A stretch of DNA of 64,000 bases from Candidatus Hodarchaeota archaeon (GTDB lineage Archaea > Asgardarchaeota > Lokiarchaeia > Sigyniarchaeales > SOKP01): NCBI GenBank assembly GCA_048886685.1, contig JBHLKM010000004.1, forward strand, positions 18,486 to 82,485, written 5' to 3'. Shown here in pieces: positions 1 to 64,000 of this stretch. Positions within the stretch are counted from its first letter, which is position 1; the number at the start of each line of letters is the position of its first letter. The translations under genes were made by a program, and so were the position numbers. The notes below the pieces were generated by a model, which saw nothing but the letters and a program-made list of their open reading frames with translations, was not told the origin of the DNA and ran no database searches.

Positions 1-924
1 CAACTTATATTAGAAATCAAGAGAAAAGGATTAGAAAGCACTGCCAGAAGACTTCAAAGTAAATTATCAGAAAAATTTACTAATGCTACATTAATATTTA
101 GTATTAGTTCTCTCTCAGAATCTGATTGGGATTTAATTCGAAAATTTATGAAATGGGACCGGGGCAAAGAAAGGTTTACTAATCTTTATGTCGCTTCTGA
201 GGTTGGACCAATCGCAGCAAGTATAAATAAAGGAGACTTTGAAGTTTCACGATTAAACAGAATGTATGTATTCCCCTTAACTCTTCCTGTTTTAGAATAT
301 AAGGGAAAAAAGCAGTTAATCTCAAGAACGAAAAAGAAATTTGGCAAACTTTATGTGTCACGCCTTAATAATTCGGATGCTAAAATTAATATTGATATTG
401 GTGACATAATTTTCATTAAAAATCAGGTGGGTCTTCCTCAAATTAAAGGGAAAATCTTAAGAAATCAGTTTGAATTAAAGTATCCTATCAGAATATCTAA
501 TCATGTTGAAATTACTTCAAATTACAAAACTTACGCCGGCGATTTTTTCTCATTAAATGGTTTTGAAATCATAGAGCCACGAAATCTCTTAGTTTATTTA
601 AAGGAAAAATGTCAATTTTTGAATGATTCTTTACTGCTTATAAAATCTGATGAAAATGAGATTCCTAAATGGAGATTAATTCTTCCTTCAAGTAAAAATA
701 AAAAATGTATGACAGAAGATCAGATAAGAGAAATATTAATAAGATATCAAAAAGCAGGAGATCTAAAACAAGAAATACTTAATCAAAAAATAGATATCCA
801 AATTATAGAAGAACAACCAGTTAATTTTTTATCATCCCGAGAAGATATTTTAACTCAAGTTAGAGGTGGAAATATACCAAAAGGCATTCTTAAGAAATGG
901 CCTTTATATGTTGTTGAAACCTAA
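1..924 (+). CDS. 5'-truncated protein, possibly adenylate-forming (PaaK/acyl-CoA ligase-like) C-terminal part
   Basis: Frame is open from base 1 (QLILEIKRKGLESTARR...) into the 148..924 ORF; YVASEVG resembles the YGxSE/YGxTE adenylation motif. Confidence 0.4.
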   Translation, partial: QLILEIKRKGLESTARRLQSKLSEKFTNATLIFSISSLSESDWDLIRKFMKWDRGKERFTNLYVASEVGPIAASINKGDFEVSRLNRMYVFPLTLPVLEYKGKKQLISRTKKKFGKLYVSRLNNSDAKINIDIGDIIFIKNQVGLPQIKGKILRNQFELKYPIRISNHVEITSNYKTYAGDFFSLNGFEIIEPRNLLVYLKEKCQFLNDSLLLIKSDENEIPKWRLILPSSKNKKCMTEDQIREILIRYQKAGDLKQEILNQKIDIQIIEEQPVNFLSSREDILTQVRGGNIPKGILKKWPLYVVET

Positions 925-972
925 TTTAAAATCAATATAGAGAAAAATTAAAAAAAATTAATAATTGTATAT

Positions 973-1383
973 TCATTTCCAAACTGCTAAAATAATTCCT
1001 GCGATTAGAAAACAAACTAGGTAAGGAATATATTCTATGAGAAATAGTTTTAAGCCCCTATCGTTGAAATTAGACTGATTAATTCCTATAATTCCAACTA
1101 ATCCCACCCAAAGTAATAAATTTAATAGTAAGGCGGGACCGATATCTGTTGTTCCCGCTAGAATCATCACGACATCAATTATAAGAACAGTGATAAAACT
1201 TGATGGAATCATAATTATTGTGTCCCTTATTATCTTAGATTTAGGTTCACTTTCTTTACCTACGAGTTTTAACCACATATTACCAAAAGCAGATGGAAAA
1301 TACCAAAAGAAAAGGATCACAAAATATATTATTGCTGCAACAACGACAGCTAACCAATTGATTTCTAAAGCCATAATTATCAC
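973..1383 (-). CDS. DUF1761-family membrane protein
   Basis: INWLAVVVAAI...FFWYFPSAFGNMW N-terminal signature; about 4 TM helices. Confidence 0.75.
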   Translation of the reverse strand: MIIMALEINWLAVVVAAIIYFVILFFWYFPSAFGNMWLKLVGKESEPKSKIIRDTIIMIPSSFITVLIIDVVMILAGTTDIGPALLLNLLLWVGLVGIIGINQSNFNDRGLKLFLIEYIPYLVCFLIAGIILAVWK

Positions 1384-1618
1384 TTTTTTTTTAAAGTATT
1401 CAAATGTTTTATATAAGCTTGATACTTCATATCTAAATTTAACCTTTATCTGTATATATTATAAAAATTTGAGTCATTAATTAAATATTAAAACTTTTCT
1501 TCAAACTCATTAATTCTAAAACCAATATATAGAAATTCTCAATAATTTTTAAAAGCACTATTTAAGTTATTAATTTGGATAATTATTATTATACAATCTA
1601 AAATTATTAAAAATAAAA

Positions 1619-2437
1619 ATGGTTAAAATGAATTACAAAGAACGACAAGAAATTATAGCAAATTCAAGGATTTCTTTTGATTATTTACAGAAATTTAATA
1701 GAAATATGGGAATTCTTCATTTAATACAAGGGATATTAATGCTAACTGTAGGTCTCATTCTAGAATTCTCTAGAGATATATATACCTTCTATTTAACTTA
1801 TGAAGTAGTTCTTCCTGATAGTTTTAATATATATCCAAATCCAGAAGTACTACTAACAATTTCATATGTTGGCGCTATTTTAGCATCATTTCTACTATTA
1901 TCTGCTGTAGCTCATTTATTAATTGCCTATCCATTGAATAAAAGATATAATGAAAATTTACAGAAAGGATTCAATCCATATCGTTGGTACGAGTATGCTT
2001 TATCTAGTTCGATAATGATTGCTTTTATTGCATTATTATTTGGAGTCTGGGATTTCTGGTCACTAGTTATGATATTTGTATTAAATGCTACAATGATTAT
2101 GTTTGGATATATAATGGAATTAGTCAATCAATATACGGAAAAAACAAATTGGAAACCTTTTATAATGGGATGTATTGCTGGTGCTATTCCTTGGATTGTG
2201 ATCTTTGGCTACTTCTATGGAGTGGATGCTGAGGGTATACCTGACTTTGTGTACTGGATATTCTACACCTATCTTATCTTATTTAACAGTTTTGCAATTA
2301 ATATGGTGCTTCAATATAAGGCAGTCGGTCCTTGGAGGGATTATCTTTTTGGTGAACGAGTATACATAGTATTAAGTTTGGTAGCCAAATCCTTGTTGGC
2401 CTGGTTGGCATTTGGAGGTATTTTACAACCACAATAA
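1619..2437 (+). CDS. heR: Heliorhodopsin
   Basis: 7 TM helices; LHLIQ and AVAHLL histidines, NPYRWYEYALSSSIM (counterion Glu), LSLVAKSLLAW retinal-binding Lys. Confidence 0.95.
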   Translation: MVKMNYKERQEIIANSRISFDYLQKFNRNMGILHLIQGILMLTVGLILEFSRDIYTFYLTYEVVLPDSFNIYPNPEVLLTISYVGAILASFLLLSAVAHLLIAYPLNKRYNENLQKGFNPYRWYEYALSSSIMIAFIALLFGVWDFWSLVMIFVLNATMIMFGYIMELVNQYTEKTNWKPFIMGCIAGAIPWIVIFGYFYGVDAEGIPDFVYWIFYTYLILFNSFAINMVLQYKAVGPWRDYLFGERVYIVLSLVAKSLLAWLAFGGILQPQ

Positions 2438-2442
2438 AAATA

Positions 2443-2466
2443 ATTTTTTTTTTACTTTTTTATTTT
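2443..2466 (+). terminator. T-rich archaeal-type terminator after heliorhodopsin
   Basis: Long oligo-T tracts right after the stop codon, between convergent genes. Confidence 0.45.
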
Positions 2467-2482
2467 AATGGACATTAGGAGT

Positions 2483-2953
2483 TTAAGGGGATTTTAGGCC
2501 AATGGGTTCCCGCATTTCTACAAATTTATATATTAATTCATTCTTATTATTTATAGCTTCCCATCCTTTTCCCTTTTCAAATCCATGGGCAGCTAGAAAA
2601 TTTTGCGAATAGGTCTTTCTAGCTATTTTTACCATATGTGTAAGCACATTTAATTTTTCCTCCTCATCTTCAACAAGAACTAATTTACCCTGCATTGAAA
2701 TAAAAGAAAATGCACTTAAATCTTCTTCTAAGTGCTCAACGGAAACACAAACATTTGTATTCTTTTCTAGAATTTTCTTTTTCTTCCCATAATCTGTAAA
2801 ATGGAAATACAATGTATCATTGATATATGCATATTGAAAAGGAGAAATATAGGGATATTTGTCATCAATAAATGCAATTCTACATATTTTTTCATTTTGA
2901 AGTGCCTGTTTTATCTCATTATCATCCATTTTTGGTAATTTTAAGGGATTCAT
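2483..2953 (-). CDS. Pyridoxamine 5'-phosphate oxidase-family (NimA-like) flavin-binding protein
   Basis: ICRIAFIDDKYPYISPFQY...LYFH...GKK...NTNVCVSV pattern. Confidence 0.85.
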   Translation of the reverse strand: MNPLKLPKMDDNEIKQALQNEKICRIAFIDDKYPYISPFQYAYINDTLYFHFTDYGKKKKILEKNTNVCVSVEHLEEDLSAFSFISMQGKLVLVEDEEEKLNVLTHMVKIARKTYSQNFLAAHGFEKGKGWEAINNKNELIYKFVEMREPIGLKSP

Positions 2954-3002
2954 AATTTAATCATAACGAATTTATATTTCTTAATTTAATAATAATTTAC
3001 TT

Positions 3003-3902
3003 CTAGTTATCTAAATTTAACCTTTCATCATTTAAAATTGCATTTATTGCTTTCAAAGCGCTAACCTCCTTATTTTTTATCTCAATCATGATATCAAAAT
3101 CATCATTTCTCGTAGACTCAATAAATTTTTTAAAATGATTTATATTAATTGAATCTGCATGACGACATTTACCCTTTATGAGATGTTTTGAACTATAATG
3201 TAGTATTGGTAAACCATCTTCAGGCTCCCATGTTTTGATGACTTTTTTTAAGATATCTTGAAGTTTTTCTTGTATAGGATTACATTCATGATGATATACG
3301 TCGAAAATTACCGGAATCCTTGTCTGTTCACTAATTGATAGGCAATCATCAATAGTGAAGCTTTTATCATCATTCTCGATTGCATAATACTGTTTTATTC
3401 TCTTGTCTAGAGAATGATATCGATTTATAAACCTATTAATGCTTTCTTGTTTATCATCATAAACTCCACCTACATGTGTTATAATTTTGGCAGTCTTATC
3501 AAGCCCCAGCAAATCTAAGATATCAGTATGATAAATTAATTCATTCACACTATTCTTAAATACCCTATCCTTGATTGAATTGAGGACAGTATATTGTCCA
3601 GGATGCATGGTAATTCTTATAGCATGATTTTTAATAAAATTTCCAATAGTTTGAAAATTTTTCTTGAAATAATCTTGCCAGTTAAAATCCATCACAGGGT
3701 GAGATCCAAAAGGGATTAAATCAGAAGTAATTCTAAAAAATAGAATTCTATTATTAACATTAAATTTTAAAGTTTCCTCTAAACAATTTAAATTATTAGT
3801 AATTGTTTGAATTAGTCTCTCTTTAGAGTAATTTTTTAAGCGAAATGTACGACTACTTTTGCATTTGAGGGCTAAATTAATACATGGATATCCAATTTTC
3901 AT
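3003..3902 (-). CDS. uvsE: UV DNA damage endonuclease
   Basis: MKIGYPCIN, FFRITSDLIPF, MHPGQYTVLNS, HVGG, IENDD, FDVYHH, HADSI, IMIEIKNKE motifs. Confidence 0.95.
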   Translation of the reverse strand: MKIGYPCINLALKCKSSRTFRLKNYSKERLIQTITNNLNCLEETLKFNVNNRILFFRITSDLIPFGSHPVMDFNWQDYFKKNFQTIGNFIKNHAIRITMHPGQYTVLNSIKDRVFKNSVNELIYHTDILDLLGLDKTAKIITHVGGVYDDKQESINRFINRYHSLDKRIKQYYAIENDDKSFTIDDCLSISEQTRIPVIFDVYHHECNPIQEKLQDILKKVIKTWEPEDGLPILHYSSKHLIKGKCRHADSININHFKKFIESTRNDDFDIMIEIKNKEVSALKAINAILNDERLNLDN

Positions 3903-3937
3903 TAGAATTTACTATTTATGATTTCACATGCAAATAT

Positions 3938-4723
3938 TCAAATTAAATAAAATTTTTTCCTTCGATCTCCAATAAGATCATTATATTCATTCAATTTTTT
4001 ATTCCTAACAAGACTTACATCAATATCCGCAAAATCTATAAATTCTTGATCTAAAGGTGCTGTAGAGATTATCGAACCATCATAGGACGTAATTTGGCTC
4101 CCTCCAGTAAATCTAAATTCATCTTCACCTCGTTTCTCATGACCAATTCTATTAGCAGTAACAGCGTATATTCGATTCTCTAAACATCGAGTAATCATTG
4201 CTTTTTGGCAATAAGGGAGGACTAAATTAGCAGGATGGGCAATAATATCTGCACCTAAGATTGCAAGAGTTCTCGCTGTTTCGGGAAATATCCAATCAAA
4301 ACATACCATTATACCAATATTCATACTATTTATTTTATACACTTTTAAAGGTTTATCTCCTGCAGAAAACCAGAATTTTTCTTTATAATATAAATGAATT
4401 TTTCTATAAGTACCAATTACTCCCTCATCTGATACGATCATTGCCGAATTATAAATTTTTCCTCTGTCTTTTTCAGCAAATCCCCCAACAACCACAGCTC
4501 CAGTGTCAATGGCGATATTATTCAAAAATTGAGAAGTATTTCCGTGAAGATTTTCAGCTAAAGAGATTACTTCTTCTTTTGATGTAAATGTATAACCTGT
4601 AGCAAATAATTCGGGTAATACTATTAAATCTGCGCTCAAATTAGCAGTTAATCTCTTAATATCATTAAAATTTTGTTCCTTTTCGCCAAAAATAGGATTT
4701 GTTTGAATATAACCAATTTTCAT
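3938..4723 (-). CDS. Carbon-nitrogen hydrolase (nitrilase superfamily amidase/acyltransferase)
   Basis: Glu-Lys-Cys triad: LPELFATGY, YRKIHL, VCFDWIFPE. Confidence 0.92.
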   Translation of the reverse strand: MKIGYIQTNPIFGEKEQNFNDIKRLTANLSADLIVLPELFATGYTFTSKEEVISLAENLHGNTSQFLNNIAIDTGAVVVGGFAEKDRGKIYNSAMIVSDEGVIGTYRKIHLYYKEKFWFSAGDKPLKVYKINSMNIGIMVCFDWIFPETARTLAILGADIIAHPANLVLPYCQKAMITRCLENRIYAVTANRIGHEKRGEDEFRFTGGSQITSYDGSIISTAPLDQEFIDFADIDVSLVRNKKLNEYNDLIGDRRKKFYLI

Positions 4724-4725
4724 AT

Positions 4726-5595
4726 CTATAAAGAATTAATTGATGTAGTATCTTTATCTATTCGCATTGTATATAAATCTTCAGGTTTTTTTTCCGTTAT
4801 GACTTCTTTTTCTAATTGGCTCATAATTATATTTTCTAAATTATTTTCAAAGAATACATTTTTTTTGTATTTTTTTGCTGGAGCTCCTACATAAATCCAA
4901 CCTTCTTCTAACTCTTGTCCAACAGTTGTCATAGAACTTCCTGCCAAAATTGAATCTTTTTTCATATGAGTCCCTGGCATGACTATAGCATGGGCACCAA
5001 TTACTGCATTATCCTCAATAACTGTCTTTCTTATTATAAACAAATTTCCAACTATAACTGTTGACTGGATAATGGCACTTTGACCTACAACTATATTTTT
5101 ACCAAAATGTAAGAATTCTGTATCAACAAATCCTTCAAAAAGTGAATTAGAGAATTTAGTTTTGACCCCAAACATTTTTAAGCATATATTATTAATGAAA
5201 GGAAACGGAAATTTATGAGAAATCCACAATGGCCATTTTTTAATTACACTTCTTAAACTCCAGTATCTAAAATCTTTATCAGAATGATGTCTGAGAAAAA
5301 CTCCTTCTCTTGGTTTATGAATAAGGTTAACGATAATTAAGAAAAATTTAGCAAATATTAGAGATATGAATATGGATGTTAAATACATTACAAAAATTAT
5401 GAGGGGTAAAAAGAGATAGAAATGAACAAATTTTTCTATTTCATAAACTATCCAGAATAGCCAAAACTCAAATTGAATCGAGAAAATACTTATCCATATA
5501 AGGAAAATATAAAAAATTAAATACCTTTTTTTTACTAAAGTGAGCGTAGTATTTGGTCCTACTTTTAGACTTGCGGGAATAGACATTTTTCTCAA
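4726..5595 (-). CDS. Membrane-anchored left-handed beta-helix (hexapeptide repeat) acyltransferase-like protein, paralog 3
   Basis: 2 N-terminal TM helices, HKPREGVF..DFRYW motif, hexapeptide repeats, GWIYVGAPAK end motif. Confidence 0.75.
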   Translation of the reverse strand: MRKMSIPASLKVGPNTTLTLVKKRYLIFYIFLIWISIFSIQFEFWLFWIVYEIEKFVHFYLFLPLIIFVMYLTSIFISLIFAKFFLIIVNLIHKPREGVFLRHHSDKDFRYWSLRSVIKKWPLWISHKFPFPFINNICLKMFGVKTKFSNSLFEGFVDTEFLHFGKNIVVGQSAIIQSTVIVGNLFIIRKTVIEDNAVIGAHAIVMPGTHMKKDSILAGSSMTTVGQELEEGWIYVGAPAKKYKKNVFFENNLENIIMSQLEKEVITEKKPEDLYTMRIDKDTTSINSL

Positions 5596-6485
5596 TCCTC
5601 TAAATTGTTATCTAGAAGTTTTTTCTTATCTTCATCTATATTAACCTCTTGCTTAACTTCATATTTTATCTCTTCTTCTACGTGTTTTCTATAAATAACA
5701 TCACGCCTTTGTTCTGCATATTTATTTCGTTTTAATTTCTTTGCAATTAATGGTCCTAAATAAATCCATCCCGGTTCTATAAATTGATTTGGAACTGTTG
5801 CACTAAAAGCACCTAATACTGATTCTTCTCCCATTATAGTACCAGGAGAAATATTGGATACACCTCCGACAACAGTATAATCTCCTAAGATAATCCTTTT
5901 AATAATTAAGTATCGACCAACCACCATGGATGACATAACCACCGCTCCTTGCCCTACCGTGACGTTTCGACCGAATTCAATAAATTCTCCATCGGACCAA
6001 GCATCATGCATATGGCTAGAGAAATCTACTCTAATACCAAGCCATCTAAAGCCCCACATCACGATCCACGGTAATGGACCGTTATTCATCAACCAAAAAA
6101 CTAATTTTTTTAGTTCAACGCGTAGTCTCCAAAATTCGTAATCCTGATCGCCCTCTTCTGCTATAAAAACCCCTTCTTTAGGCTTATGGATCATATTTAT
6201 CATTAGAAGAAATGCTTTTGTAAATATAGCCACACCAAAAATAAAAATGAAATACAAAATGAACAACCAAAATGGCAAAAGTAAAGTAGTAATTATCCAG
6301 TTATTAATTAGATGTGAAACATCAAAGAAAACAGCAGTCGCCATATATCCCGCAATCCATAAGATAGGGATATAGAAAATTAAAAACTTAATACCAATTC
6401 TACTGATTGCACTGCTAGTTACAAAATCAATAGTATAATCTACTTTATCAGTATTTTTTATATTTCCTGTTTTGCTTTCAGTCAT
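5592..6485 (-). CDS. Membrane-anchored left-handed beta-helix acyltransferase-like protein, paralog 2
   Basis: 2 TM helices, HKPKEGVF..DYEFW motif, hexapeptide repeats, GWIYLGP. Confidence 0.75.
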   Translation of the reverse strand: MTESKTGNIKNTDKVDYTIDFVTSSAISRIGIKFLIFYIPILWIAGYMATAVFFDVSHLINNWIITTLLLPFWLFILYFIFIFGVAIFTKAFLLMINMIHKPKEGVFIAEEGDQDYEFWRLRVELKKLVFWLMNNGPLPWIVMWGFRWLGIRVDFSSHMHDAWSDGEFIEFGRNVTVGQGAVVMSSMVVGRYLIIKRIILGDYTVVGGVSNISPGTIMGEESVLGAFSATVPNQFIEPGWIYLGPLIAKKLKRNKYAEQRRDVIYRKHVEEEIKYEVKQEVNIDEDKKKLLDNNLED

Positions 6486-7407
6486 TTGCCGTTTTCTCTT
6501 TAATTTTCAATTTATTCTTTTTTGATAAACCTGAGATTTTGTTTAATTCCTCAGCCCTTTTTAAATCATCTTCTGTCACTTGTAGATAATCCATAACTTT
6601 TCTTTTGAAGATCTTCCTTAGGGGTGTACCAAGATAGAAGTTATTTCCTTTTAAAATATTATATTTTGTTGCACCTGTCATAGGTAACCACCATGAATTA
6701 TCACCCGTATTCACTCCGGGAGCAATACAGTTAAATGCTGCAGTGGTAAAATTGTTTCCAATCTTTATTTCTGCAAAAGATATATTTCCAAAAATCCCTT
6801 CAACAGCATGCGAGCTAATTGCAGCATTCGTTCCAATATAACAATTCTCTCCCATAGACACATAACGATCTCCTGCTATTTGTTCTTCAAGAACAGAATC
6901 CCTTCCAATTTTATTAACACGGGTGAAATTAAACATCCATTTTACTAGCCATGGGAATGGACCTTTTGAAAAAGCATTCTTAGGGTATTTTATCACAAAA
7001 CTTCGAAAATGGTAATAATTTAAAGTTTTACTTGGAATATTCCTTGGGATTATTCCTGCTTTAGAGGGAGATCTTTTTTCTGAAATTGCCCAAAACCATC
7101 GAGTAATTAAAGCTACAACAATGAGATGTATTAGATAGCATATTATAATTATTAGAGGTAAAGTTAAGGAAACAATTAGAGAAGGTAAATTAGTGAAAAG
7201 CGAAATAAAATTTCTTATTTCCAAGAATAGTGGTAAGTAAAATAGCATTATAAACATCATGAAAATAATTGCTGGTATCAAAAAGGAAGCAAAATAAATG
7301 ACAAAAAAAGCTGGTAAATACCAATGTAATTGTAAATTAATTTCTTCTTTAATAATATTATTAGCAGTCTTTAAAGTATCTTTTTCATTTTCTTCTGTTT
7401 CTTCCAC
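6478..7407 (-). CDS. Membrane-anchored left-handed beta-helix acyltransferase-like protein, paralog 1
   Basis: 2 TM helices, PSKAGIIPR..LNYYHFR motif, hexapeptide repeats (MGENCYIGTNAAI), YLGTPLRK. Confidence 0.7.
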   Translation of the reverse strand: MEETEENEKDTLKTANNIIKEEINLQLHWYLPAFFVIYFASFLIPAIIFMMFIMLFYLPLFLEIRNFISLFTNLPSLIVSLTLPLIIIICYLIHLIVVALITRWFWAISEKRSPSKAGIIPRNIPSKTLNYYHFRSFVIKYPKNAFSKGPFPWLVKWMFNFTRVNKIGRDSVLEEQIAGDRYVSMGENCYIGTNAAISSHAVEGIFGNISFAEIKIGNNFTTAAFNCIAPGVNTGDNSWWLPMTGATKYNILKGNNFYLGTPLRKIFKRKVMDYLQVTEDDLKRAEELNKISGLSKKNKLKIKEKTAND

Positions 7408-7626
7408 AGCGTATCCCTTTTAATTAAATACTTTCAAATTTTGTCTAATTTCTTGCTTGTTCTTTTGAATATACTTTTGAGTATTTAAAAATTTTCAGAT
7501 TAAAAATCATAGGAGAAGTGGATAAATTATTTTTGGTATTATTTATGAATTATTTATTTGAGTTAATTATAAATAAAATTTGAAAGAATTAGGATACTAT
7601 AAAAATTATGAATGGGTTGAATTAAA

Positions 7627-8820
7627 ATGTTTTGTACAAAATGTGGCGGAACCATATCTGATGATGCAAAATTCTGTCCTAATTGCGGGGAAGATTTAAC
7701 AGAAGTGATGGATATTATCAAGGAGAATTCTAGTACAAGTGATATTTCAATCGCAGAATCAGATTTTAAAATTTCCCTCGAAGGGGATGCTAATGTTGTA
7801 TTGAATATGATTAAAGAGGAACTTCAAAATCCAAAACCAAAGACTAAAACCATTTTAAAGTATTTAATTGATTTAAGAGCAAATAAGAAGATTTCGCAAC
7901 CTTCTGATTCTGAATTCTTTGATATTGTTGGAGTTACTTTCAAATTAAATCCTGATTTTTTCATGAAAGAGATTTATGAAACATTCATGGTTAAAATGGG
8001 TAATATCATTGGAACTGAAAAACGGAGGGAAATGGAAAAATATATTATTGAAAAATTTTGTTTGGCTGAAGGAGAACAAATACTTTATGAATGTAAGGGG
8101 AATATAAAACAAACTGAAATTTTAGAACAGAAACCTTCAGGTAAATACGAAGGGGGATTATTTCCAATTCGTATTTCAGTAAGTTTAGGGGATTTTTTCC
8201 TTACGAATTATAGATTAATTGCTCATGGATCATTTAAAGTAAAAGGTGGTGAAAGCAAAAAATTATTTCTATGGACATCATCAATATGGGTATTTTCGGG
8301 GGGATCTAAACGAAGAGAAAGAAAGAGGGCTCTTATTGAATCATCTCCACTTTTCGGATACCAATTTTCAATTAAAAATCATTGGGGTTTAGTTAAGGTC
8401 AAATTCACACATGTAGTGTTATATAATATTAATGTTGACAATCGTAAATGTCTTATTTCTATAAAACCCACTGATAAGTCAAAAAGAGAAGAAGATATGA
8501 GTAAAATCTTTGATCTTTTACGTAAAGATGCTAATGAGTTCTTAGATGTTATTCAAGAAATAATGGAATTCGAAAAATCAGAAAAAATGAAGAGGAGACT
8601 AATTTGGGGTAATCTAAAAGCATTACATAAAAGTGAAGAATTCACTGGTCTTTCTGATTTGGATTACTTAAATATTGTAAAAGAGACTTATGAATTAGAT
8701 CCCGAATTTTTTATGACTTCAATTTACCCAAAAATGACATCTTGGAATGATGAATCATTTCTGAGCATAAAAGAGGAACTTTTTGCTCTGTTAAGCAAAG
8801 AAGGAGCTAAAATTAACTAA
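7627..8820 (+). CDS. Zinc-ribbon protein with internal helical repeat and PH/GRAM-like central domain
   Basis: MFCTKCG...FCPNCG; EGEQILY...GDFFLTNYRLI; duplicated helical segment. Confidence 0.55.
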   Translation: MFCTKCGGTISDDAKFCPNCGEDLTEVMDIIKENSSTSDISIAESDFKISLEGDANVVLNMIKEELQNPKPKTKTILKYLIDLRANKKISQPSDSEFFDIVGVTFKLNPDFFMKEIYETFMVKMGNIIGTEKRREMEKYIIEKFCLAEGEQILYECKGNIKQTEILEQKPSGKYEGGLFPIRISVSLGDFFLTNYRLIAHGSFKVKGGESKKLFLWTSSIWVFSGGSKRRERKRALIESSPLFGYQFSIKNHWGLVKVKFTHVVLYNINVDNRKCLISIKPTDKSKREEDMSKIFDLLRKDANEFLDVIQEIMEFEKSEKMKRRLIWGNLKALHKSEEFTGLSDLDYLNIVKETYELDPEFFMTSIYPKMTSWNDESFLSIKEELFALLSKEGAKIN

Positions 8821-8870
8821 TCTGATTTAAGTCAAAATGAGTAGAAGAAAGTACTAAAGAAAAATTCAAA

Positions 8871-9701
8871 TTATTGTTTTTTCTTTTTTGGAAACCACGG
8901 AAAAAAGACACTTGTTCTTTTTTTATAATCTGCATATTTATCATCATCTTTATAGCGCCAATTCAATAGTCTTATTCCAGAGACTTTAATTATCATATAA
9001 GTAATAAAGATTGGTCCAATAACTGAAATAAAGCCAAATGGAGCTGCTAAAGCAATTATAAAGATCCCCCACCATTGGGTAACTTCTCCAAAATAGTTGG
9101 GATGTTGAGTGTATTTCCATAATCCTTGATCCATAACTTTTCCTTTATTATCAGGATCTTGTTTAAATTTATATAGTTGGTAATCACCAAAAGTTTCAAA
9201 AAGAAATCCTATAAACCATATTAAGGATCCAAGCCATAATGTTACTTCATTAAAGCCTAACAGACTCTTTACAGTTGGGATATCACTTACATTTACAAAC
9301 CAAACAGGAAATGCGACAATAAAAATAACCAATCCTTGGAACATATAAATTCGAATAAAACTTTTCAAAACAATATTAGTCTTCCATCGTCTTCTCATAG
9401 CTTGATATCGATAATCTTCGGGTTTCCCTCTATTCCTTATGAATACATATGTTGCTAGTCTCAGTGCCCAAGTAAATACTAAAGCTGTAATTATCAGTTG
9501 ACGCAAATTTACCTCATTATTTATGATAAAATAAAGAATTAAGCTTGATAACGCCATAATGAAATATCCAGGACCATAAAACACATCCATGAGTCCATTA
9601 TTTTTCTTGATTGTCCCAATTATAAAAGCTATTATTAGGTAGAATAGTAGACATAAAGCAGAATATCCAATTATTATTAACATTGACTCTATTGCTGTCA
9701 T
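8871..9701 (-). CDS. DUF1295 / steroid 5-alpha-reductase-family membrane protein
   Basis: WALRLA, EDYRY, GDYQLYKFK, GLWKYTQHPNYFGE, YKKRTSVFFPW. Confidence 0.9.
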   Translation of the reverse strand: MTAIESMLIIIGYSALCLLFYLIIAFIIGTIKKNNGLMDVFYGPGYFIMALSSLILYFIINNEVNLRQLIITALVFTWALRLATYVFIRNRGKPEDYRYQAMRRRWKTNIVLKSFIRIYMFQGLVIFIVAFPVWFVNVSDIPTVKSLLGFNEVTLWLGSLIWFIGFLFETFGDYQLYKFKQDPDNKGKVMDQGLWKYTQHPNYFGEVTQWWGIFIIALAAPFGFISVIGPIFITYMIIKVSGIRLLNWRYKDDDKYADYKKRTSVFFPWFPKKKKQ

Positions 9702-10011
9702 ATAATTTCCTTTAAGATGAATTATAATTTGAGATCAATCATTATTCAATCAATATAATATTTTTCTCTATTTTTTATTGATTAAAAATCTCGTTTACTA
9801 CATCCCATAAAGAAGGAGGATAATTCAACTCAAACATCTCACTTAGACTTTTAAAAATAAAAAAAATATATAGATTGATAGAATATTGGTTCGGTGAATC
9901 TTGAAGCGTTTCATCTAGATTAATTCCTTCTTTTATTTTTTTTTTTATTTAAAGATTTCAAGTATCTCTCAATTCTTCTACTGTAATGAAGCAAGCAATA
10001 TTTTTATTCTA

Positions 10012-10959
10012 TCACTTTAATTTTTTTTTAATTACTATTGTTGATATTGTTATAATCAATCCTATGATAAATAACGAGTATCCTGGAATTCCTGGTTTTG
10101 GTGGTTCACATTCAAAGGTGTTATCTTCCAAGATATTTTCTGTACCCCCTGCTGCATAATAATTAATGATGCTTCCACAGAATTTGTTTCCTATTATGTT
10201 ATTATAAGAACTTGCTTCCAAAAATAAACCTCGATCAATATTATTTTTTCCTTCATTATACAAGATATCATTGTAATTACTGTACATTTTTAAACAGATG
10301 CCGCAATAAGCATTATTACTCATAGTATTTTCCAATATTGTATTATTATTACTCTTGATTAAAAATATCCCATGACCCAATTGTTGGGAAGTATCTTCTC
10401 TAAAATAAATATTTCTATTCATTTTATTTCCGGAAATCGAGTTATTAGCGCAATCACTCATATAAATTCCGTTATAACCATTATTAGAAAAAATACTGTC
10501 AATTATTAAACCATTTCTAACATAACTAAGTCGTAGTCCAGCATTATACGCTTCAGTTCCACTATTATAAAAATTACAGTTTCTAATCACGAAATAAACA
10601 TCAGAAGATATAATCTCGAAACAGTTACCTGCACCACCACCATTTATTTCAATGTTCTCAATGATATAAGGATTTAACGAACTCCCATCACCCCCACCAA
10701 ACCAAGGTTGACTCTCAACCCATGTCCAATTATGTGCACCAACACCCCCCGCGGTTCCATCAATAAAAACTGGACTCAATTCCAAATAACTTGAAATTTC
10801 CAGCTTATTATCATTAAAATCGTTAAAAGCTTTATCATTTCTAAAATCAATATTTTTAATGATTAATAATAGTGAAGAAACACAAACTGCGATTGTTAGA
10901 AGTGTTAGTGCTAGTAGTATACTCCAATTTTTTTTTGTTTTCATTGTTCTAATTCTCAC
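10012..10959 (-). CDS. Secreted parallel beta-helix (NosD/CASH) protein with Loki-CTERM-like C-terminal anchor
   Basis: N-terminal hydrophobic signal, GDGSSLNPYIIEN, Asn-rich GIYL repeats, C-terminal IPGY-TM-KKKLK. Confidence 0.8.
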   Translation of the reverse strand: MRIRTMKTKKNWSILLALTLLTIAVCVSSLLLIIKNIDFRNDKAFNDFNDNKLEISSYLELSPVFIDGTAGGVGAHNWTWVESQPWFGGGDGSSLNPYIIENIEINGGGAGNCFEIISSDVYFVIRNCNFYNSGTEAYNAGLRLSYVRNGLIIDSIFSNNGYNGIYMSDCANNSISGNKMNRNIYFREDTSQQLGHGIFLIKSNNNTILENTMSNNAYCGICLKMYSNYNDILYNEGKNNIDRGLFLEASSYNNIIGNKFCGSIINYYAAGGTENILEDNTFECEPPKPGIPGYSLFIIGLIITISTIVIKKKLK

Positions 10960-11060
10960 TCTTTTTTTTTTAGAATCTTTAAATTATCTTTTTTATTGTT
11001 TTTTTTAGTAGATTTCTCCATTTAAGATGGCACAGTGCTGAATCATGTGTTTGGTGGCAC

Positions 11061-11088
11061 TGTCCCATTATATATAATATATGGGACA
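11061..11088. promoter_or_regulatory. Perfect 8-bp inverted repeat TGTCCCAT-N12-ATGGGACA, candidate operator
   Basis: GC-containing palindrome in an AT-rich divergent intergenic region upstream of an HTH gene; spacer is TATA-like. Confidence 0.5.
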
Positions 11089-11192
11089 CACTCATATTTA
11101 AATGTTACCATCACCATTTAATATATAGAGAAAATAAAATTTTATTAAAACAAATTTAGAAATAGTTTTATGATTATTAATTAAAACTTAAA

Positions 11193-11981
11193 TTGATTAT
11201 TTTTATGAATTACAATCAAAATAATGAATCAGAAAGATTCAATGAAGATGATACTGATACTGTAGAAAAAAACAATGGAGATTTATCAATTAAACAAAAA
11301 TTTTATGGTGAACTTTATTTAGGAAAAGATTGGGAATTTTTAATTTCCAAACATACAACGCGTTATGATATTTGGATGTTTCTCAAATTATATCATGAAT
11401 TAAATGTTAGTCAAATAAGCAAATATATAAAACAAAGCAAATCTACAGTGTCAAGAGTTTTAATCGCCATGGAAAGTGATGGGCTTTTAGTATCTAGAAG
11501 GGGAAAACTAAAAGTAGGAGAAAGAGAAAGAATACCACCAAAATATTATCGTATTAGTGAAAAATATAGGAAGGAGGATGAAACTGAAAGAAATTTTATG
11601 GAAATACCTTCAGATCCACAAGAACTGCATGACTTCTTGCTTTCAGAGATTCAAAACTATCAAAGTGCTATATATAATGTTATTAGGTTGGTGAATTATT
11701 TGAGTTCCTCACTAAATTATCTGGATGATCATTTGGAAGATATTGAAAAAGCTAAAGATATTTATCAAGAGTTTTTATCAGGAATAAATGAACCAGAATT
11801 TAATTTTGTGTTTTTAGATAAGAAGCGGTTTAGGAAATTTTATGATCTACGTTTAGAATATATCATAAAATTGAAAAAATTAAGTATGGAACAAGAATTA
11901 GACGCAGAAAGTGCTTTTGTCTATTTTGATTCTTTTTTACCTCTAAAAGCTCTTTTAAGATTATATAAAAAAGAAATATAA
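11193..11981 (+). CDS. Winged-helix HTH transcriptional regulator (ArsR/MarR-like)
   Basis: TRYDIWMFL..ELNVSQISKYIKQSKSTVSRVLIAMESDGLL..KYYRI. Confidence 0.8.
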   Translation: MIIFMNYNQNNESERFNEDDTDTVEKNNGDLSIKQKFYGELYLGKDWEFLISKHTTRYDIWMFLKLYHELNVSQISKYIKQSKSTVSRVLIAMESDGLLVSRRGKLKVGERERIPPKYYRISEKYRKEDETERNFMEIPSDPQELHDFLLSEIQNYQSAIYNVIRLVNYLSSSLNYLDDHLEDIEKAKDIYQEFLSGINEPEFNFVFLDKKRFRKFYDLRLEYIIKLKKLSMEQELDAESAFVYFDSFLPLKALLRLYKKEI

Positions 11982-12180
11982 TAGTTTATTTTTTTTTTCC
12001 TAAACATACTGAAAATTGATTATATTTTCAAAAAGCTATTATGGTTGTTTTACAAAATATATTTTAGATTCAAATCAAGTTTATTAAACTTAAATAGTTG
12101 ATAATATTATTTTTTATTAAATTGTAAAAACATTATTTTATAAGTGCCATCCTACTTTATTTTTTTTTTGATATGATAAT

Positions 12181-13740
12181 ATGGGCGAACAAGAATTAGA
12201 AAAGAATGTAAAACCCGAAGAATTAATTCAAGCAGAAAAAAAAATTGAAGAGGGAGAATTTGATGAAGCCCTTAAACTTTTAAATATATTTGATAAAAAA
12301 CGTGGAATCCACCATTATGATAAATTGTCTTGTTATCATTTAAAAGGACAGCTATTAATTTGGCAGGGAAATTATGAAGAAGCTATTAAAATAAGTGAAG
12401 AAATGTATAAATTCTCCCAATTATATGATAGTAAACTCAAATCAATAGATGCTTTAATTTTGCTCTCTCATATTCATACTTATCAATATGAAGATGATAA
12501 AGCTCTTAATATAATTGAGCAAGCGGAAAAATTACTGAAAAAAATCTCTCAAAAATCATCAAAGATTTATTTAAGCAGAGAAGCTCATTTAGTTTATTGT
12601 AAGGGTTTAATTTTCGCTCATAAAGGTGATTTAGTTCGAGCTTTAGAGTATCTTGAAAGAAGTCTAACTCTACGAGAAGAACTTGGGAATAAGCAAGAAA
12701 TCTCTCAATCTCTTTGGAGTATTGGACGAATTCTAACTTATGATGGTAAGATAGTTAGAGCTTTTGATATTTTAGAGCGTAGTTTGACACTTGCAACGAA
12801 AAGTAATAGTTTATTTTATGTTGGGGCGATTCTTAATACTATTGGAACGATAGAATCCTTCTGGGAAGGTAAAATCAATCGAGGGTTAGCGAATTATGAA
12901 AAAAGTCTTGCAATTTTCAAGAAAATTAACAATAACTATGCTATTAGTGGACTTCTTAATAATATAAGTGGTATATATGATCGAAAAGGAGAACTAAATC
13001 GAGCTTTAGATTACTTAGACCAAAGTTTAGCATTCGTTGAGGTTCTTAAGATTGTGCGACCAAAAATTAATATCTTAGATACAGCAATTCAAATTTCCCT
13101 TGAAATTGGTGATGTTAAGCGGGCACAAGAATACTTTCAAAAATTAGATGAAATCAATGATCAAGAAGATAATGAAGAAATTAATTTTATACACCTTTAT
13201 AATAAGGCTTCGTTATTGAAATTGAGTTCTCTGAAAAGTGATCAAATCAGAGCCAGGGAGATATTAACGGAAATCGTTGAGAAAAAAATACCATTTCTTT
13301 TCGAAAATGAAGTTAGATCTTTGCTTAATCTTTGCGACATATTACTGACCGAATTCCATGATACCAGTAATTTAGAATTGTTGGATCAAATACAATTATA
13401 TATTAATCAAATCTTAAATATTGCTAAGAATCAAAAATTATATTGGTTATTAGTCGAATCATACTTAATAGATATAAAATTTGACTTAGTAACTTTAGAT
13501 TTGAAAAAGGCACAAAAAACATTAACCGAAGCTCAAGAAATAGCCGAAAAATATAGTATGAATCAACTAGTTAAGAGAATATCGATAGAGCAGAAAAACT
13601 TGTTTAAACAAAAAAATAAATGGTTAAAATTAAGAGATTCAGATATAAAAATAGTAGAACTTGCAAACTTAATCCCATTAAAAGAACAAATAAACTATAT
13701 GCTCAAAAAACGTGAGATGTTTAAAGGGTTTAATATTTAA
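12181..13740 (+). CDS. Tetratricopeptide repeat protein
   Basis: Repeated ALEYLERSL / LNNIG-type TPR helices. Confidence 0.85.
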   Translation: MGEQELEKNVKPEELIQAEKKIEEGEFDEALKLLNIFDKKRGIHHYDKLSCYHLKGQLLIWQGNYEEAIKISEEMYKFSQLYDSKLKSIDALILLSHIHTYQYEDDKALNIIEQAEKLLKKISQKSSKIYLSREAHLVYCKGLIFAHKGDLVRALEYLERSLTLREELGNKQEISQSLWSIGRILTYDGKIVRAFDILERSLTLATKSNSLFYVGAILNTIGTIESFWEGKINRGLANYEKSLAIFKKINNNYAISGLLNNISGIYDRKGELNRALDYLDQSLAFVEVLKIVRPKINILDTAIQISLEIGDVKRAQEYFQKLDEINDQEDNEEINFIHLYNKASLLKLSSLKSDQIRAREILTEIVEKKIPFLFENEVRSLLNLCDILLTEFHDTSNLELLDQIQLYINQILNIAKNQKLYWLLVESYLIDIKFDLVTLDLKKAQKTLTEAQEIAEKYSMNQLVKRISIEQKNLFKQKNKWLKLRDSDIKIVELANLIPLKEQINYMLKKREMFKGFNI

Positions 13741-14148
13741 TGAAAAGATATTTGGAAGGTTTAACTAAGTATCTTTTACTTAAAATATTACTCAATTGAT
13801 CATGAAATTTATAATTTACAATTTAATAATTCTATTATCATTTTTTGTTTAAATATAACAACTTATTTGGGTTTATTAAAAGATAGCACATTTCAGCGAC
13901 AAAAAAGAATACTGAAGTTTTAAAATAAAATCATAAAAGATATATGTACAAATTTGTGTATATTCCATAGATTTACATAATTGTTAATAAACAAAAAGTA
14001 GAGAGGTTAATCAATAGCTTAATAATAACCCATCAATAATTTTATATTAGATTAAATAATAAATTTATAGGTAGGTTAAGGCAATTTAATTAATTATTTA
14101 ATAAACAAGCCGATAAAATTCTTAATTTAATTTTTCAAGCATAAATGG

Positions 14149-16410
14149 ATGAATAGAATGACCAATAATTCGTTTTCGTTAATAGATTTATATCCAAAGT
14201 ATGTAATTAATTCGAAGGGGGAGAAGAAGAAATTCGATGAAAACAGCATCGCTAAAGTTTTGAACAAAGAAACTGGTTTGGATATGCATATCTCTGAAAA
14301 GGTAGCTGAGGATGTTATACGCACAATAATTGGCCTAGGAGTGGACGAGATCACTACAAATTATATACGCGAATTGGTTTGTGTTGAATTGACTCAACGT
14401 GGATTAAATAAATATAGAAATCTATTTGCAAGAGCTATTAATTTAGAAAGTATTGGATTTAGACTTGACGACGAATTTATTAACGAATTCAGAGGTAAAC
14501 AACCTGATTGGGGGCCCATAGGATATATTACATATAAAAGGACATATGCGAGAATAATTGAAGAGGAAAACCGGAAGGAAGAATTTTGGGAAACCATAAG
14601 ACGGGTAGTGGAAGGATGTTATTCAATCCAGAAAGAGCATTGTATGAAATTGAGCTTACCTTGGAATGACCAAAAGGCTCAAAAATCAGCTCAGGTTATG
14701 TTTGAAAAGATTTGGAATTTTAAATTTTCTCCTCCCGGACGTGGGTTATGGATGATGGGCACTGAGTTTATTGCGCGTCATGGATCAATGTCTCTTAATA
14801 ACTGTGGATTCGCATCAACAGAAGATATCGACCTAAAGTACTCAAAGGCATTTGAATTTGTCATGGATGCTTTAATGCTTGGCGTGGGAGTTGGATTTGA
14901 CACAAGAGGGGCAGGTAAAATAAAAATACAGAAACCTAAGGAAGGAACTTTTAATTTTGAAATAGAAGACTCTCGAGAAGGATGGGTGGAATCGCTAAAG
15001 TTAATTCTTGAAGCTTATTTCTTAGGAAAGCAAATTCCCACTTTCGACTTTGGTAAGATACGTCCTGCTGGTGAGCCAATTAGAGGATTTGGTGGTATTG
15101 CTTCTGGTCCAAAACCATTAAAAGAGATGCTAGAAGACATTCAGAAGATCCTTGAGGCACGTATTGGACATATGATTACTTCCGTTGATATAGTTGATAT
15201 TATGAATCATGTCGGTAAATGTGTAGTCGCTGGTAATGTACGAAGAAGTGCAGAAATAGCTCTAGGAGATCCTACCGATCTAGATTTTGTAACCTGCAAA
15301 CAAGATGAAGAAGCCTTATATTCTCACAGATGGGCTAGTAATAATTCTGTATTTGCCGTTAAAGGATTAAATTATTCTTTTATTGCTGATCAAATTGCTG
15401 TAAACGGAGAACCTGGAATTTTTTGGCTAGATAATGCCAGAAACTATTCAAGAATGGGTGATGCCCCTGACTTTAAAGATAAAAAGGTAGCAGGAGTTAA
15501 TCCGTGTGGGGAACAGAGCTTAGAATCATTTGAATTATGTTGTCTTGTTGAAACATTTCCCTCCCGTCATGAAAGTTATGAAGAATTTGAAGATACTTTA
15601 AAATATGCTTACTTATATTCTAAATCTGTTACATTAGTAAACACACATTGGAAAGAAACTAATGCAGTTATGCTAAAGAATAGAAGAATGGGAATCTCTC
15701 AAACGGGAATAATAGAAGCTTTCGTTAAGCACGGAAGAAGAAAGATGTTGGAATGGTGCGACAAAGCTTATAGGTATCTTCGAGAACTAGATGAACAATA
15801 TTCTGATTGGCTTTGTATTCCAAAGAGCATAAAAATTACTACTGTGAAACCAAGTGGTACTGTTAGCCTGCTTCCAGGCGTACCTCCTGGTATTCATTAT
15901 CCTCATTCTGAATATTACATAAGGAGAATAAGACTTTCAAATAATTCAGATTTGATTGAACACATAAAAAATGCTGGTTATAAGATTGAAGATGATTTAT
16001 ATTCACCAAATACAGTTGTGGCGGAATTTCCAATTCATGAAAAATATTTTGACCGCTCCAAAAATGAAGTATCGATTTGGGAACAAGCCGCTAACGCAAT
16101 CGATTACCAAAGGGTATGGTCTGATAACCAAGTGAGTATTACAGTGACTTTTAAACCAGAAGAAGCAAACCAGATTAAACACGTTCTACAATTCTGTGAG
16201 GACAAACTTAAAAGTGCAAGTTTTTTACCTATTAAAGAGCACGGTTACAAGCAAGCACCTTACGAAGAAATCACTAAAGAACAATATGAGGCAATGATAG
16301 CAAATATTAGGCCTTTATTCTTAGATGAAACAAAAGACAGGGCAATTGGAGTTAAATTTTGTGATGCTGATGGTGTTTGTGAAGTGATAATAGATTTTAA
16401 AAAGAAATAG
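14149..16410 (+). CDS. nrdJ: Class II (adenosylcobalamin-dependent) ribonucleotide reductase with N-terminal ATP cone
   Basis: ATP cone (VINSKGEKKKFD), PPGRGLW, NNC, GNVRRSA, NPCGEQ thiyl Cys, TTVKPSGTVS, C-terminal CDADGVC. Confidence 0.93.
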   Translation: MNRMTNNSFSLIDLYPKYVINSKGEKKKFDENSIAKVLNKETGLDMHISEKVAEDVIRTIIGLGVDEITTNYIRELVCVELTQRGLNKYRNLFARAINLESIGFRLDDEFINEFRGKQPDWGPIGYITYKRTYARIIEEENRKEEFWETIRRVVEGCYSIQKEHCMKLSLPWNDQKAQKSAQVMFEKIWNFKFSPPGRGLWMMGTEFIARHGSMSLNNCGFASTEDIDLKYSKAFEFVMDALMLGVGVGFDTRGAGKIKIQKPKEGTFNFEIEDSREGWVESLKLILEAYFLGKQIPTFDFGKIRPAGEPIRGFGGIASGPKPLKEMLEDIQKILEARIGHMITSVDIVDIMNHVGKCVVAGNVRRSAEIALGDPTDLDFVTCKQDEEALYSHRWASNNSVFAVKGLNYSFIADQIAVNGEPGIFWLDNARNYSRMGDAPDFKDKKVAGVNPCGEQSLESFELCCLVETFPSRHESYEEFEDTLKYAYLYSKSVTLVNTHWKETNAVMLKNRRMGISQTGIIEAFVKHGRRKMLEWCDKAYRYLRELDEQYSDWLCIPKSIKITTVKPSGTVSLLPGVPPGIHYPHSEYYIRRIRLSNNSDLIEHIKNAGYKIEDDLYSPNTVVAEFPIHEKYFDRSKNEVSIWEQAANAIDYQRVWSDNQVSITVTFKPEEANQIKHVLQFCEDKLKSASFLPIKEHGYKQAPYEEITKEQYEAMIANIRPLFLDETKDRAIGVKFCDADGVCEVIIDFKKK

Positions 16411-16432
16411 AATTTTAAGAATCTTTCAATAA

Positions 16433-16723
16433 TTATTCTAAATTCATTGCAATATCTTTAAAGATTTGATAAATATAAATTAAAATAACATCGAAATCTT
16501 TTTCGGGCATATCTGAACCATATATCCTTAATTTATTTAAGAGATATTCCAGTTTATCCAGCCCATATTGTAAGTGATTAATCTCACTTATATTCTTACC
16601 TTTATTAAGCTTAGATCTTAAAAATATAATCTCACTAATAAGCATACTAGTTAATTTCTCTTTTCTTGATTGAATAAAATCATTATATTGCCAAATCGAT
16701 GCTTTACTCATTTTTAAATCCAT
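16433..16723 (-). CDS. Small helical hypothetical protein
   Basis: 96-aa ORF filling the gap between genes. Confidence 0.55.
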   Translation of the reverse strand: MDLKMSKASIWQYNDFIQSRKEKLTSMLISEIIFLRSKLNKGKNISEINHLQYGLDKLEYLLNKLRIYGSDMPEKDFDVILIYIYQIFKDIAMNLE

Positions 16724-16851
16724 TTTTTCTTTTTCCTAAATAGAATTAAAATTTGAGCAAATTAATTTCTTATAGAGTCCAATAATTGAGTAGTTTTTAA
16801 ATGCAATATTAAATTAGTAAATTTTGGAAACTCTAAAATGAGGGAAATAGG

Positions 16852-17664
16852 GTGAATATCCCAAAATCTCTTAAATATGTAGAAACACACGGATCGATAA
16901 TAGAAAAAGCCCGTCTTTCAGCTATTTTATTTAATAAAAAGCCATCTTCAGAAATTTTGGCAAAATTAGGGGCACTTCAAAAACCAGATGGAGGTTTTTC
17001 TTTTTGGGTAAAAGGTTTAAGTAACATAACTGATACTTGCTATATACTCGATTGGTTCGATGATTTAAAGGTGTATAAAGGAAAAATCGTTGATCCTGCA
17101 TGTAAATATCTTTTAGAGCGACAGCAAAAAGATGGAGGTTGGGACGAGATTTCTGAAATTGTTAATTTTAATCCACCGGAATGGATGTTACCCGGAAAAA
17201 TAGAAACTCGTGTATGGTTAACAGCTTACTGTGCCCATATATTAATCCGGTTTGGTTATGCTGAAGCAAAAGGTACCTATTGTCCCACAGATTTCTTACT
17301 TGCTAACTGCGATCCTTCCGGTAGATTAAAAGGTTATCTGCGTGCCACCTGGATGGCATTACCTATGTTAGCTTTTTATCCTGGACCAGATCTAGAATCA
17401 TTTAATAGAGCAGTTAAAGTGGTTGAAGATAATTTCTCTCCTGAGTGGAAAGGATCTTATATTGCATGGTTGCTACATTTCTTAAAAGATGCTGGTATAA
17501 CTGATGATCATCAACTAGTAATAAAAGCAATTTCAGAGTTAGAAAAAAAGCAAAATGATGATGGAAGTTGGGATCCAGAGGAAGAAGAGGGGGAAGAGCA
17601 AAGAGTTAATGCAACTGTATTATCATTAAGAGCATTGAAAGATTTTAATGCCTTTAAACTCTAA
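16852..17664 (+). CDS. Prenyltransferase/squalene oxidase repeat (alpha/alpha barrel) protein
   Basis: QW-like motifs QKPDGGF, QQKDGGW, QNDDGSW. Confidence 0.75.
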   Translation: MNIPKSLKYVETHGSIIEKARLSAILFNKKPSSEILAKLGALQKPDGGFSFWVKGLSNITDTCYILDWFDDLKVYKGKIVDPACKYLLERQQKDGGWDEISEIVNFNPPEWMLPGKIETRVWLTAYCAHILIRFGYAEAKGTYCPTDFLLANCDPSGRLKGYLRATWMALPMLAFYPGPDLESFNRAVKVVEDNFSPEWKGSYIAWLLHFLKDAGITDDHQLVIKAISELEKKQNDDGSWDPEEEEGEEQRVNATVLSLRALKDFNAFKL

Positions 17665-17902
17665 TTGTTTCTTTTATAATTTCCTGTATTATGTTAAGTA
17701 ATAATATCTATTAATTGATTAAATATTTACTCAAGTCCTTATAAAAAAATGATTTTAATTAGACATCTTTTTAAAACAATCAAGGAACCTTAAGACAAAC
17801 CTTTGAATTAATAATAATTTAAGGTAAAAATTATAAGGTACCTTAATGAAAATAAATTTAACACACTATTATTTATAATACAAATTTTAAATGTGATTTT
17901 GA

Positions 17903-18841
17903 ATGTCAGAAGAAGATCCAGTTGAAGAATTGGAGGATTTGGCTAAAAAGGCAAAACCACGAGCAACGATAAGAGAAAAACCAACAAAAAAGAAAACTAC
18001 AAAAGCTCCAAAGACAAAAGAAGCTCCTGCAGAGGCACCAAAACCTAAAAGAATGGTACATAAAAGAATGAAAGTCAATTTCTGGCGTACACGTTTGCAC
18101 GATGAGGAACTCGGAATACATCAACAGCTCAAATATCAAGCAAAAACTAGATGGTTCTCAAAAACCTTTGATATTGAAGGAGTAGTAGAAGTAGATAAGG
18201 AGAAAAAATATATCATTGCTTATAGTAAGGATTCGTGGGAAGAAAAACCAGATATTGAAAAAAGACTTGTTTGCAGAATTTTCACGATAATGGAAGAAAA
18301 AATTACAGATGCACATGAAGCTAAGGGGGGAAATTATAAGGGAGGTCTTGAACTGAGTGTTACTCACTCATTAATTCAGAGTTATGAAATTAAACATCCT
18401 GCTCCAGTATTTTTTATGCAGATACCAAGAACAATCAATTTATCTCGAGTAGTTAGAGGTTGGAGATTAGTAGGAACACGATGGACATGGCCATTGCTTC
18501 CAGAACAGAAAGATGATAAATTCCAAGTAGTTCGGGCAAAGGGGGTTGTTGGACCAGGAAGAAATTACAATATATTCATTGGTGACGTTAAAGTTGCACG
18601 TGTAGATGGACAGGTTGTCCAGAAAAATTTTGAAGTTGAAATTTACGACAAAAACTACGCGAAAGATAAGACTTTTGTTATCTATTTGATATTATTTGGA
18701 TGTATGTGTAATTTCATGAAGGACGCGGAGAAAATTGTTAAAAAATTGTATAAACAAATGAAAAAGACAGCAACCTCAGATTATAAACCACCTAAGCAGG
18801 AACTCGATTTGTTCAGGAATCCCCGTATGATGAGACGTTAG
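17903..18841 (+). CDS. Hypothetical protein, Lys/Pro-rich N-terminus and possible Tubby/LURP-one/scramblase-like beta barrel
   Basis: Beta-strand-rich body followed by one hydrophobic helix (FVIYLILFGCMCNF). Confidence 0.5.
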   Translation: MSEEDPVEELEDLAKKAKPRATIREKPTKKKTTKAPKTKEAPAEAPKPKRMVHKRMKVNFWRTRLHDEELGIHQQLKYQAKTRWFSKTFDIEGVVEVDKEKKYIIAYSKDSWEEKPDIEKRLVCRIFTIMEEKITDAHEAKGGNYKGGLELSVTHSLIQSYEIKHPAPVFFMQIPRTINLSRVVRGWRLVGTRWTWPLLPEQKDDKFQVVRAKGVVGPGRNYNIFIGDVKVARVDGQVVQKNFEVEIYDKNYAKDKTFVIYLILFGCMCNFMKDAEKIVKKLYKQMKKTATSDYKPPKQELDLFRNPRMMRR

Positions 18842-18977
18842 AATAGAATATTAAAATATATGATATCTATATTTATTTTATTTTTTTTAAATTTTAATTT
18901 AAGTCTCTTTTTCTAATAATTTATTGCAAAAATAGAAATAAAAAAAATATACAAAATGCTACATTATTCCTTTAGGC

Positions 18978-19754
18978 CTATTGCTTAATCCCAAGTTTCT
19001 CTTTCCACTCTGTATAACCTCTTGTTTCTCTTCCTCGATGTATGGCTTTTTGTCCCATCTCTTTTTTGTAGATATCTCTAAGTGTTCGCTCATCAGAATT
19101 CTTAATTGCTTCTTTTTTTATGTTTTCTTCGATTTCAATCTCTTCTTCTATTTCTTTAACGTGACTTAGTACCCAGAAAACCCCTTTATTCCATAACATA
19201 ATACCAATAAAAATTATACCAATAAAAAGCCAGACAAGCAGTCCTACCCACATAATCCACATTCCAAGCGAAAATTCATCCACCATCCAGTTCCAGACTT
19301 TTTTAACAATATCTACAAATGCTGATGGAAGAAGCCCTATAATTACACTTATAAGGGTTACATAGAGACCTAGCAGTGCAACACCTATAAGCATGCGTAA
19401 TCCATAGTAATCCCTCCATTTACTGGCAATTAGACGATCTTTAAACATTATCTGACATAATCGTACCATTCCTCCACGAAAAAGGGTATAGAAGAGAACT
19501 AATAAAAATAAATGTCCTGTAACTGCTCCAGCTATAATCGCTACTTGAAATCCAAGATCAAGGTCTAACCAAACTTCCCAAGCACCCTCAGCGAATAAAA
19601 TACCAAGAATAACCCCCCATACACCTAGTACGAGTATTACTGTACCAAGTATAAATCCGTAATAAATTACTTTTGCATAACGTAAATCCCATACACTATA
19701 AACATCAAGTGGATCGGTTTCTCTATCCGGAGCTTTTCTTCCTGCACGCGGCAT
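18978..19754 (-). CDS. Membrane protein (4 TM) with charged C-terminal tail
   Basis: Four hydrophobic segments; good coding character. Confidence 0.7.
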   Translation of the reverse strand: MPRAGRKAPDRETDPLDVYSVWDLRYAKVIYYGFILGTVILVLGVWGVILGILFAEGAWEVWLDLDLGFQVAIIAGAVTGHLFLLVLFYTLFRGGMVRLCQIMFKDRLIASKWRDYYGLRMLIGVALLGLYVTLISVIIGLLPSAFVDIVKKVWNWMVDEFSLGMWIMWVGLLVWLFIGIIFIGIMLWNKGVFWVLSHVKEIEEEIEIEENIKKEAIKNSDERTLRDIYKKEMGQKAIHRGRETRGYTEWKEKLGIKQ

Positions 19755-19897
19755 ATTTATTTCATCTTTTAATTTTTTTATTTTAAATTTAGATTAAGTT
19801 TTAATAATTCTATATTTTTATAATTGGTTATTCTACTATTTATTTTTAATATATTTATGATGTAAAAAATGGTAATTACTTAGAGTTTATGAAATAA

Positions 19898-20338
19898 TTA
19901 CCATTGTATTACAGACTTACAGAAAGAACATGTTGGAAGTTTTTCTTCTAATTCTTCACCACAATATGGGCAGAATATTTTATCTTGCTCCGGTTTTTCT
20001 TTCTTTGGCTTCTTTTTGGGAGCTTGTTTTGTAGGTTCTTCTTCCATCTCTATCCCTGCTTTATCGAGTACTTTCTCTTTTGGTGTCATTTCCTCAAGTT
20101 TCTTTTTTGGTTTTTCGAAGGGTTGACCTGATTTGACTAGTTTAGTATAACAGTCTGGACAGTATTCCTTAGGTCTTGTAGAGAGATATATAGCATATAT
20201 AATTGCAGCAATACCGATTGTAGCAACTATAGCAATAATCCAAATAGTTTTCTGCATTCTTGTCAATGGTTTTCTATCAGGCTCTTCTACCTCACGTTTG
20301 CATGCATTACAATAATTATATATTATTTTAGTTGACAT
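19898..20338 (-). CDS. LITAF-like zinc-binding membrane protein with C-terminal zinc ribbon
   Basis: CNAC-hydrophobic helix-CPDC, then CPYC..CSFC; probable ATG start at 20338 (track starts at 20362). Confidence 0.65.
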   Translation of the reverse strand: MSTKIIYNYCNACKREVEEPDRKPLTRMQKTIWIIAIVATIGIAAIIYAIYLSTRPKEYCPDCYTKLVKSGQPFEKPKKKLEEMTPKEKVLDKAGIEMEEEPTKQAPKKKPKKEKPEQDKIFCPYCGEELEEKLPTCSFCKSVIQW

Positions 20339-20469
20339 TTCTACCCAACTTCTAATGTTCAATATGAGTTTTTTAACAAAAGATTATTTTAATTAAAAAA
20401 CGTTTTTATTATCTATTAATCAAGTTCTTTTTAATATAAATTATTATATTATTTTTAAATGATCTAAAT

Positions 20470-21783
20470 TTGCTTGAGAATTCATTTTATATAGAAACTT
20501 ATGGTTGTGCTTCAAATAAAGCAGATTCGTATATTATTTCAACAATTTTAACAAATTCAGGTTATGTTCAGGCAAAGTTAGAAGATGCTCAATTCCTAAT
20601 TATTAATACTTGTGCAGTAAAGGAACAAACAGAAAACAAGATAAAGGAACGATTGAAAAACTTACATCAATTATATCGCAATAAGCCTAATAGATATGTT
20701 ATAATTGCTGGGTGTTTACCCCACATCACTCCCGATTATATCAATATCATCCGAAGGATTATTCCGTCATTTTCAGCTATAATTGATCTAGATAATTTTA
20801 AAGAGCTTCCAGAGATATTTAACAAAATCAAATTCGGTAATAAAAATCAAATTTTTAAATCAGAAAGATCAATTGATAAAGCTGAAATTTTAATAAATCA
20901 TCCCGTTGGAAAAATTACTGGCATTGTTCCAATATCAGAAGGATGTCTTGGTTCCTGTACTTACTGTTGCGTAAAACATGCAAGAGGAGAATTAAATTGT
21001 TACAATCCTGAAAAAATAGTCCAAAATGTTAAATATCAATTAAAACAAGGAATTAAACAGGTTTATTTAACTTCCCAAGATTGTAGTATTTATCAATATG
21101 ATGGCACTCAGTTATCAGGTTTAATAAAAGATGTTGTTAGTTTGGATTTTAAATTTTATTTAAGAATTGGAATGATTAATCCAAGTTTTTTAATCGACAA
21201 TACAGATCAGTTGATATCAATTTTCAAACAACCAAAAGTATATCAATTTTTACATATACCTATTCAATCTGGAAGTAATAAGATTCTTAAAGAGATGCAA
21301 AGAAAATATCTAATTTCTGATATAATAGATAAGCTTGAACTTTTAAGAGATAAATTTCCTTACCTTACAATTTCAACAGATATCATTTGTGGATTCCCCG
21401 GTGAAACAGAATACGATTTCTATAGGACTATTAATTTTATCAAGTGGTTGAAGCCTGAAATTCTGAATATTTCAAAATTTACACCAAGACCTGGCACAAA
21501 AGCAAAAGATATGAAACAATTGGACAGCAAAACAATAAAAGAAAGGTCAATAAGGTTATCGAATGTTTTTAGGAATAGTCTGAAGCGGATAAATAATTCT
21601 TGGGAAGGATGGGAAGGAGAAATCTTATTATTGCATGAGGGAGCTGAGAAATATCAAGCTTTTGGTAGAAATTTCGCTTATAAAAATGTATTTATCAATA
21701 ATTATAAAGGTAAATTCGGTAAATTTGTTAATGTTAAAATAGAAAAAGTAAATGGATTTAATCTATTTGCAAAAATAAAATAA
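20470..21783 (+). CDS. tRNA methylthiotransferase (MiaB/MtaB family, probably t6A37 e-MtaB)
   Basis: UPF0004 domain ETYGCASN, NTCAVK, AGC; radical SAM CLGSCTYC; TDIICGFPGET; TRAM-like C-terminus. Confidence 0.9.
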   Translation: MLENSFYIETYGCASNKADSYIISTILTNSGYVQAKLEDAQFLIINTCAVKEQTENKIKERLKNLHQLYRNKPNRYVIIAGCLPHITPDYINIIRRIIPSFSAIIDLDNFKELPEIFNKIKFGNKNQIFKSERSIDKAEILINHPVGKITGIVPISEGCLGSCTYCCVKHARGELNCYNPEKIVQNVKYQLKQGIKQVYLTSQDCSIYQYDGTQLSGLIKDVVSLDFKFYLRIGMINPSFLIDNTDQLISIFKQPKVYQFLHIPIQSGSNKILKEMQRKYLISDIIDKLELLRDKFPYLTISTDIICGFPGETEYDFYRTINFIKWLKPEILNISKFTPRPGTKAKDMKQLDSKTIKERSIRLSNVFRNSLKRINNSWEGWEGEILLLHEGAEKYQAFGRNFAYKNVFINNYKGKFGKFVNVKIEKVNGFNLFAKIK

Positions 21784-21796
21784 AGAAATTTTAATT

Positions 21797-22696
21797 TCAT
21801 AACTTAAAAGCTTCTAACGCCTTTTTAGTGACAATTTCTCCCCATTCTTGCACAAAATGACTGGCATCTTGAATTTCTAATGGTTCAGGGATGTTTGGGA
21901 TCATATCCCTTAAAATCTGCATCATGGGTGGTCCAAGTATGGGATCTGCCATACCAATTGCCATAAAAGATTCACCAGTCCATTCATTTTGGTACCAATC
22001 TCGAGCCTTTCTTGATATTTCAGCTCCAGGGGCATCATAACTTGTTGGTACTAATTGAGGAAATCTCCTGACTCCTGCTTTATAATTAATGTCAATAAAA
22101 GGAGCATCATACGCAGCAACCTCTTCAGGACTCAAGTGGCGGGTCACGCTTTTAATTAAACGCCCTGAATCAACATCAGGAGTTCTACTCATAAATTCTC
22201 GAAATGCTTTAAATCCATCAGAAATACCAAAATCACCTGTTGCTAATATTGTATTCATAATTAGTAAACGTTTGAATCTATTTGGAAATTCCATTGGTAA
22301 AGTAAGTCCAAAAATTCCCCCCCAATCTTGACCAACAAGTGTTATATTATCCAAATCTAACAATTTTATGAATTCTATAAGTGAGTTTCTGTGAAAATCA
22401 AAAGTATAAATCTCATCCTTAACCGGTTTATCAGACCTCCCAAATCCAAAAAAATCTGGAGCAACCACGCGATACCCCCCTTCTAAGAAAATAGGGATCA
22501 TTCTACGGTACAAAAAACTCCATGTAGGTTCCCCATGAAGACAAAGAAATACTTCATTAGAATCTTTTAGTCCTTCATCATAATAACACATTCTTAAATC
22601 TTCGTATCCTTTAAGATCTTCAATATAATGAGGTTCATAAGGAAAGTCAGGAATATTATCAAACCGTTCTTCTGGAGTTCTTAAAAATTCAATCAT
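21797..22696 (-). CDS. Haloalkane dehalogenase (DhlA-like)
   Basis: LRTPEERF, LHGEPTWSFLYR, GFGRSDKP, QDWGG nucleophile, HFVQE. Confidence 0.9.
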   Translation of the reverse strand: MIEFLRTPEERFDNIPDFPYEPHYIEDLKGYEDLRMCYYDEGLKDSNEVFLCLHGEPTWSFLYRRMIPIFLEGGYRVVAPDFFGFGRSDKPVKDEIYTFDFHRNSLIEFIKLLDLDNITLVGQDWGGIFGLTLPMEFPNRFKRLLIMNTILATGDFGISDGFKAFREFMSRTPDVDSGRLIKSVTRHLSPEEVAAYDAPFIDINYKAGVRRFPQLVPTSYDAPGAEISRKARDWYQNEWTGESFMAIGMADPILGPPMMQILRDMIPNIPEPLEIQDASHFVQEWGEIVTKKALEAFKL

Positions 22697-22792
22697 ATAA
22701 GATCAACAGATAATAACTATATTATATTTTGAAATATGTTTGCATATTAAATGAGTTAATCTCATATTAAATTTTTCAAGAGAGACTGGATT

Positions 22793-23959
22793 ATGACAAA
22801 GAAATTATATTGGGATGATCAATATGAAACTAAGTTTATCGCAAAAGTAATTTCCATCAAAGAACATGGTGTCATACTTGATAAAACTCTATTCTATCCT
22901 GAAAGTGGAAATCAATTAAGCGATAGGGGATATATCAAAGTTAAAGACTTTAAATTTAAGATTGAAAAAGTTAGTAAGGATAATGATGATATTACACTTC
23001 ATATTGTTCCAGATTTAAAAGATAAAATCAATATAGGAGATAAAGTCGAGGGTGAAATTGATTGGCAATATCGATATGGTTTAATGAAAGCACACTCATC
23101 TCAACATGTTTTCTCCGCGGTTTTAAAAGAAAAATATAATATTGATACGGAGCGCGCAATTCTTGATCATGAAGAAATATTCCTTCAGATATCACAAAAA
23201 TTAGAATATACTCAATTAAAAGAAGTATTATATAAAGTAAATAGTATTTGTACCTCAAATAATTATAAAATAAGCACAGAGGTTATACCTTATACTAAGG
23301 CTCAAGAAATAGCTGATAAGATAAGAGGTCAAATCCCGAATGAACCTCAAGTTCGTTTAATAGAAATTGAAAATCTCGATCGAGTCTGCTGTGGAGGGAC
23401 TCATGTTCATAATACAACAGAAATTGGACCTTTATATGTTTATGATTTCAAAAAAGGGAATGAGATTAGATATTATGTAGGAAATAAAGCAATTCTGAAT
23501 AATTCCAATATTAATGTTAACTTGATTAATCTTGCAAATAGCTTGAACATCCCAGTTTTGAAAGTGCGAGAAATCGTCAAAAAACGTTTGGAACTCCTTG
23601 AAGATACCCAAAATCGGCAGAAAGATTTGATATTTAAATATCTACATGTTATTTCAAAATTACCATATAAAATAACTGAAGATTACTCTTTATTTTACCT
23701 CGATTTTGATATAGATATAAAAATTTTAAATAAATCTTTAGGCAATTTTCCTGAAAATTCCCTTTTAATTGTAGAGATGGGAAATAATAAAATAAGAGTA
23801 CTTTCGATGAGCAAAAAAGTTGATGCAAATGATCTTTTGCAGAAATTGATCAATAAATATAAAGGAAAGGGAGGGGGAAATCCCAAGTCCGCTCAGGTAG
23901 AGTTGGAAGAAATGCCTGAAAATCTTTTATCTGAAATAGAAAAAATTTTGATAAAATAA
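22793..23959 (+). CDS. alaX: AlaX-type alanyl-tRNA editing protein with C-terminal DHHA1 domain
   Basis: LDKTLFYPESGNQLSDRG, HSSQH and CGGTH zinc motifs, KGGGNPKSAQ. Confidence 0.88.
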   Translation: MTKKLYWDDQYETKFIAKVISIKEHGVILDKTLFYPESGNQLSDRGYIKVKDFKFKIEKVSKDNDDITLHIVPDLKDKINIGDKVEGEIDWQYRYGLMKAHSSQHVFSAVLKEKYNIDTERAILDHEEIFLQISQKLEYTQLKEVLYKVNSICTSNNYKISTEVIPYTKAQEIADKIRGQIPNEPQVRLIEIENLDRVCCGGTHVHNTTEIGPLYVYDFKKGNEIRYYVGNKAILNNSNINVNLINLANSLNIPVLKVREIVKKRLELLEDTQNRQKDLIFKYLHVISKLPYKITEDYSLFYLDFDIDIKILNKSLGNFPENSLLIVEMGNNKIRVLSMSKKVDANDLLQKLINKYKGKGGGNPKSAQVELEEMPENLLSEIEKILIK

Positions 23960-23969
23960 AAAAAGAGGA

Positions 23970-24854
23970 TTATTGAAATCCATGCTTCTCTAAAAAGGCA
24001 GTTAGCCTTGTACGGTGGAAATTTAATCCTAAAGATTTAGGATCTTCCCCAAAAACGAGTGCTAATAATTCAGTCACGTATAAAACAGGGATACCAAAAG
24101 TTTGTTCATTAATTTTTTCTGCTTTTTTCTGATTATTATCAAATTGTTGATAACACGCAGGGCAGTTTACAATTAAAGCTTCAGCACCAGCATTCATAGC
24201 GCTTGTTAATTTATTTGCTAATATTTGCATTGCTGGTTCTTCTTCAGTATTTCCAACTCCAGTTCCACAACAAAGAGATTCTTCCTCGTAGTCAACTGGA
24301 ATTGCTCCAGCAGCAGCAACGACTTCTCTTAGTTTTACCGGTTTCATAGGATCATCGGTTTGTACTTTTTCAGACGGTCGGTTATAATGACAACCAGTAT
24401 GACAAGCAACTTTTAATCCTGATATATCTTTAGTTATATTCTCTTTTATTTTTTCAATTGAATCGTGTAAAACTTCTACAAAATGCTTCACATCTACTGT
24501 ACCTTTGAATTCCTTTCCTATGGTCTTTAGTAATTTATTTATTTTCTCTTTTTCATGATCGTCATGTTTTAATTCTTCATTGACAAGTTTAAGAGTCTGA
24601 AAACATCCATTACATAAAGAAATGATGTCCTTTCCTTCACTTTCGGCAATTGTAAGATTTCTTGCTCCCATTGCCAACCAACTAAGATGATCAGTGCTAT
24701 TAAAACCAACTGGATCTGGACAACATGCAAATGCGGCATCAGAAGTGTTAATTCCTAGTTTTTCAAATACTTTTCTTGCAGATGCTTCAATAAATGGAAT
24801 TCTGTTACCAATGACACATCCTTGAAACATTTTATATTCTTCAGCTTTAGCCAT
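23970..24854 (-). CDS. hdrB: Heterodisulfide reductase subunit B-like (stand-alone copy)
   Basis: Two CCG domains: FQGC..CCPDP..CNGC and HTGCH..CCGTG..CPAC. Confidence 0.85.
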   Translation of the reverse strand: MAKAEEYKMFQGCVIGNRIPFIEASARKVFEKLGINTSDAAFACCPDPVGFNSTDHLSWLAMGARNLTIAESEGKDIISLCNGCFQTLKLVNEELKHDDHEKEKINKLLKTIGKEFKGTVDVKHFVEVLHDSIEKIKENITKDISGLKVACHTGCHYNRPSEKVQTDDPMKPVKLREVVAAAGAIPVDYEEESLCCGTGVGNTEEEPAMQILANKLTSAMNAGAEALIVNCPACYQQFDNNQKKAEKINEQTFGIPVLYVTELLALVFGEDPKSLGLNFHRTRLTAFLEKHGFQ

Positions 24855-25020
24855 AATATTTACACTTTTTTAGGGATAATTTTTGTTAATTAGTGTTTGT
24901 ATAATTTAATATTTAGATCTATTAAGAATTAATTAAAAAATTTGTTAAATAATTCAATAAATTCTATATTACACATACAAACAAAATAAATGCAGAAAAA
25001 AATAGTAAATATTTCTCTTA

Positions 25021-25452
25021 TTAATCCTTCTTTAATTTTAAACGTGCAATAATAGTAAGTAATATCCCCAAAAAACCATAACTACCATTAACTATTCCTA
25101 AGACAATACCTTCTAAATCTTCTACAATTGATCCTTCAAATATCCCTGTAATGAAGGCAATTATTAGACTAAGTAATCCCATACCAGCTCCAATACCGAT
25201 AATGAATTTTCCTAATCTATAATGATCCATCGCAACTATAAGAGCTCCGATGATAACAGATATTCCTCCCCCCATTGCTACATATGCTAAGATCTGTATA
25301 ACAAGGGAGACAATTTTAGCTACATCTTCTCCAACATCAGCTTCAATCAAACTAAATAGGGTTTCAAAGAAAGTTATACTGCCTACGACGGAGCTAATAA
25401 TCATTAAAATTCCGCCAATGATACATAATAAAATCCATTTTTTGTTTTCCAT
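25021..25452 (-). CDS. Gly-rich membrane protein (paralog of 26581..27132)
   Basis: IIGGILMIISS..GS, GGG, RLGK.IIG.G shared with its paralog. Confidence 0.75.
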   Translation of the reverse strand: MENKKWILLCIIGGILMIISSVVGSITFFETLFSLIEADVGEDVAKIVSLVIQILAYVAMGGGISVIIGALIVAMDHYRLGKFIIGIGAGMGLLSLIIAFITGIFEGSIVEDLEGIVLGIVNGSYGFLGILLTIIARLKLKKD

Positions 25453-25577
25453 TATTTAGTAAACCTTTTTCATTTAGATTTATTTAATTTAAATTGTACG
25501 AATAGAATATAAAAGCTTTTTAAATAATTCAATAGTTTTAAAGAATAGCTAGTTCCCTAATAAAAATCCTTGGAAAG

Positions 25578-26393
25578 TTAGTGTTCAATTCTTTCTGGAT
25601 GAGTATATATATTCATTCTCGCTCCACGTGCAAAACCTATTAAAGTTATTCCATAAGCAAAAGCTAATTTAATCCCTGATTCAATTGCAGCTGAGAATGA
25701 AGCCACAATTGGAATTTTTGCTCGTATCGCTTTTAATACTGAATCACTGGTGAGTCGTCCGGTTGAAGTTAAGAATATATTATCAAAGCTATTCTTTTTC
25801 AATAGCATTTCACCTATTACTTTATCAATCGCGTTATGTCTGCCAACATCTTCTTTTACAGATAATAAATTTCCTTTAAAATCAAAAATAGCTGCACCAT
25901 GGCATCCTCCTGTTTCTCGATATAGTGGAGTATTTGTTTGCATTTTCTTGATAGCAGAAAAAATGATATCAGACTTGAGTTTAATCGTATCTGCAGACCA
26001 TAGTTTCTCCTTTACTTTTGCTTCGTCTATTCTATTTTTAATTAATTTTCTCCAAGGTGATGATATACCACAAGTAGTATCAACAACTCTACTTACAGGA
26101 TTCATATTAATATCTTCAATTTTAAAGTCAACTGTATCTTGTAATTCGATAAAAATATTATTTTCCAAATCAGAGATTTCTATTGTTCTAATTTCATCAA
26201 CTGAATTTATTATGCCTACAGAAAATAAAAATCCAACAGCTAATTCTTTAAGATCTTTAGGTAAACAGATGATATTTACTAATGGTTCTGAATTTATAAG
26301 AATATCAACAGGACTTTCGATAAGAACCATATCCTCAATATTGCTTCTTTCTTCTTTTTTAATTCTAGTTATGTTTAATTTCCTTTTGAACAA
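25578..26393 (-). CDS. fdhD: Formate dehydrogenase accessory sulfurtransferase
   Basis: ELAVGFL, TTCG, TGGCHGAA, EDVGRHNAIDKVIG, TGRL, GFARG. Confidence 0.93.
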   Translation of the reverse strand: MFKRKLNITRIKKEERSNIEDMVLIESPVDILINSEPLVNIICLPKDLKELAVGFLFSVGIINSVDEIRTIEISDLENNIFIELQDTVDFKIEDINMNPVSRVVDTTCGISSPWRKLIKNRIDEAKVKEKLWSADTIKLKSDIIFSAIKKMQTNTPLYRETGGCHGAAIFDFKGNLLSVKEDVGRHNAIDKVIGEMLLKKNSFDNIFLTSTGRLTSDSVLKAIRAKIPIVASFSAAIESGIKLAFAYGITLIGFARGARMNIYTHPERIEH

Positions 26394-26580
26394 TAACCTT
26401 ACCTAAAGATGAGTTTCACTATTCTATTTTTAAAAAATTGGATAAATAAATAAAAGTTGTTTATATATTAAATAAATTCTATTGATAAATGAAAAGATTT
26501 GTGTTATTATTCAAAAGGAATGTCCGTTTTATTAAGTAAATTTATATGAAGAGGTAAGGATGATAAGGAATTGACTGGTG

Positions 26581-27132
26581 TTAGCTTTCTGAAGACTCTG
26601 GAGTAAGAGATTCACGTTCCTGAAATTCATCACCTATTTCTCCCTCTTCTGATAATTCAGCTTTTTTCTTTTCTTTTTTAGGTTTTCTAATGAAATTCCG
26701 TCCAACAAGGGCAATCCCAACCCCAATAAATTGTAAACCTACTCCATATGTAAAAAATCCTTTAAGCCTATCCAAATAAGCTATAATTTGTGGATCTGTA
26801 ATAATATCTGTAGCATGGACTATTTCTGAAATAAGCCAAACAATTAGGGCTAGTGAACCAAATGTTAGACCAACTCCAATTATCCATTTTCCTAATCTAA
26901 TTTGCTTCAAAATTACTAGGATTGCACCAATGATTATTGCACCACCGCCCCAGTCTGCGATGACTTTTATGACGAACAATATAGCTCTCAATAATGGTAT
27001 TAAATCTGGATGTACTTCTCCGGAAATGAAATCGTATAAAAACTCGTATATTCCTATACTACCAACCGCAGAACTTATGATCATCAATATTCCCCCAATG
27101 ATCAATAAGGTTAATCCTGTTTTATTCCTCAT
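26581..27132 (-). CDS. Gly-rich membrane protein (paralog of 25021..25452)
   Basis: Same TM pattern and motifs as its paralog. Confidence 0.75.
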   Translation of the reverse strand: MRNKTGLTLLIIGGILMIISSAVGSIGIYEFLYDFISGEVHPDLIPLLRAILFVIKVIADWGGGAIIIGAILVILKQIRLGKWIIGVGLTFGSLALIVWLISEIVHATDIITDPQIIAYLDRLKGFFTYGVGLQFIGVGIALVGRNFIRKPKKEKKKAELSEEGEIGDEFQERESLTPESSES

Positions 27133-27230
27133 AATATTGATTACTCGCTATTGTATTTAATCTTATAATTATCATTTATCGATTAAAAATAATTATTAAT
27201 ATAGATTATAAATCGTACTAAAAAAATATA

Positions 27231-27929
27231 GTGCAAAATATGAAATTTAATGGTCCCATTTTTGAAGAAAGGACTACAGCTATTCGTCAGATTTCTCAAA
27301 TGGATACTTCTCCATTAAGAAAACACATTAGATATTGTAAAAAAAGAATATTCCCTCAATTGGAAAGTAAAGGTGCAAAAATTATATGTTTACTTCAAGG
27401 AATTATTGGAACTCCGAATAACGTTTTCATACAAATAACACGTTATTCTGATATTAAAGCATATTATAATATCCAAACTGAGATAATGAGAAAGGAAGAA
27501 GATTTAATTGAAAGTGAACAAGTGAAGTTATTGAGAGCGATCACATCCCGACCTAAAGATCCTTTTCCTATAGCTGATCATCGTCCATTTTATTCTAATA
27601 GGGTATTTTTAGTCAACAAAAAAGATATTGAACTATGCGCAGATTTAACCGACAAAAAGGTGTGGCCCCTTTATGAAGCATGGGGTGTTAGTGTTCTTGG
27701 ACTATTTTCTTCACTTACATATGAAGTTTTACATGAGATTAAACTGTTTGCAGGTTACAATTCAATAGCACACTGGGAAGAAACTCGCAATTTAACTGGA
27801 TCAAAACCTAAAGATATTGAAGAAATTGTTTGGGAAGAAGGAAAAAAAGCGGTTTTTAAACGAGCAGAGCTCATAATAAAAAGTAATGTCTCCTTGATGA
27901 GAACTGTTTATCTTCCTGATAACAAATAA
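27231..27929 (+). CDS. NIPSNAP-like tandem ferredoxin-fold protein
   Basis: Two repeats (IFPQLESKGAKII.. / VWPLYEAWGVSVLGLF..YNSIAHWEETR). Confidence 0.6.
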   Translation: MQNMKFNGPIFEERTTAIRQISQMDTSPLRKHIRYCKKRIFPQLESKGAKIICLLQGIIGTPNNVFIQITRYSDIKAYYNIQTEIMRKEEDLIESEQVKLLRAITSRPKDPFPIADHRPFYSNRVFLVNKKDIELCADLTDKKVWPLYEAWGVSVLGLFSSLTYEVLHEIKLFAGYNSIAHWEETRNLTGSKPKDIEEIVWEEGKKAVFKRAELIIKSNVSLMRTVYLPDNK

Positions 27930-27963
27930 AAGTTATAAAACTAAGAATACGATTTTAAAACAA

Positions 27964-28815
27964 TTAAGCAGCAATAAATAATCTGCCGTTAGAACTATTT
28001 GAGATTTCTCCAGTTTTTTTATCAATTTTAGAATGGTTTTTTTCAACAGAATGGTCTCCGCTATATTCAATGAACTTTCCAGTTATTTTATCTCCATTCA
28101 TTAATTCGATTTCTTTTACTTCCCCAATTTTCTTATAAGATGGAAGTACTTTTGACACTTTACCTTTAACTACAATTGTTCCTCTGACTTGATCTGCGCC
28201 TACACATCGATTGCAGTCTCCTTCAACAATAATTGTCCCTCCATGACCGTGAATTCCTAAAAAAGATCCGGCGCTTCCACATATCAATGTTGGGAATCGG
28301 TTTCCAGGCTTTGAACCATTAACCCATGTTAAAGCTTCGTCACCTATTTTACCATGGACTTTTATTATTCCATTTTGCATTCCTTTCCAAAAACCTCTAT
28401 AAGCAGCACCAACATAATGACCTGCATTACCAGTAATCTCTAATTCACCACCATTTAACATTGCACCAGCCCAATCATCAGCATTCCCATTAACTGTTAT
28501 TTTACCACCTGTCATTTGATTGCCAACATGCATGCCTACATCTCCATTTACAAATATTTCACCCGCACTCATTTTTTCACCGATACGTTTAACGTTGGAA
28601 AGGTTACCATCTAATGTAATTTTCAAATCCGCTATTTCTCCCGATTTTCCAGATATATCAAAAAAATCGCCTAATATTTTTTCTTCATTACCATGAAAAA
28701 CAGTTAATTTCTTGATTTCCGCTAGAGTTTTCCCAGCGAATTGATCTGGACTAATAACATCTGCTTCTAAAGGAAATTCATGATCTTTTTTTAGTTTTAA
28801 TTTAATTTCTGTCAT
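27964..28815 (-). CDS. fwdC: Formylmethanofuran dehydrogenase subunit C
   Basis: PLEADVISPD, repeated GxxMxGGxIxVxG beta-helix. Confidence 0.92.
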   Translation of the reverse strand: MTEIKLKLKKDHEFPLEADVISPDQFAGKTLAEIKKLTVFHGNEEKILGDFFDISGKSGEIADLKITLDGNLSNVKRIGEKMSAGEIFVNGDVGMHVGNQMTGGKITVNGNADDWAGAMLNGGELEITGNAGHYVGAAYRGFWKGMQNGIIKVHGKIGDEALTWVNGSKPGNRFPTLICGSAGSFLGIHGHGGTIIVEGDCNRCVGADQVRGTIVVKGKVSKVLPSYKKIGEVKEIELMNGDKITGKFIEYSGDHSVEKNHSKIDKKTGEISNSSNGRLFIAA

Positions 28816-28818
28816 TGA

Positions 28819-30144
28819 TTACTCCCCCTTTTTCTTTTTTACAACCTCAATTAATCTTTCCAATATCTCTTTATCTGTTAAACATTCACCAGGAGCATCT
28901 TTTACTTTTCTCAATCTAAGAGGAACACTATCCATTCGATATGCTGTTCCTTCACATTCAATTCCAGCAATAGCAGGAGGCAATATAACATCCGCATTTA
29001 CAGAAGTTGGAGTATGATGAGGTTCAATTGAGATTAAAGGATGTTTAAACATATTTTTAACCGCTGCTGCTGGAAAATTGCTTGCAGGATCGGATGCTAC
29101 GATTAAAGAAGCGTCAATTTCATTTCTTATCAATACATCAACTGATGAGAATTCTCCGGGATTATATCGGGGATAACCTCTTGAAAAGTCAATAGAATAT
29201 GAATATCCTGTTTGCCATGAGAAAACTTGGTTTGCTCCAGCAACATTGTAATGTCCTCTCATCGGAGTTAACAAAAATTTAGTATAATCGTTTAATTCCC
29301 TTACCAAACAAATTGCCGCGTCGATATTTCTATGGTGGGAAAGAGATTGAGTTAATCCCATCCCGAAAAATATAACACCGAAATTACAAGATTTTAATTT
29401 ATTGACTAGTTCAATAATATTTTCCATAGGGACTCCTGAAACTTCTTCTCCATCCAATTCTGTGCCCCTAAGAATAGCTCTGATTGCATTAATTAGTTCG
29501 TAATCTTCACTTGGGTTTACTTGAACGAATAAATCCGCTATTTGAGCAGTGTGAGTGTTTCTTGGATCAACAACTATTATAAATCTATCATTTCTTCCAT
29601 CTTTTCTAAAATATCCTCTTACAAACTCACTGTATCTACCAAGATGTCTAGGATGAGCATGAACCGGATTACAACCCCAAAAAACTACAAGATCTGCCCT
29701 ATTCTTATATTCTCCTAATGTTGAGGTAGGGGCTCCAACATCTTGAATTGCTAATAATGATGGACCATGACATACAGAAGCAGTGTTATCTAATATAGCA
29801 CCTAAAACTTCTGCTAATTCTACTCCTTTACCTTGAGCTTCACATTCTGTACTAGAAAAACCATATAACAAGGGTCTTTTCGCTTCTATTAAAATATCTG
29901 CTGCTTTATTCAGTGCATCTTCCCACGATACTTCTTTATAAGACCCATTTTCCTTAATCAAGGGTTTTTCATATCGATGTTCACTAGGATTTGAGGCAAA
30001 GTATTTTTTTGTGCCTATTTGGCAACCATTTCTAACTTCTACCACTTTATTATCTTTAGTGTCAACATCTACTTCCAAATCATCGCATAAAGTTCCACAA
30101 AAAGGACAAACTACATCAGTTATTGTATTAATTTTTACTACCAT
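28819..30144 (-). CDS. fwdB: Formylmethanofuran dehydrogenase subunit B (Cys form)
   Basis: CPFCGTLCDD, TASVCHGP, WGCNPVHAHPRH, MRGHYNV, GTAYRMD. Confidence 0.95.
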   Translation of the reverse strand: MVVKINTITDVVCPFCGTLCDDLEVDVDTKDNKVVEVRNGCQIGTKKYFASNPSEHRYEKPLIKENGSYKEVSWEDALNKAADILIEAKRPLLYGFSSTECEAQGKGVELAEVLGAILDNTASVCHGPSLLAIQDVGAPTSTLGEYKNRADLVVFWGCNPVHAHPRHLGRYSEFVRGYFRKDGRNDRFIIVVDPRNTHTAQIADLFVQVNPSEDYELINAIRAILRGTELDGEEVSGVPMENIIELVNKLKSCNFGVIFFGMGLTQSLSHHRNIDAAICLVRELNDYTKFLLTPMRGHYNVAGANQVFSWQTGYSYSIDFSRGYPRYNPGEFSSVDVLIRNEIDASLIVASDPASNFPAAAVKNMFKHPLISIEPHHTPTSVNADVILPPAIAGIECEGTAYRMDSVPLRLRKVKDAPGECLTDKEILERLIEVVKKKKGE

Positions 30145-30146
30145 TC

Positions 30147-30542
30147 TTAAGCCCCCTTTAAAGTATTAATTAATTCCACGGCACCTAATACCTTACCATT
30201 TGGAATAGCTTCAACAGTTGCTTTCATACCTTTATAAGTTGGGGTTCCACAGGATTGCGAGTCGGGATTAACAACTTGATTTGCCCATGGTCCCATAGGA
30301 ATAAAAATAATCCCAGGATGAGGTCCTTCTTCCGAGATTGTAGAATATACTAAGACCTCTCCATAATCTGTAATAACCTTTACGGGGGTTCCTACAAGGC
30401 AATCCAATTTTTTAAAATCTTCCTTATCAAAAGCGCAGATTGCAGCTGCTCTTACGTTTTCTCTAGAGGTTTTTCCACCTTCAAGGGCGACCCCTTGATC
30501 AATGGTGCGGCAAGTAATCAAAATAAGATTATTTATAATCAT
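30147..30542 (-). CDS. fwdD: Formylmethanofuran dehydrogenase subunit D
   Basis: RTIDQG, FIPMGPWAN, GTPTYKG. Confidence 0.9.
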   Translation of the reverse strand: MIINNLILITCRTIDQGVALEGGKTSRENVRAAAICAFDKEDFKKLDCLVGTPVKVITDYGEVLVYSTISEEGPHPGIIFIPMGPWANQVVNPDSQSCGTPTYKGMKATVEAIPNGKVLGAVELINTLKGA

Positions 30543-30547
30543 TTTTT

Positions 30548-31279
30548 TTATTCTTCCTCCTTTTTTTCACTCCATCTTAAAGTTTTTAATCTCTTTAAAA
30601 GGGGTTCCCAGAACATTTCACTGAATTCTCCTGAAGTCTTTACATCAGTAATTTTCAGTTTTACTGCTCCTGTAGGACACCCATTATCGCAGGAGCCACA
30701 AAAGATACATTTTTCTTCGTCTACAACTACATTCGGGACTGTTTCCCAGCCTTTATCCGATTTTTCTGGAAGCGAAATTGCGAAAGATGGACAAACTTCA
30801 TAACAAGTTTGACATCCACCTGGACATTCTTCATCAACAATACTTATTTCTCCATCAGAATATTGTTTAGCGACTCTTTCAATCCCATTATAACTTGTAA
30901 CCTTCTTGGCTTCAAATTCTAGTTTAGGGACTACATTTTGAGCTACTATAGGAATATCATCAAGTTCTATAGTTTCTCCATCTTTTTTAAGAGTCAAAGC
31001 TGAAAAAGGACACATAATCACACAAGTTCCGCAAAAAACACATTTTTCGGGATCATAGACTTCTGGTATAATATCTTCCAGAGTTGGGAAACGACGGGAT
31101 GAACCAACGGGTCCTCGTGAAATAGCATCTTTAGGGCATACACGAGAACAGGTTCCGCACCCTACACATTTGGTTCTATCCAAAATTAATTCTAAACTTT
31201 CGATAAGAAATTGAACTTTAACATGTTCTACTTCTTTACTAATTGATCTTGAAATTTTAGGAAATGAAATTTTTTCCAC
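30548..31279 (-). CDS. Polyferredoxin (FwdF-like, four [4Fe-4S] motifs)
   Basis: Four CxxCxxCxxxCP-type motifs; located in the fwd operon. Confidence 0.8.
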   Translation of the reverse strand: MEKISFPKISRSISKEVEHVKVQFLIESLELILDRTKCVGCGTCSRVCPKDAISRGPVGSSRRFPTLEDIIPEVYDPEKCVFCGTCVIMCPFSALTLKKDGETIELDDIPIVAQNVVPKLEFEAKKVTSYNGIERVAKQYSDGEISIVDEECPGGCQTCYEVCPSFAISLPEKSDKGWETVPNVVVDEEKCIFCGSCDNGCPTGAVKLKITDVKTSGEFSEMFWEPLLKRLKTLRWSEKKEEE

Positions 31280-31280
31280 C

Positions 31281-31541
31281 TCATTTTACTTCTACTAATT
31301 TAACTTCGATTGCAGAAACAGGACAGAATTTCACACATACTCCACAACCGTCACAATTTGGACTATTTCGATTTTCAACAAAGATATCATAAGCCGTTCC
31401 GTTTTTAACTAATACTACTGCATTTTCTTTAGTTAAATAACCCTTGTCTTTTAATTGTTGAAAATTAATTGGACAACTAACCACACAATCATTGCATCCA
31501 ATACATATGTTTCTGTTTATTTTTAACCGATATACTTGCAT
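31281..31541 (-). CDS. 2[4Fe-4S] ferredoxin (FwdG/H-like)
   Basis: CIGCNDCVVSCP and CDGCGVCVKFCP. Confidence 0.85.
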   Translation of the reverse strand: MQVYRLKINRNICIGCNDCVVSCPINFQQLKDKGYLTKENAVVLVKNGTAYDIFVENRNSPNCDGCGVCVKFCPVSAIEVKLVEVK

Positions 31542-31823
31542 ATTTTTATCTCATAATTAATTGGAATGAAATGTAATACATACAAAAGCGTAAAAGATTA
31601 ACTGATTTTTAAAGTTTGAAAAATCCTTCAAAATATATTAAACTTAATTTGTAGAAAGTATATTTTTATAAAAAATTTGTTGTATGGTTTATTAAGTTAA
31701 TATAATAAAAAGAACATAAATTAAAGATCGTAGTTTTGCTATTCCTTAAACTTATTAATTTTCACACAAATCTAATATTAATTAAATCTTATTTAATTGT
31801 GACCAATATATTTATCTAATAAC

Positions 31824-32966
31824 ATGGAATCTACAAAAAGTGAAGATTGCCTTATTTTTTACGCTTTAACTCCCGAGATTACTAAATTACGCCAAGTTTA
31901 TAATATAATAGGAGAATTTATGCAGAACAAGCAGTCTATTGATCCATCTGATAGATTTAATCTGATTTGGTTCCAAGATGATGGGCCAAATTATTTGGAT
32001 CATTTTACTTTTGATCCAGAATATATTTTAAAGACTTTAAAGTCATTAGGTAAAAAAATTACAAAAGCAAATATCGCAGGTGGGGTTTTTATCGCAATAA
32101 CTTTTATCATTGAAGTATTTAAGAAGATTTCTGAAAAGTTTTTTCGATTATTGATATTGGTTGACGATGGTGCTTACGAAATCCCTGATGAATATCTCCC
32201 AGCACTCGAAGAACTAATTAAAAAAGTCAAGGATATGCCCTTCTTTATTGATATTATCTTGATGGGAAGTCCCTATTCTGATCAAGCACAAAAATTATTG
32301 AAACTCGCAAATCTATCAAATGGAGACCTTTATGGAATCAAAAATATAAAGGATTTAAATCCAATCTTAACTGAATTATCAGAAAAAAAACGTGTTTCAG
32401 AGCCTTCATTTGTGAAACAACAATTGAGAATGATTCTACCCGATAACCAGCTATTTTACATAAATTTAGCTGATGACCCTGTTAGGGTGAATGAAATAGC
32501 AACATGTTCCATTTGTTTTCATAAAGATGATGAGGGTATAGTAAAGTGTCCCTCCTGTGATACTCCTGCCCACGATGTGTGTTGGGCACAATGGGCAGAT
32601 ACTTCTAATATCGGCATTCTACATGTCTTTAGATGCCATAATTGTTTCAACATACTGAAACTTGATAAAAATTATATAATGGATGTACAAGCAGGAAGAA
32701 TACCTACTATTGCTGAATTGATTAAAATGAAGAAAAGGAATATTATTGAATACTTGCATGAAATTGAATCGAAAAGTGAACCTAAAGTCATTCATACCGA
32801 AGATCCGATGGCTGTTGAAATACGAGCAATGGTAGAAGCAAGAAAGTTGCAACCTGAAGTTAAAAAGAGACGCAAAAAAGTTGCAGTAAATATTTGCCCT
32901 AATTGTAGCAAAATTATGATGGGGGATAGAAAAAACTGTCCTTCTTGTGGATTTGTCTTGTTTTAA
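31824..32966 (+). CDS. vWA domain + RING/PHD-like zinc finger + zinc ribbon protein
   Basis: DRFNLIWF, RLLILVDDG, LANLSNG (vWA); CSIC..CPSC..HDVC..CHNC; CPNC..CPSC. Confidence 0.7.
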   Translation: MESTKSEDCLIFYALTPEITKLRQVYNIIGEFMQNKQSIDPSDRFNLIWFQDDGPNYLDHFTFDPEYILKTLKSLGKKITKANIAGGVFIAITFIIEVFKKISEKFFRLLILVDDGAYEIPDEYLPALEELIKKVKDMPFFIDIILMGSPYSDQAQKLLKLANLSNGDLYGIKNIKDLNPILTELSEKKRVSEPSFVKQQLRMILPDNQLFYINLADDPVRVNEIATCSICFHKDDEGIVKCPSCDTPAHDVCWAQWADTSNIGILHVFRCHNCFNILKLDKNYIMDVQAGRIPTIAELIKMKKRNIIEYLHEIESKSEPKVIHTEDPMAVEIRAMVEARKLQPEVKKRRKKVAVNICPNCSKIMMGDRKNCPSCGFVLF

Positions 32967-33115
32967 AAATTAAAATCTTCAGTATAAACTTACAGCTACC
33001 TCAAAAGTTAGGTATTGAGATTTTATAAACCATATATTTAAATAATTTAGGGCTAAAACTATTAATAAGTTGATATAATAGAGTTTTTTAGATTGATAAT
33101 AAGTAAGGGAAAAAA

Positions 33116-34774
33116 ATGGATTCAAATATATTCACATTTCTTGTTGGCGGCAAAGCTGGTGAAGGGGTAAAGAAGGCTGGTTCTGTTGCTGCTCATATTT
33201 TTTCAAGCATGGGTCGTCATGTGTTCCAAATGGATGATTATATGAGTTTGATACGTGGTGGTCACAATTTCTCGGTTGTGAGTACTTCTCCTAGATGGAT
33301 TAGTAGCCATTATATGAAAGCGAATTTAGTAGTAAATTTTGATAAAAGAAGCTGTGAAATGCATGTGAATGATATCGCTGAAAATGGGGTTATAATTTAT
33401 AATTCTGATGAGCAAGAGCTTAAGAATGGTATTGGAATACCACTAACGTCAAAAGCAGAAAAATATCCGATGAAACCTTTAATGTATGGTGTTGGAGCTG
33501 TTGCCATATTATCCGCAACGATTGGTTTCGAAAAAGATCAAATGAACCAAATTATCAGTAGTGAATATCCTAGAGGAATAGAGGATAATATTAATTTTGC
33601 AAATTCCATTTATGATTTAGTAGTTCCTGATTGTGGAGCAAAATTCCCTTTAGAAAAAGGAGATAGGAAAAGATCAATCATTACAGGAAATGAAGCAATA
33701 AGCCTAGGAGCTATAGCTGGAGGTTTAGACGTGTATTATGGCTATCCCATGACTCCCGCATCGACAATCTTGCACACACTCGCTCGTGAAGCTGAGAATT
33801 TTGATTTAGCTGTTGTCCACGCTGAAAGTGAAATAGCAGTAATTAATATGGCAATCGGTTCATCTTTCACAGGAGCAAGAGCTATGGTTGGCACAAGTGG
33901 AGGAGGTTTTGCTCTTATGACCGAAGGTTTCTCTTTAGCAGGTATAACAGAAGCACCTGTTTTAGTTATATTATCTCAAAGACCAGGTCCAGCGACAGGT
34001 GTTCCCACTTACACAGAACAAGCTGATTTAGCTTTTGCTTTAACTGCGGGTCATGGAGATTTCTTAAGAATAGTTGCTTCCCCTAGAACAATTCGAGAGG
34101 CATATTATCTTACTGCTGAAATGTTAGGTCTAGTATGGAAGTTTCAAACACCAGGGATATTACTAACAGAAAAACACCTTTCAGAGAGTAGTATGACAGT
34201 TGAAATTGATTTAGAAAAATCAAAATGGGCAGAGCCAAAAATGCATAAGAACGGTGATTATAAGCGATATCTCGATACTAATGATGGAATTTCTCCTATG
34301 TTATTTCCTCCTTCAAAATCGATAATAAAATGGAATAGTTATGAACATGATGAATTTGGTATAACAACAGAAAATGCTGAGAAGATATCTTTTATGCATG
34401 ATAAAAGAAATAAGAAGTTAAAAACACTTATAGAATACCTAAAGGGACAAGAAACTGTTAAAATAATTCGTGGTGAAAATCCTACTAATATTTTCACGTA
34501 TGGATCAACTTATATGAGTGTTTTAGAAGCTCTTAGATATGGACATTTAAATCCTACAACTGTTGCACCAATATATTTGAGTCCATTACCCACATGGGAG
34601 CTCGAAGAATTTAAAAATCAAGATAATTTAGTAATTGAACAAAGTTCTACAGGACAATTTACTAAACTTTTGAAAGAAAAGGCGGGATTAAAGATAAGAA
34701 ACACAATTAAACAATATGATGGACGTCCATTTGATCCAATTGAGTTATCAAACAAAATTAAGGAGGTGCTCTAA
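33116..34774 (+). CDS. 2-oxoacid:ferredoxin oxidoreductase alpha subunit (gamma-alpha fusion)
   Basis: GGKAGEG, SLIRGGHN, YPMTPAS, ESEIA, GTSGGGFALM, QRPGPATG. Confidence 0.92.
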   Translation: MDSNIFTFLVGGKAGEGVKKAGSVAAHIFSSMGRHVFQMDDYMSLIRGGHNFSVVSTSPRWISSHYMKANLVVNFDKRSCEMHVNDIAENGVIIYNSDEQELKNGIGIPLTSKAEKYPMKPLMYGVGAVAILSATIGFEKDQMNQIISSEYPRGIEDNINFANSIYDLVVPDCGAKFPLEKGDRKRSIITGNEAISLGAIAGGLDVYYGYPMTPASTILHTLAREAENFDLAVVHAESEIAVINMAIGSSFTGARAMVGTSGGGFALMTEGFSLAGITEAPVLVILSQRPGPATGVPTYTEQADLAFALTAGHGDFLRIVASPRTIREAYYLTAEMLGLVWKFQTPGILLTEKHLSESSMTVEIDLEKSKWAEPKMHKNGDYKRYLDTNDGISPMLFPPSKSIIKWNSYEHDEFGITTENAEKISFMHDKRNKKLKTLIEYLKGQETVKIIRGENPTNIFTYGSTYMSVLEALRYGHLNPTTVAPIYLSPLPTWELEEFKNQDNLVIEQSSTGQFTKLLKEKAGLKIRNTIKQYDGRPFDPIELSNKIKEVL

Positions 34775-34778
34775 TAAA

Positions 34779-35618
34779 ATGGAAGACCTTAAAACTTATG
34801 CTGAAATTACTTGGTGTCCTGGCTGTGGAAATTTTGGGATCTTTACAGCTGTAAGAAATGCAATCCCTCTTTTAGAGGAAAAAGGTATCAAAAGAGATAA
34901 TATTGTAATAACGTCGGGTATAGGCTGTCATGCAAAAATATTTGATTATCTTAATTTAAGCGGTTTTTATGGATTACATGGGCGTAATTGTTCAAATTCT
35001 GAAGGTATAAAAATTGCGAATCCGGATTTGAAAGTAATTAACTTTTCAGGGGACGCTAATGGATTGGCAGAAGGATTAGCACATACTATATTTGCAGCAA
35101 AAAGAAATCAAGATATAACATTTATTTTACATAATAACAGTGTTTATGCTCTCACAACAGGTCAATTCTCTCCATTGGCAGAAAAAGGATGGAGAGGACC
35201 CTCCACTCCAAGGGGAAGCTACGAGGAACCATTTAATCCAATGTCTTTAATGATTGAAGCAGGAGCCACTTTCGTAGCAAGAGGTTTTGCTGGTGATACA
35301 AAGCATCTCACAGATCTCATAGTACAAGGTGTAGAACACGAAGGATTCGCTTTCATAGAAGTCTTACAACCTGCCGTTCCTTACCATAAGTGGGAAGAAT
35401 ATAGAGAGCATGTTGAATATCTTGAAAAAGAACCAGAGAATTATTTTGAAGCCATTAAGGTAACTAAAGAAAATCATAAGTTTACAATAGGAATATTTTA
35501 TAGAACAACAAGACCAGTTTATCATAAAGAGTTATATGGAAATCATAACCCTATTACTAAAAAATTATCACGGGATACACGAATTGAAAAAATTCGAAAA
35601 ATTCTTGAATCTGAATAA
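34779..35618 (+). CDS. 2-oxoacid:ferredoxin oxidoreductase beta subunit
   Basis: TWCPGCGNFG, SGIGC, LHGR, GDAN..HNN TPP motif; probable start 34779 after AGGAGGTG Shine-Dalgarno (34761-34768). Confidence 0.92.
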   Translation: MEDLKTYAEITWCPGCGNFGIFTAVRNAIPLLEEKGIKRDNIVITSGIGCHAKIFDYLNLSGFYGLHGRNCSNSEGIKIANPDLKVINFSGDANGLAEGLAHTIFAAKRNQDITFILHNNSVYALTTGQFSPLAEKGWRGPSTPRGSYEEPFNPMSLMIEAGATFVARGFAGDTKHLTDLIVQGVEHEGFAFIEVLQPAVPYHKWEEYREHVEYLEKEPENYFEAIKVTKENHKFTIGIFYRTTRPVYHKELYGNHNPITKKLSRDTRIEKIRKILESE

Positions 35619-35696
35619 TGATGATTTATTCATAACTTAATTAAGACTATTAAATAAATTCAGGAATTAGAAAATTATATTTTTTTAAAAAATATT

Positions 35697-37061
35697 TTAT
35701 AGATTAATTCGACCTATTGCTCTAAATGGCAAGGATTCATTAAATGTATTATAATCATATAATCTCCTCCCATCTACTAAATTCGGAGTTTTCATATGTT
35801 TCTTAAAATCATCTGGAGTCAGAATTTTAAATTCATCCCATTGTGTTATTAATAAGGCGCACTCAGAATCTTTAAGAGCATGTTCTATAGAATTAGCATA
35901 TTGAATTTTATTTCCTAATTCTACTTCAGCAGTTTCAAGTGCTTTTGGATCATAACCAACAATATTAGAAACTCCTCTTTTTCTTAATTCATTTACAACC
36001 CTTATACTAGCTGCTTCTCTCATATCATCAGTTCCAGGTTTAAAGGATAGTCCTAATAATGTTATCTTCTTCTTTGCCAAGCTTCCTGCTAATTCCTCAG
36101 CTATATCTACTATATGAATTGCTTGGTCGTCATTAATGTCTAAAACTGCTTCCAATAACCTTGATTGATATCCTTTGGATTTTGACCAAGCTTTTATAGC
36201 ATTAACGTCCTTATGAAAACATGAACCCCCAAAACCAACTCCAGCACCTAAAAATCTAGGATTCAATCGATAATCTAGTCCTACTCCTTTCATAACCTGA
36301 ACAATGTCGACATTAGGTACTAATTCAGCAAAGTTAGCAAACTCATTTGCATAACTTATCTTTGTAGATAATAAGCAATTATTTCCATACTTAACTAATT
36401 CAGCGCTTTCTAAGTTCATTCTCAAAATAGGACACTCTTTTAAATGTTCACCATAAAAATATTCATAAAATTCTTGAAGCATAGCGCCGCTCTTTTCGTC
36501 AAATTCTCCAATTACAATCCTATCTGGATGTAAGGTGTCTTCAATTGAGCGTCCTTCAGCTAAAAATTCAGGTTGCATACATAATCCGTAATCTTTCCCT
36601 GGTTCTTTTCCAGAAACATCCTTAATGATTTTACCAACTAAATTTCTTGTTGTACCAGGAACGACTGTGGATCTAACCACAACCAAATGATATTTGTCCT
36701 TTTTTTTTAATGCTTCTCCAATTTCTCTTGCTGTACTTTCAATATAACTTAAATCAATACTTTTATCTTCTCTCATTGGAGTTCCTTGAGTTATCATAGA
36801 AATATCAGTTTCAAGCACAGCCTTTACTGGATCGATTATACATTGCAAGAGCTCTGGATGTTCATTCTTAATATTATCCATCATTTCTTGGAGTCCTGCT
36901 TCAAAAAATGGAGCAATTCCCTCATTAATCATATTGGCTTTTTTCTCATTATGAGTAGATGCTAAAACCTTAATATCTTTTTCAGCAAAGCAAGCTGCTG
37001 AACACAAGCCAATAAATCCAGTGCCTAATATAGAGACTCTATATTTATATATTTTGAACAC
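35697..37061 (-). CDS. UDP-glucose/GDP-mannose dehydrogenase
   Basis: GTGFIG, RSTVVPGT, PEFLAEG, GFGGSCFHKD, FKPGTDDMRE. Confidence 0.93.
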   Translation of the reverse strand: MFKIYKYRVSILGTGFIGLCSAACFAEKDIKVLASTHNEKKANMINEGIAPFFEAGLQEMMDNIKNEHPELLQCIIDPVKAVLETDISMITQGTPMREDKSIDLSYIESTAREIGEALKKKDKYHLVVVRSTVVPGTTRNLVGKIIKDVSGKEPGKDYGLCMQPEFLAEGRSIEDTLHPDRIVIGEFDEKSGAMLQEFYEYFYGEHLKECPILRMNLESAELVKYGNNCLLSTKISYANEFANFAELVPNVDIVQVMKGVGLDYRLNPRFLGAGVGFGGSCFHKDVNAIKAWSKSKGYQSRLLEAVLDINDDQAIHIVDIAEELAGSLAKKKITLLGLSFKPGTDDMREAASIRVVNELRKRGVSNIVGYDPKALETAEVELGNKIQYANSIEHALKDSECALLITQWDEFKILTPDDFKKHMKTPNLVDGRRLYDYNTFNESLPFRAIGRINL

Positions 37062-37258
37062 CTTGTCTATTTCTATTTCTACCTTATAAAATCACGTAAT
37101 TTTTTATAATTTTTTGGTAATTTAGAAATAAATTTATAATATAATGAATCTTGTATTAAATTTATGGTCTATTCCAATAAAGTTTGGAAGTGTGGGAAAC
37201 CTATGGGTGTAGTGAGAAAGGTTTTCTATAAAAAAATAATATTAGGTAGATAATTATA

Positions 37259-38545
37259 ATGAAAGATTTGAGAAAAAAGTTAGAAATCCCAAAAGATGCT
37301 TTAAAATCTGTGAATGATTTTTTACTTGATCAGAATAATCCTTTAATTAACAATTTATTGACTGTATTAGATAAATATGGTGGTATTGAAGAAATTAATA
37401 AAAAAGCACGAGAAGCTAGTAAATTAGATAACTTAATCAATAAATTAGCTAAGAAGAATTCTGATCATGTTAAGGATATTGAGTGGCTTATAAAGGCTCG
37501 AGATGACCATTCTTTTATTAATATTAAAGAATATAGAAAAAAAATCTTAGGAGAAAAAGCTTTAGAAATGAAATTCAATGACGATTATGCTGTTACTTTA
37601 GAATTATCAGCTTGTCAATATTTTCCCTTTTTGATTGATATCGCAAAAAATGCAATAGAAAACCAGAAACTAGTTCCAGGAAGAATTATTCGAGTAAGAA
37701 GAATGAAGGAGCAAGAAGAAGATGGAGATTTATTAGCAATGACTGCCGCTATGCAAATTATTGGGTCAACCTGGGTAGAAACGCTCGATACGAAAGGCAC
37801 GGCTCCAGGTCCAGATGGAATGCCTGTGAATGTGCATCTAGGAGGCCCGGATACGATTACTGGATATTTTGGAGGAGTTGGACAGCCTAATGATTTTGCC
37901 TTAAAGTGGATTGATGAATATCTTTATTATTATACTAATTATGGTATAAAGCAAGTACTTAATGTTAATCCTGGAACTGTTCTTTTAGGTTATTTTATTT
38001 ATAAACTAGGGATTAATAATGAATTTAAAATTAGTGTATACATGGGGAATGACAATCCTTATTCTTGTTTATGGACACTCCTAACTGCTAAATTATTTGC
38101 TCGAGAAGATGGAAGTAGCCCTTTAATTGGATTTAATTTATCAAATGCAGTAAATAATGAAACTATAGAGATGGCTGCATATATTCGAAAACCATTTGGT
38201 TTTGAAGATGTTATTAGATTAGAGCATCATATAACAGAGACTTGGAAGAGTATAGTAAGACAACCCTATGACCGAAGAGATGAATTGTTAGAGTTAGCAA
38301 AAAAGGTAAAAAATATAAGTGCTAAACATGAAGGTGGAAACGTAGAAGTCGATGGGAAAAGAGAACATCCTACAGATATTCTTGAATACTTTATGCCTAA
38401 AGAAGAATTAAAACAAGCAGGTTTGTGGGATTATTTAAGAATTAATCATTTAGATCGATATGAAGCAGTAAATTCAACCGCAGAAACTCTTACTAAAAAT
38501 GGATTATCATTTATTGCTGCAAATGAATTACATCACTATGAATAA
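37259..38545 (+). CDS. Enzyme-like hypothetical protein, likely co-transcribed with the aldolase-Fae gene
   Basis: 428-aa ORF; Gly/His/Glu-rich motifs (VHLGGPDTITGYFGG, LEHHITE, AKHEGG); 20-bp gap to the next gene. Confidence 0.75.
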   Translation: MKDLRKKLEIPKDALKSVNDFLLDQNNPLINNLLTVLDKYGGIEEINKKAREASKLDNLINKLAKKNSDHVKDIEWLIKARDDHSFINIKEYRKKILGEKALEMKFNDDYAVTLELSACQYFPFLIDIAKNAIENQKLVPGRIIRVRRMKEQEEDGDLLAMTAAMQIIGSTWVETLDTKGTAPGPDGMPVNVHLGGPDTITGYFGGVGQPNDFALKWIDEYLYYYTNYGIKQVLNVNPGTVLLGYFIYKLGINNEFKISVYMGNDNPYSCLWTLLTAKLFAREDGSSPLIGFNLSNAVNNETIEMAAYIRKPFGFEDVIRLEHHITETWKSIVRQPYDRRDELLELAKKVKNISAKHEGGNVEVDGKREHPTDILEYFMPKEELKQAGLWDYLRINHLDRYEAVNSTAETLTKNGLSFIAANELHHYE

Positions 38546-38565
38546 AATATTGAGGTAAAAATATC

Positions 38566-40056
38566 ATGGGTAAATTTAATTTTAGACCTACTGGGGTAAT
38601 GCCTGCATTAGTTACACCATTTAATAAAACTGATGAGTCCATTAATGAGGAAAATTTGAGAAATTTAGTAAATCATCTTATTGAACAAGGAGTCACAGGT
38701 CTTGTACCCGTTGGAACTACTGGTGAATTTGTGAATATGAATTTTGAGGAACGTCTGAAAGTAATAGAAATTGTAGTTGATGAAACGAATGGCCGAGTTC
38801 CAGTTATTGCGGGAACAGGAGAAACAGGGACTAAATTAGTAATAGAAGCTACTAAAGCGGCAACTGATATTGGTGCAGATGCTGTATTAATTGTAACACC
38901 CTATTACTTAAAGCCCAAGGCAAAAGGTTTATACGATCATTATTATACTATTACAGAAAAAACGGATATTCCTATTGTTTTATATAACATTCCTGCTTGT
39001 ACTGGAGTGGAATTGCCATGGACGGTTGTAGAAGATTTAGTTGATATCGAGAATTTCGTAGCGATAAAAGATTCGAGTGGAGATTACAAATATTTTTCGG
39101 CATTATTAGAAAAAGTAAGTGATAAGATCTCAGTTTTGATTGGATGGGATGAAAATGTATTGGGGGCTTTAGCAGGAGGTGCTGCAGGCTGCATTCTAGG
39201 CTCTGCAAATGTATTTCCAAAAATATGGCTTGAAATATATGAACATGTGAAAAATAATCGTTTAGAAGAGGCACAGATACTACAGAAAAAAGTACAAAAA
39301 TTAGCAAGACTATTAATAAATTCTGGAGCATTAGGAGTAAAATCATGTTTGAATATGATGAAAATTCCAGTAGGGACTACACGTCAACCATTAGTACTTG
39401 GTGACGCGCTCTCTTATGAGATTAAAGATGAATTACGCGTAGAACTTGAAAAATTAGGATTAATTAAAAAAACAGAAATCCAATTTGAATTTGGAGAAAA
39501 GCCACTTACAAGTCGTTTTTACGCAGTTGGTATTACTCCTCAGAAAATCACTGATTTTGAACTAAAAGTAGGGGAATCTCTTGTAGGGGATCGTGCAGAA
39601 CTTGCTCATATCGATCTCCTAATTGGCCGAAAAAATGGACCTGTTGGTAATGCATATGCTCAAGCTTTAACAAATCCAGAAGAAGGACGTGAAGGGCTTC
39701 AGGTCATTCTAGAACCAAATATGCAAGTTAAACCACCAACAATTATGATTCCCACTGTACGTCCAACTTCTCTTCGTCATGCTAGCCTTACTTATGGTCC
39801 TGCCCAAGCGGCTATTGCTAAAGCTGTTATGCAATGTGTTGAAGATGGAATTCTCCCAAAAGAATTAGCTAATGATATAGTTCTAATTGTAAATGTTTTT
39901 GTTCATCCTAGTGCTAGTGCAAGAAAAAGAATTTTTATCAATAATTATAAGGCAACTCGAAATGCAATCCGAAAAGCAATGGAAGGCTTACCAACAGTAA
40001 ATGATGGAATAAAGAACGCAGAAAATGCACGGCATCCTTTTAGGAATGATCCTTAA
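38566..40056 (+). CDS. DapA/NAL-family class I aldolase fused to formaldehyde-activating enzyme (Fae)
   Basis: aa 1-300: ALVTPF, GTTGE, YNIP, IKDSSG Schiff-base Lys; aa about 331-496: VGESLVG, HIDLLIG, VKPPT, GPAQAAIAKAV, NYKAT, HPF. Confidence 0.9.
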   Translation: MGKFNFRPTGVMPALVTPFNKTDESINEENLRNLVNHLIEQGVTGLVPVGTTGEFVNMNFEERLKVIEIVVDETNGRVPVIAGTGETGTKLVIEATKAATDIGADAVLIVTPYYLKPKAKGLYDHYYTITEKTDIPIVLYNIPACTGVELPWTVVEDLVDIENFVAIKDSSGDYKYFSALLEKVSDKISVLIGWDENVLGALAGGAAGCILGSANVFPKIWLEIYEHVKNNRLEEAQILQKKVQKLARLLINSGALGVKSCLNMMKIPVGTTRQPLVLGDALSYEIKDELRVELEKLGLIKKTEIQFEFGEKPLTSRFYAVGITPQKITDFELKVGESLVGDRAELAHIDLLIGRKNGPVGNAYAQALTNPEEGREGLQVILEPNMQVKPPTIMIPTVRPTSLRHASLTYGPAQAAIAKAVMQCVEDGILPKELANDIVLIVNVFVHPSASARKRIFINNYKATRNAIRKAMEGLPTVNDGIKNAENARHPFRNDP

Positions 40057-40236
40057 ATCTTACTTTTATTATATTTATAAAATATTAATTGAAATCATGT
40101 AGGTATTTTATTTTTTAAACTCAAATTCCATAAATTTAATACTTCATAACGCTAATATTGATAATTTTAAGAAATAGATTTTAATTAATAATATAATTTA
40201 ATCCAAAATTTAGAAAAAAAACAAAATGAATGAAAC

Positions 40237-40722
40237 ATGACAGAGCAAATAATGGAATTAAAGGTTGGAGCAGATGCTCCAAAGTTCTGTCTTCCAGACA
40301 AAGACAATAAAGAAGTATGTTTGGATGATTTTAAAGGAAAATATATTGTTCTCTACTTCTATCCAAAAGATAATTCACCTGGTTGTACTACTGAAGCAAT
40401 AGGATTTACTGGAATTTTACCAAAACTAGAAAAATTAGATGCTGTTGTTGTTGGAGTTAGTCCAGACAGTCCTGAGTCTCATGCCAAGTTCATTGAAAAG
40501 AAGAATTTGAAGGTTATCTTACTTAGTGATGTTGATAAAAAAGTGATTAAAGAATATGGTAAATGGGCTAAGAAGAAATTTAGAGGAAAGGAATATATGG
40601 GGGTCATTCGAAGTACTTTTTTAATAGATCCAAAAGGAAAGATATCACATATATGGCCTAAGGTTTCTGTTAACGGCCATCCAGAAGATGTGCAAAAGAT
40701 TCTAACTGAATTAAAAAAATAA
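40237..40722 (+). CDS. bcp: Peroxiredoxin Q / Bcp
   Basis: YFYPKDNSPGCTTEA, GVSPD, RSTFLID. Confidence 0.92.
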   Translation: MTEQIMELKVGADAPKFCLPDKDNKEVCLDDFKGKYIVLYFYPKDNSPGCTTEAIGFTGILPKLEKLDAVVVGVSPDSPESHAKFIEKKNLKVILLSDVDKKVIKEYGKWAKKKFRGKEYMGVIRSTFLIDPKGKISHIWPKVSVNGHPEDVQKILTELKK

Positions 40723-40769
40723 CTTTTTTATTATTTTTATTTTGTCAATTAAATTTTTGCTATGAAATT

Positions 40770-41342
40770 ATGGATGTTAAAGAAGCCATTGAAAAAAGAA
40801 GAGCTTATCGATCACTCGATCCTATTATAATCGATGACAAATTAATCCAAGATTTAGCTGGAATGGTTAAAATCGCACCATCCTGTGCGAATCGGCAACC
40901 TTGGAATTATATTTTTGTAAGGGATAAAAAAATATTGAGTCAATTATTTACTACCCTTTCTGAAGGGAATAAATGGGTTGAAAAAGCTTCGATGATTATT
41001 GCTGTTTTCAGTAAACCTGAAATCGATTGTATTATAAAAGATCGTCTTTATTATTTGTTTGATACAGGAATAGCTACTGCTTTCTTAATTTTGCGTGCTA
41101 CTGAATTAGGGCTAGTTGCACACCCAATTGCAGGTTTTAATGAAAGAAAAGCAAAAGAAGTCCTACAAATTCCAGAGGAAATGAGACTTATTACCTTAGT
41201 AATCATTGGAAAACATTCAGAAGAAATAAACCCTGTTCTTTCTGATGCAATGAAATTAGGAGAAAAACAGAGGCCTCCTCGAAAACAACTAGAAGATTTC
41301 ATATTTATAAATCGTTATAACAGAAATTCTGAAGAGAAATAA
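40770..41342 (+). CDS. Nitroreductase family protein
   Basis: KRRAYR, APSCANRQPW, ATELGL. Confidence 0.9.
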   Translation: MDVKEAIEKRRAYRSLDPIIIDDKLIQDLAGMVKIAPSCANRQPWNYIFVRDKKILSQLFTTLSEGNKWVEKASMIIAVFSKPEIDCIIKDRLYYLFDTGIATAFLILRATELGLVAHPIAGFNERKAKEVLQIPEEMRLITLVIIGKHSEEINPVLSDAMKLGEKQRPPRKQLEDFIFINRYNRNSEEK

Positions 41343-41375
41343 TAAAAAAAATAAAAACAGGTAAAAATTGAACGA

Positions 41376-41942
41376 TTAAGCATTAAGTTTCTTAAGAACA
41401 TGGGCAAAATTTTTACCAAGATTCTTAAATGTTTGAATACCTTCTTTATCGTCTAATACCTCTCCAGGCATTCTCCCAATACCCATATTCCAGTACGTGC
41501 TTCCCACAACGATCATTTCCTTAATTAAGAAGAAATAATTAATACTTGAAAAAACATGATTAGCACCTGCTCTTCTCACAGCAACTACTGCGGCACCAAC
41601 CTTATGTTTTAACAGTCGGGCTGTTGCATATCCTGCTCGTTCTATTAATGCTTTGGTTGCTACCGTTAAATCAGAAAAATAAGTAGGAGAACCAATGATT
41701 ATTCCATCCGCTTTAAGCATTTTTTGGATGTAATCATTCATCTTATCTCCTTCAATAACACATCTTTGGTCATTATTTTCAACACATTTGTAACATGCAG
41801 TACATCCCTGCAATTTATCCATACCAATCCATACATATTCACATTCAATCCCGGCAGATTCTAATTCCTCTATTACCGTATTCAAACAATGATATGTGTT
41901 TCCCTCTTTTCGAGGACTTCCATTAAAAAGGACTACTTTCAA
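41376..41942 (-). CDS. Iron-sulfur flavoprotein (flavodoxin family)
   Basis: NGSPRKEGNT, CTACYKC..C, GSPTYF, RRAG. Confidence 0.9.
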   Translation of the reverse strand: MKVVLFNGSPRKEGNTYHCLNTVIEELESAGIECEYVWIGMDKLQGCTACYKCVENNDQRCVIEGDKMNDYIQKMLKADGIIIGSPTYFSDLTVATKALIERAGYATARLLKHKVGAAVVAVRRAGANHVFSSINYFFLIKEMIVVGSTYWNMGIGRMPGEVLDDKEGIQTFKNLGKNFAHVLKKLNA

Positions 41943-42105
41943 TATGGTGCACCTGAGATAAATTCTAAATTATGATTTATATAATATTATTTTTCTTATT
42001 TTTTATCTTTAGATTATTTCGAGATTAATTACATTCTTCCATGATTTATAAGCATTAGTTTGAAATTTGGACTTTATATTAATTAAATAGAACGGTGAGA
42101 ATTGG

Positions 42106-44187
42106 TTGATTAATTCAAAAATATTAAATTCAAATAAACTGATAAAAGAAAAAAGTCCTTATTTACTGCAACATGCCAATAATCCTGTGAATTGGTATCC
42201 ATGGGGAAAAGAGGCTTTTAATAAAGCTCAAAAAGAAGAAAAACCAATTTTTTTATCAATAGGGTACTCAACATGCCATTGGTGCCATGTTATGGCTCAT
42301 GAATCTTTCGAAGATGATGAAATTGCTGAATTGATGAATGAGACATTTATCTCTATTAAAGTGGACAGAGAAGAACGCCCAGACATTGATAAAGTTTATA
42401 TGACAGTATGTCAGGTGATGACAGGCTCAGGTGGATGGCCCTTAACAATAATAATGACCCCTGATAAAAAGCCATTTTTTGCAGGAACTTATTTTCCAAA
42501 AAATACAAGATTTGGACGAATTGGTTTAATAGATTTAATTAAACGCATCAAAGAATTATGGAATAACCAGAGGACTGAATTAGTGAATTCTGCTGAACAA
42601 ATCACATTTAACTTACAGAATATAGATCAAGAATCCCCAGGAGAATTATTTACAGAAGGAACGCTTAAAAAGGCTTATAAATTGTTATTGCGACAATTTG
42701 ATGAAAATAACGGTGGTTTTGGGAGCCGACCTAAATTTCCAACACCTCATAATCTAATATTTTTGCTTAGGTTTTGGAAACGTACTGATGATAAAAAGGC
42801 ATTGGAAATGGTTGAGAAAACACTACAAGCAATGAGAAAAGGCGGGATTTATGATCATATTGGCTTTGGGTTCCATCGGTATTCCACTGATTCTATTTGG
42901 CTTGTACCTCATTTTGAGAAGATGCTTTATGATCAAGCATTAATTGCTATTGCTTATATAGAGGCTTATCAAGCGACTAAAAATGAAAAATATAAGAGAA
43001 CAGCTCAAGAGATATTTACTTACGTTTTGAGAGATATGTTATCACCTGAAGGTGGATTCTATTCAGCTGAAGATGCAGATAGTGAAGGAGAAGAAGGAAA
43101 ATTCTACGTTTGGACTAAAATGGAATTAGAAAACATCCTTGAAAAGGAGGAATTTAAGCTTGTTATTAAAATTTTTAATGTGGAGGAAATTGGTAATTAT
43201 TTAGAGGAAGTGACAGGAAAAAATACTGGGAACAACATTTTACATCTGAAAAACGTCCCAGATAAATCAGTTCAAGAAAGTATAGAAAAAATTCGTATAA
43301 AATTATTTGAGGAAAGAGAAAATAGAGTCCATCCTCACAAGGATGAAAAAATATTAACTGATTGGAATGGATTGATGATCGCTGCGTTAGCTAAAGCCGC
43401 TGTGGCATTCCAAGAAAAAAAATATCTAGATGTAGCTAAAAAAGCAGCAAATTTTTTTCTAGCAAATCTAATTAATTCCAATGAAAAATTATTACATCGC
43501 TATAAAGATGGTATTTCAGAGATTAATGGTTATTTGACTGATTATGCGTTTTTTATTTGGGGATTAATCGAATTGTATGAAGCTAGTTTTGATATTTTCT
43601 ATTTAAAAACAGCTCTCAAATTACATGAAATCCAAATGAACGATTTTTGGGATGAAAATGTTGGTGGCTTTTATTATACGGCAAATGATGGAGAGAAACT
43701 ATTATTAAGACAAAAAGAAATATATGATGGAGCTATCCCTTCAGGTAATTCAATTGCAATGTTGAATATGTTAAGGTTAAGTTATATAACAGGAGATCAT
43801 GAATTAGAAGAAAAAGCAGATTTATTAAATAGAGTCTTTTCTGAAAAAATTAGATTTAATCCACTGGCTTATACTCAATTTCTGGTTGCTATAGATTATG
43901 CGATTGGACCAACATATTCTTTAGTAATTGCTGGAAATACAGCGGATAACGATACGAATTTAATGATTGAGATTGTAAGAGAAGAATATATCCCTAATAA
44001 AGTAATCCTATTAAGGAAAACTGGACAATCGGTTCCTGATATCGATAATTTATCTAATTTTGTAGAATTTTTTACTAACCTCGAAGAAAAAGCGACAGCT
44101 TATGTTTGTATTAACAAAACTTGTAAACCTCCAACCCATGATACTAAAAAGATGATTGATTATATGCAATCTAATTGGAATAAATAA
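42106..44187 (+). CDS. YyaL/SPATA20-like thioredoxin + alpha/alpha barrel protein
   Basis: [49 protein letters not shown]. Confidence 0.93.
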
Positions 44188-44188
44188 T

Positions 44189-44602
44189 TTAAATTCCGAA
44201 TTTTTCTATTTTTTGATTTACCAGTTCTTTTAATTCATCTATTTTTTTAACCACATTCATCTCCTTCTGAGATATGAATAATTCTAAACCAGTTTTGTTA
44301 AGAAGGTAAGCTGAGGGGAATTTTGCATCTTTTACATCATATTTCTGATCGAACTCATCTTTATGTAAGAATTCAAACTTAAATTTGTCTTTTTTTTTAA
44401 ATTCAACGGGTACATCAAGATCATTTACAAAATTTTTCCATTCCTTTTTCATGCCAAAAGCTCCAAAGGTTACTTGACAAAGATTACATTGATAAGTGCT
44501 TTTTCTAAAGGTTTTATGGAGAGTGTCTTTTAATCCAGTATAAAAACCTCCAGAATCAGCATTATAAACAAAAATTAATTTTTTTTCTATTTCTTCACTC
44601 AT
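44189..44602 (-). CDS. Small CxxC protein (VYNADS family), tandem paralog
   Basis: FVYNADSG, CNLC, FLHKDEF. Confidence 0.75.
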   Translation of the reverse strand: MSEEIEKKLIFVYNADSGGFYTGLKDTLHKTFRKSTYQCNLCQVTFGAFGMKKEWKNFVNDLDVPVEFKKKDKFKFEFLHKDEFDQKYDVKDAKFPSAYLLNKTGLELFISQKEMNVVKKIDELKELVNQKIEKFGI

Positions 44603-44753
44603 TTTGAATCAAGTCGTTTTTTAATTATATTTATTTAGGAATATCTTAAATTTTTAATTTGTAGGTTATAAACCATAAATTTGGCTCTAATTGAATCATA
44701 ATTAATAGAGAAAATAAAAAATTTGAACTTTCTAGAATAAATTATTGTCTCTA

Positions 44754-45143
44754 CTATGCAGCAACTTGAGAAGGATAGTAAAATTTATTGATTTTACTTA
44801 GAACTATCGCCTCCATCTCATCTAAATTCTTTACAGAATTCATTTCTTCTTGTGAAATTAATATTGATAAGTTACCACCCTCATTAAGATAAGCAGAAGG
44901 ATATTTGGCATTTCTAAACTCATATTTCTTTTCAAATTCATCCCTATGCAGAAATTCTGTATCAATATTTAGATTGTTAATAAATTTTTTCCAGTCTTTT
45001 TTCATTGAGAAAGCTCCATAAGTAACCCCGCATAAACGACATTGATATGATCCTGGTCGTAGAATTTTCTTCCAAAAATCCTTAACTAAACTGATTACAT
45101 CTGAATCAGCATTATAAACAAAAACTAATTTCTTATCATTCAT
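44754..45143 (-). CDS. Small CxxC protein (VYNADS family), tandem paralog
   Basis: FVYNADS, CRLC, FLHRDEF. Confidence 0.75.
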   Translation of the reverse strand: MNDKKLVFVYNADSDVISLVKDFWKKILRPGSYQCRLCGVTYGAFSMKKDWKKFINNLNIDTEFLHRDEFEKKYEFRNAKYPSAYLNEGGNLSILISQEEMNSVKNLDEMEAIVLSKINKFYYPSQVAA

Positions 45144-45325
45144 TTTAAACCACGTGAAAATACCATTTCGCTATAAGTTAAGCAGTAAATTAAGAATTTT
45201 AATCTGTTTATTATCTAAAATAAATCTACATGTACATTAAACAAAAAAATATATGGAAAAGTGAAGAATAACTATTATTTTATTAATAATAGTTAACAAA
45301 AAAGAAAAAGATGAACTAACAGAAA

Positions 45326-45721
45326 TTAAGCTTTTAAATACAATTCCTTAATGTTTTCCATTCTTTTTCTATTTACTCCAAGATCAGAATAACCTAATCG
45401 AGCAGCAGATCGAAAGTGAATGATCTTTTCTGTATCATCAAAAAAAAATTCAACATCGTCAACAAATCGCCACACCGCGGTTCTAAATTCAATATGTAGA
45501 TAATTTTCTGTTTCAGTAATAATTTTTGAGCGTTTTAATGACTTTATTATGGTGATAATTTTTGATTTTGCCTCTTCTAAACCGCCTTCATATTTTATTG
45601 GTTCTATCTTATGTTTTTCATCAGAACTTTGGGTGGAAACACAATTAGGAGATTTAGGGCATGGATGAAATTTACCATCAATTAAACCTATTCTTTTTGG
45701 TTTTTTCGTCATAATTACCAC
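45326..45721 (-). CDS. DUF1499 family protein
   Basis: PCPKSPNCVSTQ, FVDDVEF, RSAARLGYSDLGVNRKR. Confidence 0.9.
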   Translation of the reverse strand: MVIMTKKPKRIGLIDGKFHPCPKSPNCVSTQSSDEKHKIEPIKYEGGLEEAKSKIITIIKSLKRSKIITETENYLHIEFRTAVWRFVDDVEFFFDDTEKIIHFRSAARLGYSDLGVNRKRMENIKELYLKA

Positions 45722-45810
45722 TTAAGAATTAGAATTAACTAAATAACTTATATCTGAATAATATAAATAAATTTGCTTTATAAATTCAAAAATCTTAATT
45801 CCTAGTTTTT

Positions 45811-47118
45811 TTATACATCAAGAATATCTTTGATATCAGCATTAATTTTTGAAGGATCAAAATAAGTAGTTCTGCCCGTTTCTAAAAAGGCATTTATCTC
45901 ATCTTTGTATCTATCCTCAAAATCCTCTAGGAAATATGAAAGCCTCTCTTTTAAACTTTTATAAGCTGGTTTTGAAAGGATTAGGGCACATTTGATCCAT
46001 TTGCCGTACGCGGCATGAATAGAAAATCCTTTGTAGCTTATCTCGTCCATAGCTTCTGAACCTCCTATTTCAGATACAAACGAATCCATAGCACTTAAAA
46101 ATCCAGAAATTAATTCCTGATCTACCCCCAAATCTTCACGAGAGTAAGTGATTACAGGTAATCCTGATTTCTTATCTATCACTAATAAGGTTCTAAAAAT
46201 CTCTCGATATCTTGGCTTTCTAACCAAGGATTCTTCACGTTCTAGAGCCACTTCTCTGGGTAAGATTTCATACATTACAAATTTTTTTGGATTATATGAA
46301 TTTGATTCACTAAATTCATAATTTGAAATTTTACTTAAGCGTGATTGGGCTCTTATCGGCTCTCGAGGGAGTTTTTTGATGTATTGATCTCTAATTTCTG
46401 TATCATAATCTTTCGATTTTTTACCTTTGGTGATCCCTAAAACTCTTTGGTGAATTGGATCTACAACATAAAACCAGACATTTATTTTTTCCATATCAGA
46501 TATAAGTCTTTCGAATCCGATATTATAGACTCCTCTAGGTGTAGTGACAAACACAGTCCATATTGCAACTTTTGAGGCCTCATTCAATAAATAAAAGGTA
46601 TTTTTGTATTCTTCTTCGGTCATTTGCGACCCTGTTCTTACAAAAACAGCCTCAGTTCTTAACATTGGCTTTTTTTTGATTAAGTATAAATCACAGTTAT
46701 ATTTTTTTTCATTAATACTAGATGCATCATAAACATCTATACCCAAATCAGCACAGTAATCAGCAAAAACATCAATTAAGTCATATTTTGCAATAAAATC
46801 AAATCGTGATAAATATTTTTTGATCTTTTCATCTTTAAAAAGCATATCAGCGATGAAAGCTAAGCAAGTTGGGAAAAGTTGTTGAAGCTCTTTAATTTCC
46901 CGATATTTATTATAAAAATGAATACTAATATAATCAAGATAGTCTAATTTAGAAAGTTCTTTATCTTTTGGGATTTCTATTCTATTAGTTTCTATAAAAT
47001 CCTCAATTTCCTTGAAACGTGTCCTTACTATTAAACAGTTTAAACAAAGTATCCCAAATTTGTTCTCATTTTCTTGACGAATAATCTCAAGGATATCTTC
47101 TTGACTTTGTGAACTCAT
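45811..47118 (-). CDS. Hypothetical protein with C-terminal longin-like domain
   Basis: LLVIDKKSGLPV..DQELISGFLSAMDSFVSEI..FEDRY pattern in the last ~125 aa. Confidence 0.65.
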   Translation of the reverse strand: MSSQSQEDILEIIRQENENKFGILCLNCLIVRTRFKEIEDFIETNRIEIPKDKELSKLDYLDYISIHFYNKYREIKELQQLFPTCLAFIADMLFKDEKIKKYLSRFDFIAKYDLIDVFADYCADLGIDVYDASSINEKKYNCDLYLIKKKPMLRTEAVFVRTGSQMTEEEYKNTFYLLNEASKVAIWTVFVTTPRGVYNIGFERLISDMEKINVWFYVVDPIHQRVLGITKGKKSKDYDTEIRDQYIKKLPREPIRAQSRLSKISNYEFSESNSYNPKKFVMYEILPREVALEREESLVRKPRYREIFRTLLVIDKKSGLPVITYSREDLGVDQELISGFLSAMDSFVSEIGGSEAMDEISYKGFSIHAAYGKWIKCALILSKPAYKSLKERLSYFLEDFEDRYKDEINAFLETGRTTYFDPSKINADIKDILDV

Positions 47119-47203
47119 AATGATTATTATGATATATGGATTTTAAAAGATTTGTCTTTAATTTTAGTAATTTAAGTTTTTTATCTTAAAGATATTAATT
47201 ATT

Positions 47204-47839
47204 TTAATTATTTTTATTCTTAAATAAATGATAAGCATCTCTTAATCGGAACAGTGCTGTTAATAAGACTAGGAAAGCAAAAATCCATAAGATAATATTT
47301 CTCCATGGAATCAAAACTGTCAATAATACTAAGAATATTAATGTTTCAGATCTCTCCATTATACCGGATTGATAATATATCACTTTTTTTGTTGTATCCA
47401 AATCTTCGGTTTTCACACTCCCACCAACTAATAAAAAAATTGTAATACATAATATGATGGAACTAAGAGAAAGAATTCCAGGCCACATTAAAGTTATAGG
47501 ATCTACAGAAATAATTGAAATAATAATTAAGACTTCTACCGTTCTATCACTAAAAATATCGAGTATTCCACCTAAAATGGTAGTTCCTTGTAATCTTGCT
47601 AAAGAACCGTCTAAAATGTCTAAAAAAAAGGAAAGAATTATTAAAGAAACAGCACATATTATCAATTCTATTTCCCAAATTAATAATCCACTCAAAAAAA
47701 TAAAGAAGGCTCCTAAAGAACCTGTAATAAAGGCTAATAATGTGATTGTATTCGATGAAACTCTTTCAAATAATAATTTTCTAGCAAATTTCTCAAAAAA
47801 TCTATTTAATTTGGTTTTCGAGAGCCATTTATCAATCAT
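47204..47839 (-). CDS. CDP-alcohol phosphatidyltransferase
   Basis: DILDGSLAR...GGILDIFSDR signature. Confidence 0.9.
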   Translation of the reverse strand: MIDKWLSKTKLNRFFEKFARKLLFERVSSNTITLLAFITGSLGAFFIFLSGLLIWEIELIICAVSLIILSFFLDILDGSLARLQGTTILGGILDIFSDRTVEVLIIISIISVDPITLMWPGILSLSSIILCITIFLLVGGSVKTEDLDTTKKVIYYQSGIMERSETLIFLVLLTVLIPWRNIILWIFAFLVLLTALFRLRDAYHLFKNKNN

Positions 47840-47904
47840 TTAACTAAATATTTTATATTTGGATTAAAATTTAAAAATTAGGTAAAAGAGTAGATAAATA
47901 TTCT

Positions 47905-49902
47905 TTATAACCTTCCAGTTATAATCGAATAAATTTGTTCGGCAGTAAATCCTTTAATATCTATCGCTGAGCATCTACAATTACCTGAACAGGCACCACA
48001 TCCTTTACATAGAGCTTCATTAATTTTTGCTATTGTACCTAATCGTTTATCATCAACAAGTTCAATTGCTCCATAAGCACAATTCTCTACGCACATTCCA
48101 CAGCCAATACAACGTTCTGCGCGAACTACCGCAAAGAACGGTTCAACTTCTACTTCACCTTGAGCCATCAACGCAGAGGCACTTGAAGCAGCTCCTTTAG
48201 CCTGAGCAACAGCATCTGGAATATCTTTTGGTCCTTGGGCCACACCAGCAATAAAAATTCCTTCTGTTAAAGTGTCTACAGGGCGTAATTTAGGATGAGC
48301 TTCTAAAAAGAATCCATCTGCTGATCTTTGAATTCTTAATAGAGAAGTTATAATATCTGCATCAGCTCGAGGTTCTAAACCACAAGATAAAACAAATAAA
48401 TCTACTGTTAGTTCAATAGGTTGTTGTAGTAAAGTATCTTCAGCTCTTATGATAATATTATGATCATCATCTTCGGTTACCTCTGCTATTCTACCTCTCA
48501 TATAATTGATTCCGTAATTGCGTCCTGCTGATTCATAAAATTCTTCATAACCTTTTCCAAAAGCTCGAATATCCATATAGAATATGTAAACATCGGCATT
48601 AGGATGTTTTTCTTTATATTGTCTTGCTTGTTTAGTAGCATACATGCAACAAACTCTTGAACAATATTGATTTCCTCCCTCTCTAAAATTTCGACTTCCT
48701 ACACATTGAAGGAAAGCAATACTATGAGGTTCTTTCAGATCAGATGGTCTTACAGGTTTTCCTACCACTGGTCCAAAAGAACTTAATAATCGTTCCATTT
48801 GAAGCCCTGTAATGACATTGGGATATTTTCCATATCCATATTGTTTTAATTCCGTAGGATCATATAAATCCCATCCTGTAGCAACTATTATTGTTCCTAC
48901 TTTAATTTTAATTTCTTCGGGTTCTTCATCATAAATAATTGCCTCAGGTTCACAAACATCTTGCCTCGCACATATTCCGCATTTTATACAATTATCCATA
49001 TCTATAGTATATTGACCCGGAACAGCTTGAGGAAACGGAATATAAATTGCTTTACGAGTAGCTAATCCTAAATCAAATTCATTTCCTACTATAACTGGAC
49101 AATAATCAACACAAATTCCACATCCAGTACATTTTTCTTGATCTACGTAATGAGGTTTCTTTAAGATAGTAACATCAAAATTCCCGATATACCCAGAGAC
49201 TTCTACTACTTCAGAATAAGTGAGAAGTTCGATATTTTTCTCACGTGAAACTTCTGACATTTTTGGAGTTAAGATACAACTACTACAATCCATTGTGGGA
49301 AAAGTTTTGTCTAATTGTGCCATATGACCGCCAATCGTAGGTGTTTTTTCAACTAGATACACTTTATAGCCTTCTGTAGCCAGATCCAAAGCAGCATTCA
49401 TTCCAGCAATACCACCTCCAATTATTAAACACGAGGGCTCTACTTTTACTTTCTGAACTTCCAAAGGGACTAACTCTCTTGCCTTCGCGACAGCCATCCT
49501 AATATGATCTTTTGCAGTTTCATATGCTCCGTCTGGTTCTTTCATATGAACCCATGTGGAGTGTTCTCTAATATTTGCCATTTCAAATAAGAATTGGTTT
49601 AATCCTGCTTCCCTACAGGCTATTCTAAAAGTAGGTTCATGCATCCTTGGAGAACAAGCAGCAACGACAACTCTATTTACTTTACCTGCTTCAATGTCTT
49701 CTTTAATCATCTTTTGTCCTACATCAGAGCAGAAAAATTTATATTCTTGGGCGACCTCTACATTGGGTAAAGTTTTTACATACTCTAATAAATCAGGAAC
49801 AGAAACAACGCCACCAATATTTACGCCACAGTGGCAAATATATACACCAATTTTAGGTCTTTCATTTCCTGTAACTTTAATTTCTTTTTTAATTTCTGTC
49901 AT
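47905..49902 (-). CDS. hdrA: Heterodisulfide reductase subunit A (Cys form)
   Basis: CHCG, ACSPRMHE, GGGIAG, KTFPTMDCSSC, CSRVCCMY, ferredoxin motifs. Confidence 0.95.
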   Translation of the reverse strand: MTEIKKEIKVTGNERPKIGVYICHCGVNIGGVVSVPDLLEYVKTLPNVEVAQEYKFFCSDVGQKMIKEDIEAGKVNRVVVAACSPRMHEPTFRIACREAGLNQFLFEMANIREHSTWVHMKEPDGAYETAKDHIRMAVAKARELVPLEVQKVKVEPSCLIIGGGIAGMNAALDLATEGYKVYLVEKTPTIGGHMAQLDKTFPTMDCSSCILTPKMSEVSREKNIELLTYSEVVEVSGYIGNFDVTILKKPHYVDQEKCTGCGICVDYCPVIVGNEFDLGLATRKAIYIPFPQAVPGQYTIDMDNCIKCGICARQDVCEPEAIIYDEEPEEIKIKVGTIIVATGWDLYDPTELKQYGYGKYPNVITGLQMERLLSSFGPVVGKPVRPSDLKEPHSIAFLQCVGSRNFREGGNQYCSRVCCMYATKQARQYKEKHPNADVYIFYMDIRAFGKGYEEFYESAGRNYGINYMRGRIAEVTEDDDHNIIIRAEDTLLQQPIELTVDLFVLSCGLEPRADADIITSLLRIQRSADGFFLEAHPKLRPVDTLTEGIFIAGVAQGPKDIPDAVAQAKGAASSASALMAQGEVEVEPFFAVVRAERCIGCGMCVENCAYGAIELVDDKRLGTIAKINEALCKGCGACSGNCRCSAIDIKGFTAEQIYSIITGRL

Positions 49903-49915
49903 TTTATTTTCTTAC

Positions 49916-50866
49916 CTATATTAATTGTTCTTTAACACTATTTAAGAATGGATCTATAGGAATAAAAGGAGAAACCCCTTGTAATTCATGGTTTTTTATC
50001 AAACCTAATAAATTGGGATCCATTCCAAAAGCAACACCTAAGAGTTGGGTTATATATATTACAGGAATTTTGAATGGTTCACCAATAATATTTCCATAAA
50101 TATTGTTTACTTCCATTTGGCCAAGATCTAATTGAAGATGACAAAACGGGCAACAATCAACAATAATATCTACTCCTGCATCTCTCATATTAGTTAGTTT
50201 TTCTCTAGTAAAATCAGCTGCGACTTCTTTGACAGCTGTTCTAACAGCTCCACCAGCACCGCAACACATATACTTATCTTTATAATTTACACTTTTGGCT
50301 CCAGTGATCTCAACAATTTCATCAAGAAATCTTGGTTCTTCATATTCACCTTGCCAAGGTCTTTTATCACTTGGTTTTACGATGTGGCATCCATAATGAA
50401 CAGCGACCTTTAAATCTGAAAATTTTAGCTTGATATGATCTTTTAAATAATCTAGTCCCATATCAAGATATAGAGCTTGAACAATGTGTTTTGGCTCAAG
50501 ATTCCCTTTATATACACGATTAATCTTAGCTAGGTATTTATTAACTTCTTTTTTTAATTCAAACTCATGTTCAAGTTCATACCATGCGTCTCTTAAGGTT
50601 CCATAGCATCCATTGCATCCAGTAATAGGATTTACTCCTATTTCTTCTGCAATAGAAATATTTCTAGCAGCAATTACGAGCCAAGTAGGAATATGAAATG
50701 CTCTAAAAACACCTGGAGCAGGACAACATGAGGCTCCTGGTAAATCCAAAATTTCAGCATCAAGGTGATCAAAAACACTTCTAATAGAGGCTTCAATCAT
50801 AGGATAACGGTTAGGAATCACACATCCTAAAAATAAACCATATCTCCATTTATAATTCTCACTCAT
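49916..50866 (-). CDS. hdrB: Heterodisulfide reductase subunit B
   Basis: GC..CCPAPG..CNGC; HYGCH..CCGAGG..CPFCHLQ. Confidence 0.93.
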   Translation of the reverse strand: MSENYKWRYGLFLGCVIPNRYPMIEASIRSVFDHLDAEILDLPGASCCPAPGVFRAFHIPTWLVIAARNISIAEEIGVNPITGCNGCYGTLRDAWYELEHEFELKKEVNKYLAKINRVYKGNLEPKHIVQALYLDMGLDYLKDHIKLKFSDLKVAVHYGCHIVKPSDKRPWQGEYEEPRFLDEIVEITGAKSVNYKDKYMCCGAGGAVRTAVKEVAADFTREKLTNMRDAGVDIIVDCCPFCHLQLDLGQMEVNNIYGNIIGEPFKIPVIYITQLLGVAFGMDPNLLGLIKNHELQGVSPFIPIDPFLNSVKEQLI

Positions 50867-50868
50867 CT

Positions 50869-51471
50869 TTACTCCTCCTTGTTTTCGTTCTCTTTCTTTG
50901 ATCTCTCTTCTTTTAATTTAGCTGCATTATCCATTAATTTTCGAAAACCCACTTCTTTCATCAAGGTTTGACACTCCTTTACAGCTTCAGGATAAGAATG
51001 AACTGTCGGTGGTAATGGTGGTAAACCATAAGATTCTCTTAGGTCTCTCCATCTTTTATTATTTTCACCATTGGCAGGAACACCATGTCCAGTAGCATAA
51101 AAAATGTTATTAGCTAATCCAAAGTGAGGATCTAAAATATAACCTTCCTCAACAGCTATATTTCTAAGTTTAATAATCATATCTGTTACAGGAATATTTC
51201 TAGGACATCGTTCATAACAATAATAACAGGTTGAACAAAGCCAAATATCTATATCTTTTAAAACAGATTCATCTCCAGTTAAAGCCCTTCTTATGGCAGA
51301 TCTTGTGCGATATGCTGTCCTCCTCCCTGATGGGCATCCTCCAGTACATGTACCACAATTTATACATGCCCTTAATTTCTCTAAGCCCGCGTCAACAAAT
51401 TTTTGTGCAATTCTTGAACTTGTGGACTTATAAACTTTTCTTTTAATATACTTTTCTACATTATCGCTCAT
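50869..51471 (-). CDS. hdrC: Heterodisulfide reductase subunit C
   Basis: CINCGTCTGGCPS, CSTCYYCYERCPR, TGHGVP. Confidence 0.93.
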   Translation of the reverse strand: MSDNVEKYIKRKVYKSTSSRIAQKFVDAGLEKLRACINCGTCTGGCPSGRRTAYRTRSAIRRALTGDESVLKDIDIWLCSTCYYCYERCPRNIPVTDMIIKLRNIAVEEGYILDPHFGLANNIFYATGHGVPANGENNKRWRDLRESYGLPPLPPTVHSYPEAVKECQTLMKEVGFRKLMDNAAKLKEERSKKENENKEE

Positions 51472-51722
51472 ATTTATTTCGAATCTCGTTTACAATTTTA
51501 AATTAGATTTGCGATTTTGTAAAAAACAAGATATTTACTTACTGTATTTGATCAAACAAAATCATTGATAATCTTATGAAGGTAAAAGTATTTTTCTTAA
51601 AAAAATTTGTTATCGATACTTAATAACTAAATTTATTTTAACAGTTATTTGTTATATTTTACATTTTTATAAAGAAAAGCAAACTTGCTAAAATTTTAAG
51701 CTAGATCTTTTTGTTTATTGAT

Positions 51723-52007
51723 TTAATTATATAATCGATATAATTCGTCCAAATATTTCATTTGATCTCTTTTAGATAAAAAGGCTAGCTCTTTCTTCAA
51801 AATTTTTTTTTTCTCCTTTGAGATATCCAAATTTTTTAATTTTTCCCGAATTTCATTTGATAATACAGTAAAAATTCTCGAGAAATATTTTTTTATTTCT
51901 GAAATCTCTTCCAAATCTTTTTCATTTATATCCTCTTTAATTTTTATCACCAAATTTCTTCTAATTAAAGAAAGCAATAATGTTTTAATAAAAAATTTGG
52001 AGTCCAT
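51723..52007 (-). CDS. Small helical hypothetical protein
   Basis: 94-aa ORF downstream of the kinase gene. Confidence 0.55.
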   Translation of the reverse strand: MDSKFFIKTLLLSLIRRNLVIKIKEDINEKDLEEISEIKKYFSRIFTVLSNEIREKLKNLDISKEKKKILKKELAFLSKRDQMKYLDELYRLYN

Positions 52008-52054
52008 TTCTTGGATTTCTAGATACTAATAATTAATTGAATAACAAATTTGAT

Positions 52055-55000
52055 TTATAACTTCGGAATTGTAAAGGAGAAGGTACTTCCTTTATTTCTT
52101 CCTTCGGATTCAAGCCAAATTTTACCACCATGCAATTCAACAAGCTTTTTAGTGATATATAACCCCAGCCCAGTACCTTCAATAGCTACATCCCATCCTT
52201 GACCATATCTTTCAATTTTTCCGAATTGTTTAAAAACTTGATTTTTTTCTTCTTCAGTGAAACCAATACCATTATCTTTTACTGAGATAATATAAGAATC
52301 ATCATTAACCTTAGTCTCAATCGATATCGTCCCCCTTGGAGGTGTGTATTTGACAGCATTAAGAAGTAAATTTGAAATCACTTCATAAATCCTTTCTTTA
52401 TCAAACTTGGCTTCTATTTTATTATTAGGGTTAAATAAAATTGATTGATTTCGCAAGGTTGCTAAACCTTTTAACTCTTTTACACAGAAATTGATTAGGA
52501 AAGTTAAATCTTCATTCATTAAATTCAGTTTTAATTGGCCTTCTTCTAGTTTCGTGCTTTCTAATAACATATTTATTATTTTCTCTAGCCTTTTGCTCCC
52601 ATCTTTAATTTCTTTTAAAATTGAAATAGTCTCTGAATCTAATTTAGCTTTGTGCAGTGTTAATAAAAGTTCAGTAAATCCTTTAATTGAGATGAGAGGT
52701 GTTTTTAATTCGTGTGATGTCCTTGAAAATAACTCAGTCTTTAATTTGTTAATTTCATTTAAAGTAATGTTTTGTTTTTCCAAATCTCGTTGTACCTGCC
52801 ATCTCCTTTGTTCGATTTCAATTGCGTCACAAATTAAGAATAATACGAGTTTATCTTGACCAGATATGAAAGGATTATTACTATAAAAAACACATACCAT
52901 ATTATCCAATCCATCCTGAGATTTAATTATTTTTCCAAAACAACCATTAAAATTACCATTTTTGATAAAAGGATCTGATTCAGTATACCTTTGATTATTA
53001 ATATTAGAAAATTGTTGAGGAAAATCATGGCCTTCTTTAAATAATTCACTGATGAAAAGATTTTCATAAAATTCTTTGGAATTGTAAAAGAAAGTCTCAT
53101 TATCAGACGTTATTATCTGGTATCTTTCTTGTCCAGCAGACTCAATTTTATGAGCGTAGATAATAAGATCACCATTAAGCAATTTAAGCCCTGTATTAAG
53201 CAATAATTCAATGTTATTCCTAATATCTGCTGTGAAATTCAAGAAATTGGTGTTCAACTCGTATATAAGTTCTTCATACATTTTTTTTTCAGTTATATCA
53301 TCCAACCAAACTCTTATACTTATAATTTCACCATTTTCATCAAAATTAGGAATTCTTTTACCTGCTAACCATTTTAATCTCCCTTGTTTATCAAAAATTC
53401 GAAATTCTAATTCTGATTCTTCATTGGATCTTAAAAGTTTAGATAAATCTTTTGGATACATGAGTTTATTTAAAAATATTTCTTCATTTAGTTCCTCTCT
53501 ATTATAACCAATTATATCTGACAATTTTGGATTAATAAAAGTCATTTTATGATTAATTACATCAAGTTCAATGACCCCTACTGAAGATGTTTCTAACAAA
53601 TCACGATACTTTTCCTCACTTCTCTTTAATGCTTCCTCAGCTTTTTTTTGTGTTGTTATATCGTAGATAACTGAAAGAATAAAAGTTTCTGTTTTCATAG
53701 GAACTAAGCTTGAAGTAACACGAACCCAGATGGTATGATTATCTTTATGTTTAATTGGAAACTCTATATATTCTAATCTATTATCACCAAATAGATCTTT
53801 AAATCCGTCTTGAAGAATTTCTAACGCATTATCTTTATAAAAATTTAAATTCAAGAAATTCTTTCCAATAAACTCTTTTATTGGATAACCAGACATACTT
53901 TCTATTGAAGAATTACATTCTAAAATTGTACCGTTTAGATCCGAAAGTATTACACCGTTTGGAGAAGTTTCAAATAAATTATGATATTTTTCTTCAGATT
54001 CAATTACTTTTTGATCTGCCTCCTTTCTTTCGGTGATATCTTGAATAATAACTTGAAAAATCATTTCATTTTCAATGTGAAATATTGACGCTTGATAAGA
54101 AATCCAAGCTTTAGATTTATCCTTCCTATAAAGTTGAATTTCTTTTGGCGTAATATTTTTTTCTTTTAGTAAAACCTTGAAGTCTTCTAAAACCAATGGT
54201 AAGTATTCTTTCGGTATAAATGATATTTCTTGAAAATTCTTTCCAATTAATTCACTTTTTTCAAATCCAGAGAGTTCTTTAGATCTGAAATTGCAATCTA
54301 ATATATCTCCTTTAGTGTTAAATAAAAGAATTGCATAAGGAGAATTCTCGTATAAATGACGGAATTTTTCTTCAGATTCTTTTAATTTTTGTTCTGTAAA
54401 CTTTCTTTCTGTTATATCTATAATAGAAACAATAACTTTTGACCATGTGTCCTCAAATCCAGGCACTATTGATGTCTTAGCATAAAGATATATATCTTCT
54501 CCTGTGAGTGTTTTAGTAGCAATTTCCGATTCATATATCTCCTCACCATTTATTAAAGATAATATTTCCATTTTGTTATCTAAAAATATTTCTTCAGTCA
54601 TTTTATTTTCTTGACTTTCACAAAGCTGATTCATTCTAAGAATGAAATCTTCTTTATTATGGGCTTTATATACCTCCAAAATTTTCCGATTTACATCAAT
54701 TACTTTAACTTTAGTAATAAAATTTAGAATTTCCTCAGGATTATCATCGAAATATTTCTCAAAACCAGTAATCCCAGATGCTTTTAAATGATCAACATAC
54801 GTCTTCATCTCTGAATAATCTTGGTCCATCAGAGCAATTGGAGAATTTTCAAACAATTTGCGATATTTCTCTTCTGATGCTTTTAAAGCTTCTTCAGCTT
54901 TTTTTCTATCAGTAATATCTTTAAATGTTACTGCAAAAAATCCTTTCTTTGGAGAATATCCTGAAACTTTGTACCATCGATCAATAGCCTCAGAATAATC

Positions 55001-56428
55001 TTCAACTGTTAATGGAACACCTGTGAGCCCGACATTCCCAAACTTACCTATCCAATCTGCAGGATCATTCTCTATTCCAGGAATTGCTTCTGTTACTCTT
55101 TTTCCTATTAAATCTTCTTTTTTTAGGCCAGTTAGATTTTCAAAGGCGGGATTTACTTCATGATATACATAATCGATAGGTTGATTGTTTTCATTAACAA
55201 TTACTTCGTGATACGCGAATCCTGCATTCATATTTTCGAATAAAGAACGATATTTTTCTTCTGATTCTTTTAATCTCTGTTCAGCATTAATTTTATCAGT
55301 GATATCAACAGACATTACTAAATCAGCAGGTCTTCCCTTATATTTAATTGTCTTTGAAAAGTTCTCAATCCATCGTACTTCACCTGTTTTAGTTATTATT
55401 CGATACTTATGGTGTTGAACAACATCTTTTTCACCTATCTGCTTTTTTCTAACTTGTTCCATCACAAATTCTTTATCATCCGGATGAATTAACTTAGCAA
55501 ATTCATAAGGTTCCCAATTTTGGATTTCTTCGAAGGAATATTCATTTAATTTTCTAGCTTGTTCATTAAAATATTTAAAAAGACCATCCTGTATTATAAT
55601 TATGCCCATAAATGATTGTTCAGCAATGGTACGAAATATTTCTTCAGATTCTTTTAATTCTTGTTCTTTTAAAATCATTTCATTTATATCATTTATTGTT
55701 CCTCGTATACCGACGATATTACCGTTATTATAAACGGGTCTGGAATGAATTCTGGCATAAAAGTTACTTCCATCCTTCTTATAAAGCAAATATTCGTCAG
55801 GATCAGTCGATTTACCTTCGAAAATCTTTTTAATTTTGGAGAAAGCTTTTTCTTTATATTCTGGATCAATCAATTCAACTATATTTATACCACAGTTCAA
55901 ATCTTTTTGTGTATAACCAAATTTTTTAAAGGCAACAGAATTAACGTAAGTAAGATTCAAATCTAAATTTGCTTCGTATATTATGTCTGGTAAAAGTTCA
56001 ACCAAATCTCGATATTGTTCTTCAGATTTTTTTAATTTTTGTTCAAGAAAATATTTGTCTGAGATATCAATAATCGTCCCTTCAGTCGCTATAGGATTCC
56101 CATTTTCGTTTTTAATTAAATGAGAATTTCCTTGAATGATAATTTTTTCTCCTGTAACTTTTATAGCAGGGACAACATAATTTTTAACATATCCGTTTTT
56201 CTTCAATACTTCAATGAATCTTTCTCTATCCTCGGAATTGTACCAAAAATCAAAAGATTTCGTCCCTACCAAATTTTCATTAGGATTTATACCGAAAATT
56301 TCATTAAATTTAGGATTATGGCGGGAGATTATTCCATCCAAACCTACTCTAAAAAATCCGACATCGAGATTATAAACAATGTTTTTATATTCTTTTTCTA
56401 TATCGAAATTCTTCTCATTAGAAATCAT
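52055..56428 (-). CDS. Cytoplasmic multi-PAS sensor histidine kinase
   Basis: About 8 PAS/PAC units (DITERK..ESEEKYR linkers), SHELKTPL H-box, NLLLNAVKY, DNGIG, GTGLGL. Confidence 0.93.
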   Translation of the reverse strand: MISNEKNFDIEKEYKNIVYNLDVGFFRVGLDGIISRHNPKFNEIFGINPNENLVGTKSFDFWYNSEDRERFIEVLKKNGYVKNYVVPAIKVTGEKIIIQGNSHLIKNENGNPIATEGTIIDISDKYFLEQKLKKSEEQYRDLVELLPDIIYEANLDLNLTYVNSVAFKKFGYTQKDLNCGINIVELIDPEYKEKAFSKIKKIFEGKSTDPDEYLLYKKDGSNFYARIHSRPVYNNGNIVGIRGTINDINEMILKEQELKESEEIFRTIAEQSFMGIIIIQDGLFKYFNEQARKLNEYSFEEIQNWEPYEFAKLIHPDDKEFVMEQVRKKQIGEKDVVQHHKYRIITKTGEVRWIENFSKTIKYKGRPADLVMSVDITDKINAEQRLKESEEKYRSLFENMNAGFAYHEVIVNENNQPIDYVYHEVNPAFENLTGLKKEDLIGKRVTEAIPGIENDPADWIGKFGNVGLTGVPLTVEDYSEAIDRWYKVSGYSPKKGFFAVTFKDITDRKKAEEALKASEEKYRKLFENSPIALMDQDYSEMKTYVDHLKASGITGFEKYFDDNPEEILNFITKVKVIDVNRKILEVYKAHNKEDFILRMNQLCESQENKMTEEIFLDNKMEILSLINGEEIYESEIATKTLTGEDIYLYAKTSIVPGFEDTWSKVIVSIIDITERKFTEQKLKESEEKFRHLYENSPYAILLFNTKGDILDCNFRSKELSGFEKSELIGKNFQEISFIPKEYLPLVLEDFKVLLKEKNITPKEIQLYRKDKSKAWISYQASIFHIENEMIFQVIIQDITERKEADQKVIESEEKYHNLFETSPNGVILSDLNGTILECNSSIESMSGYPIKEFIGKNFLNLNFYKDNALEILQDGFKDLFGDNRLEYIEFPIKHKDNHTIWVRVTSSLVPMKTETFILSVIYDITTQKKAEEALKRSEEKYRDLLETSSVGVIELDVINHKMTFINPKLSDIIGYNREELNEEIFLNKLMYPKDLSKLLRSNEESELEFRIFDKQGRLKWLAGKRIPNFDENGEIISIRVWLDDITEKKMYEELIYELNTNFLNFTADIRNNIELLLNTGLKLLNGDLIIYAHKIESAGQERYQIITSDNETFFYNSKEFYENLFISELFKEGHDFPQQFSNINNQRYTESDPFIKNGNFNGCFGKIIKSQDGLDNMVCVFYSNNPFISGQDKLVLFLICDAIEIEQRRWQVQRDLEKQNITLNEINKLKTELFSRTSHELKTPLISIKGFTELLLTLHKAKLDSETISILKEIKDGSKRLEKIINMLLESTKLEEGQLKLNLMNEDLTFLINFCVKELKGLATLRNQSILFNPNNKIEAKFDKERIYEVISNLLLNAVKYTPPRGTISIETKVNDDSYIISVKDNGIGFTEEEKNQVFKQFGKIERYGQGWDVAIEGTGLGLYITKKLVELHGGKIWLESEGRNKGSTFSFTIPKL

Positions 56429-56651
56429 TTACAAAACACCAAAAAAATAAAAAGTTGTAAAATTCCACATATTTCTTTAGTAAATTCGATGATATTTCAT
56501 TAGTATAAAAATCTTTATTTATACCTTATTCTATCACACTAAATTCGTAATATTTATATACACAAATGTATCCAATTTATTGAATTAAGTTAGAAAGTAC
56601 TAGGGTCAAACTAAAAAGAAAATAAAGATGTACGTTTTTATTTAAAATTTA

Positions 56652-57659
56652 CTATAATATATATTTCTTTAAGAACTCATTATTTTCTATTTCGGAAAAA
56701 ATCTCTTTACTAAGATCTTGATAGTCTTTCCCATATATTACTTTACCTTTAGATTCCTCCAAGTCGGAATATCTCAATGTAAGTGATGCTGCAAATTTTA
56801 AAGATTCTTCATTAATTTCGTCTTGAATAATAGTTATTGGACCAGGAATATCTGGAACCTCCATTATTAAATCACTTGGTTTCTTAAGTTGAAGTAGCAT
56901 GTTATTTTCAATTTCATTCCTGCCTACGATAATTTTAACTTTATTAAATCGAAAATGTCTGCCATACTTTAATATATCTATATCTTCTAACTTTAAAGTA
57001 TTATTAAATTCTAAAGAATCCCTCATTCGGTTTGAAAAATTAATGTCTGTTAATAAACATCCACCACATGCAAAATAATCCTCCAATAATCCGTGATCTC
57101 TGGCTAATTCTAACTGTATTTTTCTACTCCTCCCCTTTATTCCCAATAATTTTGTTCTATCTATTAATCCTTTTTCTTCATATATCGTTGGTGTTAACTG
57201 AAGGGCAGATAAAGGTCTTAAAAGTTTCCCCTCCAGTCCAGATTCCTTTTCCACAATCCTAAGTGCTTTCATATGTTGAGACTTTGGTCGTTGATTTAGA
57301 ACTTCACCAGTAAATATAAAATCTGCTTTTATTTTCTTCAAATATTCTTTAGCTTTTTTTAAAATATAAATTCGACAATCTACGCAAGGATTTAAGTTTC
57401 TTCCATAACCAAATTTAGGACTTCGGATAATATCTAAAAAATCATCACCTAACGACAAAGTATGTACTTTTATTCCTAGTTTTTCACGAAAGTTATCAAA
57501 GTTTGATTCATATTGACAAAATGGAGATTTAAAGTTCAGTCCGATTACTTCGATTCCTTGTTGTTTTATTAATAAACATGCCGTTAGACTATCTAATCCC
57601 CCCGAGACTAACCCAAGTCCGACTAAATTATCTTTTTTCCTAATTTCAATATCCTCCAT
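56652..57659 (-). CDS. PP-loop tRNA thiouridylase (ThiI/MnmA-like) with C-terminal DUF814-like domain
   Basis: SGGLDS, NPCVDCR, TGEVLNQRPKSQ, GGCLLTD, GRHFR..GRNEIEN. Confidence 0.8.
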   Translation of the reverse strand: MEDIEIRKKDNLVGLGLVSGGLDSLTACLLIKQQGIEVIGLNFKSPFCQYESNFDNFREKLGIKVHTLSLGDDFLDIIRSPKFGYGRNLNPCVDCRIYILKKAKEYLKKIKADFIFTGEVLNQRPKSQHMKALRIVEKESGLEGKLLRPLSALQLTPTIYEEKGLIDRTKLLGIKGRSRKIQLELARDHGLLEDYFACGGCLLTDINFSNRMRDSLEFNNTLKLEDIDILKYGRHFRFNKVKIIVGRNEIENNMLLQLKKPSDLIMEVPDIPGPITIIQDEINEESLKFAASLTLRYSDLEESKGKVIYGKDYQDLSKEIFSEIENNEFLKKYIL

Positions 57660-57671
57660 CTTTACATGTCT

Positions 57672-57926
57672 CTAAATTTTTTTAATTAAAAGAATCCATA
57701 TTTTTTTCTCATTATCTACTTCTTTAATATTCATTAATTCCCCAATATTTTGTTGTTTACAATTATCAGGAACATTTTTTACAGCAGCTGGAAAATCTAA
57801 TGTTAATTCTAAAAATTCACCAGGATTCATTTTTTCTAGTGCTAATTTAGTATAGACAAATGTCATTGGGCATACTTTTCCTCGTATATCTAATTTATGG
57901 ATTTTATTATTATTCAAAACAAGCAT
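57672..57926 (-). CDS. tusA: TusA-family sulfur carrier
   Basis: LDIRGKVCPMTFV..L..M..GE.LE. Confidence 0.88.
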   Translation of the reverse strand: MLVLNNNKIHKLDIRGKVCPMTFVYTKLALEKMNPGEFLELTLDFPAAVKNVPDNCKQQNIGELMNIKEVDNEKKIWILLIKKI

Positions 57927-58728
57927 CTCCTATCTTATATTCATGTGTTTCAACAAGATCAATGGCATTATCTCCACATGCTAAGCAAGCTTCATTTCTA
58001 GCAAGTTTAATAAAGTTAAATCTATATTTTAATAAATCTAAAAATAACATTCTGTTAATAATCAAATCTCCTATTCCTAAAATATATTTAATTGCTTCAT
58101 TCGCCTGGATACATCCAACAATCCCAGGAATTAAACCAATTATACCTGCTTGAGAACAGGACATGGATGGTTCATTTTCTGTTATATCTCCAAAAATACA
58201 TCTGTAACATGCTGTTTCTTCATCAGGTATGATTGTCATAATTTGACCATTAAATCGTACGACTCCTGCTATTGTAAAGGGAATTCCAAGATTAATACAT
58301 GCGTCATTGATTAGCATCTTTGTTGGAATATTATCTGTTCCATCTATGACAAAATCAGAACCTTTTAAAAGTTCTTTGATATTCTCAGGTAATAGAACTT
58401 CATTCTTTGTTTCTATTTTGACATCAGGATTTAATTTATGTAATTTCTCAAACGCGCTTTCAGTTTTTAATTTATTTACATCTTCAGTAGAATGGAGGAT
58501 TTGTCTATGTAAATTTGATATATCAACATTATCAAAATCTATAAGTTTTATAGTTCCTACTCCCGCCGCAGTTAAATAATAAGCAACTGGAGAACCAAGA
58601 CCTCCACATCCAATAATAGTAACTTTTGAATTCAATAATTTTCTTTGTCCAACTCCTCCAATTTCCTTTAAAACAATTTGTCGAGAATACCTTTCTATTT
58701 GTTCGTTAGTAAAATCCATAAAAATCAA
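57910..58728 (-). CDS. ThiF/MoeB/UbaA E1-like adenylyltransferase
   Basis: RYSRQ, GCGGLG, SNLHRQ, CYRC, SCSQAG, CLAC. Confidence 0.93.
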   Translation of the reverse strand: MIFMDFTNEQIERYSRQIVLKEIGGVGQRKLLNSKVTIIGCGGLGSPVAYYLTAAGVGTIKLIDFDNVDISNLHRQILHSTEDVNKLKTESAFEKLHKLNPDVKIETKNEVLLPENIKELLKGSDFVIDGTDNIPTKMLINDACINLGIPFTIAGVVRFNGQIMTIIPDEETACYRCIFGDITENEPSMSCSQAGIIGLIPGIVGCIQANEAIKYILGIGDLIINRMLFLDLLKYRFNFIKLARNEACLACGDNAIDLVETHEYKIGDACFE

Positions 58729-58920
58729 GTTTTGATCCTAATTTTTTAAAATTGCTAAAAATTAGTATAACAGTTAAAAGATTATTATTCTATAACACAA
58801 AAAATTTTGAACCATTTATTTTTTATCTTAATTTTTTATAACTGTATTCTATAAGATATTAAGGCAAAACTTAAATTAAGTTTATGAATAACCTATTAAA
58901 ATCAATAGAGAGTTGATTAA

Positions 58921-59286
58921 ATGGGAAAGGTTTCAAAAGTTTTATTGCTATTAAAAGATATGATATATGAATCAACAAGTCCATTAGAAATAATTCGATT
59001 TGCTAAATATTATAAAAATAAAGGACTTGATGTGACTATTGTCCTTTGGGGACCAATGGGAATTATCCTTGGAAAAAAGAATAAAATTGGGAGAATGCAA
59101 TATGATGATGAAATATTGGAATGCCTGAACATAGGGATAAATTTCAAGTGTTGTGATCTTGCTGCTAACCTTATTGGTTTAGATAAATCTGAATTGATTG
59201 AAGGTATTGAATTAGTCGAATCATATGTAGTTGCTGATTTATTATTACAATATCAAGAAGAAGGACAATTGATTTTCTCACTATAA
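58921..59286 (+). CDS. DsrE-family protein
   Basis: VTIVLWGPMG..CCDLAA..LIEG. Confidence 0.7.
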   Translation: MGKVSKVLLLLKDMIYESTSPLEIIRFAKYYKNKGLDVTIVLWGPMGIILGKKNKIGRMQYDDEILECLNIGINFKCCDLAANLIGLDKSELIEGIELVESYVVADLLLQYQEEGQLIFSL

Positions 59287-59316
59287 AAGAAGTTAGAAAT
59301 AATTCAAAGATCCTTA

Positions 59317-60252
59317 TTAATAATGATCCACTTCTGGATGTACTTCATTAACAAATTCAAAATTAAAAATCTTCTCACGCGTAAGCTTTTCTTTAATGTA
59401 GCCTAATCTGTGCATAGTATTGATAAATCCTTCTGTTGATTTTAAATATCCTTCTGAAAGAGCTATGCAATATTTAGGAGAGATTTCAAGTACAGCTTTT
59501 ACATATTGCTTTTGGTTATTGAGAATTGTAAAAGTTCTTGATATCGTCTCTGCTGCTTTATCTTGAGATTCTCTGAGCAAAAAAGAGGCTTTCTTATGAT
59601 GTTTAAGGAATATAATCACCAATTCGGGATAATCCTCTATTAAAGATTCATGGAAAAAAATGCCGTAGCTAGGATTATTTGCTAATAAATAATGTGCTGG
59701 AATTACTAAATGAGAATTTAAAATCGTTCTTGCAAAAACTGCTAACGCAGGAGTTCCTACACCTCCTTCTAATATACCCCTTTTCATATCAATTGCTATG
59801 AATTCAGCTTGTTTGTAATTTTTTACTTTGATATCATTTTTTAAATTGTGTTTTTCTAAATAGTAGTTGAGGATTGCGTCATGTATAGAGCCAATACTTG
59901 GAGTTCCTATAGAAACTCCTTTAAATTGGAGGAGAGTTTCATAGATACTGTCATCTAAATGTGATATAGGTTTATGGTTTGGTTTACCAATCATAATTGT
60001 TCCCTCTACATGACCCCCAGCGACACACTTGATAGGAACTGAATTGTCTATTCCTATTATCGCAGGGGGTAATCCCATATAACCTATATCCAATTCACCT
60101 TTTTTAAAAGCTTCTACCATAAGGGGTCCCGTGCCGAATAGAAACCATTTAACCTTAATTTTCAAGTCTCTTTCCAGCTTATCATCTCCCATTAAAATAA
60201 AATTTGTATGATATGCCGTTGAAAGATGACCAATCCTTAATTCTTTTTTTAT
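59317..60252 (-). CDS. SsuA/NMT1(THI5)-like type II binding-fold protein without signal peptide
   Basis: GPLMVEAF..GELDIGYMGLPPAI, GSIHD; the frame extends upstream of ATG 60192 as IKKELRIGHLSTAYH. Confidence 0.8.
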   Translation of the reverse strand: MKKELRIGHLSTAYHTNFILMGDDKLERDLKIKVKWFLFGTGPLMVEAFKKGELDIGYMGLPPAIIGIDNSVPIKCVAGGHVEGTIMIGKPNHKPISHLDDSIYETLLQFKGVSIGTPSIGSIHDAILNYYLEKHNLKNDIKVKNYKQAEFIAIDMKRGILEGGVGTPALAVFARTILNSHLVIPAHYLLANNPSYGIFFHESLIEDYPELVIIFLKHHKKASFLLRESQDKAAETISRTFTILNNQKQYVKAVLEISPKYCIALSEGYLKSTEGFINTMHRLGYIKEKLTREKIFNFEFVNEVHPEVDHY

Positions 60253-60391
60253 GATAAAATTCCCTTATTTTAATTATTTAAAATTATCAACAATGCTATT
60301 CCCATTTAATAATTATAATCTAAAATATTAAGTTATTTAATTGCATTTATGAAAATATATAAGTTAAAATCTCAATTTAAACTGTTAACTT

Positions 60392-60679
60392 TTGCTTAAT
60401 GTAAAAATAATATTTTTATCTGTTTTGGTTGACATTACTGAAATCGAGGAATTAACTCTTCCTATAGATGATGGATCGAATATAAGAAATATATTGAAAC
60501 AGCTAACTTCAAAATTTGGGAAGAAATTTGAAGAAATGATTTTTATAGCTTCAGAAGATTTAAGTAAATATGTAATAATTACAATCAATGGAAAAGACAT
60601 TCGTACTTTAGATGGGCTTAACACAAAAATACAGCCAAATGATGAAATTTCTTTTATACCAGCTATCGCAGGAGGATAG
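60392..60679 (+). CDS. MoaD/ThiS/SAMP ubiquitin-like sulfur carrier
   Basis: INGKDI..DGLNT..DEISFIPAIAGG C-terminal diglycine. Confidence 0.9.
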   Translation: MLNVKIIFLSVLVDITEIEELTLPIDDGSNIRNILKQLTSKFGKKFEEMIFIASEDLSKYVIITINGKDIRTLDGLNTKIQPNDEISFIPAIAGG

Positions 60680-60769
60680 TGAAAGCAAGTTTTTTAAATA
60701 GAAAAGCTAAAAAAAAATCGAGAATAAATATAAATATCTAAAAAAATTTAAAAACTCAAACTTAATTAA

Positions 60770-60851
60770 GCCAGCGTATCCGAGTAGTTAAGGAGGCGGC
60801 CTGCAGAGCCGTTGCTTTTCAGCATCGTGGGTGCAAATCCCACCGCTGGCT
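60770..60851 (+). tRNA. tRNA-Cys(GCA) with long variable arm
   Basis: Acceptor stem GCCAGCG/CGCTGGC, anticodon arm GCGGC-CTGCAGA-GCCGT, T arm GTGGG-TGCAAAT-CCCAC, U73 discriminator, G37; CCA not encoded. Confidence 0.92.
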
Positions 60852-61119
60852 CTTATATCTTCATTTCAAGACCAATAAACCTTGAATTCATAACTATAAA
60901 TATTGGTCTACGGATCTCTTTTATTGTTCTTATTATATACTTAATTAAAAAAAAGAAAAAATAAAGAGTGATAAAACTGAAAAAAGGACCAGTTTGCTAT
61001 GTTTATTATGCGATAAAAAATAAGCGTCAATCAAAATTAAAAGAACAGAAAAAAATTCCAGAAGAGAAAGAAATATTCTCTCAAACCGAAATATATTTTA
61101 CTAATCAATAAGATTGTTC

Positions 61120-61977
61120 TCAAGATTCCTTATTTATAAAGTGTTTTTCAAGAAATTCAATACTTTCTTTTATTTCTTTTTCTGTACACAAGGTTCCATG
61201 ACCTGGTACAAAAACTTTAATATCTTTCTCAAGATAAAACTCTAATACATTCTTAAAGTTAATCGGATCAGCAGCCCAGGGAATGCCATTAATACCATTA
61301 GCCCATTCCGGATCCAAATTGGTAAATAACAAGTCACCCATAAAGCAAATTCTCTCCTTAGGGAAATAAGCTATTATGTCGTCGTATGAATGTGCATTTC
61401 CAACATTAATTATTTCAACAGATCTTTCTTTACCATTAATTTTCAATTTACTTGATAACAATAGATCAGGGGGTCTTAGTTTGAAACTAGGATCTTGTAT
61501 ATTGTTCCAGGTGATTAAGTCATTTTTATATTCAATTATCTTGTTAGGATCTTTCTCTTTTTCTAATAATTCTTCTGTCTTCTTTAATTCTTCCGGTGCT
61601 CTCTCCTTAAGTAATTTAAAACGCTCTGGAAGTGTGTTTTGAAATTGATTTAAGGCACCATAGCTGCTTATAACTGGAATTGAACTTGGAAATAAATGAT
61701 TTCCAAATAAATGATCAATATGCCAATGGCTATTTATTAACAAAAATGGATCTTTATTTGTAATCTCTTTAGATGCTTTCATAAGATCTTCTGTGGAAAA
61801 GGGGTCCATTAAAGTATCAAATATTATTGTAATATTCCCTAAATCAAAAAATCCAGCATTTGAGCTAGCACCAATGTCTTGATTAAAGATTGTAGCGTAA
61901 ATCCCTTCATCTAATTTAAAAATATCAAAATATAACGAATCAAACTCAATTTTTTCAAATTCCATATAAAATCCCAT
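61120..61977 (-). CDS. MBL-fold metallo-hydrolase
   Basis: SNAG, NSHWHIDHLFGN, AHS, GDL, PGHG. Confidence 0.9.
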   Translation of the reverse strand: MGFYMEFEKIEFDSLYFDIFKLDEGIYATIFNQDIGASSNAGFFDLGNITIIFDTLMDPFSTEDLMKASKEITNKDPFLLINSHWHIDHLFGNHLFPSSIPVISSYGALNQFQNTLPERFKLLKERAPEELKKTEELLEKEKDPNKIIEYKNDLITWNNIQDPSFKLRPPDLLLSSKLKINGKERSVEIINVGNAHSYDDIIAYFPKERICFMGDLLFTNLDPEWANGINGIPWAADPINFKNVLEFYLEKDIKVFVPGHGTLCTEKEIKESIEFLEKHFINKES

Positions 61978-62130
61978 TATTTAATTACAATTTTTGATTT
62001 TTGTACAAATTATATTATTCTAAAGAATTCATACTATTATAGAGTAATAATTTGAACTTTTATTGAACTTTCTTAATTTCTCCCAAATTGGAGGAAATTT
62101 ATAAATATCTTATAATTGGAGATATAATCT

Positions 62131-62973
62131 ATGAGTGTTTATGATTTAATGATTAAACGGAGATCTGTAAGAGTATTTAAAGATCAAGAAGTAAGACAAG
62201 AGATTATAGATAAACTACTAGACGCTGCAAATAATTGTCCTTCTGGAGGAAATATACAGCCTTTATCAATAATTACAATTGAGACCGTTGAAGGTAGAGA
62301 ACAATTAAGTAATTTGATTGGTTCACAACCATGGGTAAAAAATGCTCCATTATTAATGATTTTTTGCATAGATTTTTATAGATTAAAGAAATGGGCAACT
62401 TTATCTGACGTAAATTTTCAAGGGGAAAATGCTCTTTCTCATTTTCTTGTAGCTTATGCTGACCTAATGTGTGCTGCTCAAAATGTTGTTATTACAGCAG
62501 AAAGCTTAGGGCTCGGATCGGTTTATATAGGAACAATTCAAGGACTTATTGATGAAGTTAGAGAATCTTTCTCAATACCCAAATTAGCTCTACCTTTAAT
62601 GTTACTATGTATAGGATATCCTGAATCTATTCCAAGTACTATTCCTAAATTAAATCGGAATACTATCACGCATAAAGAAAAATATAGGTTACTGAGTAGT
62701 GTTGAAATCCAAAATGCATATGAAGATAAGTATGGAGATTTTGATGAAGACCCTGAAAAGTACTTCGTGAAAACCTATATTGAAGTTATTGAAGCAAGTA
62801 AACAACAAAGTGATAGATGGCTAAAGTTAGCAATGAAAAGGTTTAAAAGATTAGAAATTAAGAACCATGCTCAATTCTTATTCAAATTGAGATATCCTGC
62901 TGAGGCAATGGTAAGGATGAATGAAAAATTAATCCAATCTTTTAGAAATGCAGGATTCAATTATTTTAAATAA
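62131..62973 (+). CDS. Nitroreductase family protein (NfsA-like)
   Basis: RRSVR, PSGGNIQP, AQNVVITAESLGLGSVYIG, IGYP. Confidence 0.9.
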   Translation: MSVYDLMIKRRSVRVFKDQEVRQEIIDKLLDAANNCPSGGNIQPLSIITIETVEGREQLSNLIGSQPWVKNAPLLMIFCIDFYRLKKWATLSDVNFQGENALSHFLVAYADLMCAAQNVVITAESLGLGSVYIGTIQGLIDEVRESFSIPKLALPLMLLCIGYPESIPSTIPKLNRNTITHKEKYRLLSSVEIQNAYEDKYGDFDEDPEKYFVKTYIEVIEASKQQSDRWLKLAMKRFKRLEIKNHAQFLFKLRYPAEAMVRMNEKLIQSFRNAGFNYFK

Positions 62974-62984
62974 ATTTTCGGAAT

Positions 62985-63281
62985 TTAATATCTTTCAGTA
63001 TATCCAACGAAACCTGCCACCAAAACAAGAATTCCTCCCACTAAACTTGTATAAATTATCATTATAATCCCGATAGCTACGCAAATAATCCAATTTAATT
63101 CTACAAATTTATGGGGTATGATTATACTTAATAAAATTAATGCTGCTAGTATTATTGAAAGTACTAATAAGATCACTTTTGAACTATCTATATTTCTATC
63201 ATCAAAACCTAATATAGCGTCAATTAAACTTATCGCACCACCCAAACCTGCTAATAATTTCATTATGTCTTGATTTTGCAT
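62985..63281 (-). CDS. Small membrane protein
   Basis: 3-4 hydrophobic helices with Gly-Gly motifs. Confidence 0.7.
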   Translation of the reverse strand: MQNQDIMKLLAGLGGAISLIDAILGFDDRNIDSSKVILLVLSIILAALILLSIIIPHKFVELNWIICVAIGIIMIIYTSLVGGILVLVAGFVGYTERY

Positions 63282-63483
63282 CCCTAATCCCTAATTTAGT
63301 TTTAAATCCTTATATAAATATTATCTGATTTTAAACTAATTAATATTTGTTAGTAAGAAGATGAAAGAAATATTAATGAGATAAATTAAAATAAAATAAA
63401 TATAGAATCAGCTCTTTTTAACAATATTTAGTATAAAATTAATGAACCAACCAGATAATGAGAAAAAATGAGGTAATATGATT

Positions 63484-64000
63484 ATGGTAAAAAAGTCAAA
63501 ATTTGTTGATTTAAGCTTGGAAATTAAGGAAGGGTTAGGTGACTTGCCACCTGAATTTTCTTATCTCGCAGAAAATTTATCTGCTAAGATCAAGCATGCG
63601 GATCATAAAGATAACATATCCATAATGGTAGGTTCTTTTCCAGGGATTTCTGCTGAAGATCTTCCAGACGGTTTAGCTTGGGCTGATGACTATTTATCAT
63701 TAGGAGTTCATATGGGCACACATATGGACGCACCATGGCATTATCATCCTACCAGTCAAGGGAAAAAATCAAAAACAATTGATGAGATCTCTCTCGAATA
63801 TTGCTTCAGTGATGGGGTAGTATTAGATATGACTCATAAAAAACCAGGAGAACTAATAAGCTCACAAGACATACAGGAAGCGCTTAATAAAATAAATTAT
63901 GATTTAAAACCTTTAGATATTGTCTTGATTAGAACAGACACTGACAAGTTCTGGGATACTTTGAAATATTGGACTGATTATGCCGGAGTAGGAAGAGAAG
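63484..64000 (+). CDS. Cyclase family (kynurenine formamidase-like) metallohydrolase, 3'-truncated
   Basis: Not in the ORF track; my translation gives MVKKSKFVDLS...VHMGTHMDAPWHY...DIVLIRT with the HxGTHxDAPxH motif; GAGGT upstream. Confidence 0.9.
   Translation, partial: MVKKSKFVDLSLEIKEGLGDLPPEFSYLAENLSAKIKHADHKDNISIMVGSFPGISAEDLPDGLAWADDYLSLGVHMGTHMDAPWHYHPTSQGKKSKTIDEISLEYCFSDGVVLDMTHKKPGELISSQDIQEALNKINYDLKPLDIVLIRTDTDKFWDTLKYWTDYAGVGRE

Follow-up and report, generated by a model that had tools for sequence, protein, structure and literature searches.

One gene in the window (the whole stretch of 64,000 nucleotides analyzed here) joins a DapA-type aldolase domain to a formaldehyde-activating enzyme (Fae) domain, which raises the question of what reaction would employ both. 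A sequence-only reading had described a single 496-residue frame, a description borne out by the open reading frame, Pfam, and TIGR03126 (Table 1). Pfam matches DHDPS (PF00701) with 257 bits and Fae (PF08714) with 188 bits, the latter over model positions 1-158 of 159, and the Fae model TIGR03126 covers the full-length domain with 186 bits against a cut-off of 118. The AlphaFold model (pLDDT 85) comprises a DHDPS-type barrel, which matches 2yxg and 3noe with a TM-score of 0.95 (by target), and a separate C-terminal alpha/beta domain. A match to 8ub7 ("Avd") is apparently to an engineered construct with the same Fae sequence as 1y5y and represents no natural relative.

Table 1. Features of the locus, with positions in the window
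Feature	Positions	Strand	Basis or remark
Aldolase-Fae fusion gene, P0001	38566..40056	+	One open frame, 496 codons, no stop; Pfam, homologues, AlphaFold model
DapA/NAL-family class I pyruvate aldolase domain, aa 8-294	38587..39447	+	Pfam, alignment, tree
Fae domain, aa 335-492	39568..40041	+	Pfam, alignment
TIM-barrel protein gene, P0122, 428 aa, no family name	37259..38545	+	20 bp upstream of fusion gene
Gap of 20 bp with GAGGT ribosome-binding-like element, between barrel gene and fusion gene	38546..38565	+	
fwdF-like, fwdD, fwdB, fwdC	27964..31279	-	Context; outside the two-gene unit

Both Pfam domains are present in all of the 120 best homologues (84-100% identical), which come mostly from Promethearchaeota and, where named, are called 4-hydroxy-tetrahydrodipicolinate synthase in the databases. 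Full-length fusions are 75-95% identical to P0001 within its home family and 39-55% identical in eight other families of the phylum; outside the phylum, they occur in records labelled Korarchaeota/Thermoproteota, Anaerolineae, and Bathyarchaeia. The fusion thus ranges widely over Asgard archaea and Bathyarchaeia and also occurs in some bacteria. Its absence from relatives, which the sequence-only reading had named as an outcome that would speak against it, is not what is found, and an assembly artefact is ruled out by the two-domain homologues and the more distant full-length fusions. The labels of two loci, L116 (DATKTW010000104.1, Nanopelagicaceae) and L152 (DATKZI010000011.1, Bathyarchaeia), may be binning or naming errors, because their identity level and gene order match those of Asgard loci.

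The aldolase domain has the PF00701 barrel, the GxxGE motif, the catalytic Tyr, and the Schiff-base Lys that define the DapA/NAL superfamily of class I pyruvate aldolases. The motifs picked out earlier fall where they were placed, with GTTGE at residues 50-54 and with Tyr140 and the Schiff-base Lys168 aligned to Tyr133 and Lys161 of E. coli DapA; Thr51, Thr52, Phe55, Tyr114, Gly193, and Asp195 complete the site. The protein also passes the DHDPS model TIGR00674 (244.7 against a cut-off of 206.15), which accounts for the DapA label in databases, and its best PDB matches are DHDPS enzymes, at up to 40% identity. Taken at face value, these scores would make it a second DHDPS that carries Fae as a passenger, in line with the database label. 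In DHDPS, however, Arg138 and Asn248 bind aspartate semialdehyde, and both are replaced here: the earlier claim that the Arg is missing holds, since Arg138 of E. coli DapA aligns to Cys145, and Gly254 stands at the position of Asn248. Among 41 fusion aldolases, none keeps Arg138, 40 have Phe for Ser48, and 36 have Gly for Asn248. In a quick, midpoint-rooted tree of 108 sequences that left out HOGA and archaeal KDG aldolases, the 41 fusion aldolases form their own clade (SH-aLRT 98), separate from the DapA clade (SH-aLRT 97), and the clustering with true DHDPS that had been considered does not appear. The genome has three PF00701 genes. Its canonical dapA, whose presence the sequence-only reading had left to be checked, scores 351 bits on TIGR00674, keeps YNVPSRT, adjoins dapB and lysA, and is 34% identical to the aldolase domain of the fusion, which does not lie beside dapB; the fusion is also present in many genomes without an Asd match. 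Because of the separate dapA-dapB-lysA cluster, the clade of its own, and the missing Arg138, the fusion aldolase is, by its sequence, a different enzyme from the lysine enzyme DapA, as had been claimed, and a second DHDPS is very improbable.

Phe at the Ser48 position and a residue other than Arg at 138 are common to the fusion and to YagE/YjhH. The fusion aldolases do not group with YagE/YjhH in the quick tree, and no sugar-acid dehydratase lies beside the fusion in the fusion and barrel loci surveyed. A separate 694-aa fusion (L008:7144-9228, minus strand, the same locus as G000:C16:26143-28227) combines a degenerate DapA-family barrel (67 bits, with no clear GTTGE or Schiff-base motif) with an APH/fructosamine-kinase-like domain.

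Fae condenses formaldehyde with tetrahydromethanopterin (H4MPT), and its hallmarks are the catalytic His and the following Asp of the AHIDL motif, GPAQ, and a C-terminal HPF. The fusion keeps His348, which aligns, as proposed earlier, to the His of AHIDL in M. extorquens Fae (1y5y), as well as Asp350, Leu378, Glu383-Pro384, Gly411-Pro412, Gln414, His447, Asn460, and the C-terminal HPF. The Fae domain had been described as full, and its predicted site looks functional, with all site residues kept in 19 of 19 single fusions. One family (f8), two other families, and several lineages outside the phylum have tandem pairs of the fusion. Their first copies keep Leu378, Glu383-Pro384, and Gly411-Pro412 (21 of 21) and have lost His348, Asp350, the HPF tail, and, in nearly all, His447; the second copies keep the His348, Asp350, His447, and HPF set (21 of 21) and have lost the other. 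The aldolase Tyr is kept in both copies, as is the Lys with one exception. Since tandem copies keep complementary halves and single fusions keep all, we infer that the Fae site is built between two subunits and is still under selection.

One Fae residue departs from this pattern. Where M. extorquens Fae and the Fae-Hps of this genome have a conserved Lys, presumably a pterin contact (position 71 in M. extorquens numbering), P0001 has Thr397; of 19 single fusions, 16 have Thr here and three have Lys. The carrier or the adduct may therefore differ. The exchange, the identity of only 41% between this Fae domain and that of the genome's own Fae-Hps, and the resemblance of the aldolase site to KDG-type aldolases would suit a released aldehyde other than formaldehyde, such as glyoxylate (from 4-hydroxy-2-oxoglutarate) or glycolaldehyde, with the altered Fae domain binding another adduct or acting as a sensor or scaffold. 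Such a role fits poorly with site residues (His348, Asp350, His447, Asn460, and others) that are invariant in single fusions and divided between tandem copies.

The Fae-Hps gene that the sequence-only reading had suggested looking for lies at C3:305856-307142 (520 bits). P0001 itself falls outside that family, scoring 151 on NF009833 against a cut-off of 274, through its Fae part alone. Archaeal Fae-Hps (NF009833; Mhun1628, PMC5241800) resembles it in fusing a reversible formaldehyde aldolase to Fae and in linking a C-C reaction to methylene-H4MPT. The present fusion differs in that its aldolase is a Schiff-base pyruvate aldolase of the DapA family, placed N-terminal to Fae, in the exchange of Lys for Thr, and in the occurrence of subfunctionalized tandem pairs.

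We compared 72 hand-picked genomes, in which kin are not independent and absence means not found in partly incomplete genomes; because of this choice of genomes and their kinship, Fisher p-values were given no weight. The fusion is present in 33 of these, all with a long or short form of the barrel gene that lies upstream of it here; 11 have a barrel without the fusion, and 28 have neither. Mch was found in 32 of the 33 fusion genomes of this hand-picked panel but in none of the 11 with the barrel alone. By this strict link, the distribution of the fusion matches H4MPT as carrier, which also argues against an aldehyde other than formaldehyde. Mtd, Mch, Ftr, and Fwd are all present in this genome. 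The fwd operon that the sequence-only reading had cited does show an H4MPT/methanofuran pathway in the organism, but no fwd-like cluster recurs at the 40 other fusion loci examined. Two Ftr-family genes (C3:114496 and C6:106573) were found in this genome, for which contamination is 8.4%. The window also encodes a 380-aa protein (31824-32966, plus strand) with weak matches to prokaryotic RING and double zinc ribbon domains, followed downstream by a 2-oxoacid:acceptor oxidoreductase alpha/beta pair (33116-35618).

The constant genomic partner of the fusion is the TIM-barrel gene upstream of it. In 63 of 80 genome loci, the fusion comes after the barrel, and each of the 33 fusion genomes of the hand-picked panel has a long or a short form of the barrel, never both; 14 home-family genomes of several genera have neither barrel nor fusion. 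The long, 428-aa barrel P0122 has at least 8000 homologues and no match in Pfam or NCBIfam. Its model (pLDDT 84) is a TIM barrel, for which Foldseek returns TIM barrels only, none at E 0.001, and PDB structural matches are tied at Z 11-12, among them the U32 protein Mk0906 (5d88, Z 11.0). It matches an Atlas cluster with a TM-score of 0.74 (by target), 23% of whose members have PF01136; an Atlas feature search gave weak unrelated matches only. A short, 315-aa "U32-like" family, also without a Pfam match, replaces the long barrel as neighbor of the fusion in five families and lies 5' of it on three metagenome contigs, one of them labelled Bathyarchaeia. For the short barrel, the top feature match is the same Atlas cluster that the long one matches best in structure, and hhalign aligns the two over 252 columns (E 8.5e-5), two lysine motifs included; the families are distant homologues. 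Kinship with the U32 family is possible, as the partner is likewise a TIM barrel and its short form matches a cluster that partly carries PF01136. It differs from U32 in having neither a Pfam match nor a conserved cysteine set (no PF01136 match or Fe-S cysteine motif in the barrels, and no invariant Cys in the two family alignments) and in its two conserved lysines, Lys257 and Lys356. A predicted complex of fusion and barrel scored 0.00, which is uninformative either way. On the other side of the fusion, an old-yellow-enzyme-family oxidoreductase gene lies directly 3' in six of 63 loci (L090:9805-10944 and five other home-family loci) and is absent from the window.

What the fusion does is best judged from what takes its place beside the barrel. 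We counted modules at 80 metagenome loci of the long barrel: a PanB-type gene is adjacent in 21, a homoserine dehydrogenase (Hom) gene occurs in 22, the fusion in nine, another DapA-family aldolase in one, and none of these in 27, many of which are short contigs; no locus has two modules at once. In a complete 4.36-Mb genome without Fae, the barrel follows a different stand-alone DapA-family protein. Most of the 22 Hom loci also have an aldehyde:ferredoxin oxidoreductase (AOR) and an aminotransferase, and at Hodarchaeales- and Heimdallarchaeia-labelled loci the order is barrel, aminotransferase, Hom (429 bits against a cut-off of 373), AOR. Several of the PanB-type genes lie behind an Lrp regulator or before an aminotransferase, and no panC was found in the 21 metagenome loci with a barrel-linked PanB. 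PanB passes a hydroxymethyl group from a 2-oxo acid to tetrahydrofolate (THF) or back. That it serves as an alternative module points to one-carbon transfer and counts against release of another aldehyde by the fusion, which is quite improbable overall.

A single compound would join all modules, 4-hydroxy-2-oxobutanoate (HOB), because the chemistries of PanB, of aminotransferase with Hom, and of pyruvate aldolases meet there. In engineered E. coli, homoserine is transaminated to HOB, which PanB then splits into pyruvate and methylene-THF (PMC6966089), and aminotransferases can convert homoserine to HOB and back (PMC6966089; PMC8879981); HOB is also formed from formaldehyde by pyruvate aldolases, for which this is a side activity (PMC8879981; 10.1101/2025.02.17.638773). 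The published pathway is synthetic, and HOB has been termed non-natural (PMC6966089, reviewing Bouzon et al. 2017); in the literature found, its interconversion with pyruvate and a one-carbon unit is described for engineered pathways only. Judged by gene context, HOB is probably the metabolite common to the three modules, and interconversion of HOB with pyruvate and a one-carbon unit, as proposed in the sequence-only reading, is the best supported reading by both the module swap and the barrel context. It is limited by the hand-picked panel, the relatedness of the genomes, and the 27 of 80 loci without a module, and the fact that HOB activity of PanB, RhmA, GarL, and similar enzymes is known as a side activity only counts against it.

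Aldolase and Fae might instead be coupled on another hydroxymethyl 2-oxo acid, such as ketopantoate/ketoisovalerate or a keto acid derived from a sugar acid. The barrel-linked PanB-type genes do score above the cut-off for canonical panB (four tested, with 290-335 bits on TIGR00222), and short-barrel homologues in Thermomicrobium lie beside sugar-transport, enolase-family, and lactonase-like genes. Yet panC is missing near these PanB genes, and a Hom above its cut-off points to an unbranched C4 skeleton; we regard this alternative as unlikely. A role as ketopantoate-making substitute for PanB is ruled out, because PanB is equally common with the fusion (23 of 33) and without it (28 of 39) and is present once in this genome. 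In the pocket of barrel-linked PanB, Leu replaces Val179, Leu replaces Ile212, and Ile replaces Val214 (17 of 17); we left these residues out of the argument, as the canonical PanB 1o66 also has Leu at 179, and no paper on this pocket was found in the literature searched.

HOB is the substrate that we favor for the fusion. The protein is then a probable H4MPT-dependent 2-oxo-acid hydroxymethyltransferase that interconverts HOB with pyruvate and methylene-H4MPT. The aldolase domain would bind HOB as a Schiff base on Lys168 and cleave it to pyruvate and formaldehyde; the Fae domain would condense the formaldehyde, perhaps channeled between the two sites, with H4MPT; and the resulting methylene-H4MPT would be oxidized by Mtd, Mch, Ftr, and Fwd. 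Acting with H4MPT, the fusion would be the counterpart of a PanB-type enzyme acting with THF. Its net reaction would equal that of PanB in the engineered HOB pathway (Bouzon et al. 2017, in PMC6966089), and PanB-type genes stand in for it beside the same barrel gene. In contrast to PanB, it is an unrelated enzyme, would use H4MPT rather than THF, and would have two active sites with formaldehyde between them. By analogy, its design would be that of Fae-Hps and its net chemistry that of PanB, while it belongs to neither DHDPS nor Fae-Hps. The HOB aldolases of the synthetic homoserine cycle (RhmA, GarL, and the DapA-family YjhH, screened in 10.1101/2025.02.17.638773) likewise join pyruvate and formaldehyde to HOB, but as a side activity of sugar-acid aldolases, and the fusion clade is separate from YagE/YjhH.

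Neither the fusion nor a natural HOB pathway was found in the titles and abstracts searched, which came mostly from open-access literature. If the assignment is right, the fusion would serve as a natural aldolase dedicated to HOB and as a keto-acid hydroxymethyltransferase that depends on H4MPT, and a reaction designed for synthetic one-carbon metabolism would exist in nature. It would also correct the DapA label common in databases for Asgard archaea and Bathyarchaeia, and, in the lineages nearest to eukaryotes, it would tie amino-acid carbon to the H4MPT pathway by a link not recognized before. The synthetic homoserine cycle would gain direct candidates for its HOB step in the dedicated aldolase and the barrel-linked PanB paralogues, and the module swap would narrow the function of a large, nameless barrel family to one reaction node.

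Given HOB as substrate, net cleavage is mildly favored over synthesis. All nine barrel-without-fusion genomes that have Hom are without an Asd match, and Hom there more plausibly runs toward aspartate semialdehyde, with AOR finishing to aspartate; one group of Hom-module loci adjoins a 2-oxoacid:ferredoxin oxidoreductase and a succinate-CoA-ligase-like enzyme. Since AOR can also reduce acids, the absence of Asd is no proof of an oxidative direction, and the proposed steps are reversible, which counts against a fixed direction of cleavage. This genome has Asd, Hom beside ThrC, two HcyBio-family genes (C2:139981 and C1:379820), and dapAB-lysA, and it therefore needs no second source of homoserine.

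The reverse flux is a sub-case of the HOB assignment, in which pyruvate and methylene-H4MPT would give HOB and then homoserine and threonine or, via the barrel, for instance, a methionine skeleton from methanethiol. It would explain why Hom is rarer in the fusion genomes of the hand-picked panel (nine of 33) than in the others (29 of 39), and it would suit the 14 fusion genomes with neither Hom nor Asd, the missing HcyBio in most lineages outside the home family, and the ThrC-like gene found close to the barrel in family f8. The HcyBio pattern is uninformative for direction, because every barrel-less genome of the panel used for it belongs to a single family. Biosynthesis is harder to reconcile with this genome, which keeps the fusion beside Asd, Hom, ThrC, and HcyBio, with the Hom module, which occurs without Asd and with AOR, and with the absence of thrB from 58 of 59 genomes. 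Moreover, among seven Hom-less fusion genomes of the home order, five have no ThrC match at 1e-50, one has a weaker paralogue only, and one has the Hom-type ThrC gene. Net synthesis is thus somewhat unlikely. Replacement of Hom for threonine synthesis is weakened as well, in that Hom-type ThrC mostly disappears together with Hom and is not retained where the fusion is. Canonical homoserine kinase (thrB) was found in one of 59 genomes of the phylum, many of which have Hom beside ThrC; its scarcity is a missing step in Asgard threonine synthesis. No genome passed the cut-off for methionine gamma-lyase (TIGR01328), and none was found at 1e-60 in this genome, a pattern that is uninformative.

The weakest step of the proposed pathway concerns the barrel, which we propose as the source (or consumer) of HOB. 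The enzyme may supply HOB by removing the C4 substituent of a 2-oxobutanoate; with its two conserved lysines, it could eliminate the substituent and add water. The simplest candidate substrate, for organisms that ferment peptides, is the keto acid of methionine, a guess that we hold loosely. A PatB C-S lyase in some barrel operons and a homocysteine methyltransferase-like neighbor in three loci weakly hint at it, while betaine transport and demethylation genes at two loci and sugar-acid genes near the short family hint at other substrates. As a serious though tentative possibility, HOB may be the hub of a widespread natural pathway in anaerobic sediment microbes, made by the barrel, possibly from the methionine keto acid, with methanethiol set free, and consumed by any of three modules that can replace one another: the aldolase-Fae fusion (H4MPT), a PanB paralogue (THF), or Hom with AOR (to aspartate).

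Other neighborhoods of the barrel vary. In family f8 (L167-L178 and L161), the barrel gene lies apart from the fusion pair, directly after an ECF transporter S component, and a ThrC-like gene is near it in six of 12 loci; this genome has a similar pair of ECF-S and ThrC-like genes at C5:57372-59212. At L234:5992-12922 and L241:153-6506, the barrel is followed by a carnitine/betaine-type BCCT transporter, an Fe-S-like protein, and a CoA-transferase-like gene; the L234 locus also has an MttB-family methyltransferase, and L241 has PanB upstream. A Polaromonas plasmid (CP087967.1, L275:5720-11257) carries a barrel of the long family (51% identity), in whose vicinity lie a DapA-like gene, an Ldh-family oxidoreductase, an iron alcohol dehydrogenase, and a succinate-semialdehyde dehydrogenase. 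On an Enterobacter plasmid (NZ_CP097174.1, L278:6901-15864), a short-family barrel lies in an apparent small-molecule biosynthetic cluster with a phosphotransferase, an oxidoreductase, an aminotransferase, an iron-containing redox enzyme, an M14 peptidase, and an MFS exporter.

Follow-up and report, generated by a model that had tools for sequence, protein, structure and literature searches.

Long variable arms are markers of the serine, leucine and selenocysteine tRNAs and of bacterial tRNA-Tyr, and such an arm is the main handle for SerRS. Class I synthetases, e.g. CysRS, reach the acceptor stem through its minor groove, on the side of the D loop, and class II synthetases, including SerRS and SepRS, come from the side of the variable loop. 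The selC* tRNA-Cys and the allo-tRNAs of bacteria were reportedly described by Mukai et al. in 2017. These bacterial tRNAs are Sec-like (PMC7609411, PMC5424206, PMC9499178, PMC8762117); they have an 8/4 or 9/3 acceptor/T arrangement and a longer anticodon stem, and often occur with a dedicated CysRS* or SelB* (PMC7609411). A full-text literature search found no published long-arm tRNA-Cys in Asgard archaea, nor an archaeal long-arm tRNA-Cys with a 7/5 geometry.

The tRNA-Cys gene treated here lies in a window of 64,000 nt (G000:C4:18486-82485), the window being the whole stretch of DNA that was analysed. G000 is the assembly studied; it consists of 4.4 Mb in 47 contigs and is rated 100% complete with 8.4% contamination. 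The gene, its parts and its neighbors are:

58921-59286, plus strand: DsrE-like gene, upstream of the tRNA-Cys gene
59317-60192, minus strand: NMT1-like gene, upstream of the tRNA-Cys gene
60392-60679, plus strand: ThiS/Urm1-family sulfur-carrier gene whose product ends in Gly-Gly, 90 nt upstream of the tRNA-Cys gene
60770-60851, plus strand: tRNA-Cys(GCA) gene, 82 nt, from sequence reading, ARAGORN and Rfam RF00005
60770-60776, plus strand: acceptor stem, 5′ strand GCCAGCG, pairing with CGCTGGC at 60844-60850 (7 bp, G1:C72)
60779-60794, plus strand: D arm, TCCG-AGTAGTTA-AGGA; 13:22 is G.A and the loop is without the usual GG
60796-60812, plus strand: anticodon arm, GCGGC-CTGCAGA-GCCGT; anticodon GCA at 60803-60805, G37 at 60806
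60813-60826, plus strand: variable arm TGCTTTTCAGCATC, 14 nt; stem 60813-60816/60821-60824 (TGCT/AGCA)
60817-60820, plus strand: loop TTTC of the variable arm, with the unpaired 3′ tail TC at 60825-60826
60827-60843, plus strand: T arm, GTGGG-TGCAAAT-CCCAC; G at position 55
60851, plus strand: discriminator U73
Downstream of the tRNA-Cys gene: a metallo-beta-lactamase-fold gene and a nitroreductase gene

ARAGORN calls a tRNA-Cys(gca) at 60770-60852. Rfam RF00005 identifies the sequence as a tRNA with a score of 55.1 bits (gathering score 29, model positions 1–71), with the extra bases aligned as an insert of the variable region. The tRNA-Cys identity set is present in the sequence, i.e. anticodon GCA, U73 and G37. 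CCA is absent from the 3′ end of the gene, the following bases being CTT. The acceptor/T geometry is 7/5 and the D stem consists of 3 bp plus the G.A. Sequence, ARAGORN and Rfam thus bear out the description in the earlier note of a tRNA-Cys with a class II-type arm, Cys identity elements and the atypical T loop TGCAAAT in what is an Asgard archaeon. The ThiS-like and NMT1-like genes flank the tRNA-Cys gene in five related genomes of the same genus, g1 (G003, G017, G020, G024 and G026), which speaks against contig C4 being a contaminant.

No second tRNA-Cys was found in G000 by a whole-genome ARAGORN search with introns allowed, or by a structural scan anchored on the acceptor end. ARAGORN shows many intron-containing tRNAs in this genome. 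It also lists a tRNA-Sec(tca) at C1:221073-221165 (minus strand) and a tRNA with the anticodon cta, labelled Pyl, with an 8-nt "intron" (G000:C7:6016-6116, plus strand), which may be an artefact.

In the minimum-free-energy fold the tRNA-Cys forms a cloverleaf with the 4-bp variable stem in place, and the single-sequence fold is only weakly better than shuffled sequences (z = −1.85). The strong evidence for the predicted variable stem is comparative. Twenty distinct arm-bearing sequences, which align unambiguously, were used for covariation. All four stem pairs are standard in 100% of the cells. Two of the four show compensatory changes: pair 8–15 is found as CG, UA or GC, and pair 9–14 as CG (8) or UA (8); the two closing pairs vary by G.U only. 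The covariation score was reached by no shuffle, slid registers drop to 37%–70% pairing, and the T stem behaves like the arm stem. Stems found are UGCU/AGCA, UGCU/AGCG, UGCC/GGCA, UGCC/GGCG, UGCC/GGUA, UGUC/GACA and UGGC/GCCA, and several copies have 3-bp versions capped by GAAA or GCAA tetraloops. With 14 nt the variable region is above the 10 nt that mark class II tRNAs, and it forms a stem-loop with covariation. Purifying selection on the arm stem means that the hairpin matters structurally; neutrality of the arm does not follow.

The layout of the arm is a 4-bp stem directly after position 43, with no 5′ spacer, a loop of 3–4 nt and an unpaired UC. The same layout is present in the G000 tRNA-Ser(CGA) (GCGC-GUAA-GCGC-UC) and tRNA-Ser(GCU); the tRNA-Leu arms differ.

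A covariance model built from the gene was run on 149 genomes of the order, and the best match per genome was parsed. The loop class could be assigned in about 118 of the 149. An arm of 12–14 nt is present in 54 of these: 22 genomes of g1 (the genus of G000), 23 of g20, four of g22, one of g23, and all four of family f4. The remaining genera of family f1 and the families f2 and f3 have short loops of 4–5 nt, as do some species of g1, g20, g22 and g23. Nine tRNA-Cys genes of other Asgard families were read from a sample of 150 genomes of the phylum, and all of them have short loops. The earlier note had raised the possibility that a long arm is the documented norm in this lineage. The arm is indeed common in the order, as the 54 genomes show, but a paper documenting it was not found.

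Three types of tRNA-Cys gene can be distinguished. In type A, which mostly adjoins cysS, the T loop is UGCAAAU and GG is missing from the D loop; genes of this type come with and without the arm. Type B combines UUCAAAU with a 5-nt loop, and introns are frequent in it. Type C is marked by UUCAAAU, a canonical D loop with GG, U8-C9, a 4–5-nt loop, U73 and GCA. A BLAST search with a type C gene found none in G000, where the only tRNA-Cys is the arm-bearing type A.

One pair of genomes will be used to show the relationship between the two forms of type A. The arm-bearing gene of G116 (arm TGCTTTCAGCATC) and the short-loop gene of G064 (loop TATTC), both from g20, are identical at every other position. 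The arm thus is a discrete insertion in a tRNA-Cys body, which was not remodelled from a tRNA for Ser or Sec. The earlier note had offered a Ser- or Sec-type ancestor as a possible origin; this is rejected, since the body is orthologous to the short-loop tRNA-Cys and the acceptor/T geometry is 7/5 and not Sec-like. The marks of a tRNA-Sec or selC* tRNA (a 13-bp 9/4 or 8/5 branch or a modified 8/4 branch, and an extended D stem) are absent from the sequence.

The basal genera carry a short allele with the same TATTC loop. The arm allele is nearly identical in g1 and g20, and a 12-nt form of the arm, TGCGCAAGCATC, is common to f4 and a g1 species. On an RpoB DNA tree of 80 genomes the arm state needs at least 11 changes, and an arm-bearing genome may have a type B genome as its sister species, as in the pair G013 and G018. 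This pattern would be better explained by a redistribution of two old alleles, through exchange or differential loss, than by repeated de novo gain.

The T loop UGCAAAU (60832-60838) and the D loop without GG (AGUAGUUA, 60783-60790) recur in short-loop tRNA-Cys genes of other Asgard families (loci L298–L309). This combination of loops is not special to the arm-bearing gene. This recurrence suggests an altered elbow contact, with A18/G55 replacing G18/Psi55, that is specific to tRNA-Cys throughout the phylum.

In several g20 and g22 genomes (loci L076, L077, L103, L104, L106 and L107) the tRNA-Cys match begins only at the D stem. In place of the first 10 nt, GCCAGCGTAT, the match has GTTT(G/A)CGCAA before it. 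The tRNA-Cys genes of these genomes may therefore be split, or have a long intron, at about position 10/11.

Introns are a regular feature of tRNA-Cys in this order. They are found in the D loop, at 33/34, at 37/38, in the variable region (~45/46, ~30 nt) and in the T loop (~59/60), and some genes have two. The intron-bearing loci are L026, L028, L058–L072, L079, L085–L092, L099, L121, L123 and L124; the shortest intron appears to be about 12 nt. This abundance, which includes the variable region, favors a reading in which the extra 8–9 nt of the arm are themselves a mini-intron, cut out after transcription by a relaxed or novel processing activity so that a 4–5-nt loop remains. The occurrence of otherwise identical genes with and without the arm and the number of changes on the RpoB tree resemble an intron polymorphism. 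Excision of GCTTTTCAG would leave TCATC, a loop sequence present in G133, and introns down to about 12 nt in length exist in the gene family.

The arm was examined with a bulge-helix-bulge (BHB) scanner that requires a 4-bp central helix and a 3-nt bulge 3′ of each strand, and places the cut behind the second base of the bulge. For the 37/38 and T-loop introns it returns the junctions that were expected. It also picks up the inserts of ~30 nt that type B genes have in their variable region; these have a 6-bp inner helix and give the product GCCAT-TTATC-ATGGG, as in the intron-less orthologs. Calibrated on these real introns of the same gene family, it found no consistent BHB motif around the arm in 18 distinct arm-bearing genes, and a BHB mini-intron is rejected; the possibility that the arm is a non-canonical intron, which the earlier note had named as fatal to its proposal, is not borne out. 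Candidate cuts at the arm vary among orthologs, are without flanking helices or 3-nt bulges, and would take part of the anticodon or T stem and so destroy it. The sole recurrent candidate is the arm's own hairpin, with neither outer nor inner helix, and it is absent for the 3-bp versions with GNRA loops. The insert would be shorter than any intron in the set (at least 12 nt). The length of the arm is fixed at 12–14 nt over two families and GNRA loops occur, features that the true introns in the set do not have. Several tRNA-Cys genes have a true intron and the arm together. Removal by some other processing activity is considered improbable, and most likely, judging from these gene sequences, the arm stays in the mature tRNA.

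The enzymes that could charge this tRNA were sought in the same genomes. G000 has a CysRS at C12:84251-85663 (511.6 bits, cut-off 340). No SepRS was found in G000, where the best match is 70 bits (cut-off 381) and is presumably PheRS, and no SepCysS, with a best match of 26 bits (cut-off 365). The earlier note had suggested that the arm reflects charging by SepRS/SepCysS. With both genes absent from G000 this is rejected for its tRNA-Cys, and in related genomes the phosphoserine route goes with type C, the opposite of what was suggested.

CysRS is present in 130 of the 149 genomes, irrespective of arm state. There are two CysRS lineages in the order, with a mutual identity of 37%–41%. One adjoins the tRNA-Cys gene in most of the order (loci L283–L297). 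The other, which G000 shares with most of its genus, is not linked to tRNA-Cys; the two lineages occur together in G013 and G018. The arm-bearing tRNA-Cys is found with either lineage and hence does not depend on a co-evolved enzyme; co-evolution with a dedicated CysRS is rejected.

SepRS was found in 53 genomes and SepCysS in 48, mostly the same genomes. Their distribution bears on another explanation, in which the arm acts as a discriminator: it would keep the CysRS-linked tRNA-Cys from the class II SepRS/SepCysS system, or it could be fixed only where the phosphoserine route is dispensable for this tRNA. In its full form the arm would be a natural identity switch in a cysteine system of two tRNAs and two enzymes, blocking SepRS or SepCysS while invisible to CysRS. 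The ancestral Promethearchaeia would then have kept type A, with its odd elbow and its place beside cysS, for CysRS, and the canonical type C for SepRS/SepCysS. Class II synthetases do approach from the variable-loop side, according to textbook geometry. In family f1 any SepRS match is present in only three of the 50 arm-bearing genomes (G124, G129 and G139), and in G124 and G129, which are less than 75% complete, SepCysS was not found. Both SepRS and SepCysS are present in most genomes whose type A has the short loop. The type C gene is present in 33 f1 genomes (loci L310–L339, e.g. L310:1501-1573), of which 32 also encode SepRS and/or SepCysS and the remaining one is 61% complete; the gene was found in none of the 54 arm-bearing genomes.

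The phylogenetic contrasts are few, however. For arm and SepRS on the RpoB tree about four of ten independent contrasts are informative, three in opposite directions and one in the same (sign test p ~0.6). The anticorrelation is lost as a result after this correction and is reported as a lead only. Type C against the arm gives about three opposite contrasts and none the same (p 0.25), and type C with the Sep enzymes about three the same and none opposite (p 0.25), again from few independent contrasts. Family f4 also provides counter-examples: all four arm-bearing genomes have a SepRS match (full-length in G038 and G040, fragments in G042 and G044), and G038, G040 and G042 also have SepCysS. 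In addition, f1 genomes that keep both routes have a short-loop type A; thus the arm is not needed to separate the routes. The discriminator is considered unlikely in its general form, and the identity switch just as unlikely. If true, the arm would be a naturally evolved orthogonality element, which could explain the rarity of the phosphoserine route in arm-bearing genomes.

Judged from gene content, the phosphoserine route in the order goes with the separate, canonical tRNA-Cys gene, and the arm sits on the CysRS-linked lineage. The type C gene is often 15–20 kb from rpoB. A second, short tRNA-Cys that is type C-like is present in G040 (f4) beside the arm-bearing gene, and its contig has a GC content of 0.61 versus 0.49. 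No second short tRNA-Cys was found in G038, G042, G124 and G129, genomes that are 72%–88% complete. G139, an arm-bearing genome, is the closest relative of G000 on the RpoB tree. Its sole SepRS match is a 295-aa fragment (276 bits) with an in-frame TAG at a contig end (G139:C13:4-870). This fragment may be what is left of a phosphoserine route in decay.

The likeness of the arm to those of the G000 tRNA-Ser(CGA) and tRNA-Ser(GCU) raises the question of a dual Ser/Cys identity; serylation with subsequent conversion had been named in the earlier note. SerRS would serylate the tRNA-Cys, and the serine would be converted on the tRNA or misincorporated at Cys codons. That SerRS does not read the anticodon, as textbooks have it, is in keeping with this. 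The G000 tRNA-Ser genes read (GGA, CGA and GCU), however, all have G73, and the tRNA-Cys has U73 and the anticodon GCA. Its D arm is not Ser-like, having an 8-nt loop without the extra 20a/20b bases, and would orient the arm differently. The converter of phosphoserine, SepCysS, is absent and a full CysRS is present. Furthermore, as the sole tRNA for Cys codons it would bring any ambiguity to every cysteine. A dual identity is therefore regarded as highly improbable.

Two observations were made on discriminators of tRNA-Ser in other Asgard families. Locus L302 (G271), at about 1501-1585, combines the Ser anticodon GGA and a long arm with a Cys-like acceptor GCCAGGA/UCCUGGC and U73, and the tRNA-Ser(GCU) of two other families seems to have A73. 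The discriminators of Asgard tRNA-Ser may not be fixed. Because they seem variable and the arm has the layout of the G000 tRNA-Ser, U73 alone may not guard this tRNA-Cys against SerRS.

The best explanation, and quite a probable one, is that of a functional class I-type tRNA-Cys, the only one of a Promethearchaeia (Loki-type Asgard) archaeon, with a tolerated inserted arm that is kept in the mature tRNA, which is charged by the class I CysRS. A compact 4-bp hairpin would have been inserted at the variable loop of a class I-type tRNA-Cys body, and the mature tRNA would retain it as a short arm like those of class II tRNAs. The CysRS of G000 would attach cysteine directly, reading GCA and U73. 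As this enzyme is expected to approach opposite the variable region, the arm should be sterically harmless. The arm-bearing gene would be an old allele of the CysRS-linked tRNA-Cys lineage, patchily spread or lost among species.

A class II-like arm is thus found on the sole tRNA-Cys of many Asgard archaea, beside two very different CysRS. This suggests that the boundary between class I and class II tRNAs can be crossed by a simple insertion with no change in amino-acid identity. It raises the question of how the SerRS and LeuRS of arm-bearing archaea reject this tRNA-Cys, and such genes are natural material for the design of orthogonal tRNA/synthetase pairs. A testable picture also emerges of how two Cys-tRNA routes may be partitioned in the closest archaeal relatives of eukaryotes, with the canonical gene going with SepRS/SepCysS and the odd-elbow gene by cysS. 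New here are the intron test calibrated on real introns, the correction of the SepRS association for phylogeny together with the counter-examples from f4, the two CysRS lineages and the association of type C with the Sep enzymes.

Four known systems are closest to this gene. The archaeal BHB introns resemble the arm in being short insertions at non-canonical sites, in an intron-rich lineage where the variable region is included, but the arm is without a BHB or relaxed BHB, is shorter, and has a conserved length and conserved loop types. The canonical archaeal tRNA-Cys(GCA), a class I tRNA and a substrate of CysRS (and, where present, of SepRS), shares with it GCA, G37, U73, G1:C72 and the 7/5 geometry; the gene described here differs in having a paired arm of 12–14 nt in place of 4–5 nt, the T loop UGCAAAU with G55, and a D loop without GG. 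With the class II tRNAs (tRNA-Ser, tRNA-Leu and bacterial tRNA-Tyr) it shares a variable arm with a covarying stem, in the N4-loop-N4-UC arrangement of the G000 tRNA-Ser, whereas its anticodon is that of Cys, its discriminator is U73, its D arm is of class I type, and its arm is at the short end (3–4 bp). The bacterial selC* tRNA-Cys and allo-tRNAs also combine a long variable arm with Cys identity (GCA or UCA anticodon, U73). In contrast to these Sec-like bacterial tRNAs, which are minor extra isoacceptors, the gene described here is archaeal, has a 7/5 geometry and encodes the sole tRNA-Cys.
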